Source of the DNA: Eubacteriales bacterium
Lineage (GTDB): Bacteria; Bacillota; Clostridia; Oscillospirales; CAG-272
DNA length: 64,000 nucleotides
Direction: 5' to 3'
NCBI GenBank assembly: GCA_045613205.1
Contig: JAZLAO010000037.1
Span: 14,851 to 78,850, forward strand
Below the pieces are notes generated by a model. It saw only the letters and a list, made by a program, of their open reading frames with translations, searched no databases and had not been told where the DNA came from. This document shows, in pieces, positions 1 through 64,000 of the stretch. The position numbers and the translations under genes are program-made. Within the stretch, counting starts at the first letter, position 1. Every line of letters begins with the position of its first letter.

Positions 1-124
1 TGGTTATTTTCAACACTGAAAAAGGCACGCGGCTAAGTTTTCAACATTTTTAAACACGAAAAAGCCATTTTTCCACATCCCCCAACAGTTCTCTCACGGT
101 GTTGCGGAAAAGTGTATTTTGCAT

Positions 125-156
125 AAAAAAGCAAAAAAGCCCGCAAAAACGGGCTT
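125..156 (-). terminator. rho-independent terminator (bidirectional hairpin) ending the mreB-like/small-ORF unit
   Basis: AGCCCG-caaaaa-CGGGCT stem-loop at 138..155, flanked by A-runs and T-runs on both sides. Confidence 0.6.
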
Positions 157-177
157 TTATTTTTGTTCTCTTCTCTA

Positions 178-294
178 TTAAAAAATTATGTATGAAATTA
201 CTCCAAACACGGTTCCGGCAAGCATAAGAACAGCGAGAAATCCCGCCAAAATTCTTGCTTTCAAGCTAAGAGTTTTCTTTTCCTGATTTTTCAT
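178..294 (-). CDS. hypothetical small hydrophobic protein (38 aa)
   Basis: Below the ORF-track cutoff, so translated by hand: MKNQEKKTLSLKARILAGFLAVLMLAGTVFGVISYIIF. ATG at 294 is preceded by a GGGAGA RBS. One predicted TM helix. The hairpin terminator follows. Confidence 0.35.
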   Translation of the reverse strand: MKNQEKKTLSLKARILAGFLAVLMLAGTVFGVISYIIF

Positions 295-307
295 TTTCTA
301 TCTCCCA

Positions 308-1345
308 TTATTTTTTATTCTGTTTTTTTGTCTCGTAAAATTTGCAAAGCTGGTCTGTGATATTCTTCCCGCTCGAATGATTCTTCACAGGAAGGAAAGT
401 GTTAATTCTCGAAAGTCCCTTAGACACACAGTCTATAGGTGAAATTGGCTTAGTTACGGAAATACCGAACACCTTGCTCATCATTGTCTCAAGTCCGTAA
501 ATTTCAGCAGCTCCGCCACTCAGTATGATACCGTTTTCAAATATATCCTTTACCGAGTCAATAGGTATTTTCTTGACTATATTTGCAACAGCCTCAAGAA
601 GTCTCTTTAAGGGTTGTTCAAATACACCTACTACGTCTTCGGTTGAAAGGCTCATTTTTACTCGGTTGCCGGTAAGAGAAAGCGTTCCCTCTATGTCAAT
701 GCTCTCCGATTCCCTTCCCTGCCATACCGCTCCAAGCCTTTCTTTTATAGTCCTCGCAACCAGCAGCGAAACCGTCATATCACCCTGGTCAAGTATGTAT
801 TGCTTTACCGCCTTGTCAAAGTCTTCACCGCCGACATCCTCTCTTGAAGTGACGAGAATCTTACCCTGGTGCAGAACTGCAATCTCAGTGGTAGCAGCTC
901 CGACGTTAACCGAAACCGCGCTTATTTCGGGCGAATATCCCGCACCGATTAAAGCGGCAACCGCAGGATTAACAAAGAAGCATTCGGTCACTCCCGCGCT
1001 GCGAAGCATTCTTGCAAGCTCAGCCTCCTGCTTCGGTATAAGGTCGGAAGGGACAGCCATTATGCAGCGAATCTTGTCAGTTGAGTTTAAAGCGCTCATT
1101 GCGTGCTTGATAATCTCGCACGTCAAATCTGACGAATAAAGAAGACCGTTTTTGAACGGACGAACAAGAACACCGTCTTTATTGAGGGCGTTTTCGTCAA
1201 AAGACGCAGCCCTATTACCAACGCAGATAATACGTCTCGTATTTTTGTCAAGCAGCGCAACAGACGGTTCTCTATATACTTCCGTAGTTACGTTGCTTAA
1301 CGTAATGTTGGCATAGCCAAGATCAAGACCGATTTTGGTTATCAT
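308..1345 (-). CDS. MreB/Mbl-family actin-like ATPase (divergent)
   Basis: 345 aa. Has the actin-fold phosphate-1 motif KIGLDLGYANI, plus SVNVGAATTEIAV and ILSGGAAEIYGL. Length and layout are typical of MreB, but the N-terminal motif differs from the canonical GIDLGTANT. Confidence 0.75.
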   Translation of the reverse strand: MITKIGLDLGYANITLSNVTTEVYREPSVALLDKNTRRIICVGNRAASFDENALNKDGVLVRPFKNGLLYSSDLTCEIIKHAMSALNSTDKIRCIMAVPSDLIPKQEAELARMLRSAGVTECFFVNPAVAALIGAGYSPEISAVSVNVGAATTEIAVLHQGKILVTSREDVGGEDFDKAVKQYILDQGDMTVSLLVARTIKERLGAVWQGRESESIDIEGTLSLTGNRVKMSLSTEDVVGVFEQPLKRLLEAVANIVKKIPIDSVKDIFENGIILSGGAAEIYGLETMMSKVFGISVTKPISPIDCVSKGLSRINTFLPVKNHSSGKNITDQLCKFYETKKQNKK

Positions 1346-1436
1346 ATTGCGCTCCTTTCAAAGTTTCTTTATTCGTATCAATTAATTATACTATATTAAA
1401 CAAAAAAATTCAAGTATATTTTAAAAATATTGGGGG

Positions 1437-3644
1437 TTAGTTGTTGAGGATTCGTTCTTTCAGAGTGGTATATCGCAGAACTTCTCTGTTATTTCCCACC
1501 ATTTTCCCCGGTATATCATGCCGTCCCACCAAAATAACCATTCTTTTTGCGCGAGTAACGGCGGTATAAAGCAGATTGCGCGTCAATAACATTCCGGGAC
1601 ACTGATACATAGGAATTATAACCACAGGATACTCACTTCCCTGACTTTTATGCACCGTTATAGCATAGGCAAGCTCAAGCTCCTCAAGCATATCAAAATC
1701 GTATTTTACAATCTTGTCTTCAAAATTTACGATAAGCTCGTTTTTCTTTTTGTCTATTTTTTCTATTGTGCCGATATCACCGTTAAATACTCCCGTACCA
1801 ACGTATCCGTCCCTCTCCCATTCCACGTCGTAATTGTTTACGTTCTGCATAACTCGGTCACCCTCTCTAAAAAGAGTTCCGTGACTGCTTTTTTCCTCTT
1901 TGAATTGTGATTTGGGATTCAGCTTTGACTGGAGCTCGGCATTAAGAGCCTCCACACCGCCAAAGCCTTTCTTTGACGGGGTTATTACCTGTATTTTATC
2001 CTTTATATCCTGACCGTACGCGCGCGGGAGCCTTTGCAAAATCAGGGATGCAACAGTACTCGGGATATCGCGTTCGTAATCCCTGCGAACGAAGAAAAAG
2101 TCGTTATCCGTCACGTTAAGCACGGGGGCTTCGCCGCTGTTGATTTTATGAGCGTTCGTTATAATAAGGCTTTCCTTTGACTGTCTGAATATCTCGGTAA
2201 GTCTTACTGTTTTTATCATACCGCTTGAAATCAAATCATCAAATACGTTTCCCGCGCCAACGCTCGGAAGCTGATCCGAGTCGCCTATCATAATAAGACG
2301 CGAGCCACGCTTCATCGCGCGCATAAGAGCTTCGGTGAGAGCGAGATCCATCATAGAGCACTCGTCTACTATAACCACGTTTTCCTCGAGCGGATGCTGT
2401 GAGTTGCGGCCGAATCTAACTCTTTGGTTACCGTCCCTCTCCATTTCAAGCATGCGGTGAATTGTCTTTGCTTCAACCGACGTTGATTCACTCATTCTTT
2501 TTGCAGCTCTGCCGGTAGGCGCAGCAAGCACACACTTTTGACCAAGGCTTCCAAAAATTGAAAGCAACGCTTTTATAACCGTAGTTTTACCGGTTCCGGG
2601 TCCTCCCGTTAGAATCATTACACCACCGCCAAGGGCTTCGAATATAGCTTTCCTTTGCAAAGCTGCGTATTCTATTCCTATACCCGACTCAAGCTTTTCA
2701 AGAAGAAACGCTACGTCGGCAGTGGAAATTCTCACCGCGCCCGACTCAAGCTGACGAAGTCTTTCAGCCACGTATTTTTCAGCCTCGTACACCTCGTTTG
2801 TCATTACGAAAATATTATCGCCTACCCTGTATGAAGAAAGTCGCTCGTCGGCGACGAAGCGAGAAACCATCTGATAAAGAATTTCCTCATCTACTTCAAC
2901 AAGCGAGGAAAGCGCAGGTACAAGCTTTAATATCGGCAAGCAGGTATGACCGTTATTCGATGCGTTAAATGCAAGGATATATTTCGCTGCGCTTAAAATT
3001 CTCACAGGTGAGGACATGGGAAAATCAAGAGTTTTTGCAAAAGCATCAACCTTTTCAAAAGAGATTTCGCAATCATCTTCGCATAATATGTAAGGGTTAT
3101 CCTTAATTATTCCGACAGCTCCTGAGCCGAATTTTTTATACACCCTGGTTATTTCGCCCGAAGATATATAATCCTTGCAAAACAGCATAACACCGCGAAT
3201 CCCCGTTTGCTGACGGAAGGATTCAGAGATTACCGCGGCTTTCTTCATTGTGATACCCGGTATATCTGTGAGCCATTCGGGGTGATTTTCTATTATATCA
3301 AAGCTTTCAGGTCCGAACTTATTTACGATTTTCAAGGCGGTGATAGGTCCTACGCCCTTTACCGTACTAGAGGAAAGATACTGTAGTATTCCGTCAACCT
3401 CTTTCGGCAAAGTCTTCTCATAGCTATCGAAGGAAAACTGCTTGCCGAACTCCTTGTGATAGGTCCACTGCCCAGACAAGATGACGTTTTCGCCCTCGAA
3501 TGCCATTGGAATAATTCCAACCGCTGTTATGAGCTCGTCCTTTTCATTTGAAATCTCAAGAACGGTATAATCGTTACTCTCGTTGCGGTATACTACGTTC
3601 TCTATAGTTCCCTTTATTGTTTCATTAACAGGCAGACCGTTCAT
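1437..3644 (-). CDS. recD2: SF1B ATP-dependent RecD2-like DNA helicase
   Basis: 735 aa. Walker A is GGPGTGKTT and Walker B is VVIVDECSM. Also has GDSDQLPSVGAGNV and C-terminal AITVHKSQGSEY and LLYTAVTRAK motifs. Confidence 0.9.
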   Translation of the reverse strand: MNGLPVNETIKGTIENVVYRNESNDYTVLEISNEKDELITAVGIIPMAFEGENVILSGQWTYHKEFGKQFSFDSYEKTLPKEVDGILQYLSSSTVKGVGPITALKIVNKFGPESFDIIENHPEWLTDIPGITMKKAAVISESFRQQTGIRGVMLFCKDYISSGEITRVYKKFGSGAVGIIKDNPYILCEDDCEISFEKVDAFAKTLDFPMSSPVRILSAAKYILAFNASNNGHTCLPILKLVPALSSLVEVDEEILYQMVSRFVADERLSSYRVGDNIFVMTNEVYEAEKYVAERLRQLESGAVRISTADVAFLLEKLESGIGIEYAALQRKAIFEALGGGVMILTGGPGTGKTTVIKALLSIFGSLGQKCVLAAPTGRAAKRMSESTSVEAKTIHRMLEMERDGNQRVRFGRNSQHPLEENVVIVDECSMMDLALTEALMRAMKRGSRLIMIGDSDQLPSVGAGNVFDDLISSGMIKTVRLTEIFRQSKESLIITNAHKINSGEAPVLNVTDNDFFFVRRDYERDIPSTVASLILQRLPRAYGQDIKDKIQVITPSKKGFGGVEALNAELQSKLNPKSQFKEEKSSHGTLFREGDRVMQNVNNYDVEWERDGYVGTGVFNGDIGTIEKIDKKKNELIVNFEDKIVKYDFDMLEELELAYAITVHKSQGSEYPVVIIPMYQCPGMLLTRNLLYTAVTRAKRMVILVGRHDIPGKMVGNNREVLRYTTLKERILNN

Positions 3645-3715
3645 AAGAGACTCCTTTCTTAAAATAGCACAGATATATTATAGCAAAAACAAAAGTGTTT
3701 TACAAGGTTTTCTAG

Positions 3716-3747
3716 CAAAAAGGCAGGCAAATTTGCCTGCCTTTTTA
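3716..3747. terminator. bidirectional rho-independent terminator downstream of metK
   Basis: Perfect hairpin AGGCAGGCA-aatt-TGCCTGCCT, flanked by AAAAA and TTTTT. Confidence 0.8.
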
Positions 3748-3767
3748 GTTTTGCAATCTCTTATGTT

Positions 3768-4952
3768 TTATGCGCGACAAAGCTCCGAAAGCTTTTCTGC
3801 GATATCGCACTCTTCCCACTTCACACCGAGCTCTTCTCTGCCCATATGGCCGTATGCCGCGAGGTCCTTGTAAATAGGCTTTCTGAGGTCGAATCTGTTT
3901 ATGATAGCAGCGGGACGAAGGTCAACGAGCTTATTAACCGCATCTGCAATTTTCGCCTCGTCAACAACAGCCGTACCGAAAGTATCTATCATTACGGATA
4001 CGGGCTTTGCGATTCCGATAGCATATGCAATCTGAACCTCGCATTTTTTTGCAAGTCCTGCTTTAACTATGTTCTTTGCAACGTATCTCGCGGCATAAGA
4101 TGCGCTTCTGTCAACCTTTGTCGGATCCTTTCCCGAAAAAGCTCCGCCGCCATGTCTTGAATAACCGCCGTAGGTATCAACTATTATCTTTCTTCCGGTA
4201 AGTCCTGTGTCACCCTGCGGTCCGCCGATAACAAATCTGCCCGTCGGGTTAACGTAAATATTCAGCTTTCCGTCGATAAGCTCCTTTGGCACAACCGGGA
4301 AAATAACGTTCTCTATTATATCCTTGCGAATGGTCTGTGAATCTATTTCGGGGCTGTGCTGCGAGGATACGACGATAGTGTCAACGCGCTTTGGAACACC
4401 GTCAACATACTCAACGGTAACCTGCGTTTTTCCGTCGGGACGGAGGTAGGAAAGCTTTCCGTTCTTGCGAACCTCGGTGAGCTTTTTAGCAAGCTTATGT
4501 GCAAGTGAAATAGGCAGAGGCATAAGCTCGGGCGTTTCGTCGCAGGCGTAACCAAACATAAGGCCCTGGTCACCCGCACCCGTATCAAGCTCGTCGGACA
4601 TCTCACCGTCCTTTGCTTCAAGGCATCTGTCAACTCCGAGAGCTATATCAGCGCTCTGCTCATGGATTGAGCTGAGGACTGCGCAGGTGGTTGCATCAAA
4701 GCCGTATTTTGCTCTGTCATAGCCAATTTCGGTAACGGTTTCGCGAACAATCGTTTGAATGTCGATTTTCGCCTCTGTTGTAATCTCTCCCATAACCGTT
4801 ATAATACCCGTCGTTGCGAACGTTTCGCAGGCAACGCGGCTCATCGGGTCCTGACGAAGAATTTCATCAAGTATAGCATCTGATATTTTATCGCAGATTT
4901 TGTCGGGATGTCCTTCGGTCACCGATTCGGACGTAAATAATACTTTTTTCAT
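3768..4952 (-). CDS. metK: S-adenosylmethionine synthetase
   Basis: Motifs [20 protein letters not shown] and [16 protein letters not shown]. The start is set at [11 protein letters not shown] (4952), not at the upstream in-frame ATG at 4988. Confidence 0.95.
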
Positions 4953-5019
4953 TTTTATACTTCCTTTACAAAAAAAATAAAACCTCAAAAATCACACCAA
5001 GCGATTCCCGAGATTCAGA

Positions 5020-5112
5020 TAAGACTCATCTGTCAGGAATTAGCACCTTATAAAAACTACAGGTTGCCGGGCTTCACAGGGCCAGTCCCTCCGCCACTCT
5101 TGATAAGCAATG
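5020..5112 (-). promoter_or_regulatory. SAM-I (S-box) riboswitch in the metK leader
   Basis: The minus strand reads CTTATCAAGAGTGGCGGAGGGACTGGCCCTGTGAAGCCCGGCAACC...AAGGTGCTAATTCCTGACAGATGAG, which matches the S-box core. P1 is CTTATC/GATGAG. I could not resolve the expression platform between the aptamer and the RBS. Confidence 0.88.
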
Positions 5113-5126
5113 TTCAGTTCGACATA

Positions 5127-5155
5127 ATTATACCATAAACGATTTATAAAATCAA
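5127..5155 (-). promoter_or_regulatory. sigma-A type promoter for the S-box-metK unit
   Basis: TTGATT, 17-nt spacer, TGgTATAAT (extended -10), about 15 nt upstream of riboswitch P1. Confidence 0.7.
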
Positions 5156-5276
5156 TAGCTATAATAAAAAAATTTAACGAGCCGCCGGCATATTCCCCCC
5201 GAGAAGAGAAAAACACCTGCAGCTCGTTTGTTTTTATAGCCGAATAAACCGAATACTTGTTAGTCCGACGTATAAC

Positions 5277-6509
5277 TTAAATCACTATATGCTTCGGCAA
5301 TCCGTTGTCATATTCAACGTCAACTTCACCGATAATGAGGGGCTTAAGATAATCAAGTCCCTTTTCGGTGATTCCGTTGCCCGCTTCATTTATGTAGTCG
5401 CGCGGAACTCCGCGGACTTCGTTCGCGATAGTGGAAATATCAGCGCATCCTATTTTAGAGGAATACTCTCTTCCGGGCACGCGCTCAATGGTCATCATAA
5501 CTCCGGTTCTGCCAGACGTTGCTGCTTCAACAGCGCCCTCGCCGACCGCGAGAGATTCGTTGATATCGGTTGCGGAGAGAATGTGTCCCGCGCATCTCTG
5601 GGTTAGGCTCAATTCCATAGAACGAACCTTACATCCAAGTCTTTCCTTTACAAGTTCTTCAAGCACCTTGCCTGCACCCGAAAGGCTTTTATGTCCGAAT
5701 GCGTCGGTAGCGCCCTTTCCCTCGCCTATGTACTTTCCGTCAGCAAGTCTTATACCCTCCGATACGGCAACCAAAACTGCGGGATGGTCTTCAAAAATCT
5801 TATTAACGGATGACAAGAACTCCTCCGGGTCGAAAGCAACCTCGGGAAGATATACGAGGTCGGGAGCTATCCCCCCTGACACCTTCGTAAGTGCGGCAGA
5901 AGCGGTAAGCCAGCCTGCATCACGGCCCATAATCTCAACTATAGTTACCGCCTTCATCTTGTACACCGACACATCGCGAAGCACCTCTTTCATCGTAGTC
6001 GCCACAAATTTCGCGGCAGAACCGAATCCGGGAGCATGGTCGGTTGCCACAAGGTCGTTGTCGATAGTTTTAGGAACACCTACCACACGCATCTCATAAT
6101 CATGATTTGCAGCGTACTTCGAAAGCTTCATAACGGTGTCCATAGAATCGTTACCGCCGATATAGAAGAAATATCTTATATCGTATTTTTTGAAGATTTC
6201 AAGAAGCTTCGCGTAAGTTTCGGCATCAGCCTCATAGTCCTTAAGCTTTCTGCGGCATGAGCCAAGCGCCGCTGCAGGAGTAGCGGTAAGAGTCTTGAGC
6301 TTGCCCTCCTCGGCAAATATTTCGGTAAGGTCAACAAGGTCCTCCTTGAGAAATCCCTCAACACCGTTTCTCATTCCGTAAAGAGTGTTTATAATACCGT
6401 TGTTTTTTGCCACAAGCGCGCCCTTAATAACACCGGCAAGCGTTGCGTTTATAGCAGCGGTAGGACCGCCCGACTGACCAACGACAGCATTTCCACGTAA
6501 AATTTCCAT
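5277..6509 (-). CDS. pfp: pyrophosphate-dependent 6-phosphofructokinase (PPi-PFK)
   Basis: 410 aa of the PfkA family. IGGNDS (Asp where ATP-PFKs have Gly) and PKTIDND (Lys where ATP-PFKs have Gly) are the classic PPi-specificity residues. Confidence 0.8.
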   Translation of the reverse strand: MEILRGNAVVGQSGGPTAAINATLAGVIKGALVAKNNGIINTLYGMRNGVEGFLKEDLVDLTEIFAEEGKLKTLTATPAAALGSCRRKLKDYEADAETYAKLLEIFKKYDIRYFFYIGGNDSMDTVMKLSKYAANHDYEMRVVGVPKTIDNDLVATDHAPGFGSAAKFVATTMKEVLRDVSVYKMKAVTIVEIMGRDAGWLTASAALTKVSGGIAPDLVYLPEVAFDPEEFLSSVNKIFEDHPAVLVAVSEGIRLADGKYIGEGKGATDAFGHKSLSGAGKVLEELVKERLGCKVRSMELSLTQRCAGHILSATDINESLAVGEGAVEAATSGRTGVMMTIERVPGREYSSKIGCADISTIANEVRGVPRDYINEAGNGITEKGLDYLKPLIIGEVDVEYDNGLPKHIVI

Positions 6510-6566
6510 TTTAACTCTCCTAAAATTGTTATTTCTCCTATATTATAACACAACCCAAATAGACTT

Positions 6567-7100
6567 TCAATCCCGTTTTAATAAAATTTTATCTAAACTG
6601 TTAAGATTCAAGCATGAAATAATTTTTGCAAGATACTCCTCTTTCTCAAATCCAAAATCCATAAAATATGCGTGCTCGCATAAGTCAATCGCAAGCAGGG
6701 GCACAGTCTTTATAAAGGAACTTTCCGAGCCTATCTCATAATCAATCTTGCCACCAATAAGTGACACGAATATGAAATCTACCTTCGTACTCTTCGCAGC
6801 TTCGTAAAGCTCATACAAAAAAGAGGCTTCGGTTCGGTATTTATCTCTGAGCGCACCTGAACTTTGAAATTCTCTGCCAAATGAATTAAAATAAAGCTCG
6901 TGAGCCTTAATATCCCGTAAAAGAGAGAGTATTTCTTCCCTCTCCCTGAGCTTCATTCTTGATATTTCCCGAATACTCTTCCCCGATATTTCGGGAAAGC
7001 TTTTTTCAAGAATAGAATATTTCAGTTTCAGCTTTTTCAAATGCTCTTTGTGCAAATTTAAAGCTTCCTCCGATAAAACTGAATCAAGTCCTACAGGCAT
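6567..7100 (-). CDS. Fe/Mn superoxide dismutase family protein (short, divergent)
   Basis: 177 aa. IDLCEHAYFMDF matches the SOD D-x-W-E-H-A-Y-Y signature. LHKEH and AHELYF sit where the two N-terminal His ligands would be. The GSGW-type segment is absent. Confidence 0.55.
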   Translation of the reverse strand: MPVGLDSVLSEEALNLHKEHLKKLKLKYSILEKSFPEISGKSIREISRMKLREREEILSLLRDIKAHELYFNSFGREFQSSGALRDKYRTEASFLYELYEAAKSTKVDFIFVSLIGGKIDYEIGSESSFIKTVPLLAIDLCEHAYFMDFGFEKEEYLAKIISCLNLNSLDKILLKRD

Positions 7101-7164
7101 ATTAGTCCCTCCAAAAAATAAAATTCTCTCCTACACATTATTTATGTAAGAGAGAATTAAAAGG

Positions 7165-8052
7165 TTAACCAAGCAAATCCGCTTCGGTAAAGGTATATTC
7201 GCTGTTGCAGAATCTGCATACGGCGGTCAGCTCGCGTGGCTTGCCCTCAGCCTCCTGCTCCTCGAGCATTTTTTCTATTTCCGCACGTCCGAGCGATTTT
7301 ATCTTTTCACCCATGCGCTTACGAGAGCAATCACACTTATACGAAACCTCAAGGGTGTCGAATATATCGTACGGAATATCGCGCATCGCAATTTCCGCAA
7401 TGGATTCGTTTGTATGCCCAAGCGAAATCAATTTAGAAATATTGGAAAGGTCGGAGGCGTTTCTTTCGATAAGATCAACCGTTTCTTCGTCGGGAAAAGG
7501 CATAACCTGAACGAGAACACCGCCTGCCGCAAGACAGGTATAATCCTTGTCAACCAAAACTCCGAGAGAGAGCAAGGTTGGAATCTGCTCGCTGGTCGCA
7601 AAATACGAAGCGATATCCTCTGCAATTTCGCCCGAAACAATTTCCGTAGTTCCTATTTGAGGTTCTTTTCCACCGACGTCCTTAACTACCGAAAATGTAC
7701 CGTATCCTACAGCTGCACCAACGTCAAGCTTTCCGTTTTCCTTTTTGGGTGGGTTTGCCAGCGGGTTCTGAATGTATCCCTTAACGTTGCCAAAATAATC
7801 CGCAACAGCGATTATCTTCCCTGCTTCTCCGTTTCCCGAAAAAGACATTGTAACGGTGTCTTTATCCTCGGGAAGCATCGTGCCCACCATAGATGCAGCG
7901 GTTATAGTTCTTCCCAAAGCAGCTGTTGCGGTAGGCGACGTCTTATGCGCCTTTATCATATCATTTACCATCGCGGTTGAGTTAATAACAAGTATTCTTG
8001 CCGAGCCGTCACGGGTCATACCGCGAAGGATTGTTGAAGTAGCCTTTTTCAT
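7165..8052 (-). CDS. hslO: Hsp33 redox-regulated chaperone
   Basis: 295 aa. C-terminal zinc centre is CDCSRKR...CRFCNSEY. The N-terminal Hsp33 fold sequence is RILVINSTAMVNDM. Confidence 0.9.
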   Translation of the reverse strand: MKKATSTILRGMTRDGSARILVINSTAMVNDMIKAHKTSPTATAALGRTITAASMVGTMLPEDKDTVTMSFSGNGEAGKIIAVADYFGNVKGYIQNPLANPPKKENGKLDVGAAVGYGTFSVVKDVGGKEPQIGTTEIVSGEIAEDIASYFATSEQIPTLLSLGVLVDKDYTCLAAGGVLVQVMPFPDEETVDLIERNASDLSNISKLISLGHTNESIAEIAMRDIPYDIFDTLEVSYKCDCSRKRMGEKIKSLGRAEIEKMLEEQEAEGKPRELTAVCRFCNSEYTFTEADLLG

Positions 8053-8056
8053 TTTA

Positions 8057-8818
8057 TTACTCCTTTATACATCTTGCGACAACGTAAATTCTATCGTCTT
8101 CGTCGGTTGCGTCTTCAAATAAGAAGTTCCTGTACGCCCCGATAAATTCAAATTTGTTGTCTGAAAGATGCTTTCTTATTGTTCTTAAAGTATACATTCT
8201 TTCCCTTTGAGCATCGTCATAACGGACGTACCTTCCGTCACCGTCTTCCTGAAAGAGAGTTATATAGAAATCGCAAAGTCTGCTCTTCCGATTATAGTAA
8301 TTCTGCCAGATACAAAGATTTTCCGACTGTTCCATTACATAGCTGTTGTCTGAATAAACTGTTTCAAACTTATGCTTTCCGTTTATATCGAATATAAAGA
8401 GTCCGTTCGGTATGAGATAATTATGCACTAAATAGAAGCACTTGTCAAGAGATTTTGTATCCGTAAGATGATTTATGCAATCAAGACAGGACACTGTAAC
8501 GTCGACCGTGCCGTACAGCTCAAACTCACGCATATCCTGGCATAACCAAAGAATTTTATCACCAAATCCCGCTCTTTCCGCTGCCGCTCTTGCAATATCA
8601 AGCATTTCGGGCGAGCAGTCAACACCTGTCATATCATATCCGCGACGCGCAAGCTCGAGGGTCATTTTTCCCGTTCCGGACCCAAGATCCAAAATCAAAT
8701 CGGGCTTTCCCTCTCGGTACTCGCGTTGAATTATATTCTCAATAAAATCCGCCCACGAAGAATAATCGATATCACTGTTGACCTCGTCATAAAACGGTGC
8801 TAATAAATCGTAAATCAT
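8057..8818 (-). CDS. class I SAM-dependent methyltransferase
   Basis: Motif I is ILDLGSGTGKMT, with acidic post-I GVDCSPEM. The start is set at MIYDLLAPFYD (ATG 8818), because the longer track ORF would overlap the upstream helicase gene by about 200 nt. This ATG lies 1 nt after the helicase stop. The hslO start lies 4 nt after this gene's stop. Confidence 0.8.
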   Translation of the reverse strand: MIYDLLAPFYDEVNSDIDYSSWADFIENIIQREYREGKPDLILDLGSGTGKMTLELARRGYDMTGVDCSPEMLDIARAAAERAGFGDKILWLCQDMREFELYGTVDVTVSCLDCINHLTDTKSLDKCFYLVHNYLIPNGLFIFDINGKHKFETVYSDNSYVMEQSENLCIWQNYYNRKSRLCDFYITLFQEDGDGRYVRYDDAQRERMYTLRTIRKHLSDNKFEFIGAYRNFLFEDATDEDDRIYVVARCIKE

Positions 8819-8819
8819 A

Positions 8820-11078
8820 TCACAAAAACCTCTCAAAAACTTCTTTTGCCGAAAGTCTGTCGACAGCATAAGCTCTGCGCAGAAGATGCGGAGGTATATA
8901 CTCGTCGTATTTATCAAATACGGGACATTCTCCGTTGGAAACGAGAGCCTCTGTATCAAGTCCGTCGCGCTCAAGTATAGAACGAATGGTAAAAAGCAAA
9001 TTTTTTCCCGCATCACCGCGAGCCTTGAATGTTATATAACAGCAGGCTTCGCTCTGAACGTCTGATATACCGAGCTCGGAAGAATATTTTTGTAAAAATC
9101 TTCTCAACGTGCGGAACGGTCGTGTGCCGAGCCAAGGAAAGAGAACGTAGCTTTGTCCACCGAGAAATACCAGCATATTTTCGTCCATTCTCGCTCGCTT
9201 TGCTACCTTTCGGGCGTTTTCAAGACGCTCCCGTGCGTTTTCAAGCAGGAAAGGATATTCTCTGCCGTTAAATAATATCTCGCGCATCTTGAGAAGAAGC
9301 TTAGTGTGTATCTCTCCGCTATCACCCGGCCAGGAAATCTCCATTTTACCGCCAACACCCTTGACGAATATGAGTTTTCTCGGCATGTCTATCTCCTTGA
9401 CCTCCCACACACGTCCGGCAAGAGCAAATCTGTCCCCCACGGGCGGCGGAGTCGTTATAGTTCCAATTTCCTCACTCTCGCACCTTACAGTATAATCCTC
9501 ACTGTCTTTGAACACGGCGTAAAATTTGTAGGAATTTATAATTCTCTCGCCTCGGAGTCCTACTATTATTCCACCGTCCTCTGTGAACTCAAGATAATCG
9601 TCATTTATCATTGCAACGAGCAGCTCCCGGTAGACGTCCTTTGGAAGCGATGACATCGGTGGCAGCGAAAGCACCCTTTCAGCAAGATTGCGCGCAGTGA
9701 GCTCGCCCGACGATGCGCTTATGCTGAGCGTTTGGTGAAACGCAAGGCTGAGAGGCATCTTTTTAACCGCAGGAGGCTCTATAAAGCGTTCGTCGGAATA
9801 AAGGTCGATAATGGATATTCCCCGAAGAAGCTCCCACGGTATGATTTCAGGAAGAGGCGCGTTTGGCAGTGCGGTGTCCTCTCTGTAAACCATTATCATT
9901 TCGGGCGGTGAGCCGCGTCTGCCTGAGCGACCAAGCCTCTGAAGAAAGCTTGAGACCGTAGTTGGTGCTCCAAGCTGAGCTACCCTTTCAAGACGTCCGA
10001 TATCAATACCTAGCTCCATGGTAACGGTAGCGCAGGTTACGGCTTGCGTAACCGATTCGTCCTTCATTTGAAGCTCCGCATCCTCACGAAGCGATGCCGA
10101 GAGATTACCGTGATGAATAAGAAACACGTCCTTATCTCCTCTCACTCTTGCTATCTGGCGCAGAGTTGCCGTAACATATTCGGTTTCCTCTCTTGAATTT
10201 GAAAACACCAGCGCCTTTTTTCCGTAAAGAGAATCATATAAGAACTCATACCCCGGGTCTAGAACGGCATATCCTCCGCGCTCCGTTTGGTCTGCTGTAG
10301 AGAGCCTTGGAGCAGACGTCTGGTTTTCATTTGAATTCTGGATATAAAAGTGCTCAAGCCCAAGCCGCCATTTCAGCTTTTGCTTTTCCGGAACGGGAGC
10401 TTCGGTCTTTCTTCCGCTTCCCGCTGACAGCCAATTCGATGCAATCTCGAGTGAGCCCAGTGTTGCGCTGAGCCCGATTCTTCGCGGTGAGTAACCGATA
10501 AGCCGCGAAATCCTGTTTAGAAGGCAAATAACCTGATTTCCTCGGTCGGTGCCTATCATGGAATGTATCTCGTCTATAACAACGTAACGCAAACCGCCAA
10601 AGAGTCTCGGAATGTCGTTTGAGCGATTCATAACCATAGATTCAAGGGATTCGGGCGTTATCTGTAAAATTCCCTCCGGTGATTTTAAGAGCTTTGATTT
10701 GACCGAAGCACTAACATCACCGTGCCAATGCGTAACCTTGATTCCAGATAAATCGAGCAGCTCGTCAAGTCTATAAAACTGGTCGTTAATAAGCGATTTA
10801 AGCGGTGCAATATAAAGCACCGAAACCGATTTTGATTCTGGCGGATTATCGTAAATATCCGAAATTATCGGAAAGAACGCAGCCTCCGTCTTTCCCGATG
10901 CAGTTGAGGAAGAAAGGAGTAGATTCGAATCGCTTTCAAATATAACCCGAGCCGCCTTTAGCTGAACATCTCGAAGCTCACACCAAGCGCGGTTGTAGAT
11001 ATATTCCTTTATAAAGCCCGGAAATCTATCAAAAATTCTATCCGCTTCAGTCATTCGTCTTTCCTTTCTGCCCTGCAT
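8820..11078 (-). CDS. Lhr-like DEAD/DEAH-box SF2 helicase (Shango SngC-like)
   Basis: 752 aa. Motif I STASGKTEA, motif II VVIDEIH, motif III LSATLG, motif VI QRLGRSGRR, plus a ~350-aa C-terminal extension. Its ATG overlaps the upstream stop codon (TAATG). Confidence 0.85.
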   Translation of the reverse strand: MQGRKERRMTEADRIFDRFPGFIKEYIYNRAWCELRDVQLKAARVIFESDSNLLLSSSTASGKTEAAFFPIISDIYDNPPESKSVSVLYIAPLKSLINDQFYRLDELLDLSGIKVTHWHGDVSASVKSKLLKSPEGILQITPESLESMVMNRSNDIPRLFGGLRYVVIDEIHSMIGTDRGNQVICLLNRISRLIGYSPRRIGLSATLGSLEIASNWLSAGSGRKTEAPVPEKQKLKWRLGLEHFYIQNSNENQTSAPRLSTADQTERGGYAVLDPGYEFLYDSLYGKKALVFSNSREETEYVTATLRQIARVRGDKDVFLIHHGNLSASLREDAELQMKDESVTQAVTCATVTMELGIDIGRLERVAQLGAPTTVSSFLQRLGRSGRRGSPPEMIMVYREDTALPNAPLPEIIPWELLRGISIIDLYSDERFIEPPAVKKMPLSLAFHQTLSISASSGELTARNLAERVLSLPPMSSLPKDVYRELLVAMINDDYLEFTEDGGIIVGLRGERIINSYKFYAVFKDSEDYTVRCESEEIGTITTPPPVGDRFALAGRVWEVKEIDMPRKLIFVKGVGGKMEISWPGDSGEIHTKLLLKMREILFNGREYPFLLENARERLENARKVAKRARMDENMLVFLGGQSYVLFPWLGTRPFRTLRRFLQKYSSELGISDVQSEACCYITFKARGDAGKNLLFTIRSILERDGLDTEALVSNGECPVFDKYDEYIPPHLLRRAYAVDRLSAKEVFERFL

Positions 11079-12448
11079 TAAATATCAATATCGAACAAAC
11101 TTATCTTGTTCTTAGTTTGAATCAAAGTATCTTGAGCTTCTGTTTTTTTATCTTCCGATTCGCCTTTCGTGAAGGTCATATTCTTCACAAGGTTATCAAA
11201 CGTCGCTGATTCATTATCTCGCAAAATATTCAAGAGCGTAAGAAAATCTCTGATAATCTCTCTCGGAGTTATCAGCTCCTCTGCCCCTGCGCGTGATAGC
11301 GCGAGGCGCATAAAGCTTTCAATTTCGAAGTCACTGAGAGGAGGTGTTGCCTGTCCTTCCTTCTGCATATAGAGCTTAGTGAGACGTCTCACCAGTGCTA
11401 AAAGCTCATTGTCCGAAAGTCTGCGAAGTCTTATTACGGGTGAGGACAAATTCTGGTATCCAAGCTCAGAATATTTCGAATCTGCAAGTCGGCTTTTCAA
11501 AGCCTCGTAACTGAAAAGTCCGCGTCGAGAATCCTCTAAAAATTGCGGTGTTCCGCCAAATATAACCCCAAGATTTTTCGCTTTTCCTTGGAGAGTATCG
11601 TTAAATATTGTGAGTATTTTTTCGTAATTTGCCTCTCTTGAAATCCTGTTTGGTATTTTATAGAGATTTACGCATTCATCGATAAAAAGAATTAATCCCG
11701 AGTAGCCTATTTTTACGGAAAGCGAAGCCACAAGCTTAATAAAGTCATACCAATTATCGTCGTCGATTACCGTGCTTACGCGAAAACCGAGCATACCCGA
11801 TGCCTCTGTTTTGTTGGCAAATTCACCGCGAAGCCATCTTAATGCGGCACTCTTTTTCTCTACGTCATCTCTTATGGAAGCCATGTAGTATTCACCGAGA
11901 ACCTTGGCAAAATCGAATCCTCCTACATCTCCCTCGAGCTCCGAAAGCATGAGAAAAACACGCTTTTTAAGCTCGAACTCGAAGCTTTCGGATTCGGGCA
12001 TAATTCCCTCGGACAGAATATCGGTTTTAAGCTTTGTAAGATGCCTTGAAAGAATAGTCGGCAAAGCTCCTCCGTCAGGACTTGCTTTGCTTGAAAGGTT
12101 AATCATCAGCTCCCGATAGGTAGCAAGTCCGGCACCGCTTCCACCCGTTAATCTGCGTTCGGGCGAAAGGTCGGCATCGGCGCATATAAAGCCTCGGTCA
12201 AGCGCGTAACCCCTTACGAGTTGTATTAAAAAGCTTTTGCCGCTTCCGTATCTGCCTATAAGAAATCTTGTTACGGCACCGCCCTCGGCAACCGCATCGA
12301 GATTGTCAAGTATGGAATTTATCTCTTCTTTTCTGCCTATTGCTATATAGGGCGCACCGCTTCTAGGCACAACACCTGCCGAAAGAGATGACAGCAATGT
12401 GTTTAAAATCCTTTTCGGTACTTTTATTTCATTATTTTCAACAGCCAT
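11078..12448 (-). CDS. DUF2791/BrxD-type P-loop ATPase (Shango SngB-like)
   Basis: 456 aa. Walker A is GRYGSGKS and Walker B is LILFIDE. The N-terminal LSAGVVPRSGAPYIAIGR segment is typical of the DUF2791 family. An AAGGAAG RBS lies inside the upstream ORF, giving a 25-nt overlap. Confidence 0.75.
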   Translation of the reverse strand: MAVENNEIKVPKRILNTLLSSLSAGVVPRSGAPYIAIGRKEEINSILDNLDAVAEGGAVTRFLIGRYGSGKSFLIQLVRGYALDRGFICADADLSPERRLTGGSGAGLATYRELMINLSSKASPDGGALPTILSRHLTKLKTDILSEGIMPESESFEFELKKRVFLMLSELEGDVGGFDFAKVLGEYYMASIRDDVEKKSAALRWLRGEFANKTEASGMLGFRVSTVIDDDNWYDFIKLVASLSVKIGYSGLILFIDECVNLYKIPNRISREANYEKILTIFNDTLQGKAKNLGVIFGGTPQFLEDSRRGLFSYEALKSRLADSKYSELGYQNLSSPVIRLRRLSDNELLALVRRLTKLYMQKEGQATPPLSDFEIESFMRLALSRAGAEELITPREIIRDFLTLLNILRDNESATFDNLVKNMTFTKGESEDKKTEAQDTLIQTKNKISLFDIDI

Positions 12449-14016
12449 TTTTCTATATCTTCCTTATAATCCGATATTATCTCTAAAGCAGGCGCACTTC
12501 CCTCTATAATAACGTCACCGAATCCGTCGGAAAATGCCTCGTTTATCTTCTCTGCAACAGTATCCGCGAGAGCATTTAATTCATCGGCAATCCGTTCTAT
12601 GCGCTCACTGTCCGAATCAAGAACAGCCTTGATAAACTCTATTTCCCGCAAGCTTAGTCCGTAGGTATCCCGAGCGCCGTTTGTTTCGGACATTCCAAAT
12701 ACTTCGTTCTTTTCTGAATTTACCTCTTCAAAAGCATTGAGTTCTTCGGTTTGTTCCTCGCACTCCGATACCAGTCTTGCGGTGGTTGTCCAGGATATGC
12801 GTTCTATCTCGTCTGCTCCGTCAAAGGACAGCTCGGTGGATTCTTTATCATAAAGCTTCTCATATTCGGGAACAGCCGCCCTTCTGCGTTCACGGTTAAC
12901 CTTTTCAAATATAACGTCAAAATATGAATCTATAATGTTTTTGTATTCCTCGGGCAGATTCTTAACGGCGAGTCTGCTTTTTGCACCTACAAGCGCCCGC
13001 AATTTGTTTTCAGTATATTTCACCGCCTCGGTGACAGCATGCCTCAGTCCATCCGCCGCTACTAGGGGAACGTAATCAATATCAAGCCTGCATTTAACAG
13101 AATGAGTGCAGAGTGAATTCCTAAAAGCCGTTTTCGTTAAGCGTGCAGTGCTCATCTCGGTGTTAATTATATCGCCATTATCCCAAAGCTTGTTTATAAG
13201 AACTCCCATAGCACCGAGAAGATGCTTAGAATACACCTCTTTATTTTCTCCGCCTGCATATCTGCCGCGCCGCCAGTCATAATCGGAGAGATGCGCGAGC
13301 ATAACGCCTATGCCAACATCTCCCATATTACGAGCATCGGAAAGATAAAATTCTTTAAATTCGACGTTGTATATTACGTCCTGTATAAAGTCGAAAATTT
13401 TCCCTGTGGGACTCTCCAGCCTGTAAACTATACAGTAATCCTGAATTAGAAGCGCCATATATGCGTCAACGTTGGGAAGCTCGCGTCTATATGCGCGCCA
13501 CAAGTCAATTAGCATATCAATTCCACGATTTGGGGGGATTTTATCGGGCAGATTAAGTATTTCATACACATATAGGTAAAAATACGAGTAATCGGTCTTT
13601 ATATAATTCTTTTTCCTGACAGAATCGCGCCAGTAAAAATAAAAGCTTTTTTGCTGCGAATTAAGCTGTGAATATTGCGGCATATAGGAATAAAACGGCA
13701 CGAAATCGCTTTTTGACGTTTTAAAATCGTAATACAAAAGCGCTGCTTTTCTGAAATTTCCGTAAAAGTCGTATTTATCGGGAAATCTCGTGATAGTTAC
13801 CCTTTTTATAAATCCGTTTTCTATATTATAGGTTTCGGTCTGCGTCTCACTCTTAGAATCAAAAAGCGTTATTTTGTTTTGAGCGGAAGCTCTGCTCTCT
13901 TCTCCGTTTACTGTAAATTCAACGGTTTTTTCCTTGCTTGAAAAAGAGGCAAGGCTTTTTTTCTTTCTTGGAAGGAGCTTTTCTATATCCCAATAATCGT
14001 CTTTGATATCAGACAT
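12424..14016 (-). CDS. TerB-N / TerB-C domain protein (Shango SngA-like)
   Basis: The aromatic-rich TerB-N signature is FVPFYSYMPQYSQLNSQQKSFYFYWRD...YSYFYLYVYEILN. The acidic helical C-terminus ADELNALADTVAEKINEAFSDGFGDVIIEG is TerB-C-like. The start is set at MSDIKDD (14016), because the ATG at 14031 is itself followed by GGAGGAGG, which serves as the RBS for 14016. Confidence 0.75.
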   Translation of the reverse strand: MSDIKDDYWDIEKLLPRKKKSLASFSSKEKTVEFTVNGEESRASAQNKITLFDSKSETQTETYNIENGFIKRVTITRFPDKYDFYGNFRKAALLYYDFKTSKSDFVPFYSYMPQYSQLNSQQKSFYFYWRDSVRKKNYIKTDYSYFYLYVYEILNLPDKIPPNRGIDMLIDLWRAYRRELPNVDAYMALLIQDYCIVYRLESPTGKIFDFIQDVIYNVEFKEFYLSDARNMGDVGIGVMLAHLSDYDWRRGRYAGGENKEVYSKHLLGAMGVLINKLWDNGDIINTEMSTARLTKTAFRNSLCTHSVKCRLDIDYVPLVAADGLRHAVTEAVKYTENKLRALVGAKSRLAVKNLPEEYKNIIDSYFDVIFEKVNRERRRAAVPEYEKLYDKESTELSFDGADEIERISWTTTARLVSECEEQTEELNAFEEVNSEKNEVFGMSETNGARDTYGLSLREIEFIKAVLDSDSERIERIADELNALADTVAEKINEAFSDGFGDVIIEGSAPALEIISDYKEDIEKWLLKIMK

Positions 14017-14057
14017 ATATTCCTCCTCCATTTTTTCAAGATTTTAGTTATCAATAA

Positions 14058-14086
14058 ATTATATCATATTTTTCGTAGATTGTCAA
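14058..14086 (-). promoter_or_regulatory. consensus sigma-A promoter of the TerB/ATPase/helicase cassette
   Basis: TTGACA (14086..14081), 17-nt spacer, TATAAT (14063..14058) with an upstream TG (extended -10). It sits about 40 nt before the start codon. Confidence 0.8.
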
Positions 14087-14126
14087 TTAAAATTCTTCAA
14101 AGTTATCTCAAAGTTATCTTATAAAA

Positions 14127-14165
14127 GGACTGGCACTAGTTTAAAAAAACTAAGCCAGCCCTTTT
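14127..14165. terminator. imperfect bidirectional hairpin terminator between ispE and the cassette promoter
   Basis: GGACTGGCACTAGTTT-aaaa-AAACTAAGCCAGCCC, with a one-sided internal loop and TTTT on both flanks. Confidence 0.5.
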
Positions 14166-14392
14166 GCGCTCTCGGACGGGAGTATTAAGGTGAAAATCCG
14201 CGTTATTCTGACCGAGAGCGATATGTAGATACCGCAAGGAAAGAAAACGCGGATAAAAAAGACCGTAACCTGATGGAGAAATTTATAAAAATTCAACCTT
14301 AAAGAGCGTCCTTCAGGCACTGTAAAGGAAAAGAGTCAAAGCAGTTTTTGCTTGCTTTAAAGTTTTTGTTCCATCTAAATGCATCAGCCCCA

Positions 14393-15274
14393 TTATACAG
14401 AGGTTGCTACGTATGCAGTTACTTTTTCGTTTTTCAAGGCAAGCATTGCGCCCCTTGCCTCACTCTCACTTTCAAAAACTCCGTAAACGCTCGGTCCGCT
14501 GCCGCTCATTAAAGCGCATTTTGCGCCAAGCTCGTACATGCGTTTTTTTATTTTGAGTGCACCCGGACACATATCAAATACCGTGCTCTCAAACACGTTA
14601 AAAAGCGCGTCTTTCGACAAAATTCCGCTCTCAAGCGACCTTAGAAGATTTTCGTAGACTGCATCACCGTTTGTTTTTATACTGCCGTCAAAATCAGAAA
14701 AAGCTTCGTCAAGCCTCGAATAAGCCTGAGGAGTAGAAACCCATTCCCTTGCTACAGCGATAACCAGATTAAGCTTCAAAGAATCAGGCAGCTTTGTCAC
14801 AATCTCACCCCGCCCCTCGCATAATGCGGTCTTTCCGTAAAGGCAATACGGCACGTCGCTTCCCAGCGCTTCGGCTATATTAAAAAGCGCTTTTTCTGAG
14901 AAAAGTCTATCAAAAATTCTGTTGAGCGCACGCAGCGTAGCTGCTGCATCGCTTGAACCGCCTGCCAGACCTGCCGCGATAGGTATTCTTTTGTAAAGAC
15001 GTATTTCTATATCCGCTGTTATCCCGGCAAGCTCAAGATAAAGCTTTGCCGCCTTGACGGCAAGATTTTTATCGTCTGCCGGCAAGAATTTGTTACCTCT
15101 CAAAAAGAGTCTTATGTTAGTTACCGCTGAAGGCTTATATGTAACGGTCAGCTCGTCACAGAGAGATACCGAATGCATAACTGTTTTTATATCGTGAAAT
15201 CCGTCCTCACGTTTTGAAATAACGTCCAAAAACAAATTAATTTTTGCCTTTGCCTTTTCTTTTACTGCACGCAT
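14393..15274 (-). CDS. ispE: 4-diphosphocytidyl-2-C-methyl-D-erythritol kinase
   Basis: 293 aa. GHMP kinase motif PIAAGLAGGSSDAAATL and N-terminal KINLFLDV. Confidence 0.9.
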   Translation of the reverse strand: MRAVKEKAKAKINLFLDVISKREDGFHDIKTVMHSVSLCDELTVTYKPSAVTNIRLFLRGNKFLPADDKNLAVKAAKLYLELAGITADIEIRLYKRIPIAAGLAGGSSDAAATLRALNRIFDRLFSEKALFNIAEALGSDVPYCLYGKTALCEGRGEIVTKLPDSLKLNLVIAVAREWVSTPQAYSRLDEAFSDFDGSIKTNGDAVYENLLRSLESGILSKDALFNVFESTVFDMCPGALKIKKRMYELGAKCALMSGSGPSVYGVFESESEARGAMLALKNEKVTAYVATSV

Positions 15275-15367
15275 AAAAACTCCCCGCTAAATTATTACCT
15301 ATATTTTACCATAAATCCGAATAAAAAGCAATAAAATCATCTATTAAAATATATTTTTTAAAAGGTA

Positions 15368-15396
15368 TTGACAATGCGAGACTTTTGTGATATAAT
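15368..15396 (+). promoter_or_regulatory. sigma-A promoter of the rpsF-ssb-rpsR operon
   Basis: TTGACA, 17-nt spacer, TGaTATAAT. An ~80-nt leader follows with two hairpins (TCGGG..CCCGA and GCCGCCA..TGGCGGC). Confidence 0.8.
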
Positions 15397-15479
15397 GTTA
15401 CATCGGTTCGGGTTTAGATGCCCGACGCCCCTTGCCGCCAAGCGTGGCGGCCTTAAAGTCCATAAGGAGGTGTTTAAAG

Positions 15480-15848
15480 ATGGAAAAGAAAATTTGTTCT
15501 TATGAAACTCTCTTCGCTGTTAGCGGCAATCTCGCCGAAGACGATTGCAAGGCTCTCGTTGAGAAGTTCGTAAATCTCGTTAAGGAAAACGGAACTGACG
15601 TTGACGTTAACGAGTGGGGCAAGCGCAGATTCGCATATCCTATCAACTACGTTACTGAAGGATATTACGTTCTCGTGTCCTACAAGAGCAATGCAGACTT
15701 CCCTCAGGAGCTCGAGCGTCAGTTCGGCATTACTGAAGGTGTGCTTCGCTACATGACTACAACCAAGTGCGAAAAGTCTGCTCCCAAGGCTGATTCCGCT
15801 GTTAGCGAATCTGCTGAGGCTGTCGTAGAAGAAACTACAGAAGCATAA
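15480..15848 (+). CDS. rpsF: 30S ribosomal protein S6
   Basis: MEKKICSYETLFAV...WGKRRFAYPI. A GGAGG RBS lies 8 nt upstream of ATG 15480. The longer track ORF is an upstream extension. Confidence 0.92.
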   Translation: MEKKICSYETLFAVSGNLAEDDCKALVEKFVNLVKENGTDVDVNEWGKRRFAYPINYVTEGYYVLVSYKSNADFPQELERQFGITEGVLRYMTTTKCEKSAPKADSAVSESAEAVVEETTEA

Positions 15849-15872
15849 AATAATCTAAAAAGAGGCGGAAAT

Positions 15873-16337
15873 ATGGCAAGTTTCAACAAAGTCATTCTTA
15901 TCGGAAATATGACAGCTGACCCCGAGCTTAAGCAGACTGCGGGCGGAGTATCCGTTTGCAGCTTCTCTATCGCGGTTAACCGTCGTTTTGCGAAAGCCGA
16001 CCAGGGACAGCAGAACGTTGATTTCATCAACATCGTTACCTGGCGTCAGCAGGCTGAATTTGTCAGCCGCTATTTCAAAAAGGGCAATCCCATTCTTATT
16101 TGCGGACAGCTTCAGACAAGAAGCTGGAGCGACAACCAGGGTCAAAAGAGATATACGACCGAGGTTGTTGCGGACGAGGTTTCCTTCGTTGCTTCGGCAG
16201 CGCAGACCGCAAGTCAGAATGCTGCACCTGCTGCAGCAGGAAATTACACGCCCGACGCTTACGGCGCTCCTACGTTCAACAGTGCGCCCAGCGCTAATTT
16301 CGAAGAAATTCCTAACGACGGAGATCTTCCCTTTTAA
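15873..16337 (+). CDS. ssb: single-stranded DNA-binding protein
   Basis: The OB-fold N-terminus is MASFNKVILIGNMTADPELK. There is a Gly/Pro/Ala/Gln-rich linker and the acidic tail DGDLPF. Confidence 0.95.
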   Translation: MASFNKVILIGNMTADPELKQTAGGVSVCSFSIAVNRRFAKADQGQQNVDFINIVTWRQQAEFVSRYFKKGNPILICGQLQTRSWSDNQGQKRYTTEVVADEVSFVASAAQTASQNAAPAAAGNYTPDAYGAPTFNSAPSANFEEIPNDGDLPF

Positions 16338-16441
16338 TTTACTCTAATTAACAGAAGAAAACTTCGTCCTCTAACCGTTAGGCTCACAACGGTAAGAGCA
16401 ATATAGAAAACGTGAGTCGGAAAGGTAATGGACTATTCAAG

Positions 16442-16693
16442 ATGGATAGAAACGATACACAGCGTCCCGCTTTCCGTCCTATGCACAGAAGAAAGAAGGT
16501 TTGCATCTTCTGTCAGGACAAGGTAGCGGACATCGATTACAAGGATACCGCTAAGCTCAGAAAGTTTATTTCTGAGAGAGCTAAGATCCTCCCCAGACGT
16601 GTTTCCGGCACCTGCGCTCTTCATCAGAGACAGCTCACCGTAGCTATTAAGAGAGCTCGCCAGATGGCACTTCTTCCCTACGTATCCAACTAA
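16442..16693 (+). CDS. rpsR: 30S ribosomal protein S18
   Basis: RRKKVCIFC...IDYKD...[27 protein letters not shown]. The start is assigned to the first ATG. The upstream in-frame GTG at 16412 cannot be excluded. Confidence 0.9.
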
Positions 16694-16725
16694 TTAGATT
16701 GTTGTTATAATACAATATCTATTTC

Positions 16726-16762
16726 AAAAAGCACTCTGCTGAAAATTGCAGAGTGCTTTTTG
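16726..16762. terminator. bidirectional rho-independent terminator
   Basis: AAAAAGCACTCTGC-tgaaaatt-GCAGAGTGCTTTTT, between the convergent rpsR and glpQ-like genes. Confidence 0.85.
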
Positions 16763-16779
16763 TTACAGTATTCATTATT

Positions 16780-17487
16780 TTATTCTTGTTTTGAAAGATA
16801 TTCTGTCAGCTTGTCGGGAAAATTCACCGTCATTCCGTCTACTCCAAGCTTGCACATGTTTTCCATAAGCTCAAGGTTGGAAACACCCCACGCTCTTACG
16901 CCAAGTCCCGCATCCCGCCAAGTCTTCATAAGCTCCGAGGTGATAAGCTGCGCTTTTGGCGCGAATTCCTCTCCGCCTATGCTAATAAGCTTTTTCACGG
17001 CTTCATCACTGACGTCAGAAGTTAACCAACCGACACGCGCCGTGGAATGAAGCTCCTTTATCTTTTCAATATACTCAAATTTGAAGCTTGTAAAGGTGGT
17101 TTTATCCATTATACCGTATTCCTTTACCATTGCGAGAGTTTCCTCTTCAACTCCCTCACCTTTAAGCTCAATAGCAAAGCTTATATCATACGAATGAAAC
17201 TTATCCAAAAACTCACGCAACGTGACAATCCTATCATAAAAGCCGTTAGTGCATTTGCCGTGAATTTTAACTTTCTTCAATTCAACATATGTATAGTCGC
17301 AAGCCTTACCGCTTGAATCGCTGACTCTGTCAAGAGTATCGTCGTGGAACAGAACAAGAATTCCGTCTTTTGTTCTTCTAACGTCGGTTTCAATACCGTT
17401 TGCACCCTGTAAAAGTCCTAAATAAAAGGATGAGAGAGTATTTTCAGGCGCATATTCGCTCGCGCCCCTGTGAGCATAATTTATCAT
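16780..17487 (-). CDS. glycerophosphodiester phosphodiesterase
   Basis: GDPD-family N-terminus MINYAHRGASEYAPENT and motif ETDVRRTKDG. The start is set at the ATG preceded by AAGGGGA. Confidence 0.8.
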   Translation of the reverse strand: MINYAHRGASEYAPENTLSSFYLGLLQGANGIETDVRRTKDGILVLFHDDTLDRVSDSSGKACDYTYVELKKVKIHGKCTNGFYDRIVTLREFLDKFHSYDISFAIELKGEGVEEETLAMVKEYGIMDKTTFTSFKFEYIEKIKELHSTARVGWLTSDVSDEAVKKLISIGGEEFAPKAQLITSELMKTWRDAGLGVRAWGVSNLELMENMCKLGVDGMTVNFPDKLTEYLSKQE

Positions 17488-17596
17488 AACATTCCCCTTT
17501 GTAGTGAATTTTAATATTCCAAAAAGTTTTGCCAAACAAATATTTTTAATATTTGCAAGAAAAAGCGTGGCAGATTAAAGAGCATTGTTTTGCTTT

Positions 17597-18808
17597 TTAA
17601 ACGATAAGATCCTCAAAATATCCGTGATATTTTATGTCGACGTTACTGTTCGGGAATAGAAATTTATAAAGCTCCGTGCAATAATCGTCGGTCATAGAAG
17701 CCATATAATCGACTACAATCTGGTTTGGCTCGGTTTCAATATACGGAGTTTTAGCTGCATAATGATTACCGGAGACAAAGTCAATATGATGCTTGAATAC
17801 GGGAGAGGATTTATCCCCGGCTTTAAGGTCAGAAAGGAGCTTCTCATAAAGGTTTTGCATCATGGGCTTAACCGTTTCGTCAAGCACCTTTGAAATCTGC
17901 TCGGTTTTATATATCTGCTCGTAGTTAACTTTTTTTGCTTCCTTCATACCGAGGTAATGCTCGGAATCCATCATTATATAAGGCTTTCCGTAGCTGTGCT
18001 CGATTATGTTTACCTCAAGATTGTTTATTATCTCTGCATTGATAGTTCCTATTCCCGCATCGCCGAGAGAGGCATCGGACTCTATAAACTTTGCTCTTTT
18101 TGCATCCTGTCTGTCTTTTCCGAGGTATGCTATAATATCACATACTCTTACAACGCAGCCCTCGAGCGTGGACGGAATAATTTTTGAGATATTCTTTTCG
18201 TCGACGTAGCAGCTTTCAACCATTTTATCAAAAGCTTCGAAATCAGGCATAACTGACGGACGGTATTCGTGCATTTCAAATTCACCGTTGTGGGTAATTA
18301 TACCGTCAAGCGTATCAAGCGTTATGTTGAGTGGAAAGATGCCGTCGAGAACTCTTACGCTGTGGACGTTGTGGTTAAAATATCTGCCTGTTTCCGCGTG
18401 AAAAACCTCACTGATATACCGCTCGCCCGCGTGGCCGAACGGAGTATGACCTATATCGTGACCTAGAGCAATCGCTTCTATAAGGTCAAGGTTTAGATTA
18501 AGAACAGAGCCTATAGAACGGGCTATTCTCGAAACAAGCTGAACGTGAAGCGCGCGCCTGGTTATATCGTCATTCTTATAAAATGAAAAAACCTGGGTTT
18601 TATCGGTATATCTGTTATAATACGGACTGTGCATAATTTTATCAACGTCGCGCACGTATGCCGGACGCCACACAGATTCACGGTCAAATGCGGGATTGCG
18701 CCTTACCGCATTTGCACTCTTAGCTGCAAAATTGGGACGTGTTCCCTTTTCTATATCTTCCCTTATTCTGTCAAGTATTTCGGGCGAAAGTTTTTCGTAA
18801 TTTGGCAT
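17597..18808 (-). CDS. HD-domain dGTPase-like triphosphohydrolase
   Basis: 403 aa. HD motif is LGHDIGHTPFGHAGE. The N-terminal RDVDKIMHSPYYNRYTDKTQV segment is typical of dGTP triphosphohydrolase-like proteins. Confidence 0.8.
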   Translation of the reverse strand: MPNYEKLSPEILDRIREDIEKGTRPNFAAKSANAVRRNPAFDRESVWRPAYVRDVDKIMHSPYYNRYTDKTQVFSFYKNDDITRRALHVQLVSRIARSIGSVLNLNLDLIEAIALGHDIGHTPFGHAGERYISEVFHAETGRYFNHNVHSVRVLDGIFPLNITLDTLDGIITHNGEFEMHEYRPSVMPDFEAFDKMVESCYVDEKNISKIIPSTLEGCVVRVCDIIAYLGKDRQDAKRAKFIESDASLGDAGIGTINAEIINNLEVNIIEHSYGKPYIMMDSEHYLGMKEAKKVNYEQIYKTEQISKVLDETVKPMMQNLYEKLLSDLKAGDKSSPVFKHHIDFVSGNHYAAKTPYIETEPNQIVVDYMASMTDDYCTELYKFLFPNSNVDIKYHGYFEDLIV

Positions 18809-18894
18809 TTTATTCCCCTAAAGTATTTTTCACTATATATTATATTTAAAGTATAACATATAAATGAGAGAATTGTCAATAGTTGAGGTTTCGG

Positions 18895-18931
18895 AGAAAA
18901 CAAAAAGACCTGCCGGGTTAGTGCAGGTCTT
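18895..18931 (-). terminator. rho-independent terminator of rpsT
   Basis: On the minus strand: AGACCTGC-actaacccg-GCAGGTCT followed by TTTTTGTTTT. Confidence 0.8.
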
Positions 18932-18936
18932 ATGCA

Positions 18937-19200
18937 TTATGCCATTTTGTTAAACTTAAGTGTGAACTCAGACTTTTTGTGTGCTGCATTGTTCTTATGA
19001 AGAATGCCGTGAGCAACTGCCTGGTCAACCTTCTTAACAGCAAGTCTATAAAGTTCGGAAGCTGCAGCCTTATCACCCGACTCAACAGCAGCATTGAACT
19101 TCTTTATAACGGTCTTGAGCTGGCTCTTAACCATCTGGTTCTGAAGTGCTTTTGCCTGGTTAACAAGGATACGCTTTTTAGCGGACTTAATATTAGCCAT
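18937..19200 (-). CDS. rpsT: 30S ribosomal protein S20
   Basis: MANIKSAKKRILVNQAKALQN. 87 aa, basic and helical. Confidence 0.92.
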   Translation of the reverse strand: MANIKSAKKRILVNQAKALQNQMVKSQLKTVIKKFNAAVESGDKAAASELYRLAVKKVDQAVAHGILHKNNAAHKKSEFTLKFNKMA

Positions 19201-19313
19201 TTTAATCTCCTTTTTGATTTAAGGGGTGGTGCAATTATTGACTCACGGCTGAGAGGGTCCGAAAAATCAATATTTTACATCCTAAACCGCCATAATTATT
19301 TTCATACTCAATG

Positions 19314-19342
19314 ATTGTATCACAATATTCCAAAAAAATCAA
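19314..19342 (-). promoter_or_regulatory. sigma-A promoter of rpsT
   Basis: TTGATT, 17-nt spacer, TGaTACAAT on the minus strand. The leader is about 110 nt. Confidence 0.65.
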
Positions 19343-19382
19343 GTGTTTTTTTAAAAAAATAAAAATATTTTTTCGTTTTCTA

Positions 19383-19411
19383 TTGACAAGCGGCAGTTTT
19401 TCTGTTATACT
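19383..19411 (+). promoter_or_regulatory. sigma-A promoter of the ylxM-ffh-rpsP-khpA operon
   Basis: TTGACA, 17-nt spacer, TATACT. Confidence 0.7.
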
Positions 19412-19460
19412 TGTAAAGTAATTTGCTTTACACATTATTTTTTGAACGAGGTGAGTAGTT

Positions 19461-19814
19461 ATGTTTGAAAAAAATATGAAGCTCGCCTATCTTCTTGATT
19501 TTTACGGTGATGCTCTTGACGGGCGCACGTATAATATAATGCAGGCATATTACAACGATGACCTTTCCCTTTCCGAAATTGCTGACGGTGAAAGCATTTC
19601 AAGGCAGGGTGTTCGCCACATCATAAAAAAAGGCGAAGAGTATCTTACCTTTCTCGAAAGCAAGCTCGGGCTTGCGTCACATTACACCGAGCTTCAGCTC
19701 GCCATTGAAAAGCTTAACCGAGTGCGCGAAAATCTGAATTCAAGCGCCAACGCGCATGATTCCGACCGTTTGATTCTTGAGGTCATCGCCACAATACAGA
19801 ATAAAGGAATTTGA
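19461..19814 (+). CDS. ylxM: YlxM/p13-family putative helix-turn-helix protein (UPF0122)
   Basis: 117 aa, immediately upstream of ffh. LSLSEIADGESISRQGVRHIIKKGEE is a sigma-70 region-4-like HTH. Confidence 0.85.
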   Translation: MFEKNMKLAYLLDFYGDALDGRTYNIMQAYYNDDLSLSEIADGESISRQGVRHIIKKGEEYLTFLESKLGLASHYTELQLAIEKLNRVRENLNSSANAHDSDRLILEVIATIQNKGI

Positions 19815-19815
19815 T

Positions 19816-21147
19816 ATGTTTCAAAGTCTTACAGAAAAACTTTCAAATGCTTTTGCAAGATTCAGAAACAAAGGTAAACTCACCGAGGCTGACGTCAAGG
19901 ACGGTATGCGCGAGGTCAAGCTTGCCCTGCTTGAAGCCGACGTTAACTTTAAGGTAGTCAAGGATTTTACAAAGGCAGTTACCGAAAGAGCTGTCGGTGC
20001 GCAGGTGCTTGAAAGTCTTTTGCCCGCACAGCAGATTATTAAAATAGTTAATGAAGAGCTTATAAAGCTTATGGGCTCTGAAACCTCAAAAATCAATATA
20101 AGTCCGAAGCCTCCTACGGTAATTATGATGACAGGTCTTCAGGGTGCGGGAAAAACCACCCACACCGGAAAGATTGCGAACTCCTTTAAGCAAAAGGGCA
20201 AAAATCCACTGCTCGTAGCCTGCGACGTTTACAGACCTGCTGCTATTGACCAGCTTAAAATCGTAGGTGAATCAATCGGTGTTCCAGTATTCTCGTTGGG
20301 AAATAAAATTTCCCCTGTCGAAATAGCAAAAGCCGGTGTTGAATACGCAAAGAAAAACGGTCACGATATGGTGTTTATAGACACCGCGGGTCGTTTGCAC
20401 ATTGACGAAGAGCTTATGGAAGAGCTTGCAAGGATTAAGGAACACACAAAACCCGAGGAAATCCTACTCGTTGTCGATGCAATGACAGGTCAGGATGCGG
20501 TAAACGTTGCTAAGAGCTTTGATGAGCTTCTTAATATAACAGGTGTCGTTCTCACTAAAATGGACGGTGACACCCGAGGCGGTGCCGCTCTTTCGGTAAG
20601 ATACATTACCGGAAAGCCTATTAAATACGTCGGTACAGGCGAAAAGCTTGATGCAATAGAGCTTTTCCACCCCGACAGAATGGCGTCGAGAATACTTGGA
20701 ATGGGCGACGTGCTTTCCCTGATTGAAAAAGCAGAGGCTGCGTTCGACGAGAAAAGCGCCAAGGAAATGGAAAGGAAATTCCGCGAGCAAACCTTTACTC
20801 TCGAGGATTTCCTCGCTCAGATGTACCAGATAAAGAAGATGGGCAACATAAACCAGCTTCTCGGTATGATTCCCGGAGTCAAGGCGGGAGCGCTTAAGGA
20901 TGCTGAAATCGACGAGAAGCATATGGCTCGTATAGAAGCAATAATTCTTTCCATGACTAAAGGCGAGCGTTTGCGCCCCGAAACCATAAACGGCTCGCGC
21001 AGGAAAAGAATTGCAAAGGGCTCGGGCACTACCGTTGAGGACGTGAACAAGCTTCTCAAGCAATTTGAGCAAATGAAGAAAACCATGAAGCAGTTTTCAA
21101 ATATGGGTAAACGCCGCGGATTCGGCGGAATGAAGCTTCCCTTTTAA
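19816..21147 (+). CDS. ffh: signal recognition particle protein Ffh
   Basis: MFQSLTEKLSNAF, GLQGAGKTT, DTAGR, TKMDGD, and a Met-rich M domain. ATG 19816 lies 1 nt after the ylxM stop. Confidence 0.95.
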   Translation: MFQSLTEKLSNAFARFRNKGKLTEADVKDGMREVKLALLEADVNFKVVKDFTKAVTERAVGAQVLESLLPAQQIIKIVNEELIKLMGSETSKINISPKPPTVIMMTGLQGAGKTTHTGKIANSFKQKGKNPLLVACDVYRPAAIDQLKIVGESIGVPVFSLGNKISPVEIAKAGVEYAKKNGHDMVFIDTAGRLHIDEELMEELARIKEHTKPEEILLVVDAMTGQDAVNVAKSFDELLNITGVVLTKMDGDTRGGAALSVRYITGKPIKYVGTGEKLDAIELFHPDRMASRILGMGDVLSLIEKAEAAFDEKSAKEMERKFREQTFTLEDFLAQMYQIKKMGNINQLLGMIPGVKAGALKDAEIDEKHMARIEAIILSMTKGERLRPETINGSRRKRIAKGSGTTVEDVNKLLKQFEQMKKTMKQFSNMGKRRGFGGMKLPF

Positions 21148-21206
21148 CCGTATATAATTAAAATTAATTATAATAAATTTTTCAAACATTTTTGGAGGAC
21201 AAAAAA

Positions 21207-21452
21207 ATGGCAGTTAAAATCAGACTTAAGAGACTTGGTGCAAAGAAGGCTCCCTTCTACCGCGTAGTTGTTGCAGATGAGAGATCTCCCCGCGACGGCA
21301 AGTTCATCGAGGAAATCGGTTACTACAACCCCCTTACCAATCCCGCTGACATCAAAATCAACGCAGAGAAGGCTACCAAGTGGCTTAACAACGGTGCACA
21401 GCCCACTGAGACCGTAAGAACTCTTCTTAAGAAGACCGAAATCATTAAGTAA
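21207..21452 (+). CDS. rpsP: 30S ribosomal protein S16
   Basis: [24 protein letters not shown], with a GGAGG RBS. Confidence 0.93.
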
Positions 21453-21506
21453 TTGTCAAAAAATCGGAAGGATGTTTCCGCAATGCTCGGAAACAGGTAA
21501 CGCAAA

Positions 21507-21740
21507 ATGGATCTGAAGCAAATACTTACAGACATCGCGCGTGCTATCGTTGATACTCCCGATGCCGTATGCGTTGAAGAAAACGTAAACGGTGACGACG
21601 TTGAGCTTATTCTTACCGTTGCTGAGGACGATACCGGTATGGTTATCGGTCGTCACGGAAAAATAGCAAAAGCGATCAGGCAAATAATGAAAGCCGCAGC
21701 GAATACGTGCGGAAAGCACGTCACTGTTGAAATTAAATAA
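21507..21740 (+). CDS. khpA: KH-domain RNA-binding protein (YlqC/KhpA family)
   Basis: 77 aa. VIGRHGKIAKAIR carries the KH GXXG loop. The position after rpsP is conserved in Firmicutes. Confidence 0.85.
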   Translation: MDLKQILTDIARAIVDTPDAVCVEENVNGDDVELILTVAEDDTGMVIGRHGKIAKAIRQIMKAAANTCGKHVTVEIK

Positions 21741-21745
21741 TTTCA

Positions 21746-21780
21746 GTCCTCGGGTATTTATGCCCGAGGATACTTTTTTG
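21746..21780 (+). terminator. rho-independent terminator after khpA
   Basis: TCCTCGGGTA-ttta-TGCCCGAGGA followed by TACTTTTTT. Confidence 0.8.
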
Positions 21781-21884
21781 TAAAAAACCAACAATTTTTT
21801 TCTTCTCTCTATATATGTTTTAACTATTGAAATTCTCTTAAAAAATCAAAAAAGATATCTTCACAAAATAAGGAAAAAGATTTT

Positions 21885-23375
21885 ATGAAAAAATATATTA
21901 TGTCACTCGACCAAGGAACAACAAGTTCCCGATGCATTCTGTTTGACAAATCCGGAAATATCTGCAGTATAGCGCAAAGGGAATTCGAGCAGCTCTTCCC
22001 TCATGACGGCTGGGTTGAGCACAACCCTATGACGATATGGTCAACACAAGTCGGTGTTTGCGCAGAGGCGATATCAAAAATCGGTGCAAGCTGGGATGAA
22101 ATATACGGAATCGGAATAACCAACCAAAGAGAAACGACTATCGTATGGGATAGAAAAACCGGTGCTCCCGTATACAACGCGATAGTCTGGCAGTGTCGCA
22201 GAACTGCAAATTTTTGCCGTGAGCTTTCCGAAGATGGCTACGAAAAGCTTATAAAAGAAAAAACGGGACTGATAATAGACCCTTATTTTTCAGCCACCAA
22301 AATCAAATGGATACTCGATAACGTAGAAGGTGCGCGCGAGCGCGCTGACAAAGGCGAGCTTTGCTTCGGAACTGTAGACTCCTGGCTTATTTGGAATCTC
22401 ACGGGCGGCAAGGTGCACGCGACCGACTATAGCAACGCATCAAGGACTATGCTCTTTAATATAAAAACTCTTGAATGGGACAACGAGCTTCTTAAGCTTT
22501 TTAATATTCCGGAGAGTATTTTGCCAACTGTTCTCCCATCTTCATCTCTTTTCGGTTACACCGACCCAAAAATTCTCGGTGCAGAAGTTGCAATAGGCGG
22601 AGTTGCGGGAGACCAGCAGGCTGCGCTTTTCGGTCAGTGCTGCTTTAATAAGGGTGATATAAAAAACACGTACGGAACGGGCGCATTCGCTCTTATGAAT
22701 ACAGGAGATTCTCCGTACATAACAGAAGACGGTTTGCTTACCACAATTGCGTGGGGGCTGGACGGTAAGGTCACGTACGCCCTTGAAGGCTCGGTTTTCA
22801 CCTGCGGCGCGGCAATACAATGGTTAAGAGACGGACTTAAGCTTATAGAATCTGCAGCTGACAGCGAATACTACGCATCAAAGGTTAAAGATTCGGGCGG
22901 TGTAGTTGTAGTTCCCGCTTTTCAGGGACTTGGCGCGCCCTATTGGGACCCCTATGCAAGAGGTGTGATAATAGGAATAACCCGAGGCACTACAAAAAAT
23001 CATATAATAAGAGCAACTCTCGAATCTATTGCATATCAGGTATCCGACCTCATTGAGCTCATGGAAAGCTCAACAAAAATCAAGATAAATGAATTAAAGG
23101 TTGACGGCGGCGCAAGTGCAAACAATCTTATGCTCGCATTCGAGTCCGATATACTCGGAATAGAAATTGAGCGTCCGTCCTGCATTGAAACGACAGCACT
23201 GGGCGCAGCGTATCTTTGCGGACTTGCCCTCGGTGTCTACAAATCTCCGAGCGAAATATCCGGAATAAGAGCAGTAGACAGAAAGTTTTCACCTACGAAG
23301 GACAGCGAGTGGCGTTCCTCTCACCTCAAGGAATGGAAGAAAGCGACAAAACGCAGTCTTGCGTGGAAGGAGTAA
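21885..23375 (+). CDS. glpK: glycerol kinase
   Basis: 496 aa. [19 protein letters not shown] and [10 protein letters not shown]. Confidence 0.95.
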
Positions 23376-23450
23376 TATCAATTCCCGAAAATCCCTGCAA
23401 AGCTTAGGTTTTGCGGGGATTCATTATATAAAATATATTTACTTTATGTA

Positions 23451-23479
23451 TTGACAAATACGAAAAAAAGTGATACAAT
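23451..23479 (+). promoter_or_regulatory. sigma-A promoter of tRNA-Thr
   Basis: TTGACA, 17-nt spacer, TGaTACAAT, ending 10 nt before the tRNA 5' end. Confidence 0.75.
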
Positions 23480-23488
23480 ATTACTGTT

Positions 23489-23564
23489 GCTGGTGTGGCT
23501 CAGTTGGTAGAGCAGTTGATTCGTAATCAACAGGTCACCGGTTCAAGTCCGGTCACCAGCTCCA
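23489..23564 (+). tRNA. tRNA-Thr (anticodon CGU)
   Basis: 76-nt cloverleaf read by hand. Acceptor GCTGGTG/CACCAGC, anticodon stem GTTGA/TCAAC, loop TTCGTAA, T-arm ACCGG-TTCAAGT-CCGGT. CCA is encoded. Confidence 0.93.
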
Positions 23565-23570
23565 AAACTC

Positions 23571-23596
23571 AGAGAACCGCAAGGTTCTCTTTTTTT
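23571..23596 (+). terminator. rho-independent terminator after tRNA-Thr
   Basis: AGAGAACC-gcaa-GGTTCTCT followed by TTTTTT. Confidence 0.85.
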
Positions 23597-23619
23597 AACC
23601 TTGCAAAAGGAGATAATCC

Positions 23620-24471
23620 ATGAACTTATGTAATCTCTCGGTCATAAAAAGCCTTATGAATGAAGCCGGCATAACCTTTCGTAAGGATTACGGTCAAAAT
23701 TTCCTTATAAACAAAATTATACCCGAGGATATTGCAGATAATTGCACTGATACCGAGGACAGCTTAATAATAGAAATCGGCCCCGGTATCGGCTGTCTTA
23801 CTGCCGAGCTTGCAGAAAGATACAGACGGGTTGTTGCAATCGAAATAGACAAGGGATTGATTCCTATTCTTGACAAAACTCTCGCAGAATACGACAACGT
23901 CACAGTAATAAACGCGGACGTAATGAAAACTGATATTGCCGACCTCGTAGAGAAACATTCTGACGGTATGCCTGTTTCGGTTTGTGCAAATCTTCCCTAC
24001 TACATAACCACTCCCATTCTCATGTATCTACTCGAATCAGGCGTTAAATTTTCAACGATTACCGTTATGGTGCAAAACGAGGTAGCGGCAAGACTCGCAG
24101 CAAAGCCCGGAAGCTCCGACTACGGTGCTATAACCGCAATACTCGGCTATTACGGAACGGTAAAGAAATTATTTAAAGTTCCGGCAGGTTGCTTTATCCC
24201 TGCGCCCAAGGTTGACAGCGCCGTCGTGCGCATCGACCTCTATAAAGAACCGTTATATAATCCAAAGGACGAAAAGCTTTTCAGAAACCTTATAAAAGCG
24301 GCATTCGAGATGCGCAGAAAGACTCTCGTAAATGCGATTAGCGCAAAAATGCCTCATATAGACAAAGACGTTTTGACAAAAGCTATAATATCAATAGGAC
24401 ACCCTGAAAGCGTAAGAGGCGAACGACTCAGCACAGAGGATTTTGTAAAGCTCGCTGACCTATTAACATGA
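23620..24471 (+). CDS. rsmA: 16S rRNA (adenine1518/1519-N6)-dimethyltransferase
   Basis: GQNFL, EIGPGIGCLT and NLPYYITTPI. Confidence 0.93.
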   Translation: MNLCNLSVIKSLMNEAGITFRKDYGQNFLINKIIPEDIADNCTDTEDSLIIEIGPGIGCLTAELAERYRRVVAIEIDKGLIPILDKTLAEYDNVTVINADVMKTDIADLVEKHSDGMPVSVCANLPYYITTPILMYLLESGVKFSTITVMVQNEVAARLAAKPGSSDYGAITAILGYYGTVKKLFKVPAGCFIPAPKVDSAVVRIDLYKEPLYNPKDEKLFRNLIKAAFEMRRKTLVNAISAKMPHIDKDVLTKAIISIGHPESVRGERLSTEDFVKLADLLT

Positions 24472-24493
24472 AAACACGATTAGGAGGTAGCAT

Positions 24494-25753
24494 ATGAAGG
24501 AAAACAACAAAAGCTCATTTCCCCTTTGGACCTACATAGTCAAGGGCGCTGTAATGGGAATTTTCGCCCTTGTGATAAAGCTCATTTCCTCATTTTCCTC
24601 CATTGCGGTTTATTCGCAGGACGGTATAGTAGTAGACCTCCCCGATTTCGCAGCAGATATAGCAATCTTCGTTGCTTCACTCATTATATATAATTCGGTA
24701 TTTAACCTATTCTTTTCCTTTGACAAATCTGCCGCTAAAGAATATTTTAATTCCGAAGCAAGCCTTGGCGAAAAATCCGAATTCAAACGAACCTTTTTCT
24801 GCAAATCCTTTTTAGCGGAAGCCATACCCGCGCTTCTCATACTCTCAATCGCGAGTGCGTGCGGTGCATCCTGGGAGATTTTCGGAATGTTTCATACCGC
24901 TGACGGAAAAAGCCCGTATTCCGACGGACTTCTTCCCTTTTTGGCAACCGCAGCTCTCGTCTTTCTTATTTTGGCGTATGAACGATACGAAGCTGTACGT
25001 TACTTCAAAATTTTAAAGAAGCAATCAGCGCTTGAAGAGCTTGAGAGTAAATCAAAAATCATTCTCAGGATAATGCTCATTTTTGCATATCCACTAGTTC
25101 TCCCCTATTTGCCGCTCATCGCATATCTTTTCATAAGCTCGGCAAATATTATAACGGCTCTTCTTGCGGCCCCTGTGCTCATACTGAGCATACTTGCTAT
25201 TATTGCCGCTATTATCGGAATAAGGCTGCTTATTTCGATAAAAAACAGACGTACGTTTTTCAAGAAGCTGAATACGCTTGTACGACAGAATTCCTTTACA
25301 CTTTCCGAAATTCAAAACCCATATGCTTCTCTGTTTTCAAGAAAGAAAAACTGCACTTTTACTGTAAAAACCAAAAAAGGCAGCTTTGACTGCCTTGTGA
25401 TTGGAAATCTAAACTCATCCGTGCCAATCTGCTTTACTTCGAATAGCGAAGGATACTACAGATACAGACTCGGTACAGCAAAGCATAACGTGACTATGCA
25501 AAAGCACTTTGAGTATACAGCACCCGGTGAAAACAGAAAGATAATGATAATAAATCCCACACCTAAATATGCTTATATTTGTGACCCGGAATGTAAAAAG
25601 GAAAAGCGCCTTTACAACTCCGATAAGCTTTGGAATTTCGTTGTATACGAAGCAGAAGCGTTTTTAGGCGCACTTGACCGAGGCTCGCTCGGCAGATCTA
25701 CATCGGTGGGCGAAGAAACCGTAGACGTATCCGTTCCGTTAAGGCTTATGTAG
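24494..25753 (+). CDS. hypothetical multi-pass membrane protein with a soluble C-terminal domain
   Basis: 419 aa with a GGAGG RBS. About 6 hydrophobic segments span the first 250 aa, then a ~160-aa Cys/Lys-rich soluble domain follows. I recognise no motif. Confidence 0.6.
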   Translation: MKENNKSSFPLWTYIVKGAVMGIFALVIKLISSFSSIAVYSQDGIVVDLPDFAADIAIFVASLIIYNSVFNLFFSFDKSAAKEYFNSEASLGEKSEFKRTFFCKSFLAEAIPALLILSIASACGASWEIFGMFHTADGKSPYSDGLLPFLATAALVFLILAYERYEAVRYFKILKKQSALEELESKSKIILRIMLIFAYPLVLPYLPLIAYLFISSANIITALLAAPVLILSILAIIAAIIGIRLLISIKNRRTFFKKLNTLVRQNSFTLSEIQNPYASLFSRKKNCTFTVKTKKGSFDCLVIGNLNSSVPICFTSNSEGYYRYRLGTAKHNVTMQKHFEYTAPGENRKIMIINPTPKYAYICDPECKKEKRLYNSDKLWNFVVYEAEAFLGALDRGSLGRSTSVGEETVDVSVPLRLM

Positions 25754-25902
25754 GGGCTGTCTCATTAAAAATTCAATATGAGGAAAACCGTAGGTTTTCG
25801 ACCATGATTTTCTCAAATTTACGCTTATTATCAAAGGGGTACTGTGTTTTTCACAATACCCCTTGTTTTTTATTCGGTTGTGCCTAAATGCGACAGCCCC
25901 TA
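25751..25902. repeat. 11-bp perfect inverted repeat bracketing the convergent-gene terminator
   Basis: TAGGGGCTGTC at 25751..25761 and GACAGCCCCTA at 25892..25902. The first copy contains the stop codon of the 419-aa ORF. Confidence 0.6.
25834..25871. terminator. bidirectional hairpin terminator
   Basis: AAGGGGTACTGTG-ttttt-CACAATACCCCTT followed by GTTTTTT (one C.A or G.U mismatch, depending on strand). Confidence 0.75.
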
Positions 25903-25905
25903 GCC

Positions 25906-28503
25906 TTAACGGAATTTTAATTTGTACATAATACGCCTTATAATCTCAAAAGGAATCACAGTTGATGCTATAAGAATAACGCGAATAACCTCAACGAAGG
26001 ATAGAGGTACTGTGCGAAATACAGTGCCGCCGAAATAAATCATAATAATCTGAATTACAGAAATAAACAGCATTATGAAAATGAACGGTTTGTTTTTGGT
26101 TATTCCCGAAAAAATCGACATGCGCTCGCATCTTGCGCCAAAGCAATTAAAGATTCCCGAAAAGATAAACAGCACGTAGAAAGCAGTCATAAAACAAATA
26201 TTCCCCTCTGATGCGCGGAACATACTGCGAAAGAAATCAAGCCTTAGAAACGCTATACAAAGAAACAGTGTATAAGCGCCCGTGAATGCAATTTGATGAA
26301 GCATTTCTTTTGAGAGTATTGTTTCAGCGCGGCTTTTCGGCTTTTCCTTCATATAGTATTCATGTGCGGCTTCGCCCGAAAAAGCCAATCCGCCGAGGGT
26401 GTCCATAATGATATTTACCCAGAGCATTTGAATGATAGTTATCGGGCTGTCGATGCCGAGAAACTGTCCAACCAGCGAAACTCCGCAAGCTGTCAGATTC
26501 ATAATCAACTGAAACGTTATGAATTTTCTTATCGATTTAAATATAGTTCTGCCGTAAAGTATCGTCCTGTTTATTGAAAAAAAGCTATTGTCAACAAGAA
26601 TTATATCGCCCGCGCCCTTTGCAATATCGGCACCGTTACCCATTGCAAATCCTACGTCGGCAAGCTTTAAAGACGGAGCGTCGTTGACCCCGTCGCCTGT
26701 CATACCGACGACCAGCTCCGCTTCTTGCGAAAGCCTTACGAGCCGTGTCTTATCCTGTGGCAAAGCTCTCGCAAGTACTCTTATGCGCCCGAGAATTTCT
26801 TTAACCTCGCTGTCACTCATTTTGCCAAGCTCGCTCGATGTTATAACAAGCTCCTCGCCCGAGCCCGTCATTATTCCGCACTCTCTGGCTATGGCAGTTG
26901 CGGTTTCCTTTCCGTCTCCCGTCATCATTACTACCTGAACACCGGCACTTTTTACACCTGCAACCGACTCCTTTACGCCTCTGCGGATTTTATCCTTTAG
27001 AACAGCAAGAGCTATAAATATTATTCTTTTCTCACAGGGCGCTCGCATAGCGATAGCAATTACTCGGTTACCCTCTTTTGCAGCATCAAAATAGGCATGC
27101 TCTATTTCTTTTCTGTCAAAATCTATGACCTTTCCATCTCTGTCTAAAGCAGCTTCGGAATGGGAAATCAAGAGTTCAGGTGCGCCTTTTATCAATACAG
27201 TGCCGTCGTCAAGAAGTATTGCGGAATACTTTTTTTCACTTGTAAAAGGTATTTTTTCTATGACGTTTATTTTTTCCGCTGTCTCGTTTTTGAAAAAATC
27301 AGCAAGCGCTCTGTCGGTTCCGTTGCCTCCGATTATAGCTCCTTGGGTTACCGAGGTATCTGTGTTGTATTTCGCATTTAAAGTCAACCATCTGTAGTAA
27401 CTGTTGCTTTTTTTAAGAGAAGATATACTCTTGTAGCTTCCCGCTGCGGTGAAAAAGAAGTCGCATTCAGGCTTTCCCGAGGTGAGCGTTCCTGTTTTAT
27501 CTGTAAAGAGTATATTCATAGACCCTGCGGTTTCTATTCCTACAAGCTTCTTGACGAGGACTCCGTCACGAAGCATTTTTTTCATATTTGCAGATAATAC
27601 CACCGTTATCATCATGGGAAGACCCTCGGGCGCGGCAACCACAACGACCGTTATCATAAGCGTCAGTGCATGTATAAGTGCAGAAAACAGAAACGGAAGG
27701 TCCTTAAACGATGCAATAATCCTTGATGCCACAAAGCCGTTGTCGGCAACAAACGTGTTAAACAAATAGGTCAGCGCAACCACAGCAGCCATAACGTAAC
27801 CTATTTTGCTTATCTGTGAGGCGAACTTGGCAAGACGTACCTTTAAAGGACTTTCTCGCGTTTCGGTTTGAACGTCTCTTGCAACCATTCCGTAATAGGT
27901 GGTAACTCCTACCCTTCCGACTTTCATAACAGCTTCACCGCTTACAATCACACTGCCGCGGAACACCGTTCCCTTGTTTGATAGGTCCCAATCATTTCCG
28001 CTGTCACACTTAATTTTCGTCACGTCACGGCTCTCACCGTTAAGCGCAGATTGGTCGACCTTGATGCTGCCCGAAAGGATAAAACCGTCTGCCTGTATTT
28101 TTTCTCCTGCCGAGAGGTAAAGAATATCGCCTACCACAATTTCGGATATTGGTATTTCGCATATCTCTCCATCTCGCAAAACACGCGCCACAGCACCGTT
28201 GCCGTCCGCCTGCATTTTCAGAAATGCGCGTTCGCTTCCGCACTCGGACGCAGTGGAAACAGTAGTTGCAATGAGAATCGCGCATACTATGCCACCGACT
28301 TCAAAAAAATTGCAGTGCCCAAGTGTAAATATTACCTCTGCGAGAAGCGCAAATATCAGAACCTTGATTATCGGGTCATTAAGATTCTCAAGAAATTTTC
28401 TGAAGAATCCCTTTGTCTTTTCCTTTGTAAGTGAATTGTCACCGTATTTATCCCGTGAATTTAAAACCTCTTCTTTACTCAAACCAAGTCTTTCTTTTTT
28501 CAT
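25906..28503 (-). CDS. P-type IIA cation-transporting ATPase (Ca2+-ATPase-like), paralog 1
   Basis: 865 aa. Phosphorylation site is FTDKTGTLT. Also MMTGDGKETA and hinge TGDGVNDAPSLKLADVGFAMG. About 10 TM segments. Confidence 0.9.
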   Translation of the reverse strand: MKKERLGLSKEEVLNSRDKYGDNSLTKEKTKGFFRKFLENLNDPIIKVLIFALLAEVIFTLGHCNFFEVGGIVCAILIATTVSTASECGSERAFLKMQADGNGAVARVLRDGEICEIPISEIVVGDILYLSAGEKIQADGFILSGSIKVDQSALNGESRDVTKIKCDSGNDWDLSNKGTVFRGSVIVSGEAVMKVGRVGVTTYYGMVARDVQTETRESPLKVRLAKFASQISKIGYVMAAVVALTYLFNTFVADNGFVASRIIASFKDLPFLFSALIHALTLMITVVVVAAPEGLPMMITVVLSANMKKMLRDGVLVKKLVGIETAGSMNILFTDKTGTLTSGKPECDFFFTAAGSYKSISSLKKSNSYYRWLTLNAKYNTDTSVTQGAIIGGNGTDRALADFFKNETAEKINVIEKIPFTSEKKYSAILLDDGTVLIKGAPELLISHSEAALDRDGKVIDFDRKEIEHAYFDAAKEGNRVIAIAMRAPCEKRIIFIALAVLKDKIRRGVKESVAGVKSAGVQVVMMTGDGKETATAIARECGIMTGSGEELVITSSELGKMSDSEVKEILGRIRVLARALPQDKTRLVRLSQEAELVVGMTGDGVNDAPSLKLADVGFAMGNGADIAKGAGDIILVDNSFFSINRTILYGRTIFKSIRKFITFQLIMNLTACGVSLVGQFLGIDSPITIIQMLWVNIIMDTLGGLAFSGEAAHEYYMKEKPKSRAETILSKEMLHQIAFTGAYTLFLCIAFLRLDFFRSMFRASEGNICFMTAFYVLFIFSGIFNCFGARCERMSIFSGITKNKPFIFIMLFISVIQIIMIYFGGTVFRTVPLSFVEVIRVILIASTVIPFEIIRRIMYKLKFR

Positions 28504-28560
28504 ATTAATCTTTGTCCTTTAAATCTTACTAGTAATATATATGACAAAGAACATAAGTAA

Positions 28561-28812
28561 AAGACCACCGACAGCGAATTTGTCTGTCAGCGGTCTTTTT
28601 AAAAAGGTACCCGCGAGGCCGTGTAAGGCAATGTTTAACCCTGTATATACAGGTGGGTGCTCTCTCTGTTACTTTGCGCTTCCAACGTCCGTTTAGGGAG
28701 GGTCAAAGACAGCTCCCGACGGGAGGCCTGCATCCCGATAACAGAAGTCCAAGCTCCCCGGCAAAGTGTGTAGGTCCAAATATCACAATATCACGCACCG
28801 CGCAGGAGGAAT
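28561..28812 (-). promoter_or_regulatory. unclassified structured 5' leader (riboswitch-like) plus terminator hairpin upstream of ATPase paralog 1
   Basis: A GC-rich ~200-nt tract between DUF1292 and the ATPase. The closing helix is ACTTTGC/GCAAAGT (28761..28767 with 28671..28677). Internal hairpins are CTCCC-gac-GGGAG and the palindrome CCTGTATATACAGG. Then a 12/14-bp hairpin (28561..28597) is followed on the minus strand by TTTTACTT, about 55 nt before the ATG. I recognised no known riboswitch consensus. Confidence 0.45.
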
Positions 28813-28820
28813 GGTTTAAA

Positions 28821-29126
28821 TTAGTTTGCATCGTAGTCTATTTCGCTAAAGAAAAGGTCGTTGAAATAGTCCTCAACCTTCTCGAATTCGTCATCATCGT
28901 CAACGCTCTCAAGAATTATATCGTCGCCATCCTCAAACACCTTAAGGATAACGTACTCCTCACTCTCCTCGTCAGCAGGCTCAAGCGCAAAATAAAGCTG
29001 GTCATCAATTTCTGCTCTTGCAATAAGTGCAAAATCCTTTTCCTCGCCAGTTTCCTCGTCGGTAAGAGTGAAAACAGGAGCTTCCTCAAGCTCTTCAAAA
29101 TTCTTGTTTTCGATATTGTCGCTCAT
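28821..29126 (-). CDS. DUF1292-family acidic small protein
   Basis: 101 aa. FTLTDEETGEEKDFALIARAEIDDQLYFALEP is the characteristic DUF1292 core. Very acidic. Confidence 0.75.
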   Translation of the reverse strand: MSDNIENKNFEELEEAPVFTLTDEETGEEKDFALIARAEIDDQLYFALEPADEESEEYVILKVFEDGDDIILESVDDDDEFEKVEDYFNDLFFSEIDYDAN

Positions 29127-29199
29127 ATTTAGTCTCCATTCATATTACTATATTATTGATTATATTTTATTACAGAAATGCCGTAATGTCAAGTGGTAA

Positions 29200-30330
29200 T
29201 TACAGTAAATCAACCAAAATAGTGTTGCTTACGTAAAAACCCTTTTCCGTAAGGGCTATGCGGTCGCCGCAGGCGCTCATATAACCGTTTTCAATATACT
29301 TCTCTATTTTTTCTTTTCTCTCAGACATAAAATCGGTTCCGAAGAGCCTTTTATATTCGCTGATAGATATTCCGTCAGCCGTTCGCAATCCAAGCATAAC
29401 GTATTCAAACGCAAGGTCAGAGAGCGACGTTTTTTTCACTGTACTATATTGTTTCAAATCCAAAGAAATATATTCCGAAATATCGGACGGATTTCCGTAT
29501 CTTCTCCTCTCAAAAAAGGAATACGCTGAAACACCGACACCTATAAAATCCGCTGTCTTCCAATATTTCATATTATGGCGGGACTCGCACCCGGGCTTTG
29601 CGTAATTTGAAATTTCATAGTGAGAATATCCGGCTTTCCTAAAAAGGTCAGCGGCAAGATAATACATATCGCACTCGTCGTCCTCGCTTGGAAAGCTAAG
29701 GTTATCTTTATTCTTCCAGAACTGAGTATTCTCTTCAAGTATCAGACCGTAGACCGATACGTGATTGGGATTAAGAGACAGAATTTTATTAATAGTTTCC
29801 TTGAAGCTTTCCTTCGTCTGCTCTGGAATGCCGTACATAATATCTACGGAAACATTATTTATACCGGATGAGAGGACAGTGTCGTATGCCTCAACAAACT
29901 CATCAAAATCATGAATTCTGCCAAGCATTTTCAGCTCGTTTTCGTGAATTGACTGAATTCCGATACTTACTCGATTAACACCGCGAGAGACGTACGCGGA
30001 GAGCTTCTCAGCACTTACCGTTTTCGGATTTACCTCTACGGTAAACTCTGCGTTTTCTGAAATTTCAAACACCTCGCCTATGGCATCACATATTTTGAAG
30101 AACTCAAAGGGTGTGAGAAGCGAAGGTGTGCCACCCCCGAAGAACACCGTATCAACGGGTATTTTCTCTTCTCTTTTATATCCCAAAATTTCTTTTGTTA
30201 ATCGGGATATGTAGGCATCTCTTATTTTATTTTCAAGATTCGGATAAGAGCAAAAATCACAGTAGTTGCATTTTTTTTTGCAAAAAGGAATATGCACGTA
30301 CAGGCCTATCGGCTTAGCTTTCATCATCAA
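29200..30330 (-). CDS. hemW: radical SAM HemN-like protein (heme chaperone HemW family)
   Basis: The CxxxCxxC radical-SAM cluster motif reads [15 protein letters not shown], and FFGGGTPS follows. It sits immediately downstream of lepA (17-nt overlap), as is common in Firmicutes. Confidence 0.85.
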
Positions 30331-32128
30331 GCCTCAATACCGCCATAAACGCCTCGGGGGTCACCTCGACGCTTCCGAGCTTGCGCATCTTCTTTTTACC
30401 TTCCTTCTGCTTTTCAAGAAGCTTCTTCTTTCTCGTGATATCACCGCCGTAGCACTTTGCGAGCACGTCCTTACGCATTGCCTTAACCGTTTCACGAGCG
30501 ATTATTTTTGAGCCTATAGTTGCCTGGATAGGTATTTCGAAGAGCTGACGCGGAATGTTTTCCTTGAGCTTTTCGGCAATCTTTCTTGCCCTCGTATACG
30601 CTCTGTCCTCAAAGACAATAAATGAAAGCGCGTCTACGACTTCACCGTTAAGCATAAAATCAAGTTTTACAAGCTTGGATTCCTTATACCCCTTAAGGTC
30701 GTAATCAAGTGAAGCATACCCTTTTGTTCTGCTTTTCAAGGCATCGAAGAAATCGTATATAATCTCGTTAAGCGGAAGCTCGTAATGAAGCTCCGCGCGC
30801 TCGGTATCAAGATATTTCATATCAATAAATACACCGCGCCTGTCCTGACACAAATCCATTATTCCGCCGATATAATCTGTCGGAGTAATAATAGTTGCGT
30901 TCATTATCGGCTCATACGAGCAATCTATTTCGTCTGCCGTAGGAAATTTTGAGGGGTTATCTATAAGTATTGTTTCGCCGCCTCGCAAATCGACCTTATA
31001 TATAACCGACGGTGCTGTGGTTATGAGGTCAAGATTGAATTCGCGCTCAAGACGCTCCTCAATAATCTCCATATGAAGCAATCCGAGGAATCCGCAGCGG
31101 AATCCAAATCCGAGAGCAATAGATGTTTCGGGCTCAAAAACGAGAGATGCGTCGTTAAGACGAAGCTTTTCGAGAGCATCGCGCAAATCACCGTATCTTG
31201 CTCCATCTGCGGGATATATACCCGAATAAACCATCGGGTGAACGTCACGGAATCCCGGAAGCGGCTCGTCGGCACCGCCCTCTGCAAGAGTTACGGTGTC
31301 ACCGACACGGGTATCACCCACTGTCTTTATAGATGCGGTTATATATCCAACCTCACCCGCTGATAATGAGTCGCACTTTTGAAGTCCGAAGGGCTGCATA
31401 GTGCCAACCTCAACGACCTCAAACACAGTGCCTGCCGCCATAAGCTTGATTTTGTCGCCCGCTCTTACCGTTCCGTCAAAGACTCTTATATAAACTACTA
31501 CTCCAAGATATGAATCGTAATGAGAATCAAATATAAGAGCCTTAAGAGGCTTGCCTGCATCTCCGCTCGGAGCAGGTATATGAGATACTATCTTCTCAAG
31601 AACGTCCTCAATGTTTATTCCGTTTTTAGCCGATATAGCAGGAGAATCGTCAGCTGGAATTCCTATTATATCCTCTATTTCACGCTTTGTCCCCTCAACG
31701 TCAGAGCTTGCCAAATCAATTTTGTTTATAACCGGCAAAATCTCAAGGTCGTTATCTATTGCAAGATATGCGTTAGCAAGAGTCTGCGCCTCAACACCCT
31801 GTGTCGAATCAACAACGAGAAGCGCACCCTCGCAAGCCTTTAGAGAACGCGAAACCTCATATCCGAAGTCAACGTGACCGGGAGTATCTATAAGATTAAA
31901 ATCGTAGTCCTCACCGTTTTGCGCTCTGTAATGCAGCTTTACGGCTCTTGCCTTTATCGTTATTCCGCGCTCACGCTCAAGATCCATGTTGTCGAGGATT
32001 TGCTCCTCCATATCCCTTGTTGCAACAGTACTCGTTTTCTCAAGAAGTCTATCAGCAAGAGTTGATTTTCCGTGGTCGATATGAGCAATTATGGAAAAAT
32101 TTCTGATGTGTTTTTGTTTGTCGTTCAC
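30314..32128 (-). CDS. lepA: translation elongation factor 4 (LepA)
   Basis: 604 aa. [35 protein letters not shown], and the LepA C-terminal domain. Confidence 0.95.
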
Positions 32129-32153
32129 TTTTTTTATTCCTTGCCTTTTAAAT

Positions 32154-33881
32154 TCAGCTTTCCATTATACGTTTTGCATCCTGCTCATAAAGAACGGTCT
32201 TTCTCTTTATGTCTTCTCTGTCCTTTCCGTGAAGCAGAATATAGATTTTGATTTTAGGTTCGGTGCCGGAGGGACGAATTATTATCTTATCGTCACTGTC
32301 GAGAGTGTAGTAAAGAACGTCAGAGGTCGGCTGACCTGTCGGCTCGGTATCGCCCGTCGCAACGTCAAGAACCGTGCCCGTTTTATAGTCGCCTATCTTT
32401 GCTACCTTATATCCACCGATTGAATCAGGCGGATTGTTTCTGAGATTTGACATTATATTGCGCCTTTTTGCAATTCCGTCAAGGCCTTCCATATAAAAAT
32501 CAAGTGTGCGTTCTCCGTAAAATCCGTAGGTTTCGTACAGCTTTTCAAGAGCATCGGAAAGTGTCATTCCGAGCTTTTTGTAGAATGCTGTCATCTCGAG
32601 TATCATCATCGAAGCGCCAACGGCATCCTTGTCCCTTGCGTAAGTTCCGAAAAGGTATCCGTAGCTCTCTTCAAAGCCGATAAGAAATGCATTTCCCGTC
32701 GACACGCCCTCGTAATTTTTAATGACCTCTCCTATATATTTGAAGCCGGTGAGAACGTCGTGAAGCTTGACATTATTATCCTTCGCTATTTTGTAAGCCA
32801 TATCTGTAGAAACGATGCTTTTTACAGAGTAAGCATCCTCGGGAAGCTTTCCTACAGCTCTTCTCTGGCGGATTACATAGTCAAGAAGCAATGCTCCCAT
32901 CTGATTTCCCGTAACAGTAACGAAGCTGCCGTCTTTGGTGCGGGTCATAACTCCGACTCTGTCGGAATCGGGGTCGGTTGCTATTACGATGTCAGAGCCA
33001 ACCTTGTTCGCAAGCTCTATACCCTTCTTGAAAACCTCGGGATATTCGGGATTCGGTTTTTCAACCGTCGGGAAATTTCCGTCCGGTATCATTTGTTCCT
33101 CTACCGCATAAAAATGCTTAAGACCAACCCGCCTAAAAACCTCAGGAACAAGCTTATATCCTGCTCCGTGTATAGGGGTATACACAACATTCAAGTCATC
33201 CGAAACCTCTTTTACTGTATCAGGGTGTATAGAGGTCGAAAGCACGGCTTCTATATACTTTTCATCGAAGCTTTCGTCAAGAACGGTTATCATTCCTGAT
33301 TTGATGCCGTCATCAAAATCTAAAATTCCGTCAGTATCAAAAACGTCGAATTTTGACATAGCATCGGAAACAATTGCAGCTTGTGCGGGGCTTATTTGAG
33401 CACCGTCCTCCCAATAAGCTTTATAGCCGTTATATTCCTTTGGATTATGCGAGGCGGTAATATTTATTCCTGCCATACAGGAAAGCTCGCGCACTGCGTA
33501 TGAAAGCTCAGGAGTAGGTCTTATTCCGTCAAATATATATACGTGTATTCCCGCGCCTGCAAGCACGCGTGCAGAGATGCGCGCAAATCGCTCGGAATTA
33601 TTGCGGGAATCATATGCAATAACGGCTCCGCGGCTCTCACCGCTGTATTTTTTTATCAAATGAGCTATTCCGCGGGTTGCCTGAGCTACGGTGAAACGGT
33701 TCATGCAACCGATTCCCATATACATACCCGAGCGCAATCCGGCAGTACCGAATGTCATCGCTTCGGAAAATCTCAATTCTTTTAAATCCTCGTTATCGCG
33801 AATAGATATAAGCTCTTCTTTCTCGCTTTTTTCAAGCCCATCAAAATTTAACCATCTTTCAAATTCTTGGCTATAATTCAT
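32154..33881 (-). CDS. phosphoglucomutase / phospho-sugar mutase
   Basis: 575 aa. Active-site loop is [13 protein letters not shown], the Mg site is TDPDSDR, and the sugar-binding motif is GFEESYG. Confidence 0.88.
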
Positions 33882-33900
33882 TCAATAAACCTCTCTTATT

Positions 33901-34158
33901 TTACTTTGTTACGAGAGCCTCCTCGAGCGCTCTTGCAAGCTGGTCGGGACAAGAAGTGCTTTTGAATCCGCACTTTATGCCTTTCAGCCTCGAAATTACC
34001 TCTTCCACCGTCATTCCCTTAACCAGAGCCGATACGCCCATAGTATTACCGGAGCAGCCCGAAACGAACTTACAATCAACTATAACATCATCCTCGACGT
34101 CAATTATAATCTTTCTTGAGCAGGTGCCCTTTGTTGAATATTCAATATGCTTAGTCAT
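33901..34158 (-). CDS. TSCPD-domain small protein
   Basis: 85 aa with GCSGNTMG and KSTSCPDQLARALEE, the TSCPD motif. Confidence 0.75.
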   Translation of the reverse strand: MTKHIEYSTKGTCSRKIIIDVEDDVIVDCKFVSGCSGNTMGVSALVKGMTVEEVISRLKGIKCGFKSTSCPDQLARALEEALVTK

Positions 34159-34175
34159 AAAGATTTTCGTCCTTT

Positions 34176-35132
34176 TTATTCAAGATTTTTATAAAGTCCT
34201 ATAGGAGCATATGCTCCGGAAAACAGAGTAAGATAGATTAATAACAGAGTAAAATCCTTGCCCTCATCACGAAAAACTATAGAATAATACTGTGCGCTGC
34301 CGTCCTCTGTTTCAAAAGAAATGGTGTTTATTCTGTAAAGCGAAATGCCGAATGCTTCTGCCGCACAGAGCAATTCAGATAAAGAAATTGAAGAGTCAAC
34401 ACGAAGTCTTATTTCAAGATACCTGTCATCGTCCTCTTTTACGTCCGGCACGAAAAAATGCTTTGACACCAGAGCATATTTCATATCCGCAAGACCTTCA
34501 AATCCAAAAACCGGAGTTACCGAATTGATTTTCAAATCCTCCTTGAAAAGAAGCTCGGCAACAGACGCAAGCCGTGCGCCCCCCTTTTCCTCAAGAGGAA
34601 GAAGCGCATATTCGGATTCGCCCTTAGAGACAGCCCTTGCTGCTTCAGAAAGACTGAGTGAATACTTAACCCTCGGGTCTTTAAATTCCTCTGAAAAAAC
34701 CTCGTAAGCTTCATCTGCCAGTGAATTCCTCACGTAAGTGAAGGTTTCGGCACCCGATGCCGTAGGCAAAAAATCCTTCTCTGTTATTAGTATTCCCTTT
34801 TCGCCAATCATATCCCTGAATAGCTCAGTGAAAACAATTTTATCGTATCTGCAGTTTGATTTTAGGTATTCGGAGAGTCGCTCGTAATTCTCCTTCAAAG
34901 AATTTTTATGAACCTTTACATCAGGTGTAAAAAATGCTTCCGAAATAACAGAAAGAACCTCGTAAATACCGTATCCCTCACGAAGCATCGCAGCAGCCAT
35001 AGATGCAGCTTCTCGAGCGGGATAGGCGAATTCGCATATTCTTTGCTCTGCTGCTGACGATTGTCCGAGAGAAATCTTTTCAATATTTTCGGCAGTTATA
35101 GCGTTAAAAGTAAAAAGACCGTCGTTATTCAT
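34176..35132 (-). CDS. prephenate dehydratase-like / ACT-like protein, probably non-catalytic
   Basis: 318 aa. The middle segment TFTYVRNSLADEAYEVF...GESEYALLPLEEKGGARLASVAELL resembles the first lobe of the PDT domain. The C-terminus LEIRLRVDSSISLSELLCAAEAFGISLYRINT is ACT-like. The second PDT lobe is absent. Confidence 0.4.
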   Translation of the reverse strand: MNNDGLFTFNAITAENIEKISLGQSSAAEQRICEFAYPAREAASMAAAMLREGYGIYEVLSVISEAFFTPDVKVHKNSLKENYERLSEYLKSNCRYDKIVFTELFRDMIGEKGILITEKDFLPTASGAETFTYVRNSLADEAYEVFSEEFKDPRVKYSLSLSEAARAVSKGESEYALLPLEEKGGARLASVAELLFKEDLKINSVTPVFGFEGLADMKYALVSKHFFVPDVKEDDDRYLEIRLRVDSSISLSELLCAAEAFGISLYRINTISFETEDGSAQYYSIVFRDEGKDFTLLLIYLTLFSGAYAPIGLYKNLE

Positions 35133-35242
35133 AACTACCTCCCTACACCCTAAGGCGAAATCATATTACAATATATTATACTATATATTTAAAAAGAATA
35201 CAATACAGCAAATGAAAATCTTATCATTTTTTTAATTACGTA

Positions 35243-35271
35243 TTGATTTTTTGCAAATTATATGCTATAAT
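35243..35271 (+). promoter_or_regulatory. sigma-A promoter of tRNA-Leu
   Basis: TTGATT, 17-nt spacer, TATAAT. Confidence 0.7.
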
Positions 35272-35297
35272 ATCACTCGTGGTTGACACAACTGTAT

Positions 35298-35384
35298 GCC
35301 GGTATGGTGGAATTGGCAGACGCGTCGGACTCAAAATCCGAAGGTAGCAATACCGTGTCGGTTCGACCCCGACTACCGGCACCA
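35298..35384 (+). tRNA. tRNA-Leu (anticodon CAA)
   Basis: 87-nt class II tRNA. Acceptor GCCGGTA/TACCGGC, anticodon stem TCGGA/TCCGA, loop CTCAAAA, a long variable arm, and T-arm GTCGG-TTCGACC-CCGAC. CCA is encoded. Confidence 0.92.
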
Positions 35385-35390
35385 GAAAAA

Positions 35391-35421
35391 GAGAGCAAGT
35401 TTTCGCTTGCTCTCTTTTTTT
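35391..35421 (+). terminator. rho-independent terminator after tRNA-Leu
   Basis: GAGAGCAAG-ttttcg-CTTGCTCTC followed by TTTTTTT. Confidence 0.85.
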
Positions 35422-35450
35422 CTTTTAAAAATGTATTCTGCTCTGTATTT

Positions 35451-36167
35451 TTACTGCAATTTTACTTTTTTTGCAAACTCCAACAGTTCAAGAAAGCTTC
35501 CGGACGGATATACGGATATATCTTGATTGTCTTTATTTATGAGGCAATCGGTGATAAGAAAAACCTTCATTCCGAGCTTTTCTGCAATCATATCTTCACC
35601 TACGTCATTTCCAACCATAAGAACCTCCTCGGCACTTAGTTGAAGTTTTTTTAAAATATGCTCGTAATAATGAAGATTCGGTTTGCAGAAGTTAGAGTTT
35701 TCATAAGTCGTGTAAAACTCGAAATCAGAAACGTCGAGCCCCGCCCAACGAACACGCTTCTCGGTTGCAATACTCGGGAACAGCGGATTCGTTCCAAGAG
35801 CTACCCGAAAACCCATTTTCTTTATTTCGGCAACTGCTTTTGCAGCTTCAGGGTTGTATCCGCACGACGCGCTTACTTTGTCAAAATCCTCGCAATAGTA
35901 CTCTTCGAAAAAAGGCTCGTCTTTCCTTACGTCTTCCCCGAATATCTCGGAAAACTTATCCCAGAACACCTCTTCGTTAGTCTTACTGCCGTCGTTTTTT
36001 ACCATGGCCTGCGAGCCGAGCCAGATTGCGCCTATCAGCTTTTCCGAATCATATCCGTGCGGGGCAAGCCTTTTTGCAAGCCCACCAAAATAAGCTTTCA
36101 TAAACAGATTCTGATCCATCGGCAAAAGTGTTCCGTCAAGATCGAAAACCACAGCTTTAATTTTCAT
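35451..36167 (-). CDS. HAD-superfamily hydrolase
   Basis: MKIKAVVFDLDGTLL (motif I DxDGT) and MVGNDVGEDM (motif IV). The start is set at the ATG after the fakA stop. Confidence 0.8.
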   Translation of the reverse strand: MKIKAVVFDLDGTLLPMDQNLFMKAYFGGLAKRLAPHGYDSEKLIGAIWLGSQAMVKNDGSKTNEEVFWDKFSEIFGEDVRKDEPFFEEYYCEDFDKVSASCGYNPEAAKAVAEIKKMGFRVALGTNPLFPSIATEKRVRWAGLDVSDFEFYTTYENSNFCKPNLHYYEHILKKLQLSAEEVLMVGNDVGEDMIAEKLGMKVFLITDCLINKDNQDISVYPSGSFLELLEFAKKVKLQ

Positions 36168-36171
36168 AATT

Positions 36172-38112
36172 TTATTCTGCGGTGAAGATATAGGGATATA
36201 TCTCCTGTCCTCCATCTATAAAGTAAACCTCTGCTGACGGATGATTTTCCGTAATATAGCGCTCAATTTCTCGGCGTTCTTCCTCGCTTGAATCTATACC
36301 GCAGAATGCCGTAATCATGAATTTATCAGGCATATCAAGAAGCATGGTTGCAAGCTTACAAGCCGCCGCCTTTCTGTCGGGGTCGGCAAGAACTATCTCT
36401 TTATCCATAATTGCAATTGTGTCACCGTTATTAATATGAACACCGTTCATATCCGCATCGCGAATAGAGGGCGAGATGCTTGCACAGGTGACTCTCGACA
36501 TTGCAGCCTCCATATCGGCAACAACGGCATCAACGCTTGGATTTTCAAAATCAAGAGATGATAGCGCAACGTATCCCGTACCGAGATTCTTGCTTGGAAT
36601 TACATAAATCTTCGCTTTCTCATAAAGCTCCGATGCTTGCTGTGCTGCCATGAAGATATTTCCGTTATTCGGGAAGACGAAAATACTTTCGGCATTGATT
36701 TTCTCAAATGCCTCAAGAAAATCCTGAGTTGAAGGGTTATGAGTCTGCCCACCTGTAACGGTAACATCTGCACCGAGGTCGCGGAAGAGATTTTCTATTC
36801 CCTCTCCGTTACATACGGTGACCACACCGTATTTTTTCTTTTCGGTGACAGTCTTAATTTCTTCCGTTTCATTTTTCTTCTCTTCGGCATCAAGAGTATC
36901 GGAATGCTGAAGCGACATATTTTCAATTTTAACGCTTATAAACTCACCGTAACGTCTCGCATATTCAAGAGCCTTCTCGGGTACGAGCGTATGTACGTGT
37001 ACCTTTACGATGCTATCGGTTTTGAAGGCTACTATCGAATCTCCTATGCTTACTAAGAACTCCTTGAGTGCATCAACGTCAAACTCGTCTATATTACACT
37101 TGGAGGTCTGAAGCTGAAGCAAGAATTCAGTGCAATAACCGAAGGTCATGACACTGTCGGGTCCGAAGCTATGCTTTGCAGGGACTTCAGATTCCTTTCC
37201 TTTTAACTCCGTGTGATGAGTGTCCTTAGTATGCTCTTTTCCGTTTAAAACACGGTTGAATCCGTCGATAATGTGGAAAAGTCCTGCAGCACCGCTGTCA
37301 ACCACACCGGCCTCTTTGAGAACTGTAAGGATTTCGGGTGTTCTTTCAACAGAACGGTTCATTTCTGCGGACAAATCAGCAAACAAGGAACGGATAGTAC
37401 TCCTCGGGGTAATTCTTGAAACCGCATATTCTACAGCCTCTCTCGCAACTGTAAGTATGGTTCCCTCTGTGGGAGTCATTACCGATGAATATGCCTGCTG
37501 TACTCCCAGCTCAAGCGCGCGTCCAAGTGTTTCGGGGTCTGCTTTAGAGACAGATTCAAGTCCCTTTGCCGTTCCTGCAAAAAACTGGGAAAGTATTACA
37601 CCGGAATTACCTCTTGCACCAAGAAGCATTCCGTGGGAAAGCGACTGGATTACCTTACCGATATTGTCAGATTTCACGCCCTCCATTTCGGAAATTCCGC
37701 TTTCAATAGTCATGTGCATATTGTCACCGGTATCTCCGTCGGGAACGGGAAATACGTTTAATCTGTTTACTTCGTCGGCATTGGAGCTGAGCTCCTCCGC
37801 ACCGCCGAATGCCATCTTTTTGAAGAGCAAACCGCCAAGATACTTTATATTGCCGATTCCCTTCTTTTTCTTCTTTTTAGGGGCGGCCTTTTTCTTTTCG
37901 GCTTTCTTTTCGGTGCTTTCAGAAGCTTTAACTTCCGTCTTTTGACTTGCCTTTTGGGAAGCTTTTTCTTTTTTTGTTTTTTCGGTCTTTGTCTTTTTTG
38001 GCTTCTCTGATTTTACTTCTTTTTCAGCTTTGGCTTTCTTTGACTTTTCAGCCTTTGAGCTCTTTGAATCTTCTGCAATTTTTGCAGTATTTATCTCTTT
38101 ATTATCAGTCAT
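36172..38112 (-). CDS. fakA: DAK2-domain fatty acid kinase subunit (FakA/YloV-like) with a Lys-rich N-terminal extension
   Basis: Dak2 core DGDTGDNM...GARGNSGVILSQ plus a YloV-type C-terminal domain. It lies immediately downstream of a DegV gene. The start is set at MTDNKE (AGAGG RBS). The first ~85 aa are a KAEK/KKEK low-complexity tract. Confidence 0.8.
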   Translation of the reverse strand: MTDNKEINTAKIAEDSKSSKAEKSKKAKAEKEVKSEKPKKTKTEKTKKEKASQKASQKTEVKASESTEKKAEKKKAAPKKKKKKGIGNIKYLGGLLFKKMAFGGAEELSSNADEVNRLNVFPVPDGDTGDNMHMTIESGISEMEGVKSDNIGKVIQSLSHGMLLGARGNSGVILSQFFAGTAKGLESVSKADPETLGRALELGVQQAYSSVMTPTEGTILTVAREAVEYAVSRITPRSTIRSLFADLSAEMNRSVERTPEILTVLKEAGVVDSGAAGLFHIIDGFNRVLNGKEHTKDTHHTELKGKESEVPAKHSFGPDSVMTFGYCTEFLLQLQTSKCNIDEFDVDALKEFLVSIGDSIVAFKTDSIVKVHVHTLVPEKALEYARRYGEFISVKIENMSLQHSDTLDAEEKKNETEEIKTVTEKKKYGVVTVCNGEGIENLFRDLGADVTVTGGQTHNPSTQDFLEAFEKINAESIFVFPNNGNIFMAAQQASELYEKAKIYVIPSKNLGTGYVALSSLDFENPSVDAVVADMEAAMSRVTCASISPSIRDADMNGVHINNGDTIAIMDKEIVLADPDRKAAACKLATMLLDMPDKFMITAFCGIDSSEEERREIERYITENHPSAEVYFIDGGQEIYPYIFTAE

Positions 38113-38131
38113 ATCAACCTCTGAAAATGTA

Positions 38132-38998
38132 TTATCTTTCTTTGCCCACAAAGAACAATGCGAGAGTTCCGGGTCCGGAATGTGCTCCTATGACGGGACC
38201 GACATCGGTTACAAGCTCAACAGCCGCTCCGCACTTATCACGAAGAAGCGATGCGAGTTCATCAACATCTTTCTGACAGTCCGCATGGGAAATATACACC
38301 TTACCGTTTTCCTTATCAAGTGCAAACTCCGCATATTTTTCAGCCATTGTAGCCACTGCGCTTCTTCTGCCGCGCACCTTCATTACGTTAACAAGGTGAC
38401 CCTCATTATCAACATGAAGCACGGGCTTTATGCCTATTACGTTTCCAAAGAATGCTGCAGCCGCGCTTATACGTCCGCCCCTTTTAAGATAAACGAGGTC
38501 ATCCACGGTGAACCAGTGACAAAGGTTAAGATGTATATTGCGTACAAATTCCTCCGCCTCATCTATTGTTGCGCCCTCATTCTTTTTGTCAACAACAAGA
38601 CGAACGAGAAGTCCCTCTCCCGCGGAAGCCGCAAGAGTATCTACAGCAACGACCTTTGCATCCTTATAAATTTTATTGAGCTCTTCTGCAGCAATACGCG
38701 CGGAATTATACGTAGTACTGAGACCCGAAGAAAAGCCGATATAAAGAACGTCCTTTCCCTCTTTTAGAATTTCCTCGAACGCAGAAAGAAACATCTGGGA
38801 ATTAACCGCTGCTGTTTTTGCTACCTGCCCTTCACGCATTCTGTCGTAAAAGGTTTTAGTATCCATATCATAATTTGAATACTCTACGTTATCCGAATCA
38901 AATCTGAACGTAAGCGGAAGGGATTTTACACCCCAATCCGAAAGAATTTCCGGCTTTATATCACACGCAGAGTCGGTAAAAATTACATAATCTCTCAT
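38132..38998 (-). CDS. fakB: DegV-family fatty-acid-binding protein (FakB-like)
   Basis: VIFTDSACDI...SGLSTTYNSA...SHADC are DegV hallmarks. The start is either 38998 (GGAG RBS) or 39013. Confidence 0.85.
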   Translation of the reverse strand: MRDYVIFTDSACDIKPEILSDWGVKSLPLTFRFDSDNVEYSNYDMDTKTFYDRMREGQVAKTAAVNSQMFLSAFEEILKEGKDVLYIGFSSGLSTTYNSARIAAEELNKIYKDAKVVAVDTLAASAGEGLLVRLVVDKKNEGATIDEAEEFVRNIHLNLCHWFTVDDLVYLKRGGRISAAAAFFGNVIGIKPVLHVDNEGHLVNVMKVRGRRSAVATMAEKYAEFALDKENGKVYISHADCQKDVDELASLLRDKCGAAVELVTDVGPVIGAHSGPGTLALFFVGKER

Positions 38999-39022
38999 AA
39001 ATATATTCTCCATAAATTATAT

Positions 39023-39460
39023 TTAGTATTCATCTGCTATTTTCTTAAGGTTTTCGTTTATAGTGTTCAGGCTTAAATACATTGCATCTCTGTCTTCAAC
39101 GGTAAGTCCGTCGCTTGCACTTTTTATTATGCTATCAGCTCGCTCAAAAATGCTTCTGCCAACCGTTAATCCGGTATCGGTGAGCGTATAATGCGTCTTA
39201 TAACGGTGAGCGGTATGCTCCTTGCGCTCAATATACCCATGCTCCTCAAGATATTCAATAGAGCGGGATATATTTGCTTTATCTTCACCGCATATTTCAC
39301 AAAGCTCGGTTGCAGTCAAAATATTTTTCTCATAAAGATAATAGATACATGAAAGGTGTTGGCTTTTGAGATTCCATTTTGACATTTCAGCCGTCTTTAT
39401 CTTTCGAATACTTCTGGTGAGATTTGCTATAGCTAATGTAAAAACTTTATACCGTTCCAT
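39023..39460 (-). CDS. MarR-family transcriptional regulator
   Basis: 145 aa. The winged HTH is LTATELCEICGEDKANISRSIEYLEEHGYIER. Confidence 0.85.
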   Translation of the reverse strand: MERYKVFTLAIANLTRSIRKIKTAEMSKWNLKSQHLSCIYYLYEKNILTATELCEICGEDKANISRSIEYLEEHGYIERKEHTAHRYKTHYTLTDTGLTVGRSIFERADSIIKSASDGLTVEDRDAMYLSLNTINENLKKIADEY

Positions 39461-39476
39461 TGTTCTCCTCTCAAAC

Positions 39477-39526
39477 TGTTGTTTTTACAACATTTTGATT
39501 ATAACATACATTTTCTGGTTTGTCAA
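39477..39526 (-). promoter_or_regulatory. sigma-A promoter of the marR operon with a candidate palindromic operator
   Basis: TTGACA (39526..39521), 17-nt spacer, TATAAT (39503..39498). The palindrome TGTTGT-aaaa-ACAACA at 39477..39492 overlaps the predicted transcription start. Confidence 0.6.
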
Positions 39527-39569
39527 CCTAAATATTTACAAAGTATTTATAATGTGACCGGGCGTTTAC

Positions 39570-39604
39570 AGAAAAAGGTCGGGATACAAAACATATCCCG
39601 ACCC
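39570..39604 (-). terminator. rho-independent terminator of ATPase paralog 2
   Basis: On the minus strand: GGTCGGGATA-tgttttg-TATCCCGACC followed by TTTTTC. Confidence 0.85.
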
Positions 39605-39615
39605 TCAAGTCATAT

Positions 39616-42273
39616 TTAATGATTTTTATGCTTTATAAAACCGCAAAGCTTGCAGAACTCCATAACGAAGAACGGAACTACAGAAAGTCCAAGTCCGATA
39701 AGGTAATAATACCACTCGAGAGATACAAGCTCGAACGCTATTTTTACAGGAGTAAAGAGCACGAGAGCAACAAGCGCGGTGGATGCCAGAGCCGCAAGAT
39801 TAAGAGTGCGGTTGGTAAACGGTCCGATTTTGAAGAGCGAGTGTTCTGAACGCATATTGAATGCCTGAACAATCTGGCAAAGCGCCAAAATCATAAACGC
39901 GAGTGTCTGACCACCGGCGAGAGCTGCTTCGTCAGTTGCAAGTGCGCCTTTGAAAATCTCGCTTACAGAAAGACCCGTTCCGACGACAAAGCCTACAAGT
40001 GTAAGAAGTGCAAACATAAAGCCCTGAAGCACCACTCTTATGCCGAGACCGTGGGCAAATATACCCTCGTCCTTAGGCTTCGGCTTATGCTTCATTACGT
40101 CAGATTCAACAGCCTCCATACCAAGAGCAATCGCGGGCAAGCTATCGGTTACGAGGTTAATCATAAGAAGCTGCATCGAAAGAAGAGGTGTTACACGCCA
40201 CAAAATCATCGCCATAAATACAGTGATAACCTCACCGATGTTAGTTCCGAGAAGGAAGCCTACAACCTTACGTATGTTAGCGTATATTCCGCGGCCCTCT
40301 CTTACGGCATCAACGATAGTTGCAAAATTATCGTCGGTAAGAGTCATATCAGCCGCGCCCTTTGCAACGTCGGTACCGGTAATACCCATTGCACAGCCTA
40401 TGTCAGCCGCTTTAAGTGCGGGAGCATCGTTAACTCCGTCACCGGTCATAGATACTACCTTGCCCTTACGCTGCCAAGCCTTAACTATTCTTATCTTGTT
40501 TTCAGGAGAAACTCTCGCATATACCGATATTGTTTCAAGAACAGAGTCAAGCTCCTCGTCGGTCATAGCGTCAAGCTCAACACCTGTAACAGATTTATCA
40601 CCGGGAAGGAAAATTCCAAGCTCTTTCGCAATGGCAGTAGCCGTAGCTACGTGGTCACCGGTTATCATAATTGCCTTGATTCCCGCTTCACGACAGGTAG
40701 CAACCGCAACCTTTGCCTCGGGTCTCGGGGGGTCAATCATTCCGACGAGTCCCATAAACGTAAGACCCGACTCAAGCGATTCGGAGGTTATATTTTCAGG
40801 AATTTCTGAAATTTCCTTACATGCAACTGCAAGAACACGGAGCGCGGATGAGCTCATCTCTTCGTTCATCTTTTTTGCAGCATCGAAGTCGCCCGAAATA
40901 CAACGGCTCTCCATCATATCAACAGCGCCCTTTACGATAACTACCTTTTTGCCGTTTATCTCGTTGACGGTACTCATAAGCTTTCTGTCGGAATCAAACG
41001 GCAGCTCTGCAAGACGGGGGCACTCGGTATTGAGAGTATCCTTTTCAAGACCGTTTCTATGAGCCGCAAAAACAATAGCGGTTTCAGTGGGGTCTCCGAT
41101 ATGAACCTCTTTTCCGTCAACAAAGGATACCGAGCCGTCGCAACAAAGAGTTGCGTATGCAAGAAGACGCTTTATATCGTCGGTGTTGTTCTCCGATATG
41201 CTTTCGCATTCATTAGCTCCGTCTACATACGCCTTTACAAGCGTCATACGGTTCATTGTGAGAGTTCCGGTTTTATCCGAGCAGATAATAGACGCGCTTC
41301 CAAGTGTTTCAACTGCGGGAAGACGGCGGATTATCGCATTTTTCTTTACCATTCTCTGCACACCGATAGAAAGAACTATAGTTACTATTGCGGGAAGTCC
41401 CTCGGGAATTGCAGATACGGCAAGCGAAACAGAAGTCATGAAGATATCAAGCGGTTCCATATCACTGATAAGTCCGACAACAAAGATTACCGCGCAAGCG
41501 GCAAGAGCTACGAAGCCGAGATACTTACCAAGGGTAGAGAGCTTTTTCTGCAGGGGTGTTTCCGACTCGGTCTCGCCCGAAAGAAGATTTGCTATCTTAC
41601 CCATTTCGGTATCCATACCTATAGCGGTTACAACTGCAACAGCAGTACCGTAAGTAATGCTGCAGCCTGAGAATATCATATTGCTTCTGTCACCGAGAGG
41701 CGCGCCGTCCTTTACGTCTGCATCAGCATCCTTTTCGGCAGGAACAGATTCACCGGTAAGCGCAGATTCCTCACTCTTAAGGCTAACACTTTTTATAAGC
41801 CTTGCATCAGCGGGAACAAAATCTCCTGCTTCAAGGAGTATTATATCACCCGGAACAAGATCCGATGCATTAATTATCTTTTCCGCACCGTCACGCAAAA
41901 CACGCGCATGCGGAGCCGACATGTTTTTAAGTGCATCAAGTGCCTTCTCTGCTTTGCTCTCCTGGATAACGCCCATAAGCGCGTTAAGGACTACAATGAG
42001 AAGTATCAATGCGGGCTCAAAAAATTCCTTGGGCTCACGCTCTACACAAGCGATTACGAAAGAAATCACTGCGGCAATTATAAGGATAATAATCATTACA
42101 TCCTTAAACTGCTCAAAGAAGCGTCTGAGCATAGATTTCTTTTTCTTTTCTTTAAGTTCGTTTTTTCCGTACTTTTCTCTTCTCTCCAAAACCTCGGCTT
42201 CGGAAAGACCTTTTGCGGAATCGGTCTTTAACTCTTCTACAACCGATTCTCTGCTTTTGTTATAAGCTTCCAT
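39616..42273 (-). CDS. P-type IIA cation-transporting ATPase (Ca2+/Mn2+-ATPase-like), paralog 2
   Basis: 885 aa. ICSDKTGTLT, ITGDHVATA and TGDGVNDAPALKAADIGCAMG. The N-terminal cation-ATPase domain begins EVLERREKYGKNEL. Confidence 0.92.
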   Translation of the reverse strand: MEAYNKSRESVVEELKTDSAKGLSEAEVLERREKYGKNELKEKKKKSMLRRFFEQFKDVMIIILIIAAVISFVIACVEREPKEFFEPALILLIVVLNALMGVIQESKAEKALDALKNMSAPHARVLRDGAEKIINASDLVPGDIILLEAGDFVPADARLIKSVSLKSEESALTGESVPAEKDADADVKDGAPLGDRSNMIFSGCSITYGTAVAVVTAIGMDTEMGKIANLLSGETESETPLQKKLSTLGKYLGFVALAACAVIFVVGLISDMEPLDIFMTSVSLAVSAIPEGLPAIVTIVLSIGVQRMVKKNAIIRRLPAVETLGSASIICSDKTGTLTMNRMTLVKAYVDGANECESISENNTDDIKRLLAYATLCCDGSVSFVDGKEVHIGDPTETAIVFAAHRNGLEKDTLNTECPRLAELPFDSDRKLMSTVNEINGKKVVIVKGAVDMMESRCISGDFDAAKKMNEEMSSSALRVLAVACKEISEIPENITSESLESGLTFMGLVGMIDPPRPEAKVAVATCREAGIKAIMITGDHVATATAIAKELGIFLPGDKSVTGVELDAMTDEELDSVLETISVYARVSPENKIRIVKAWQRKGKVVSMTGDGVNDAPALKAADIGCAMGITGTDVAKGAADMTLTDDNFATIVDAVREGRGIYANIRKVVGFLLGTNIGEVITVFMAMILWRVTPLLSMQLLMINLVTDSLPAIALGMEAVESDVMKHKPKPKDEGIFAHGLGIRVVLQGFMFALLTLVGFVVGTGLSVSEIFKGALATDEAALAGGQTLAFMILALCQIVQAFNMRSEHSLFKIGPFTNRTLNLAALASTALVALVLFTPVKIAFELVSLEWYYYLIGLGLSVVPFFVMEFCKLCGFIKHKNH

Positions 42274-42287
42274 ACCTTCTCCTTTAG

Positions 42288-42322
42288 TTAAAATAAAAAA
42301 TCCAAGTAGCTGGTACTTGGAT
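42288..42322 (-). terminator. leader terminator (expression platform) between the Mn2+ riboswitch and the ATPase start
   Basis: On the minus strand: ATCCAAGTA-ccagc-TACTTGGAT followed by TTTTTTATTTT. It lies 15 nt upstream of the AAAGGAGAAGG RBS. Confidence 0.75.
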
Positions 42323-42360
42323 AATTAACAAAAAAATCGCCCACGTACAGCTATACTATA

Positions 42361-42453
42361 CATGAGTCTGGTATTTTCAAATAAGCCAGGCAAAATAAAA
42401 TGCCATGATGTTGACTTATTCCGCATATAAAATGCGCTTACTACTCCCTCACG
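42361..42453 (-). promoter_or_regulatory. yybP-ykoY (Mn2+) riboswitch aptamer
   Basis: The minus strand reads CGUGAG-GGAGUAG-UAAGCGCAUUUUAUAUGCGG..AUAAGUCAACAUCAUGGCAUUUUAUUUUGCC..GGCUUAU..ACCAGA-CUCAUG. P1 is CGUGAG/CUCAUG. The invariant GGAGUAG follows P1, GUCAACAU is present, and AGA precedes the 3' P1 arm. An extended -10 (TGATATAAT) at 42464..42472 sits just upstream. Confidence 0.75.
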
Positions 42454-42512
42454 GAACATTTCCATTATATCACTATTTTATTAACATTTTGTGAACTGGC
42501 AGTAAACAAATT

Positions 42513-43298
42513 TTACCCAAAGCACTCGATAGCCCCGATGGAGTTGAGAATATCAAAATCAATACCAGACCTACCGTAAGAATCGAAAAAGACATCGCGG
42601 TATTTTTCGGTTCCGAGGTTGAAATTTAGGGTCCAAGCACCCCAGAATAAATCTATATGCTTATCACCTATACCGGCATTTCCAAGGTCAATAAATCCCG
42701 AGAGCTTCCAATCGTCGAGCATTATGTTCGGCATACAAAAATCACCGTGAATTAAGGTGCTTGATTTTAACGAGTCCTTCAAGTCGGAAGCTATCCGAAA
42801 TACCTCATCCGCATTTAGCATACAGGACCGGCTTTTGAAAAATGATAGGTCAAAAATCCCATTTTCATAGTTTTTCTCTGCAGTTTTAAAATAGGCAGAG
42901 ATGCGGTTTTTTATGGGACAATCGGAAAAATCAAGGCTGTGCAGCATTGCCAGAGATTCACCCATAAGCGCAGCAAGGCGCTTCGGGTTTTCAAGATAGG
43001 CTTCATACGTGCAATCCTCACCTGCTACTCGCTCGGTAAGAAGATAATCACGCTCAAGAGAAGCATATTCGATAACCGAGGCTGACAAGCCTTTTTTATG
43101 GAAATATTCGGTCATTACCGCCTCGTTTGAAAGCTCGCCCTTATCAGCGGACTTAAGATAATATCCCGAATTCTTGTCTATAAAAAGAACAGTTGCCTCC
43201 TTTGAACAGCTGCTGTCGTAGACTTCCGCTCCGTTTAGAAATGAATCAAATACGCCGGGAAGCTTGAGCGCTCTTTTATCAATTAAAGTTCGTTTCAT
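42513..43298 (-). CDS. aminoglycoside 3'-phosphotransferase-like kinase (APH family)
   Basis: 261 aa. The catalytic loop LIHGDFCMPNIML and the Mg-binding GFIDLGNAGIGDKHIDL closely resemble APH(3') signatures. Confidence 0.8.
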   Translation of the reverse strand: MKRTLIDKRALKLPGVFDSFLNGAEVYDSSCSKEATVLFIDKNSGYYLKSADKGELSNEAVMTEYFHKKGLSASVIEYASLERDYLLTERVAGEDCTYEAYLENPKRLAALMGESLAMLHSLDFSDCPIKNRISAYFKTAEKNYENGIFDLSFFKSRSCMLNADEVFRIASDLKDSLKSSTLIHGDFCMPNIMLDDWKLSGFIDLGNAGIGDKHIDLFWGAWTLNFNLGTEKYRDVFFDSYGRSGIDFDILNSIGAIECFG

Positions 43299-43791
43299 GC
43301 TTTAAATCTTTGCCTTCGGATTCGGCAAGCCTCCTCTGCGCTCTGCAAACATAACGTTTAATATATCCCTGCTTCTTAAACTCGTTTTTAAACATAAAGA
43401 AATTGAAAACGATAAGTATCGGCGGAATAAGAGAGATTCCGCGCATACGAATGCACTGAACGATAAACAGCGCAACCATGACAAAGAAAAAGAAATGATA
43501 AACAGGCTCGGTAGTAATTACACCGCAAAGCTTTGTAACACCGTCCTTTTCGGAGAGCTTGCCCCTAAGTGTAGTTCCCTGCACAAAGCCATTGTCCCTC
43601 GTAGGTCCACCGACGTACTTACAGGACAGCTTTATTTTGTTATTATTCTTTTCTAGGACGGTTACGGTAGGCTTGCCCCTTGCGGTATCAATACGCACCT
43701 TATGATTAACACGTTCGTTATTTCGGAGCATTGCGAGAACCTCGTCGCGCGAGGCTTGAAAATCAACGTTTATAAATTTCATTCTACTCAC
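43279..43791 (-). CDS. hypothetical membrane-anchored protein
   Basis: 170 aa. An N-terminal soluble ~95 aa is followed by two hydrophobic helices (VYHFFFFVMVALFIV and LIPPILIVFNFFMF). It overlaps the APH gene start by 20 nt. Confidence 0.55.
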   Translation of the reverse strand: MSRMKFINVDFQASRDEVLAMLRNNERVNHKVRIDTARGKPTVTVLEKNNNKIKLSCKYVGGPTRDNGFVQGTTLRGKLSEKDGVTKLCGVITTEPVYHFFFFVMVALFIVQCIRMRGISLIPPILIVFNFFMFKNEFKKQGYIKRYVCRAQRRLAESEGKDLKHETNFN

Positions 43792-43805
43792 TCTTGTATA
43801 TCAGA

Positions 43806-46208
43806 TTATTGCTTAAACTCAACGACAGTTACGCCTGCGTCACCCTCACCGTAAGCACCGTGACGGTAGCTTTTTATACGCTTGTCGTTCTTAAAATATT
43901 TCCATAATGCAGCGCGGAGCGCACCCGTTCCCTTTCCGTGAATTATACGTACGGACGGAACACCTGCAAGAACCGCATCGTCAAGATATTTGTCAACGAC
44001 AAACCATGCATCGTCTCCTATCATACCGCGAACGTCAACTTCGGAGCGGAACGTAGAAACAATACTTTTTTTCACCTTGCCCTCGGAAACCTTTGGCGGC
44101 TGGCTCTTTATCTTGAATTTTGTTTTTCCGTCAATAAGACGAAGCTTATCCTCAGAAACTTTGGTTTTAAGGATTCCTGCAGTAACGGAGACGAGTCCGT
44201 CTTTGTTTTTGAGTGCGGTAACGACCCCCTCCTGACCGACAGTGACTACGTAAACCTTATCACCGACAACAAGCGGACGAGGAAGCTTATAATCGTCCTC
44301 AATGCTGATTTTATCTAAATCAATTTCGGTGAAAAGTCCCTCGCTTTCACGAAGCCTGCGGCGAACCTCGTCGCGTGCGGCATTCATCATCTCGTAGCGC
44401 TTTTCCTTGTCCTCTTGCTTTCGTATATCCTCTAGCTGACGGAATATAAACTCACTGGACATTCTCGCGCTATCAAGAATCTGCCTTGCTTTTTCTGTAG
44501 ATTTTATTATTTCATCTTCGCTTCTGCGAAGCTTAGCTTCAATTTCCGCTTCGGATTTTCTTTTAAAATTTTCAAGCTCGACACGAAGTCTTTGAGCTAT
44601 ATCGCGTTCTTTTTCAAGCTCGATTCTATTAGTGTCAAGTCTTTCTATTACGTCCTCGAAATTCTTATTTTCGCGGGTTATAAGTTGATTTGCGCGCTCT
44701 ATTACATCCGGAGAAATACCGAGCTTTTCGGATATCGCAAAGGCGTTGGATTTGCCCGGAGTACCCACTATCAAACGGTATGTGGGGCGGAGTGTTTCTA
44801 TATCGAATTCACAGGAAGCATTCTGCACTCTCGGAGTTTCAAGAGCATAGGCTTTAAGCTCTGCGTAATGCGTGGTGGAAGCAGAGAGCGCTCCTGCCCG
44901 CTGTGTTTTTTCAAGTATGGATATTGCCAGCGCCGCGCCTTCTATAGGGTCTGTTCCCGAGCCAAGCTCGTCAAACAGAACCAGTGAATTCGGCCCAACC
45001 TTATTGAGTATATCAACTACGTTTACCATATGCGACGAGAAGGTGGAAAGAGATGCCTCAATGCTCTGCTCATCACCTATATCCACGAGGACGTCCTCAA
45101 AAACTCCGACGACAGAGCTTTCCGATGCCGGAATTTGAAGCCCTGCCTGTGTCATAAGAGCAAGAAGACCCATAGTTTTAAGCGTTACGGTTTTACCGCC
45201 TGTATTAGGTCCGGTTATAACGAGGGTGTCAAAGTCTCCGCCTATAGATACGTCGATTGGAACGACCTTATCCCGAGCTATCAAGGGATGCCTTGCGCGC
45301 TTTAGGTCGAGCTGTCTTTTTTTAACCACCGTAGGCGACTCCGCCTTCATCTGAATTGCAAGAGTAGCCGAGGCAAAAGCAAAGGCAAGCTCGGTTATGT
45401 TATGGTAATTAAGAGATATGATGCTCGAAGCCTCTGCGCATTCTGCCGAAAGAGCTGCAAGTATTCTCTCTATTTCATGCTCCTCTGCGCTTGAAAGGCT
45501 CTTCAACTCGTTATTCGCATCAACGACCGCCATTGGCTCAATGAAAAGGGTTGCACCCGAAGATGAGGTATCGTGAACGAGACCCTTCATTTCGTTTTTA
45601 TATTCAGCCTTTACAGGAACAACGTATCTTCCGTTTCTCATAGTTACTAGGTTTTCCTGAAGATACTTCACTCTCGTTCCGCCGATATAGCTTTGAAGCG
45701 TATCCTTGATTCTATTATTAGCCGCTTTGATTTTTCTTCTTATGTCGGCAAGCTCGGGACTTGCTTCATCTGCAATTAAATCCTCGGATATAATTGCTCT
45801 CGTAATCTTTGTTTCAAGCTCGCGGTTAGGGAGCAGCCTTCTGAAAATCTCGTCAAGCGAGGTGTCAAAAAGCTTGTCGGTATTTATATAATCGAGAATC
45901 ATTCTGGCAGACTTCAAAAGCGCTGCAATATCGAGAAGCTCTCGCGGAGAAAGAACCGCGCCTTTATACGCTCGCTCTGCGGAAGCAACTACGCCCTCCT
46001 CTGCCGCGAAAGCAGGATATCCCTTCGCATTTATAAGCCGCTTTGCGTCCTCGGTTTTTGTCTGACGGCGAACAATAACGTCGTAGTCATCGGTAGGAAC
46101 GAGGGCGCGAGCGCGCGCTTTTGCCCCGTCGGTCATGGCACAGTCAGCAAGCATATTTATAATTTTATCAAATTCAAGTGTTGTAAGCACCTTATTTGTA
46201 AAAAGCAT
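43806..46208 (-). CDS. mutS2: endonuclease MutS2
   Basis: 800 aa. Walker A is GPNTGGKT. Also has DELGSGTDP, a coiled-coil linker, and a C-terminal Smr domain (VDVRGM...IHGKGTGALR). Confidence 0.93.
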   Translation of the reverse strand: MLFTNKVLTTLEFDKIINMLADCAMTDGAKARARALVPTDDYDVIVRRQTKTEDAKRLINAKGYPAFAAEEGVVASAERAYKGAVLSPRELLDIAALLKSARMILDYINTDKLFDTSLDEIFRRLLPNRELETKITRAIISEDLIADEASPELADIRRKIKAANNRIKDTLQSYIGGTRVKYLQENLVTMRNGRYVVPVKAEYKNEMKGLVHDTSSSGATLFIEPMAVVDANNELKSLSSAEEHEIERILAALSAECAEASSIISLNYHNITELAFAFASATLAIQMKAESPTVVKKRQLDLKRARHPLIARDKVVPIDVSIGGDFDTLVITGPNTGGKTVTLKTMGLLALMTQAGLQIPASESSVVGVFEDVLVDIGDEQSIEASLSTFSSHMVNVVDILNKVGPNSLVLFDELGSGTDPIEGAALAISILEKTQRAGALSASTTHYAELKAYALETPRVQNASCEFDIETLRPTYRLIVGTPGKSNAFAISEKLGISPDVIERANQLITRENKNFEDVIERLDTNRIELEKERDIAQRLRVELENFKRKSEAEIEAKLRRSEDEIIKSTEKARQILDSARMSSEFIFRQLEDIRKQEDKEKRYEMMNAARDEVRRRLRESEGLFTEIDLDKISIEDDYKLPRPLVVGDKVYVVTVGQEGVVTALKNKDGLVSVTAGILKTKVSEDKLRLIDGKTKFKIKSQPPKVSEGKVKKSIVSTFRSEVDVRGMIGDDAWFVVDKYLDDAVLAGVPSVRIIHGKGTGALRAALWKYFKNDKRIKSYRHGAYGEGDAGVTVVEFKQ

Positions 46209-46210
46209 TT

Positions 46211-46990
46211 TTACCGTTTTACCTCTTTATAAAATTCAAGTGATTTAAAGCTGCGTCCGAGCTGGTTCAAAAGATATTCCTCGGTAGCCTTTGCGAAAAG
46301 TGCCATATCCTCATCGGATATTTTAAAGGAAAATATTTTTTCAAGCGGTGAATAAATAGAGTAACCGAGTGCTATTTTTGCTCCCTCGCTCAGAATGCAC
46401 ACAGTCTGGCTTTCGTGAGGATTTTCAGGCGCTCTGTGCTCTGCCGCTGCCCTTTCGTGACAGCTGTAGCACTTAAGCGCACCGGCCATTATCTCGAAAA
46501 AGAAATTACCGAGCTTTTCGCCGCACTCGGCACACGCGAGTGCATCGGGCATAAATCCTATTATAGACATTGCCCTTATCTCGAATGCCGCCTTTATCTT
46601 TTCGAGTGAATATTTGTTCTCCGAAATTGCGTAAAGAGAATTAAGCGCAAGTCTTAACAAATCGCGTTCGGGCTCGCTTACGGCAACCTCGTCAAGAACC
46701 TCGGCAATATAAGTGGAGAGCGCCAACCCCTCGATTGTATATCTTACTCCGAAAAAGCTCTCTATGAGAGAGCACTCCTTCACCTGATAATACTCCCCCC
46801 GCTTATAAAGAACAAATGAAGAATAGCAGAACTGAAGCGTTGCCGACATCTGCCGGCTTTTGAGTGACCTTGCCCCTCTTGCAAGCGCAGTGATAACGCC
46901 AATCTCTTCGGTGAATATGGTCACAAGCCTGTCCGCTTCTCTTATATCTGTAGTCCTTATTACAAGTCCCTTTACTTCTGTGGTTATCAT
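46211..46990 (-). CDS. recO: DNA repair protein RecO
   Basis: 259 aa. An N-terminal OB fold (GLVIRTTDIREADRLVTIFT) and a Cys4 zinc motif (CAECGE...CYSCH). Located downstream of era. Confidence 0.88.
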   Translation of the reverse strand: MITTEVKGLVIRTTDIREADRLVTIFTEEIGVITALARGARSLKSRQMSATLQFCYSSFVLYKRGEYYQVKECSLIESFFGVRYTIEGLALSTYIAEVLDEVAVSEPERDLLRLALNSLYAISENKYSLEKIKAAFEIRAMSIIGFMPDALACAECGEKLGNFFFEIMAGALKCYSCHERAAAEHRAPENPHESQTVCILSEGAKIALGYSIYSPLEKIFSFKISDEDMALFAKATEEYLLNQLGRSFKSLEFYKEVKR

Positions 46991-47877
46991 ATATCTTCTT
47001 GTCTGTATCCGAGATTAGATATATTAAAATCGCTATCGCGCCAGTTCTCCTTGACTCTTACGTAAAGGTCGAGAAAAACACGTGTATCGAGCATTTTTTC
47101 TATATCTTCTCTGGCGTACGTTCCGATTTTTTTAATAGTTGCGGCATGCTTGCCTATGATAATTCCCTTGTGAGATGCTTTTTCGCAATAAATTTCAGCT
47201 CTTATGGAAACAACGTCACGCTTCTCTTTCCATTCCTCAATAGCAACGGCAGTTCCGTGAGGTATTTCCTCATCAAGCGTGCGAAGCAGCTTTTCACGTA
47301 TGATTTCCGCGGCAATCTGACGCTCAGGCTGGTCGGTTACCATATCCTCCGAGAACATCCATTCGCCCTCGTAAAGAAATTTTCTGCATTCATCAACGAC
47401 TATATCAACGCCCTTGCCATTCTTTGCCGAAATAGGCACTACTGCAGAGAAATCGAACGAATCTGCATACGCAGCAATGGTTTTTGCAATATTTGCGGGC
47501 TGTACCGAATCCACCTTGTTGATAACGAGTATAGCCGGAATTCCGTCGCTTTTTATGCGCTCAAGCACCTTTGCCTCAATATCTCCGACCGCTTCGCGCG
47601 CCTCAACCACGAGAATTACCCCGTCAACACCGCCAAGAGTTTCAGAGGTGGTTTTTACCATAAAATCTCCAAGCTTTGTTCTCGGCTTATGTATTCCGGG
47701 AGTGTCGAGAAATACAAACTGTTCTTCACCCACAGTGTGAATGCCCGTTATTCTGTTTCTCATAGTTTGCGGTTTCTTTGATACTATCGCAACCTTCTCC
47801 CCAAGAATTGAATTAAGAAGAGTTGATTTACCTACGTTAGGTCTTCCTACTATTGCTATAAATCCGGTTTTCTTCAA
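46987..47877 (-). CDS. era: GTPase Era
   Basis: GRPNVGKSTL, DTPG, NKVD, and a C-terminal KH domain. Confidence 0.95.
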   Translation of the reverse strand: MKKTGFIAIVGRPNVGKSTLLNSILGEKVAIVSKKPQTMRNRITGIHTVGEEQFVFLDTPGIHKPRTKLGDFMVKTTSETLGGVDGVILVVEAREAVGDIEAKVLERIKSDGIPAILVINKVDSVQPANIAKTIAAYADSFDFSAVVPISAKNGKGVDIVVDECRKFLYEGEWMFSEDMVTDQPERQIAAEIIREKLLRTLDEEIPHGTAVAIEEWKEKRDVVSIRAEIYCEKASHKGIIIGKHAATIKKIGTYAREDIEKMLDTRVFLDLYVRVKENWRDSDFNISNLGYRQEDI

Positions 47878-47913
47878 AATATTCTCCGTTTCTCCGACTT
47901 GGTCGAATGTAAA

Positions 47914-48390
47914 TTAAATTTCTACGCTGTTGATTATTTCATTCTGCTTTTTGCACTGAAGCTCATCGTCCTCGGCACTTCTTTCATGGTCATATCCGAG
48001 AAGATGGAGGGTTGAATGTACCGTAAGAAAGGCGACCTCGCGGAGAAAGGAATTCCCTATTTCCTTAGCCTGCTCCGCTGCCCTCTCAAGCGATATAACT
48101 ATATCACCGAGAATCGCACCTGATATGCATTCGCCCATATCAAATTCTCCCCCGTCATATATGGGAAAAGAGAGCACATCTGTATGCTTGTCCTTGTTTC
48201 TGTATTGCTTATTAAGCTTTCGTATATAGGCATTATCGCATAGAGTTACCGACACCTCGGCATCGTACGGAAATTTCTCATATTCGAGAGTTTCCGTAAC
48301 CGCCCGTCTTATAACCGTTTTAAGATAGTAATCAACCTTTTCGAATTTCTCTGTTGCTGCAAAGCGTATCATTACTTTTCTCTTAGTCAT
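47914..48390 (-). CDS. ybeY: rRNA maturation RNase YbeY
   Basis: The zinc motif is HSTLHLLGYDH. Confidence 0.92.
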   Translation of the reverse strand: MTKRKVMIRFAATEKFEKVDYYLKTVIRRAVTETLEYEKFPYDAEVSVTLCDNAYIRKLNKQYRNKDKHTDVLSFPIYDGGEFDMGECISGAILGDIVISLERAAEQAKEIGNSFLREVAFLTVHSTLHLLGYDHERSAEDDELQCKKQNEIINSVEI

Positions 48391-49403
48391 TTCTTGAAAT
48401 CCTTCTTTTCTTCTGCATGGTATTTCTTTACTGCCGCATCGCGCTCATATTTATCGTAAGCCGATATTATTTTACGAACCAGACTGTGACGCACGACGTC
48501 CCTCTCGGAGAATTCAAATATTCCGATTCCCTCTATTCCTCGAAGAATACGTGAAGCTATTGAAAGTCCGCTTTTCTTTCCGAACGGAAGGTCGGTTTGC
48601 GAAAGGTCGCCCGTGACAACCGCCTTTGAATTGTAACCGAGACGGGTCAAAAACATTTTCATCTGCTCCGGTGTGGTATTCTGCGCTTCGTCAAGTATAA
48701 TAAACGAATCGTCAAGCGTTCTTCCGCGCATATAAGCAAGCGGAGCAATTTCAATAGTTCCCCTCTCCATATGCCGCTGATAGTTTTCAGGGCCCAGCAT
48801 TTCAAAAAGCGCATCGTACAAGGGACGGAGATATGGGTCGATTTTACTTTGCAAATCCCCCGGCAAAAATCCAAGACGCTCACCTGCTTCAACCGCAGGG
48901 CGCGTAAGTATAATGCGGGACACCTCTTTGTTGCGCAAGGCTTCGGTTGCCATCGCAACCGCAAGGAAGGTTTTTCCCGTACCTGCAGGACCGAGACCCA
49001 GAACAATAGTATTGTCTTTTATAGTTTTTACGTATTTTTTCTGTCCGACGGTTTTCGCCTTTATCGGCTTTCCGCGGTTTGTGATACATATAACGTCACC
49101 GAAGCTTTCGTTAACCTCGTCGAGATTATCTCTGACGAGTCCTATGACGTATTCTACACTCTGCTCGCTTATGGTTTCGCCTTCTCCAACCATATGCTTT
49201 AAATATTCAAGCGCACGAGATGCCAAATCAACCGACTCCGCGTTTCCGCTCACAACTATTGCGTCACCGTCACCCGATTCCTTGTTCCTGTTTGAGATTC
49301 TTACGTTAAATGCATTTTCTATCATTCTGGCATTCATATCAAACGTTCCAAACAAAGCCGATGTGGATTCATTTGATTTCGTCATTACAATTTTTTCGGT
49401 CAT
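48387..49403 (-). CDS. phoH: PhoH-like ATPase
   Basis: GPAGTGKTFLAV and FIILDEAQN. Overlaps ybeY by 4 nt. Confidence 0.92.
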   Translation of the reverse strand: MTEKIVMTKSNESTSALFGTFDMNARMIENAFNVRISNRNKESGDGDAIVVSGNAESVDLASRALEYLKHMVGEGETISEQSVEYVIGLVRDNLDEVNESFGDVICITNRGKPIKAKTVGQKKYVKTIKDNTIVLGLGPAGTGKTFLAVAMATEALRNKEVSRIILTRPAVEAGERLGFLPGDLQSKIDPYLRPLYDALFEMLGPENYQRHMERGTIEIAPLAYMRGRTLDDSFIILDEAQNTTPEQMKMFLTRLGYNSKAVVTGDLSQTDLPFGKKSGLSIASRILRGIEGIGIFEFSERDVVRHSLVRKIISAYDKYERDAAVKKYHAEEKKDFKK

Positions 49404-49424
49404 ATTTTTTCCTTTTCTTGAGCA

Positions 49425-50582
49425 TTATTCGCTAACCTTAAAGGGCAAATCGGCGCCTATCTCTTCAAGGCAGACGAAATTCGATATCATATTGTACGCT
49501 GATTCTGAAAAACTGCCGTCGGTGCTTATTCTGACAAGTGTTGCACCCAAAAGCCTTTCGTTAAGCGCATCACTCATTTTTTGCATTGCCTCTGCCGTCA
49601 TTTCCTCAGCGGTGAGCTTTATATCTTTGACCTCATACGGAACAGCGTAGCTTTTGTATAGGGTTATAGGAAAATCCTTTTTAAACAGCGTAAGTTTATC
49701 TTTTTTATCTATTATATCACATTCTGAGTTGATTTTCTTGTTTATTTCAAAAATTTTTATAGAAAAACCAAATATTTTTACAGAAAATGAGGAAATTTCA
49801 GCTTTCTTCTCCTCTTTAATCTCTCTCGTATCGGAAACGGTAACATCAACCGAATCCGAAATTCTACCTATAACAACCCCCTCGGCATAGCAAAATCCTC
49901 CGCCGAGCTCACTCGGTATTATCCCCGATATTAAAAGGTCTCCCTTTTTAACACTGTCGCCCGGCTTCACCATGGCTGTGCCTCTCATAACGGTTATTTC
50001 CTCAATTACCGCATCTGAAGAAGCTACAACGTTTGAAAAACCCTCTTTTTTGGGTGGCTCTTCGTGCGACACTCTCTCGATGAAGGAAACGTATGCAACC
50101 GTGCCGCGCCTGTTAATGTTAATCCATGACACATGCTCCGAGCTTGAAAGCATATCTACCTCAATTCGTGAAAGGTCTGCCTCTGACCACTTGGACCCTA
50201 CAGAAAATCCACAGTCGAGAAGCTCGTCTTCTATTTTCGCGGCAAGCTCACTTTCACATCCTTCAATTCTGACATCCCACACTCTGTCTGAGGAAAAAAG
50301 AAGAATGGCGAAGGTCAGAAGTGTTGCAAAAAAAATACCGTACCTTTTTCTGTTTCCGTGAAGAAACCCCAACAAACCGAGCATATCAGTTTTGGAATAA
50401 TTGACCCGAGAAGACAATACTCTTTCTATCCTACGCACTTTTCGTTCCGGCACAGCAAAGCGGTTTCCCTTAAAGCGCACGCTTATCCCGTTTTTCAAAA
50501 ATATATCCGCTGCTTTGCCAACATCCTCAGCAGCAAAGCTGAAAAACCTATAGCCGAATATCAGATAATCTATACGCATCAT
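49425..50582 (-). CDS. yqfD: sporulation protein YqfD
   Basis: 385 aa with a single TM segment. It sits between yqfC and phoH, as in Bacillus and Clostridium sporulation loci. Confidence 0.8.
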   Translation of the reverse strand: MMRIDYLIFGYRFFSFAAEDVGKAADIFLKNGISVRFKGNRFAVPERKVRRIERVLSSRVNYSKTDMLGLLGFLHGNRKRYGIFFATLLTFAILLFSSDRVWDVRIEGCESELAAKIEDELLDCGFSVGSKWSEADLSRIEVDMLSSSEHVSWININRRGTVAYVSFIERVSHEEPPKKEGFSNVVASSDAVIEEITVMRGTAMVKPGDSVKKGDLLISGIIPSELGGGFCYAEGVVIGRISDSVDVTVSDTREIKEEKKAEISSFSVKIFGFSIKIFEINKKINSECDIIDKKDKLTLFKKDFPITLYKSYAVPYEVKDIKLTAEEMTAEAMQKMSDALNERLLGATLVRISTDGSFSESAYNMISNFVCLEEIGADLPFKVSE

Positions 50583-50851
50583 AAAAACTCAACCGCTCCA
50601 ACCTTTCCGTAGATTTCAACAGTTCGGTTTTCATAAACTGCTACCGAAAGTCCCACACCCGTTATTCTGATTTTTCCGCGCCTCATTTTCATTATAGCAG
50701 CAGTTTCGTTAAAATCAACTATTGACAAAACCCCCATTATGCTGACCGACACCCCGCTTGGAAGTCTATCGGCTTCTATATGAAAATATAGAGGCAGGCT
50801 CTCGCGCCTCTCTGCTGTTTTTTCGTTCGTATTTTTCTGCTGACCGCGCAT
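50579..50851 (-). CDS. yqfC: YabP/YqfC-family sporulation protein
   Basis: 90 aa with the beta-rich YabP-like repeat (IMGVLSIVDFNETAAIMKMRRGKIRITGVGLSV). Overlaps yqfD by 4 nt. Confidence 0.75.
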   Translation of the reverse strand: MRGQQKNTNEKTAERRESLPLYFHIEADRLPSGVSVSIMGVLSIVDFNETAAIMKMRRGKIRITGVGLSVAVYENRTVEIYGKVGAVEFL

Positions 50852-50914
50852 TATAAAGTGATTCCTCTCATAAATCTGTAATACAGTATAAATGTATGCG
50901 AGAGGATTTTTAAA

Positions 50915-51856
50915 ATGACAAAAGCCAATATCGGTACAAAAAACAAAAAATACTTAAATGCGTCCTTAAATCTGATTTTGCTTTCTCTGACAATTCTTTT
51001 TTCCGTGACACTGTCACCTAAAATCAGCATATACGTAAAAGAAGGTCTTACCCTATGCTTCGAAGCAATAATTGGGTCGGTTTTTCCTTTTATGATTATT
51101 ACGGATGCAGTTTTGGAAATATTAAATTTTGAAGACTCACACAGATTAAAGGGACTTTTCGAACGCCTTTTTAAAATAAACGGCCGGGCGGTTTCAGCAT
51201 TTATACTTGGCGCTATCTGTGGTTTCCCTGTAGGAATAAAGCTTGCCGCTGATATGTACAGAAGAGGAGTTATAACAAAAGACGAGTGTGAAAGACTTAT
51301 TGGCATTTGTGGAAATATGGGGCCGGCATTTATAATTTCGGGAGTCGGAGCAGCACTGTGCGGCAGTATTGGAATAGGACTGGTTTTTTATGCCGTAACA
51401 GTTGTTTCCGGTGCAATATCCGGAATGATTTCAGGATTTCAAAAGACACCAAGCGACACTCCATACAGTAAGGTAAATGCTGTTTTCTCACTCACCGATT
51501 CTATAAAGAGCGCAACGAAAAACACCTTGAGCATCTGCGGATTCATTATCTTCTTTTCGGTCGTTTGCGGGGTGCTTTCAATACTTATAAAAGACGATTT
51601 TATATATACACTTATTCTTCCGTTGTTTGAAATAAGCAACGCCACAAAAAGTATTTCTGCCTCGAATTTTATTCCGCAAGACGTAAAATTCATTCTTATA
51701 TCATTTTCAACCTCTTTTTCGGGATTATCTATTTATATGCAAACAAAAAGCTTTTTTCAGAGAGGTGAAATTTCAATGAAGCCATACCTGAAAACAAAGC
51801 TTTTATCGGGTTCTATATCAGCATTAATTATGGCTATAATTATTTTTATTACGTAA
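50915..51856 (+). CDS. nucleoside-recognition (Gate) domain membrane protein, YlbJ-like sporulation protein
   Basis: 313 aa, polytopic. SVFPFMIITD and GFPVGIKLAADMYRRGVITKDECERL resemble YlbJ. Confidence 0.6.
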   Translation: MTKANIGTKNKKYLNASLNLILLSLTILFSVTLSPKISIYVKEGLTLCFEAIIGSVFPFMIITDAVLEILNFEDSHRLKGLFERLFKINGRAVSAFILGAICGFPVGIKLAADMYRRGVITKDECERLIGICGNMGPAFIISGVGAALCGSIGIGLVFYAVTVVSGAISGMISGFQKTPSDTPYSKVNAVFSLTDSIKSATKNTLSICGFIIFFSVVCGVLSILIKDDFIYTLILPLFEISNATKSISASNFIPQDVKFILISFSTSFSGLSIYMQTKSFFQRGEISMKPYLKTKLLSGSISALIMAIIIFIT

Positions 51857-51904
51857 AAAATCCGCAACACAAAGGTTGCGGATTTTTTACTGCTTTATTA
51901 TTCA

Positions 51905-52663
51905 TTAAAGAAGAGATGAGCTATCCTTATCAAGATAAAGAATTGCGTTATCCTGAGTTCTGAGTATACTTGCCGGACAGTGCTCGTCAATGGCACCGGT
52001 CAAGGTTTCCTTAACCGCCCACGCCTTAGTAGGTGCGGGAACTATGCAGAAGAGATTAGGAGCCTTAACAAGCGCAGGCACTGTAAGAGTAAGCGCGTGA
52101 GTAGGAACGTCATCAATCTTCGCGAAGCATCCGTCGTTAACCTGCTGGTTACGGCATATCTCGTCGAGCTTAACCGGCTTTACAAGAACCTTGTCATTGA
52201 AGTCTGCAACAGGCGGATCATTGAATGCTATATGTCCGTTTTCACCGATACCCATAATGACTACGTCGGTGGGATTCTCAGCAAGAATCTTTGCGTAACG
52301 TGCAGCTTCTGCTTCGGGGTCCTTTGCGGTGCAATCAATGTAGTTTACACTCTTGAACGGAGCGAGACCGAAGATGTGGTCACGAAGAAAGTTTCCAAAG
52401 CCCTGAGGAGCATCCTTATCAAGTCCGATATATTCGTCCATGTGGTAAGCGTTAATTCTTCCCCACTCGATATCCTTATCCTCCGCCAAGGATTTAAGAA
52501 CGTCATTCTGCGAAGGAGCTGCCGCGAAGATTACGTTAATTTCATCCTTCTGTGCAAGAAGCTCACAAAACTTATTCTTAATGTCAGTAGCTGCAACCGC
52601 ACCCATTTCGGTACGGGTTTCAAATATTTTTACGTTTAATTTATCAACTTTTAACTGTTTCAT
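51905..52663 (-). CDS. nagB: glucosamine-6-phosphate deaminase family protein
   Basis: MGIGENGHIAFNDP and AYHMDEY. The start is set at MKQLKV, which has a GAGGTG RBS. Confidence 0.75.
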   Translation of the reverse strand: MKQLKVDKLNVKIFETRTEMGAVAATDIKNKFCELLAQKDEINVIFAAAPSQNDVLKSLAEDKDIEWGRINAYHMDEYIGLDKDAPQGFGNFLRDHIFGLAPFKSVNYIDCTAKDPEAEAARYAKILAENPTDVVIMGIGENGHIAFNDPPVADFNDKVLVKPVKLDEICRNQQVNDGCFAKIDDVPTHALTLTVPALVKAPNLFCIVPAPTKAWAVKETLTGAIDEHCPASILRTQDNAILYLDKDSSSLL

Positions 52664-52680
52664 AGTGCACCTCAAAAATT

Positions 52681-52866
52681 TTAACTGAAAGGCCAAGGAA
52701 TAATAGGACCTGACACCCCTTTGTCCGGGTCTATAACTACTCCTGACGAGCCACCGTTATTACCGTTATCCTTGTTATCACCTTCATCTTCTTTACCGCA
52801 AGAAGCCAGCAACACAAGAGAAAGCATCATAAGCAAGATAATGATTGCTTTGGAAAATCCTTTCAT
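52681..52866 (-). CDS. small secreted lipoprotein (61 aa)
   Basis: The signal peptide carries the lipobox LLASC. The mature 37 aa are Gly/Asn/Asp-rich and end in PIIPWPFS. Confidence 0.55.
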   Translation of the reverse strand: MKGFSKAIIILLMMLSLVLLASCGKEDEGDNKDNGNNGGSSGVVIDPDKGVSGPIIPWPFS

Positions 52867-52886
52867 TTCCCTTTTCCTTTCTGAAA

Positions 52887-54680
52887 TTATTTTGAAAGTC
52901 TCGCTTCAAGAGCCGCAAGCTCCTCATAGAATTCAGCAGGAACTCTGTCTCCTACCTGAGCATAGAATTCCTTGATTCCCTTACAGTCCTCAAGCCAGAG
53001 AGCCTTATCAACGGAAAGAAGGTCAGCAAGAGTTTCGCGGCTGATATCGAGTCCTTCAAGATTGATATCGTCGGGGTTTGGAACGTAACCGATAGGAGTT
53101 TCAACAGCTCCTACCTTGCCGTCGCAACGAGCAAGTATCCACATAAGAACACGCATATTATCACCGAATCCGGGCCAGATGAAGTGTCCTTCATCATCGG
53201 TTCTGAACCAGTTAACGTGGAAAATCTTGGGAGGATTTTTAACTATCTTGCCCATGTTAATCCAGTGTGCCCAGTAGTCACCCATATCGTATCCTACGAA
53301 GGGACGCATAGCCATGGGGTCGCGGCGAACTACGCCAACCGCACCTGCTGCTGCTGCAGTAGTCTCGGAAGCCATGATAGAGCCGATAAACGCACCATGC
53401 TGCCAGCCGGTCGACTGATATACGAGGGGCGCAGTCTTTGCACGGCGTCCGCCGAAGATGATTGCAGAAATCGGCACACCTGCGGGATCGTTGAATTTGT
53501 CGGAGAGACAGGGGCAGTTTGCAGCCATTGCTGTAAATCTGGAGTTGGGGTGAGCACCGGAGGTGTTAACCTTATCCGCCTTGTCGTACTTGGTGTAATC
53601 CCACTTTTCACCCTTCCAGTTAAGAGCGTTCTTGGGAGGATTGTTATCAAGACCTTCCCACCAAACAGTGTTGTCATCAAGATTGTGACAAACGTTAGTG
53701 AAAATGGTATCCTTCATTGCAGTGTGAAGAGCGTTGGGGTTGGAGTTTTCGTTAGTTCCGGGAGCAACGCCGAAGAAGCCGTTCTCGGGGTTAACTGCCC
53801 AAAGTCTTCCGTCCTGACCGACTCTGAGCCAAGCAATATCGTCGCCTACGCACCAGGTCTTATAGCCCTTCTTCTTATAAACTTCAGGGGGAATAAGCAT
53901 TGCAAGGTTTGTCTTACCGCATGCGGAGGGGAATGCCGCAGAAACATACTTAACCTCTCCTTCGGGATTCTCGATACCAAGAATGAGCATGTGCTCTGCC
54001 ATCCAGCCCTCTTTGCGACCGAGGTAGGAAGCAATACGGAGAGCGAAGCACTTCTTGCCGAGAAGAACGTTTCCGCCGTAACCGGAGTTAACAGACCAGA
54101 TTGTGTTACCCTCGGGGAAATGGCATATGTATCTGTTCTCCTCATCGATATCGGCTCTTGCGTGAAGACCCTTAATGAAATCAGCGCTGTCACCGAGAGC
54201 ATCAAGAACGTTAAGTCCCACTCTAGTCATGATAAGCATGTTAAGAACTACGTAGATAGAATCGGTAAGCTCAATTCCGTACTTTGCAAAGTCGGAGCCT
54301 ACAACCGACATGGAATAAGGAATTACGTACATGGGCTTATTCTTGTACGAGCCCTCGTAAAGCTTAGAAAGCTTTGCATAGCACTCCTTGGGGTCCATCC
54401 AGTTATTGATGTTTCCTGCATCCTCTTTTTTGCTTGTGCAGATGAAGGTTCTGTTCTCAACGCGTGCGACGTCGTTGATAGCAGTTCTGTGGAGATAGCA
54501 GTTGGGAAGCTTTTCTTCATTAAGCTTAAGAAGCTCGCCGTTAGCTATCGCTTCAGCTCTGAGAGCCTCAGCCTGCTTTTCTGTTCCGTCAATGAGAATG
54601 ATTTCAGAGGGCTTAACCATAGCAGCCATTTCACTAATCCATTCATTAACGAACTTGTTGTTGGTAACATTTGCGTTCAT
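52887..54680 (-). CDS. pckG: phosphoenolpyruvate carboxykinase (GTP)
   Basis: 597 aa. The kinase-1a loop is FPSACGKTN. Length and layout are GTP-type. Confidence 0.92.
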   Translation of the reverse strand: MNANVTNNKFVNEWISEMAAMVKPSEIILIDGTEKQAEALRAEAIANGELLKLNEEKLPNCYLHRTAINDVARVENRTFICTSKKEDAGNINNWMDPKECYAKLSKLYEGSYKNKPMYVIPYSMSVVGSDFAKYGIELTDSIYVVLNMLIMTRVGLNVLDALGDSADFIKGLHARADIDEENRYICHFPEGNTIWSVNSGYGGNVLLGKKCFALRIASYLGRKEGWMAEHMLILGIENPEGEVKYVSAAFPSACGKTNLAMLIPPEVYKKKGYKTWCVGDDIAWLRVGQDGRLWAVNPENGFFGVAPGTNENSNPNALHTAMKDTIFTNVCHNLDDNTVWWEGLDNNPPKNALNWKGEKWDYTKYDKADKVNTSGAHPNSRFTAMAANCPCLSDKFNDPAGVPISAIIFGGRRAKTAPLVYQSTGWQHGAFIGSIMASETTAAAAGAVGVVRRDPMAMRPFVGYDMGDYWAHWINMGKIVKNPPKIFHVNWFRTDDEGHFIWPGFGDNMRVLMWILARCDGKVGAVETPIGYVPNPDDINLEGLDISRETLADLLSVDKALWLEDCKGIKEFYAQVGDRVPAEFYEELAALEARLSK

Positions 54681-54830
54681 TTGAGTATATCTCCTTAAAT
54701 AAATTTATCGAATTATGCTATTTGTGAAGAAGCCAACTTCTCACGAATACATTATAACATATAACTTTGTTTTTTGCAATAAGAATTTATAGATATTTGA
54801 TAATTTTTGCTATTTTTTCGTTGTTTTCTC

Positions 54831-54994
54831 TGTCGACTCAGACTTTATACTAAAAAACAGCTTTTTGTTCCTTTTTGACGAAGCTTGAAAAATTGCGTTG
54901 TGATTTGGTAAATTTTACCATTTTACAGGTTTCATCTTTGTCAATTTTTTCGCTATTTTTACACTTGATTTTACATCGTCTTTTGTGGTAAAAT
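54831..54994 (+). promoter_or_regulatory. spo0A upstream control region (candidate 0A boxes and sigma-A-like promoter)
   Basis: TGTCGAC (54831..54837) and TGACGAA (54876..54882) approximate the 0A box TGNCGAA. The promoter is TTGATT (54965), 18-nt spacer, TGgTAAAAT (54989). A GGTAAA-t-TTTACC palindrome lies between them. Confidence 0.35.
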
Positions 54995-55052
54995 GTATTT
55001 GCTTGAAAAAATTACCAAAATTTTCCAGTAAAAGAAAAAAAGGAGAGATAAA

Positions 55053-55826
55053 ATGGAAAACAAAGTGAAAATTTTAATTTGTGACGAAAGCGATGATGAA
55101 AGAGCGCAGCTTATTGACAGTCTAAAGCGTGCCGGATACGCAAGATGCGACGAAGCGCGTGACGGAAGCACAGCACTTGAGATGATAAGCAAAAACACTT
55201 ATGATGCGGTTATTGTCGACCTCTGGCTTTCGAAAATAGACGGAATCGGAATAATCAGAGCTGCCTCGAAGCTCGATAAACCCGAAAAGCCCTCTATGAT
55301 ACTTATGTCCCCTATTAACAAGCAGTCTATACTTCTTGAGGCAACTGAATCAGGTGCCGACCTATGCATACCGAAGCCTTTTGATTTTTCAAGTCTCGTT
55401 TACCACATCGAAGCCATTTTAAAGGCGAAAAACAGGACAAGCACTGAAAAAGAATCAAGCGGTATTGCTGATATGGAAGCACAAGTAACAAAAATCATTC
55501 ATCAGATAGGCATTCCCGCGCATATAAAGGGATATCAATATCTGCGCACGGCTATACTTATGACTATCGACGATACCGATATCATCAATTCGGTAACAAA
55601 AATTCTCTACCCCTCAGTTGCTAAAAAGTATCAGACGACAACCTCAAGAGTCGAGCGCGCAATAAGACATGCAATTGAAGTCGCATGGGACAGAGGTGAC
55701 GTTGATACCCTCAATTCCTATTTTGGCTATACTATCCAAAACACCCGCGGAAAGCCTACCAACTCTGAATTTATAGCAATGATAGCAGATAATCTCCGTC
55801 TAAAGTATAAATATGCAATGGCATAA
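55053..55826 (+). CDS. spo0A: sporulation master regulator Spo0A
   Basis: A receiver domain is followed by the diagnostic Spo0A C-terminal domain: [14 protein letters not shown]...[15 protein letters not shown]...[13 protein letters not shown]. Confidence 0.95.
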
Positions 55827-55883
55827 AAAAAGAAAAAGGATAAAAGCCAACTTTCGCTTTTATCCTTTAAAAATATTACTGAA

Positions 55884-56486
55884 TTAAAAATAGCGTCTGC
55901 CTTCCATTGCGCGAAAAAGAGTAACCTCATCAGCATACTCTATATCACCGCCAACGGGAATACCGTATGCAAGTCTCGAAACCTCAACCTCGTACGGCTC
56001 GAGTATTCGAGCAAGATAGGCAGCTGTAGTATCACCGCCCGGTGTCGGATTTGTTGCTACGATTATTTCCTTAACACCGCCTGCCTTTACTCTTTCGACA
56101 AGCTCGGCAAAGGTAAGGTCGCCTGCGGTTACGTTATCAAGCGGGGAAAGAGCTCCTCCAAGAACGTGGTAAACTCCTCTGTACCCTCTGACCTTTTCCA
56201 TAACCATAACGTCCTTCGCGTCTTCAACGACACAGATTACCGAAGAATCTCTGTCCTCGTTTGCGCAGATTTCGCACTTGTCGGGAGAGGTAGAAAGTCC
56301 AAAGCACTGCGGACATTTATGAACGTCTCTTTTTAAACCGATAAGCGCATCGGCAAACCGAGCCGCGTCCTCGTCGGTAAAATCCAAAGCGGCAAAGGCA
56401 TATCGGGCAGCAGTTTTTGCTCCGACACCCGGAAGCCGTCTGAATTCCTCAATGAGCCTTTGAATAGGCGGAATATAATCTGCCAT
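55884..56486 (-). CDS. recR: recombination protein RecR
   Basis: The HhH segment is LPGVGAKTAAR, the zinc finger is CPQCFGLSTSPDKCEIC, and the Toprim domain begins ICVVED. Confidence 0.95.
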   Translation of the reverse strand: MADYIPPIQRLIEEFRRLPGVGAKTAARYAFAALDFTDEDAARFADALIGLKRDVHKCPQCFGLSTSPDKCEICANEDRDSSVICVVEDAKDVMVMEKVRGYRGVYHVLGGALSPLDNVTAGDLTFAELVERVKAGGVKEIIVATNPTPGGDTTAAYLARILEPYEVEVSRLAYGIPVGGDIEYADEVTLFRAMEGRRYF

Positions 56487-56489
56487 GGC

Positions 56490-56837
56490 TTAAAACATTC
56501 CGGGAAGTCCGATAGAGCCGGTTATCTTCTGCATTTCTTCAGAAGAAACTGCCTCGACCTTTTTTATTCCCTCGTTCACAGCGGCAACAATGAGATCCTC
56601 GAGAGTTTCTATATCGTCGGGGTCAACCACCTCGGGCGAAATATTGACAGAGAGAACCTCTTTTTTTCCGTTTATTTTAACCTTTACAACTCCACCGCCG
56701 GCAGAAACGTCGTATTCGCGAGCTTCAAGCTCAGCCTGCATTGCAGCCATATCCTCCTGCATTTTCTGCGCCTGCTTAAGCATTGACTGCATATTGTTAG
56801 GGCCGCCGCCCATTCCCTGTGGTAACCTTACTTTCAT
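56490..56837 (-). CDS. ybaB: YbaB/EbfC nucleoid-associated protein
   Basis: 115 aa. MQSMLKQAQKMQEDM...GGGVVKV. Conserved position between dnaX and recR. Confidence 0.9.
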   Translation of the reverse strand: MKVRLPQGMGGGPNNMQSMLKQAQKMQEDMAAMQAELEAREYDVSAGGGVVKVKINGKKEVLSVNISPEVVDPDDIETLEDLIVAAVNEGIKKVEAVSSEEMQKITGSIGLPGMF

Positions 56838-56859
56838 AATGATATACTCCTATACTTGA

Positions 56860-58431
56860 TTAACTGAATATTCCTTCAAATTCATTTGAGAGACTGCCCG
56901 AGTCGGCTTTACCCATTCCCTGAACGAGAACTGTAACGTCGTTTACATCCCTACCCTCTGCCTCGGCAATCACGCCGCGGAGAATTGCAAAATCCGACGC
57001 ATTAGAGGTTATCCTCGTAGCAAAGAAATCACTCATTTTAACGAGGAAGGTTCCGTCTCCCCGCGTATATGCAAGCGAGGACCCGAACTGACTTGAGAGC
57101 GAGCGTTTGAGCTCTCCGATACGCTCAACCACCGCCTGCCATTTGGTATAAGGCAAAAGCTCAGCCGTACCGGCGGACGCTGCTTCATTCGTTTTTTTCT
57201 CGTCTTTAAGTTCTGCCGATGCCGATTTCACTTCGCTTTTAGCGGCAGTCGGCTGAGGGGCGGGTATACCGAGTCGCATCATCGAAATTTGCTTTTCAAG
57301 CTCCTCTACTCTGAGTGCAAGCGCCTCTGCCGATACAACGAGCTTGGGGTCGCACATTCTCGTGAGTGCGATTTCCGCTATGCTTCGCTTGGAATTCACC
57401 GCGCGCTGCATATCCGCCATAGCACTTTCAAGAAGTGAGGTATGGTAAGAAAGCTTTGCCATAGAAAAGCTTTCCGCGATTTTCAAAAGTGTTTCGTGCT
57501 CGAGGTCGGTGAGATCAAGATAATGCTTTGCTTTATCTGTATTCTTTACCACCATTATATCTCGGTAAGAATCAATTATTTCCTGCCAGAAAACAGATAT
57601 ATCTCCGCTACTCATAACAACATCGCGCACGACGTCATATACAGTGCTGTAATCGGCACGGCTTACAGCCTCTATAAGCTTATAAACCGAGCCTCTGTCA
57701 CCTATTCCTATAGTTGATGCCACGAGAGCTGCATCAATATGAGCTCTTGAGCCGGCACAAAGTTCAAGAAGACTCACAGCATCACGCATACCGCCCCTTG
57801 ATGCTCTGGCAATAAGACGGGCACCGTCGTCACCGAGGTCTATGCCTTCGGCATTGGATATCTTTTTGAGCCTATCGATTATAATCTCAGAGCTCATTCG
57901 TCTGAAATCAAAGCGCTGACACCTTGAAACTATGGTTGTGGGAAGCTTGTTATACTCTGTGGTTGCAAGAATGAATATAACGTACGACGGAGGCTCTTCG
58001 AGCGTTTTCAGAAGCGCGTTAAACGCTGCGCCCGACATCATATGAACCTCGTCGATTATATAAACTCTGTATTTGAGCACTGCGGGGGTAAAGGTTATTT
58101 CGTCCTTCAAGCTGCGAACGTCACCTACACCGTTATTGCTTGCAGCATCCATCTCTATGACGTCTGTTGCAATTCCCGCATCTATCGAGCGGCAGGCTTC
58201 GCACTGATTACAGGGGTTTCCGTTCCTCGAGTCAAGGCAGTTTACTGCCTTTGCAAGAATCTTCGCACAGCTCGTTTTTCCCGTTCCGCGCGAGCCGCAG
58301 AAGAGATAAGCGTGAGAGATTTTGTCGTTCGAAACCTCGTATTTCAGGATATCGGTTATAGCTCTCTGACCGCAAACGTCATCAAAATCAAAGGGCCGCC
58401 ATTTTCTGTAAAGCGCCTTGTAATCGGACAT
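56860..58431 (-). CDS. dnaX: DNA polymerase III subunit gamma/tau
   Basis: GSRGTGKTS, a zinc module (CNQCEACRSI) and IIDEVHM. Confidence 0.93.
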   Translation of the reverse strand: MSDYKALYRKWRPFDFDDVCGQRAITDILKYEVSNDKISHAYLFCGSRGTGKTSCAKILAKAVNCLDSRNGNPCNQCEACRSIDAGIATDVIEMDAASNNGVGDVRSLKDEITFTPAVLKYRVYIIDEVHMMSGAAFNALLKTLEEPPSYVIFILATTEYNKLPTTIVSRCQRFDFRRMSSEIIIDRLKKISNAEGIDLGDDGARLIARASRGGMRDAVSLLELCAGSRAHIDAALVASTIGIGDRGSVYKLIEAVSRADYSTVYDVVRDVVMSSGDISVFWQEIIDSYRDIMVVKNTDKAKHYLDLTDLEHETLLKIAESFSMAKLSYHTSLLESAMADMQRAVNSKRSIAEIALTRMCDPKLVVSAEALALRVEELEKQISMMRLGIPAPQPTAAKSEVKSASAELKDEKKTNEAASAGTAELLPYTKWQAVVERIGELKRSLSSQFGSSLAYTRGDGTFLVKMSDFFATRITSNASDFAILRGVIAEAEGRDVNDVTVLVQGMGKADSGSLSNEFEGIFS

Positions 58432-58457
58432 ATAGCTGCCCTCCTTTTCCTTTATTA

Positions 58458-58488
58458 GTAAAAAAGCGTAAGCGAAAATCGCATACGC
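58458..58488 (-). terminator. hairpin terminator after the SRP RNA
   Basis: On the minus strand: GCGTATGCG-atttt-CGCTTACGC (one mismatch) followed by TTTTTT. Confidence 0.5.
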
Positions 58489-58493
58489 GCTTC

Positions 58494-58800
58494 ATTCAAT
58501 GTGTCGGAAAGAGCCATACTCCCCTCCGTCGAAATACCCTTACATACGGTAACCGCCACGTTTGCTCCGAACAGGCAACCTTGCGGCACATCCGATAAAC
58601 CGCTTAATGCTGCTTGGTTCCCCACCTGACATGGTTCACAGCCTCGAATTGCGCAAGACCAATTCTTCAACACAAACAATGACGGTGCAGTCTACACAAG
58701 AATAGCCCTCGGGAGAGGAAATAACCCCTGCTATAGCGGATTTCAGGTACAAGGCGCCGCTACCTCCCCGGCCGGTATGACTCCATCCGACACATTGAAT
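58494..58800 (-). ncRNA. ffs: signal recognition particle RNA (large Bacillus-type scRNA)
   Basis: The minus strand contains the domain IV core CAUGUCAGGUGGGGAACCAAGCAGCAUUAAG, with a GGAA tetraloop. The 5' end UUCAAUGUGUCGGA pairs with the 3' end UCCGACACAUUGAA. The position upstream of dnaX matches Firmicute synteny. End coordinates are good to about +/-10 nt. Confidence 0.88.
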
Positions 58801-58881
58801 TTCTGATTGAACACTAAATATTATACCAAAGATTTTAAAAAAATGCAATAGATTTCAGAATAATTAATTTTTTATTTAAAA

Positions 58882-59598
58882 TCAAATGAGATAACCGCCG
58901 TTTACGTTAAGAACTGCGCCTGTTATAAACGCCGCCCTGTCGCTTGCCAGAAACAACGCGCTTTCCGCAACCTCCTCGGGTGTGCCGATGCGCATAAGAG
59001 GGGTCTCATCCTTCAGGATGTTCATATCCTCCTCCGAAAGAGCCTTATTCATATCTGTGTCTATCACACCCGGAGCGATGCAATTTACGGTAATTTGCGA
59101 AGGTCCGACCTCCTTGGCAAGAGCCTTAGTCATGCCTATAACAGCTGCTTTTGCCGCTGAATAATGAACCTCGCAGGAAGAGCCGGTTATTCCCCACATA
59201 GAAGATATATTTATAATTCTTCCGCGCTTGTTTCGTATCATAGACGGCAAAACCTCTCTTGAATAAAGGAAAGCTCCCGTCACCGCAGTGTCAAATGTTT
59301 TTCTCCACTCCTCAATTGAAATATCAGTAAAGAGAGAAAATGAAGAAACAGCCGCGTTATTTATGAGTATTTCTACGTCCCCAAGCTTCTCTGCTGCTGA
59401 CTTTACAGCAGAGACAACCTCGCCCTCGCACGTAGAGTCCGCCTTTATCGCATAAGCACCGGTAGCCAAGGAAAGCTCCTCTGCCTCTCGCTCACTGCTT
59501 TTATAAGTAAAGGCAACCGAATATCCGCTCTCTGAAAAAAGACGCACCATTGCACGTCCTATTCCTCTTGAGCCTCCGGTTATCAAAACTGTCTTCAT
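58882..59598 (-). CDS. SDR-family oxidoreductase (3-oxoacyl-ACP reductase-like)
   Basis: TGGSRGIG, NNAA and the catalytic YSAAK. Confidence 0.8.
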   Translation of the reverse strand: MKTVLITGGSRGIGRAMVRLFSESGYSVAFTYKSSEREAEELSLATGAYAIKADSTCEGEVVSAVKSAAEKLGDVEILINNAAVSSFSLFTDISIEEWRKTFDTAVTGAFLYSREVLPSMIRNKRGRIINISSMWGITGSSCEVHYSAAKAAVIGMTKALAKEVGPSQITVNCIAPGVIDTDMNKALSEEDMNILKDETPLMRIGTPEEVAESALFLASDRAAFITGAVLNVNGGYLI

Positions 59599-59728
59599 AA
59601 CGCACACTCCAAAACCCTATTTAACACTTTAATTATATCATATTTTTCTGCTATGTCAAGGAATTTTCTTGACCTTTCAGAAGTTTAATATTATAATTGT
59701 ATTACGAAATACTACGAGGTCACATTCT

Positions 59729-60397
59729 ATGATACTTATTATAAGCAAAACAAAAAAGCTATCGGCTCCGCTTTCGGAAATGCTTCATTTCATGGGCATC
59801 CCATCTTACGCTGCCACGCCTACAGAAGCACTTTCAAAAATATCTCCTATTTTCAGCTGTGTTTTAATTGTCAACTCGGACTCGCTTGCCGACAAATCGG
59901 ATTACGCAGCAAGAATCCGCTCTTACTACCCTCTTCCTATTTTTGCTGTAAATAACACGGTGGACGAGCTCGACAAACTCATCTTTGACGGAGTATTCGA
60001 AAGCAACACTTACGCACCGAAAATTATTAGCAATATCATAAAATATGCCGAACAAAACGAGCTCAAAGCGCCGGGCGCATATAAGCTTGCGGGAATCAAT
60101 GCCTCGGTATATCTAAGCGCACCGCTCTATTTTGACAAGGTGATTCCTCTGACAAAAACCGAAGCTATGATACTTCGGGTGCTCACGTGCGCATATCCCG
60201 TACCGCTTAACGCAAAGACAATTTTAAGATATGCATTCCGCCAGACAAGACTGCCGGAAGAATCGAACGTAAGAACGCATATTTCAATAATGAACAAAAA
60301 ATTCCGTGAAATAACCGGCAGAAGTCTCACAGTCGCCTCTCCGAGCGAAGGATACCGAATTCTGACACCCGAGCTTATCGAAGCTGCAGCCAATTAA
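59729..60397 (+). CDS. atypical OmpR/PhoB-type winged-helix regulator with a degenerate receiver domain
   Basis: The C-terminus LTKTEAMILRVL...VRTHISIMNKKF...GYRIL is a trans_reg_C-like wHTH. The N-terminal ~110 aa are receiver-sized but lack the acidic DD pair (IISKTKK). The start is set at the first ATG, which has a GAGG RBS. Confidence 0.6.
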   Translation: MILIISKTKKLSAPLSEMLHFMGIPSYAATPTEALSKISPIFSCVLIVNSDSLADKSDYAARIRSYYPLPIFAVNNTVDELDKLIFDGVFESNTYAPKIISNIIKYAEQNELKAPGAYKLAGINASVYLSAPLYFDKVIPLTKTEAMILRVLTCAYPVPLNAKTILRYAFRQTRLPEESNVRTHISIMNKKFREITGRSLTVASPSEGYRILTPELIEAAAN

Positions 60398-60481
60398 ATT
60401 AAATAAGAAAGATGACAAGCCCCCTTTGCATATAATTTTAAAAGGTTAGTTTAGCCAAACTGACTATGCAAAGGGGGCTTT

Positions 60482-61183
60482 ATGTTTGAATTAAAAACCG
60501 TATTTTTACGATTCATCTCTCTGATACTGGGGCTTTCGACAAATCAAAACTTTCCTCCCGCACTTTCACACGCTGAGGAATCCGGACTGTTTGAAAAAAT
60601 GAGGAAGGGTGATGAGGCTGCAAGAGCAAAGCTTATAGAGCACAATCTTCGCCTGGTCTCTCACATCATAAGAAAGTATTACGCCTCGCACGGCGCACAG
60701 GACGAATTATTATCAATAGGAAGCCTCGGGCTCATAAAGGCAATAGATTCCTTTAAAAGCGAAAAGGGCACAAGATTTGCGACCTACGGCGCAAAATGTA
60801 TTCAGAATGAAATTCTTATGTATTTCCGTCAAAGCAAAAAAACTTCCGCTGAAATTTCAATTAACGAAACTATCGATATTGATAAGGACGGAAATCCTCT
60901 CACATACCTCGATATAATAAGTGTAGAAGACACAACCTGCGAGGATATTGAGCTTGAAATGCATATAAAAAAGCTTCGCGAGCTCGTTGACAAGGTACTC
61001 GTCGGACGGGAAAAAGAAATTATAATTTTGCGCTACGGACTTATGGGATATGAGCCCAAAACTCAACGCGAGGTCGCAAAGCATTTAAAAATTTCGCGCT
61101 CATACGTTTCGCGGATTGAAAAAAAGGCACTTTTAACGTTGCGTGAAAAATTCGGAGCTTTTTCTCCTGATTTTAATACATAA
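60482..61183 (+). CDS. sigK: sporulation sigma factor, pro-sigma-K type
   Basis: A hydrophobic pro-sequence is followed by NFPPALSHAEE. IEHNLRLVSHI, ATYGAKCIQNEILMYFR and ISRSYVSRIEKKAL match SigK rather than SigE. The gene is uninterrupted. Confidence 0.8.
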   Translation: MFELKTVFLRFISLILGLSTNQNFPPALSHAEESGLFEKMRKGDEAARAKLIEHNLRLVSHIIRKYYASHGAQDELLSIGSLGLIKAIDSFKSEKGTRFATYGAKCIQNEILMYFRQSKKTSAEISINETIDIDKDGNPLTYLDIISVEDTTCEDIELEMHIKKLRELVDKVLVGREKEIIILRYGLMGYEPKTQREVAKHLKISRSYVSRIEKKALLTLREKFGAFSPDFNT

Positions 61184-61264
61184 TTTTCCACAGTATAAAT
61201 TTAAAAGGCTGAGAAAAAATAAAAACGGACTAAGTCCACAATTATAAAGCCGAGGTTTTTTCAA

Positions 61265-61480
61265 ATGATAATAGACAAAATCGCGCTGATACTGGTTATC
61301 GTTGGCGCACTTAACTGGGGTGCTGTCGGACTGTTCTCCTTTGATGCTGTTGCCTGGATAAGCGGCGGTGTCACCACATTACTTGCAAGAATAATTTACA
61401 TTGCTGTTGCTCTTGCAGGTATCTGGTGCATTTCCCTTCTTTTCCGCGACAACGAAGAGGTAGCAAGAACACACGCATAA
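61265..61480 (+). CDS. DUF378-family small membrane protein
   Basis: 71 aa. LILVIVGALNWGAVGLFSFD is the DUF378 signature. Confidence 0.8.
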   Translation: MIIDKIALILVIVGALNWGAVGLFSFDAVAWISGGVTTLLARIIYIAVALAGIWCISLLFRDNEEVARTHA

Positions 61481-61507
61481 GAGAAATTGCTTTTTAAGCA
61501 AAAAAGC

Positions 61508-61546
61508 GAGAGGTATTGTGAAACACAGTACCTCTCTTGTAATTTT
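61508..61546. terminator. bidirectional hairpin terminator
   Basis: GAGAGGTATTGTG-aaa-CACAGTACCTCTC followed by TTGTAATTTT. It lies between convergent genes. Confidence 0.7.
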
Positions 61547-61555
61547 AATACTATA

Positions 61556-63529
61556 TTAAACTATAACTATCTCGTCCTCTTCTCCGGTTTTAGTCGGAAT
61601 CGTCTCTATTCTGTTGATGCGGTAGAAATGCATATACTGGTCATACCAGCGCTCAAACTGAAGCTCGTACTTTCCAACCTCGGCGCGCATCTTTCTTACA
61701 AGAGCCGCGGCCGACTCATCGTTTCCTTGCGCTTTTTCTATAAGAGCATCTGAAAGCATCTCGGCATACAAGGCGTGGAACTCGAGAAGCCTTACCGAAA
61801 CCGTCCTTACGCGGTAATCGGAATTATAGTGTTCTGCTATAAGTTTTCTTCCCTCTTTCGTGATTTCACGTACAGTCTTCAAGGACGGAACCTGCTCAGG
61901 CGAATAGAGGTCACTCTTACCCGTTCCCCTGTTTCTGTCGCCCGAGAAGTAGTCGTGACCGAAAGCTTTGCCAAGCTTATCGAGGTAATTATAGAACTCA
62001 CGCCAATCCTCACCGAATGCGCAGGAGAAGTACTCTTCTGCTATCTCCTCAAGCGAAAGATTTACGTCGTAGAGGGTACGCGCATAGGTATAGAATGCGA
62101 GTCCCGTCGGGAAGAAGCATCGCTGAGAGCCATCCTCGATAACACCGTTTATGTTATGGCTCTTATAGAATTTAATATCCTCGTTAATAACTCTCGAGTG
62201 AGATATTCCGCCGACGTCGTTCATCTGCCTTATCCAGAAATGGTACTCGTAGGCAAGGTTCGCGCCATGCCAATCCTTAGTCCAATTTTTAAAATGCGCA
62301 AACAACTCGTCAAAATTAGTAGGAAGAGTATTCTTATTTCTTACGTAAGGAGTTATCTTCACGTTTTCATCGGTTACCGTCAGGGACTTTGAATAAAACC
62401 GTGAGATAGGAGCAAAGAGAAGCGCGAATCTTTCGGGATTTTTGAGCTTTTCAACCTCGGGCGCCCACATCGTTTCGGTATAGGCTATGTAAACTATTCT
62501 GGTGCTAAGCTTTCTCTTCGTAAGCGCTTCGTCTATTTCGTTAAGAAGTATAACGTACCAATCCGACGGTGTTTTCTTCTGACAGTCCTCGCACTCGCAA
62601 TGGTTGTTGTGAAGGTCGCCTAGCCATACGTGAAGATAATCGGATGGGTGATTTTCAGCATATTCGGCAACGCCCTCTGCGACTATGCGTCTTCCCTCGT
62701 CGTTAGACATACAAAACTGAGTCCAGTTGGGATATCCGCGGTGGAGCTTACGCTCGCCGCCTACGAGCGCGAGATAGCTTTTCTGCTTTTCGGTAAGAGA
62801 GGCATTATTCAAATCCTGCTGTGCCTGGTCTCCGGTTCTCATAGCCATGTTTATACCGAAAGGCATGCAGGTCCAGCCGTGACCGATATCGTGGAACATA
62901 AGGCCTCTTTTTGAAAGCTCCGCCTCACACTGACGCTTCCACTGAAGAATCTGACTCGGGCTTATGGGCTCGGGGGTACGGTTTTCAAGGTTGCTCGTGT
63001 GATTGTAATAATGTCTGTAGTAACCGGGAACGAAGAACTCCATCATAAACACGTTCATTCCTACCTTTGGAACGAACTCTATTACGTCAAGCATATCCGA
63101 CTGATACTCCGCGCCCTCGTTACACCAACCTCTGTAACGGCAGGAGGGCTTGTGACGGTAATTTACAGGCAGGATATCCTGCATCGGTATAAACTCTCCG
63201 TCAACGCCGGGCATAAGCCAGCGGCAACCGTTCTGACGAAGGTACTCGTAAACCGCAAGAAGAACGCTTCGCGGGTTATCTCCAGCGATTATTCCGCCCT
63301 CTGTATCGGTATTTATATAAAGGATATCGTCAAGCTCCGGCTCTTCGGCATCGGAGATATCAAGCCCGAAATCCTGCATAAGTCCAAGACGGAAGCCATC
63401 CTTCGCTTCGGGGTTATAGGAAACCTCGATATTGCCGCATTCGGGCATCATCATTCTGAGATATTTGCGAAGCTCCTCGGCAGCGTAATCCACTGCGCTG
63501 AACGAAGAAATCTTTGAAATTTTAAGCAT
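61556..63529 (-). CDS. hypothetical large cytoplasmic protein, possibly a DUF4838/glycoside-hydrolase-like fold
   Basis: 657 aa with no signal peptide and a CECEDCQKK cluster. Its N-terminal layout is reminiscent of DUF4838 proteins. This assignment comes from memory of the family only. Confidence 0.35.
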   Translation of the reverse strand: MLKISKISSFSAVDYAAEELRKYLRMMMPECGNIEVSYNPEAKDGFRLGLMQDFGLDISDAEEPELDDILYINTDTEGGIIAGDNPRSVLLAVYEYLRQNGCRWLMPGVDGEFIPMQDILPVNYRHKPSCRYRGWCNEGAEYQSDMLDVIEFVPKVGMNVFMMEFFVPGYYRHYYNHTSNLENRTPEPISPSQILQWKRQCEAELSKRGLMFHDIGHGWTCMPFGINMAMRTGDQAQQDLNNASLTEKQKSYLALVGGERKLHRGYPNWTQFCMSNDEGRRIVAEGVAEYAENHPSDYLHVWLGDLHNNHCECEDCQKKTPSDWYVILLNEIDEALTKRKLSTRIVYIAYTETMWAPEVEKLKNPERFALLFAPISRFYSKSLTVTDENVKITPYVRNKNTLPTNFDELFAHFKNWTKDWHGANLAYEYHFWIRQMNDVGGISHSRVINEDIKFYKSHNINGVIEDGSQRCFFPTGLAFYTYARTLYDVNLSLEEIAEEYFSCAFGEDWREFYNYLDKLGKAFGHDYFSGDRNRGTGKSDLYSPEQVPSLKTVREITKEGRKLIAEHYNSDYRVRTVSVRLLEFHALYAEMLSDALIEKAQGNDESAAALVRKMRAEVGKYELQFERWYDQYMHFYRINRIETIPTKTGEEDEIVIV

Positions 63530-63619
63530 TATCAGTCCTCCAAAAACATTTGTAACTCCATTTTATAATATTAACCGACTAAAGTCAATACAGTGTCTAT
63601 CGAAACTTTTTCGAAATCG

Positions 63620-63648
63620 ATAAAAAAGCGCTCCGAATTCGGAGCGCC
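63620..63648 (-). terminator. rho-independent terminator of the permease gene
   Basis: On the minus strand: GCGCTCCGAATTCGGAGCGC followed by TTTTTT. Confidence 0.85.
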
Positions 63649-63665
63649 TGTTGTTATATGTATTA

Positions 63666-64000
63666 TTACATAGTTACAAGGAAGAAACGAAGTGTGAAGA
63701 GGATTGCGATACATGTTACCACTATATCCTTCTTCGTATATTTACCTGTCGCCGCAGTAATGATGGTGTAAGCTATAGCGCCTACCGCGATACCGTTAGA
63801 TATAGAATAAGTAAGAGGCATCATTACAAGAGCAAGGAATGCGGGAACAGCTGCTGTTATATCGCTCATATCAACCTTAGCAAAGTTCTTAAGCATAAGA
63901 ACGCCAACGTAGATAAGTGCGGGAGCTGTTGCGCATGAAGGAACGATTGCCGCTACAGGGGTAAGGAAGAGGCAAAGGAAGAAGCAAGCCGCGGTTACAA
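63666..64000 (-). CDS. NCS2/AzgA-family purine (adenine/guanine/hypoxanthine) permease, C-terminal part; the gene continues beyond the window
   Basis: The frame stays open to position 64000. The sequence ...APALIYVGVLMLKNFAKVDMSDITAAVPAFLALVMMPLTYSISNGIAVGA... matches AzgA/PbuG-type C-termini. Confidence 0.7.
   Translation of the reverse strand, partial: VTAACFFLCLFLTPVAAIVPSCATAPALIYVGVLMLKNFAKVDMSDITAAVPAFLALVMMPLTYSISNGIAVGAIAYTIITAATGKYTKKDIVVTCIAILFTLRFFLVTM

Follow-up and report, generated by a model that had tools for sequence, protein, structure and literature searches.

Gene content of the locus

Three genes assignable to sngA, sngB and sngC lie adjacent on the minus strand at positions 8820–14016 of the window (the whole 64,000-nucleotide stretch of contig JAZLAO010000037.1 that was analysed), followed on the same strand by genes for a methyltransferase and the Hsp33 chaperone HslO (Table 1). 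The three open reading frames of the original prediction (12424..14016, 530 aa; 11078..12448, 456 aa; 8820..11078, 752 aa) were recovered, every motif quoted for them is present, and the 25-nt overlap between sngA and sngB is real, with a similar overlap of ~22 nt in most cassette-carrying relatives. The TAATG stop/start said to couple sngB to sngC also exists, but is probably not the true sngC start: homologues are 744 aa long and a Shine-Dalgarno sequence (AAAGGAAAG) accompanies ATG 11054 while ATG 11078 has none, so that translation of sngC most likely begins at ATG 11054, giving a spacing of ~20 nt from sngB rather than a 1-nt overlap. An alternative in-frame ATG at 14031 would extend SngA to 535 aa; the database gene call (P0001) also gives 530 aa.

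Table 1 Positions of genes, protein regions and regulatory features at the cassette.
Feature	Nucleotides	Residues	Strand	Description
Hairpin after ispE	14121..14165		-	Intrinsic terminator-like (RNA fold); ~19 bp stem, A-run before, TTTTAT after
Promoter	14058..14086		-	Sigma-A-type consensus TTGACA-17-TATAAT, TG extended -10; 12/12 match
Ribosome-binding site of sngA	14022-14029		-	GGAGGAGG
sngA	12424..14016	530 aa	-	Pfam, PADLOC
SngA N-terminus		1-58		Disordered
SngA TerB_N	13414-13770	83-201	-	23.5% aromatic
SngA middle region				Helical and beta; between TerB_N and acidic linker
SngA acidic linker		416-448
SngA TerB_C	12451-12759	420-522	-
sngB	11078..12448	456 aa	-	BrxC_BrxD (PF10923) ATPase, ORC/Cdc6 AAA+ type; Pfam, PADLOC
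SngB Walker A	12233-12256	65-72	-	GRYGSGKS
SngB Walker B	11675-11695	252-258	-	LILFIDE
sngC	8820..11054	744 aa	-	Lhr-like SF2 helicase; 752 aa if from ATG 11078
SngC motif I	10887-10910		-	STASGKT
SngC motif II	10563-10574		-	DEIH
SngC motif III			-	SAT
SngC motif VI	9915-9941		-	QRLGRSGRR
SngC C-terminal 350 aa	8823-9872		-	Predicted helical (winged-helix-like), beta-rich and alpha+beta C-terminal domain
Methyltransferase	8057..8818	253 aa	-	Class I SAM-dependent; Pfam Methyltransf_25; ATG 1 nt after sngC TGA
hslO (Hsp33 chaperone)	7165..8052		-	Starts 4 nt past methyltransferase stop; HSP33 Pfam in relatives

Full-length matches to the PADLOC models for SngA (4.7e-44, model positions 81–527 of 528), SngB (1.6e-161, positions 3–429 of 439) and SngC (1.7e-234, positions 5–713 of 720), each stronger than the match to the BrxD or BrxHI model, bear out the proposed likeness to Shango, and all three components, with the adjacency and co-orientation by which PADLOC and DefenseFinder define the system, are found here. 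The original prediction had staked its domain assignments on profile matches, and these were obtained, with TerB_N (1.6e-18) and TerB_C (2.7e-9) both above their gathering scores in SngA, BrxC_BrxD (PF10923, formerly DUF2791; 3.5e-144) in SngB, and DEAD and Helicase_C in SngC. We conclude that the trio is very probably a functional Shango operon with all three genes complete. Shango is an already described anti-phage system, validated in Escherichia coli (Millman et al. 2022) and Pseudomonas aeruginosa PA14 (Johnson et al. 2023); the present cassette is one among thousands of homologues in the databases and adds nothing categorically new. Literature searches returned no mechanistic study of Shango and no Shango experiments in Firmicutes.

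The SngA protein carries the aromatic motifs FVPFYSYMPQY, FYFYWRD and YFYLYVYEILN. The central TerB core (PF05099) gave no match at E <= 1 in this SngA or among 45 members of the clade; it is present in SngA of a Klebsiella plasmid (2e-7) and likewise missing from that of a Clostridium estertheticum plasmid, which indicates a short subtype of SngA, still within the reach of the SngA model. Profile comparison of the clade SngA with the Klebsiella protein aligned the TerB_N motif alone. Foldseek found no significant PDB structure for the AF2 model of SngA (pLDDT 76), and a resemblance to LysR-type winged helices was set aside as it consisted of local matches of ~76 residues with E about 0.3. Sequence searches of the PDB with SngA and SngB found nothing.

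SngB shares 38% identity over its full length with SngB of the Klebsiella plasmid, compared with ~30% for SngC, and the phage collection yielded no SngB homologue. In SngC, motifs I, II, III and VI do not vary in alignments A2 and A3, nor does the motif set across 47 diverse homologues. Its C-terminal 350 aa were found almost only at the C-terminal ends of proteins, with full-length carriers of ~700–770 aa. The AF2 model of SngC (pLDDT 70, with low confidence at residues 508–580) matched the Lhr core best in Foldseek (5v9x_A, full length). As predicted, Pfam and PADLOC revealed no recognisable nuclease or toxin, and by hydropathy analysis all three proteins lack transmembrane and strongly hydrophobic segments.

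Promoter and transcription unit

The promoter and the hairpin that had been proposed to separate the cassette from ispE were both confirmed. The promoter is one of three perfect extended -10 promoters in the 64 kb (0 expected by chance), and seven other species (L001, L002, L004, L006, L014, L016 and L018) likewise have a hairpin followed by TTGACA-N17-TGnTAnAAT ahead of sngA. The sngABC genes are predicted with high confidence to have a strong, constitutive-type promoter of their own. No Rfam family was found in the ispE–sngA spacer.

The idea of a self-contained three-gene unit did not hold at the 3' end. No terminator directly follows sngC, the first terminator-like hairpin lying past hslO (7158..7122), and, given the 1-nt and 4-nt distances to the methyltransferase gene and hslO, the transcription unit probably comprises five genes. 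Both downstream genes are thus probably co-transcribed with sngABC, with hslO last, and neither is part of Shango. The methyltransferase was weighed as a possible fourth component of Shango and dismissed, as it is present without Shango, adjoining ispE directly in relatives that lack the cassette, and is absent beside the plasmid copies of Shango; its PADLOC match to 'mad2' spans the generic SAM-binding fold only.

Genomic setting and evolution

In an uncultured lineage of ruminant-gut Clostridia, the cassette has long resided within a housekeeping operon. Scans of the larger window ORFs gave housekeeping genes, and a gene for the sporulation protein YqfD is also present, in keeping with the predicted setting among core genes of a spore former rather than in an obvious island; no other defence system was detected among the scanned ORFs by Pfam or PADLOC, no mobile-element genes lie near the cassette, and its composition is not anomalous. 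Additional DNA between ispE and sngA in four relatives (L007, L013, L015 and L012) was examined as a defence hotspot and rejected, since its genes are for an EamA transporter, a BspA-type LRR protein, an AraC regulator, a GH38 mannosidase and similar products, which makes the site variable but not a defence island.

Presence/absence mapping placed the cassette at the same site in 11 of 18 syntenic relatives and found it missing from the other seven, among them the relative closest to the window in the tree of core genes, so that it is not the invariant core operon that would have counted against the original prediction. Where it is present, pairwise identity of SngB and SngC tracks that of the flanking core genes (r = 0.89), and the linkage of sngABC with the methyltransferase gene and hslO is kept even where the upstream neighbour differs. 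Between L001 and L002, dS is 0.9–1.3 across all genes, with the sng genes equal to the flanking genes, and dN/dS is 0.032 for sngB, 0.035 for sngC, 0.032 for pfk, 0.047 for hslO and 0.138 for sngA; purifying selection on sngB and sngC matches that on pfk in strength, and sngA has a severalfold higher rate of evolution. The junction of the Shango-less L003, examined for a deletion scar, gave weak local alignments only. Shango trios also occur on a C. estertheticum plasmid and on Klebsiella IncFIB plasmids. The cassette was probably inserted between ispE and the methyltransferase–hslO pair and then passed on vertically with several losses, and the sngA promoter now probably drives the methyltransferase gene and hslO as well.

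Possible mechanism and alternative explanations

By analogy with related systems, we tentatively propose that SngA gates SngB, which in turn loads SngC onto invading DNA, although the odds are somewhat against this particular scheme. SngA, a soluble TerB_N/TerB_C protein and the fastest-evolving of the three, would be the sensor or regulatory subunit; SngB, an ORC/Cdc6-type AAA+ ATPase, would oligomerise and load or activate SngC; and SngC, an Lhr-like SF2 translocase of 3'-to-5' polarity that carries additional DNA-binding modules, would act on the invading DNA itself or on intermediates of its replication or recombination. Given the lack of a recognisable nuclease or toxin, protection would then probably come about through ATP-driven interference with the replication of phage DNA or through passing the DNA to host nucleases, with cell suicide less likely. 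The loader–helicase element of this model is carried over from BREX type 2, where it has likewise only been proposed.

Long vertical retention with purifying selection at the level of pfk is atypical of defence systems and counts against a defence identity. The same observations could therefore be read as those of a domesticated housekeeping module, with SngABC serving genome maintenance or the stress response (for example by removing RNA:DNA hybrids or stalled complexes, as is thought for Lhr-type helicases) and phage defence secondary or absent; we regard this as unlikely. A fixed chromosomal site among core genes, unremarkable composition, the lack of mobile-element genes nearby, synonymous divergence equal to that of the flanking genes, dN/dS of sngB and sngC equal to that of pfk, and a linkage to the methyltransferase gene and hslO that outlasts a change of upstream neighbour would all suit such a role, as would co-orientation and probable co-transcription with hslO, which encodes a redox-stress chaperone. 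According to the Shango papers, a link of Ter domains with anti-phage or stress roles had moreover been proposed from comparative genomics (Anantharaman et al. 2012). Against this, the seven syntenic relatives manage without the cassette, the best profile matches are to models of defence systems, orthologous trios are plasmid-borne, the evolutionary rate of SngA is several times that of SngB and SngC, which is what a component facing a changing target would show, and validated Shango systems protect against phage. In its most specific form, for which we see only a slight chance, Shango would have been domesticated in ruminant-gut Clostridia as a helicase–loader pair with a constitutive role in genome maintenance or stress, regulated by an SngA devoid of the TerB core; this equally improbable reading builds on retention at one site over a span in which synonymous sites approach saturation, on the pfk-like selection, and on a promoter that probably drives the methyltransferase gene and hslO.

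A second alternative retains Shango as a defence system and makes it abortive, with SngA sensing the membrane or envelope perturbation of phage entry and unleashing the helicase on host DNA or RNA, so that the cell is killed or arrested. This appears quite unlikely here, as none of the proteins has a transmembrane or strongly hydrophobic segment or a toxin-like domain and SngA lacks the TerB core; in E. coli, moreover, Shango protects ~10-fold against two phages, a pattern that direct interference fits better than abortive infection. Finally, a remnant or satellite of BREX type 2 or type 6, in which a BrxD–BrxHI pair persists after loss of PglX, PglZ and BrxC, is highly improbable: SngB and SngC do match BrxD (1.5e-42) and BrxHI (7.8e-120), which are tightly linked in BREX type 2 (PMC12839542), but the Sng models score far higher, SngB reaches 145.9 bits against a cut-off of 350 for the NCBIfam BREX_BrxD equivalog, a TerB_N/TerB_C gene is translationally coupled upstream, and, as originally claimed for BREX core genes, PglX, PglZ (BrxZ), BrxC and PglW were found neither among the window ORFs scanned with Pfam or PADLOC nor beside the cassette in the related loci inspected.

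Implications

The favoured reading, a functional Shango operon, concerns one of many validated defence systems without a known trigger or effector step, and this copy was recognisable from raw sequence alone. Its compact Firmicutes-type SngA without the TerB core narrows the essential part of the protein to TerB_N and TerB_C, and the set of orthologous operons, which spans at least 11 species and can be paired with relatives whose corresponding site lacks Shango, suits analyses of evolutionary rate and co-variation at the SngA–SngB–SngC interfaces. A defence system that behaves as a stable chromosomal resident, not as island cargo, also bears on how defence genes are retained. Were the domestication reading true, the lineage would lend itself naturally to finding the targets of Shango-type machines.

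Comparison with known systems

The order of genes for a TerB-family protein, a PF10923 ATPase and a DEAD/DEAH helicase is that of Shango. Compared with the Klebsiella plasmid system, SngA is shorter (530 versus 769 aa), lacks the central TerB domain PF05099 and has the TerB_N core motif alone in common. Whereas the Pseudomonas system occupies a variable defence hotspot, this copy is chromosomal, vertically inherited and outside defence islands, and, in contrast to the plasmid-borne location of the other copies examined, it lies within a housekeeping gene array.

With BREX type 2 (Pgl) and type 6 the cassette shares a tightly linked pair of homologous ORC/Cdc6-type ATPase and Lhr-like helicase. 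BrxD, an AAA+ ATPase of the ORC/Cdc6 type, has been proposed as the loader of BrxHI (PMC12839542), and the SngC model, with its motor, helical, beta-rich and alpha+beta C-terminal domains, matches the published BrxHI architecture of winged helix, beta-barrel and Lhr-like C-terminal domain (PMC12839542). The cassette differs in lacking PglX, PglZ, BrxC and PglW and in having a TerB_N/TerB_C protein in the upstream position.

Among stand-alone helicases, the best full-length structural matches of SngC are the Lhr core of Mycobacterium smegmatis (PDB 5v9x, E 2.3e-23) and MrfA/YprA (PDB 6znp, E 4.2e-17), whereas sequence similarity is confined to the motor domains and ends at about residue 400. 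SngC has no Pfam match to DEAD_assoc (PF08494) or DUF1998, and reaches 190 bits against a cut-off of 850 for the ligase-associated DEXH family (TIGR04121), over residues 23–391 only, while its fold is still Lhr-core-like. Unlike these repair helicases, SngC is encoded together with an ATPase and a TerB-family partner.

Identity of the cassette

Searches of the three cassette proteins against Pfam and PADLOC gave unambiguous matches to SngA, SngB and SngC of the anti-phage system Shango (see table), while the NCBIfam equivalogs for BrxD and Lhr were matched far below their cut-offs. The Shango-like composition proposed in the original prediction recurs on Clostridium estertheticum and Klebsiella plasmids, where the same trio is annotated as TerB N-terminal domain protein, ATP-binding protein and DEAD/DEAH box helicase. 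On the strength of the profile matches and these plasmid-borne trios, the three-gene cassette is very probably Shango at the level of sequence. The operon is complete, its catalytic motifs are intact, its strong promoter is conserved and it is under purifying selection; it is likely to be a functional Shango defence operon.

Features of the window and of related loci (locus coordinates refer to the named locus)
Feature	Position	Strand	Details
sngA (ORF1)	12424..14031, or 12424..14016 from ATG after ribosome-binding site GGAGGAGG	minus	530 aa (from ATG); Pfam TerB_N 1.6e-18, TerB_C 2.7e-9; PADLOC SngA 4.7e-44 (model positions 81-527 of 528)
sngB (ORF2)	11078..12448	minus	456 aa; Pfam BrxC_BrxD / PF10923 3.5e-144; PADLOC SngB 1.6e-161 (BrxD only 1.5e-42)
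sngC (ORF3), full ORF	8820..11078	minus	752 aa; Pfam DEAD 8e-28, Helicase_C 1.4e-14; PADLOC SngC 1.7e-234 (BrxHI 7.8e-120)
Methyltransferase gene, ATG	8818		class I SAM, 253 aa
Hairpin downstream of sngC	7158..7122		terminator-like
Possible internal promoter	8420-8448	minus	TTGACA-17-CATAAT (11/12)
Shango promoter	14086..14058		TTGACA-17-TATAAT
Terminator-like hairpin after ispE	14165..14121		~19-bp stem then TTTTAT
Extra part of ispE-sngA spacer	14166-14392	minus	z = -3.3
Perfect promoter	15368-15396	plus	TTGACA-N14-TGnTATAAT
Perfect promoter	39498-39526	minus	TTGACA-N14-TGnTATAAT
HD + HD_assoc protein	17597-18808	minus	PADLOC dGTPase defence model 6.1e-45, partial coverage
SAM riboswitch	5023-5109	minus	upstream of metK (3768-4988); above Rfam gathering threshold
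6S RNA and large bacterial SRP RNA	28604-28811 and 58514-58780	minus	above Rfam gathering thresholds
ORF	24494-25753	plus	419 aa; no Pfam match at 1e-5, no PADLOC match
ORF	34176-35132	minus	318 aa; no Pfam match at 1e-5
Extra ispE-sngA junction DNA	L007 10580-12254; L013 2437-3839; L015 2670-7357; L012 10880-19562		
sngA region of more distant relative	L029 1-7000		P-type cation ATPase upstream of sngA
UvrA-like double ABC ATPase	L026 (C. estertheticum plasmid pCF002-344) 10247-12793	plus	848 aa; PADLOC 'mad3' 5.3e-68

Operon structure and promoter

The three consecutive minus-strand ORFs of the original prediction were recovered by ORF listing, and all of the motifs quoted for them were located in the translations. 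The overlap of 25 nt between sngA and sngB is real, and a comparable overlap of about 22 nt is found in most cassette-bearing related species. The TAATG overlap described between sngB and sngC is present in the sequence but is probably coincidental: the closest SngC homologues are nearly all 744 aa long (range 738–751), covering 99% of the 752-aa ORF, and a Shine-Dalgarno sequence (AAAGGAAAG) precedes the ATG at 11054 and not the TAATG at 11078. The true start of sngC is therefore probably 11054, about 20 nt past the sngB stop. The earlier view of the cassette as a self-contained unit fails at its 3' end, which runs on into the methyltransferase gene, whose ATG lies 1 nt past the sngC TGA, and then into hslO (Hsp33), which starts 4 nt past the methyltransferase stop. 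As these gaps are so short and no terminator-like hairpin precedes that at 7158..7122, the likely transcription unit is sngA-sngB-sngC-methyltransferase-hslO, with probable read-through from the cassette into its last two genes. A near-consensus site lies about 370 nt upstream of hslO, inside the methyltransferase gene; as a possible internal promoter it would free hslO in part from the Shango promoter.

The consensus promoter proposed for the cassette matches at 12/12 positions and also carries the TG of an extended -10, and a terminator-like hairpin is present between it and ispE, as expected. Three perfect TTGACA-N14-TGnTATAAT sites occur in the 64-kb window, where shuffles expect zero; one of the other two (15368-15396) precedes the ribosomal protein genes rpsF-ssb-rpsR, which places the Shango promoter in the same consensus class. 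This single-sequence match is outweighed as evidence by conservation of the layout across species, with the order hairpin, TTGACA-N17-TGnTAnAAT and ribosome-binding site found upstream of sngA in seven other species. The ispE-sngA spacer measures 376 nt in the window versus 110–190 nt in relatives (about 200 nt longer); its extra 5' part, in which a CGCTCTCGG...CCGAGAGCG stem forms, folds more stably than shuffled sequences do (z = -3.3) and contains neither an Rfam family nor a notable ORF.

Distribution and history in related genomes

An IspE protein scan with one genome per species yielded 25 loci, of which the 21 closest belong to uncultured Eubacteriales/Clostridia MAGs, many of which come from the gut of yak, sheep or roe deer, with IspE identities of 68% or less, the window species having no close representative. 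Presence and absence were counted at the ispE locus only, in the 18 loci with a readable neighbourhood. sngA, usually within a full sngABC, was found in 11 (L001, L002, L004, L006, L007, L012, L013, L014, L015, L016 and L018), downstream of ispE and upstream of a methyltransferase-hslO-sod-like-pfk array, while in the other seven (L003, L008, L009, L010, L019, L020 and L021) ispE is followed directly by the methyltransferase gene at 15–87 bp; the cassette is thus no invariant core operon. Two metagenome loci found via SngA homologues share this downstream linkage, and in one the upstream neighbour differs. In L029, a more distant relative, a P-type cation ATPase replaces ispE and the sngABC-methyltransferase-hslO-sod-like-pfk linkage is intact.

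Shango-less and Shango-bearing species are interleaved on the core-gene tree, where the cassette is missing from the window's nearest neighbour (L003) and from the two deepest branches. Pairwise identities of SngB+C track those of core genes (r = 0.89, 36 pairs), and in the closest pair (L001 vs L002) dS is 0.9–1.14 for the sng genes and 0.92–1.29 for the flanks; the cassette co-diverges with its flanking genes. Values of dN/dS in this pair were 0.032 for sngB, 0.035 for sngC and 0.138 for sngA, alongside 0.032 for pfk, 0.047 for hslO, 0.049 for the methyltransferase gene and 0.099 for ispE. Most simply, the cassette would have been inserted once, long ago, between ispE and the methyltransferase gene, then passed on vertically and lost at least four times, although loss could not be confirmed from a junction scar because the sequences are too diverged. 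Core-like evolution and the operon link to hslO would also suit a domesticated genome-maintenance or stress module, but the seven relatives without the cassette, the orthologues carried on plasmids and the fast evolution of SngA make this unlikely.

The ispE-sngA junction is a small, variable insertion hotspot, the additional DNA in four relatives encoding a DUF4886 protein, an EamA transporter, a BspA-type LRR surface protein, an AraC regulator, a GH38 mannosidase and a large lectin/phosphoesterase protein. A defence island was rejected, since this cargo consists of non-defence genes.

Protein architecture and possible mechanism

The Walker A motif of SngB includes K71 and its Walker B motif D257 and E258. 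The SngB family was classed as ORC/Cdc6-type AAA+ ATPases in a 2026 comparative study, which proposed BrxD as a loader or activator of the BrxHI helicase with which it is paired (PMC12839542). Helicase motifs I, II, III and VI of SngC are invariant in 47 homologues of 34–62% identity, and among PDB structures the M. smegmatis Lhr core (5v9x, E 2.3e-23) matches best across the full chain, ahead of MrfA. The last 350 residues define a module that occurs in 1362 representative clusters and is C-terminal in nearly all of the proteins matched, the full-length ones measuring about 700–770 aa; no nuclease-type motif was recognised among the invariant C-terminal residues of the 47 homologues. In the AF2 model (pLDDT 70) this module is helical at 407–508, beta-rich with low confidence at 508–580 and alpha+beta at 580–744, a predicted layout that fits the motor, winged helix, HAS-like barrel and Lhr-like C-terminal domain described for BrxHI (PMC12839542). 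For SngA, the AF2 model (pLDDT 76) comprises a disordered N-terminus, a TerB_N region with 23.5% aromatic residues, a middle region of helices and beta structure, a disordered acidic linker and a compact TerB_C. SngA has no transmembrane segment and no significant PDB match, and the TerB core domain PF05099 was unmatched in it and in all 45 clade members, even at E <= 1.

By analogy with BrxD-BrxHI and Lhr, we tentatively suggest a loader-helicase mechanism, in which SngB would oligomerise and load or activate SngC on DNA, and SngC would translocate 3'-to-5' and disrupt phage replication or recombination intermediates or leave them open to host nucleases. The fastest-evolving subunit, SngA, whose translation is coupled to that of SngB, would sense the invader or gate the SngB-SngC pair. 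Direct interference is favoured over abortive infection, and a membrane-sensing abortive system is improbable for soluble proteins that lack the TerB core.

Genomic surroundings

The larger window ORFs scanned are all housekeeping genes, in agreement with the predicted setting among core genes and outside any obvious island. Housekeeping features include mreB, recD2, metK with its SAM riboswitch, pfk, hslO, ispE, ffh, ksgA, 6S RNA, lepA, mutS2, dnaX, phoH and the sporulation gene yqfD, with rpsF, ssb and rpsR just upstream of ispE (by position and similarity to relatives). GC content of the cassette (0.40–0.50) is the same as that of the flanks. No other defence system was found among the scanned ORFs save one dGTPase-like HD protein, which is conserved at 74–94% identity in nine relatives with and without Shango, so that a housekeeping role as a dGTP triphosphohydrolase is more likely for it than one in defence. 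As originally noted, the BREX core genes PglX, PglZ and BrxC were not found among the ORFs scanned, and with profile scores favouring the Sng models a BREX remnant is scarcely credible.

Comparison with known Shango systems

Shango has been reported to give about 10-fold protection against two phages in E. coli (Millman et al. 2022) and has also been validated from P. aeruginosa PA14 (Johnson et al. 2023), no mechanistic study was found in the literature searched, and public homologues of the clade's Sng proteins number hundreds to thousands. Shango is already known and validated, and the window copy adds another member that makes the mechanism little more testable than copies already in hand. 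Its points of interest are secondary, namely that its SngA is of a short subtype lacking the TerB core, that inheritance within a housekeeping array has been vertical and unusually stable, with matched natural knock-outs, and that transcription probably continues into the methyltransferase gene and hslO.

The C. estertheticum plasmid encodes a SngC 47% identical to that of the window. A UvrA-like ATPase gene 18 nt after its sngC, which has no counterpart in the window, may belong to the plasmid's Shango locus as a fourth gene or be a neighbouring defence gene there. On the Klebsiella IncFIB conjugative plasmids, identities are about 30% for SngC and 38% for SngB. Across Shango systems SngA diverges far more than the other two subunits, and the Klebsiella protein (769 aa) matches PF05099, whereas that of the window does not.
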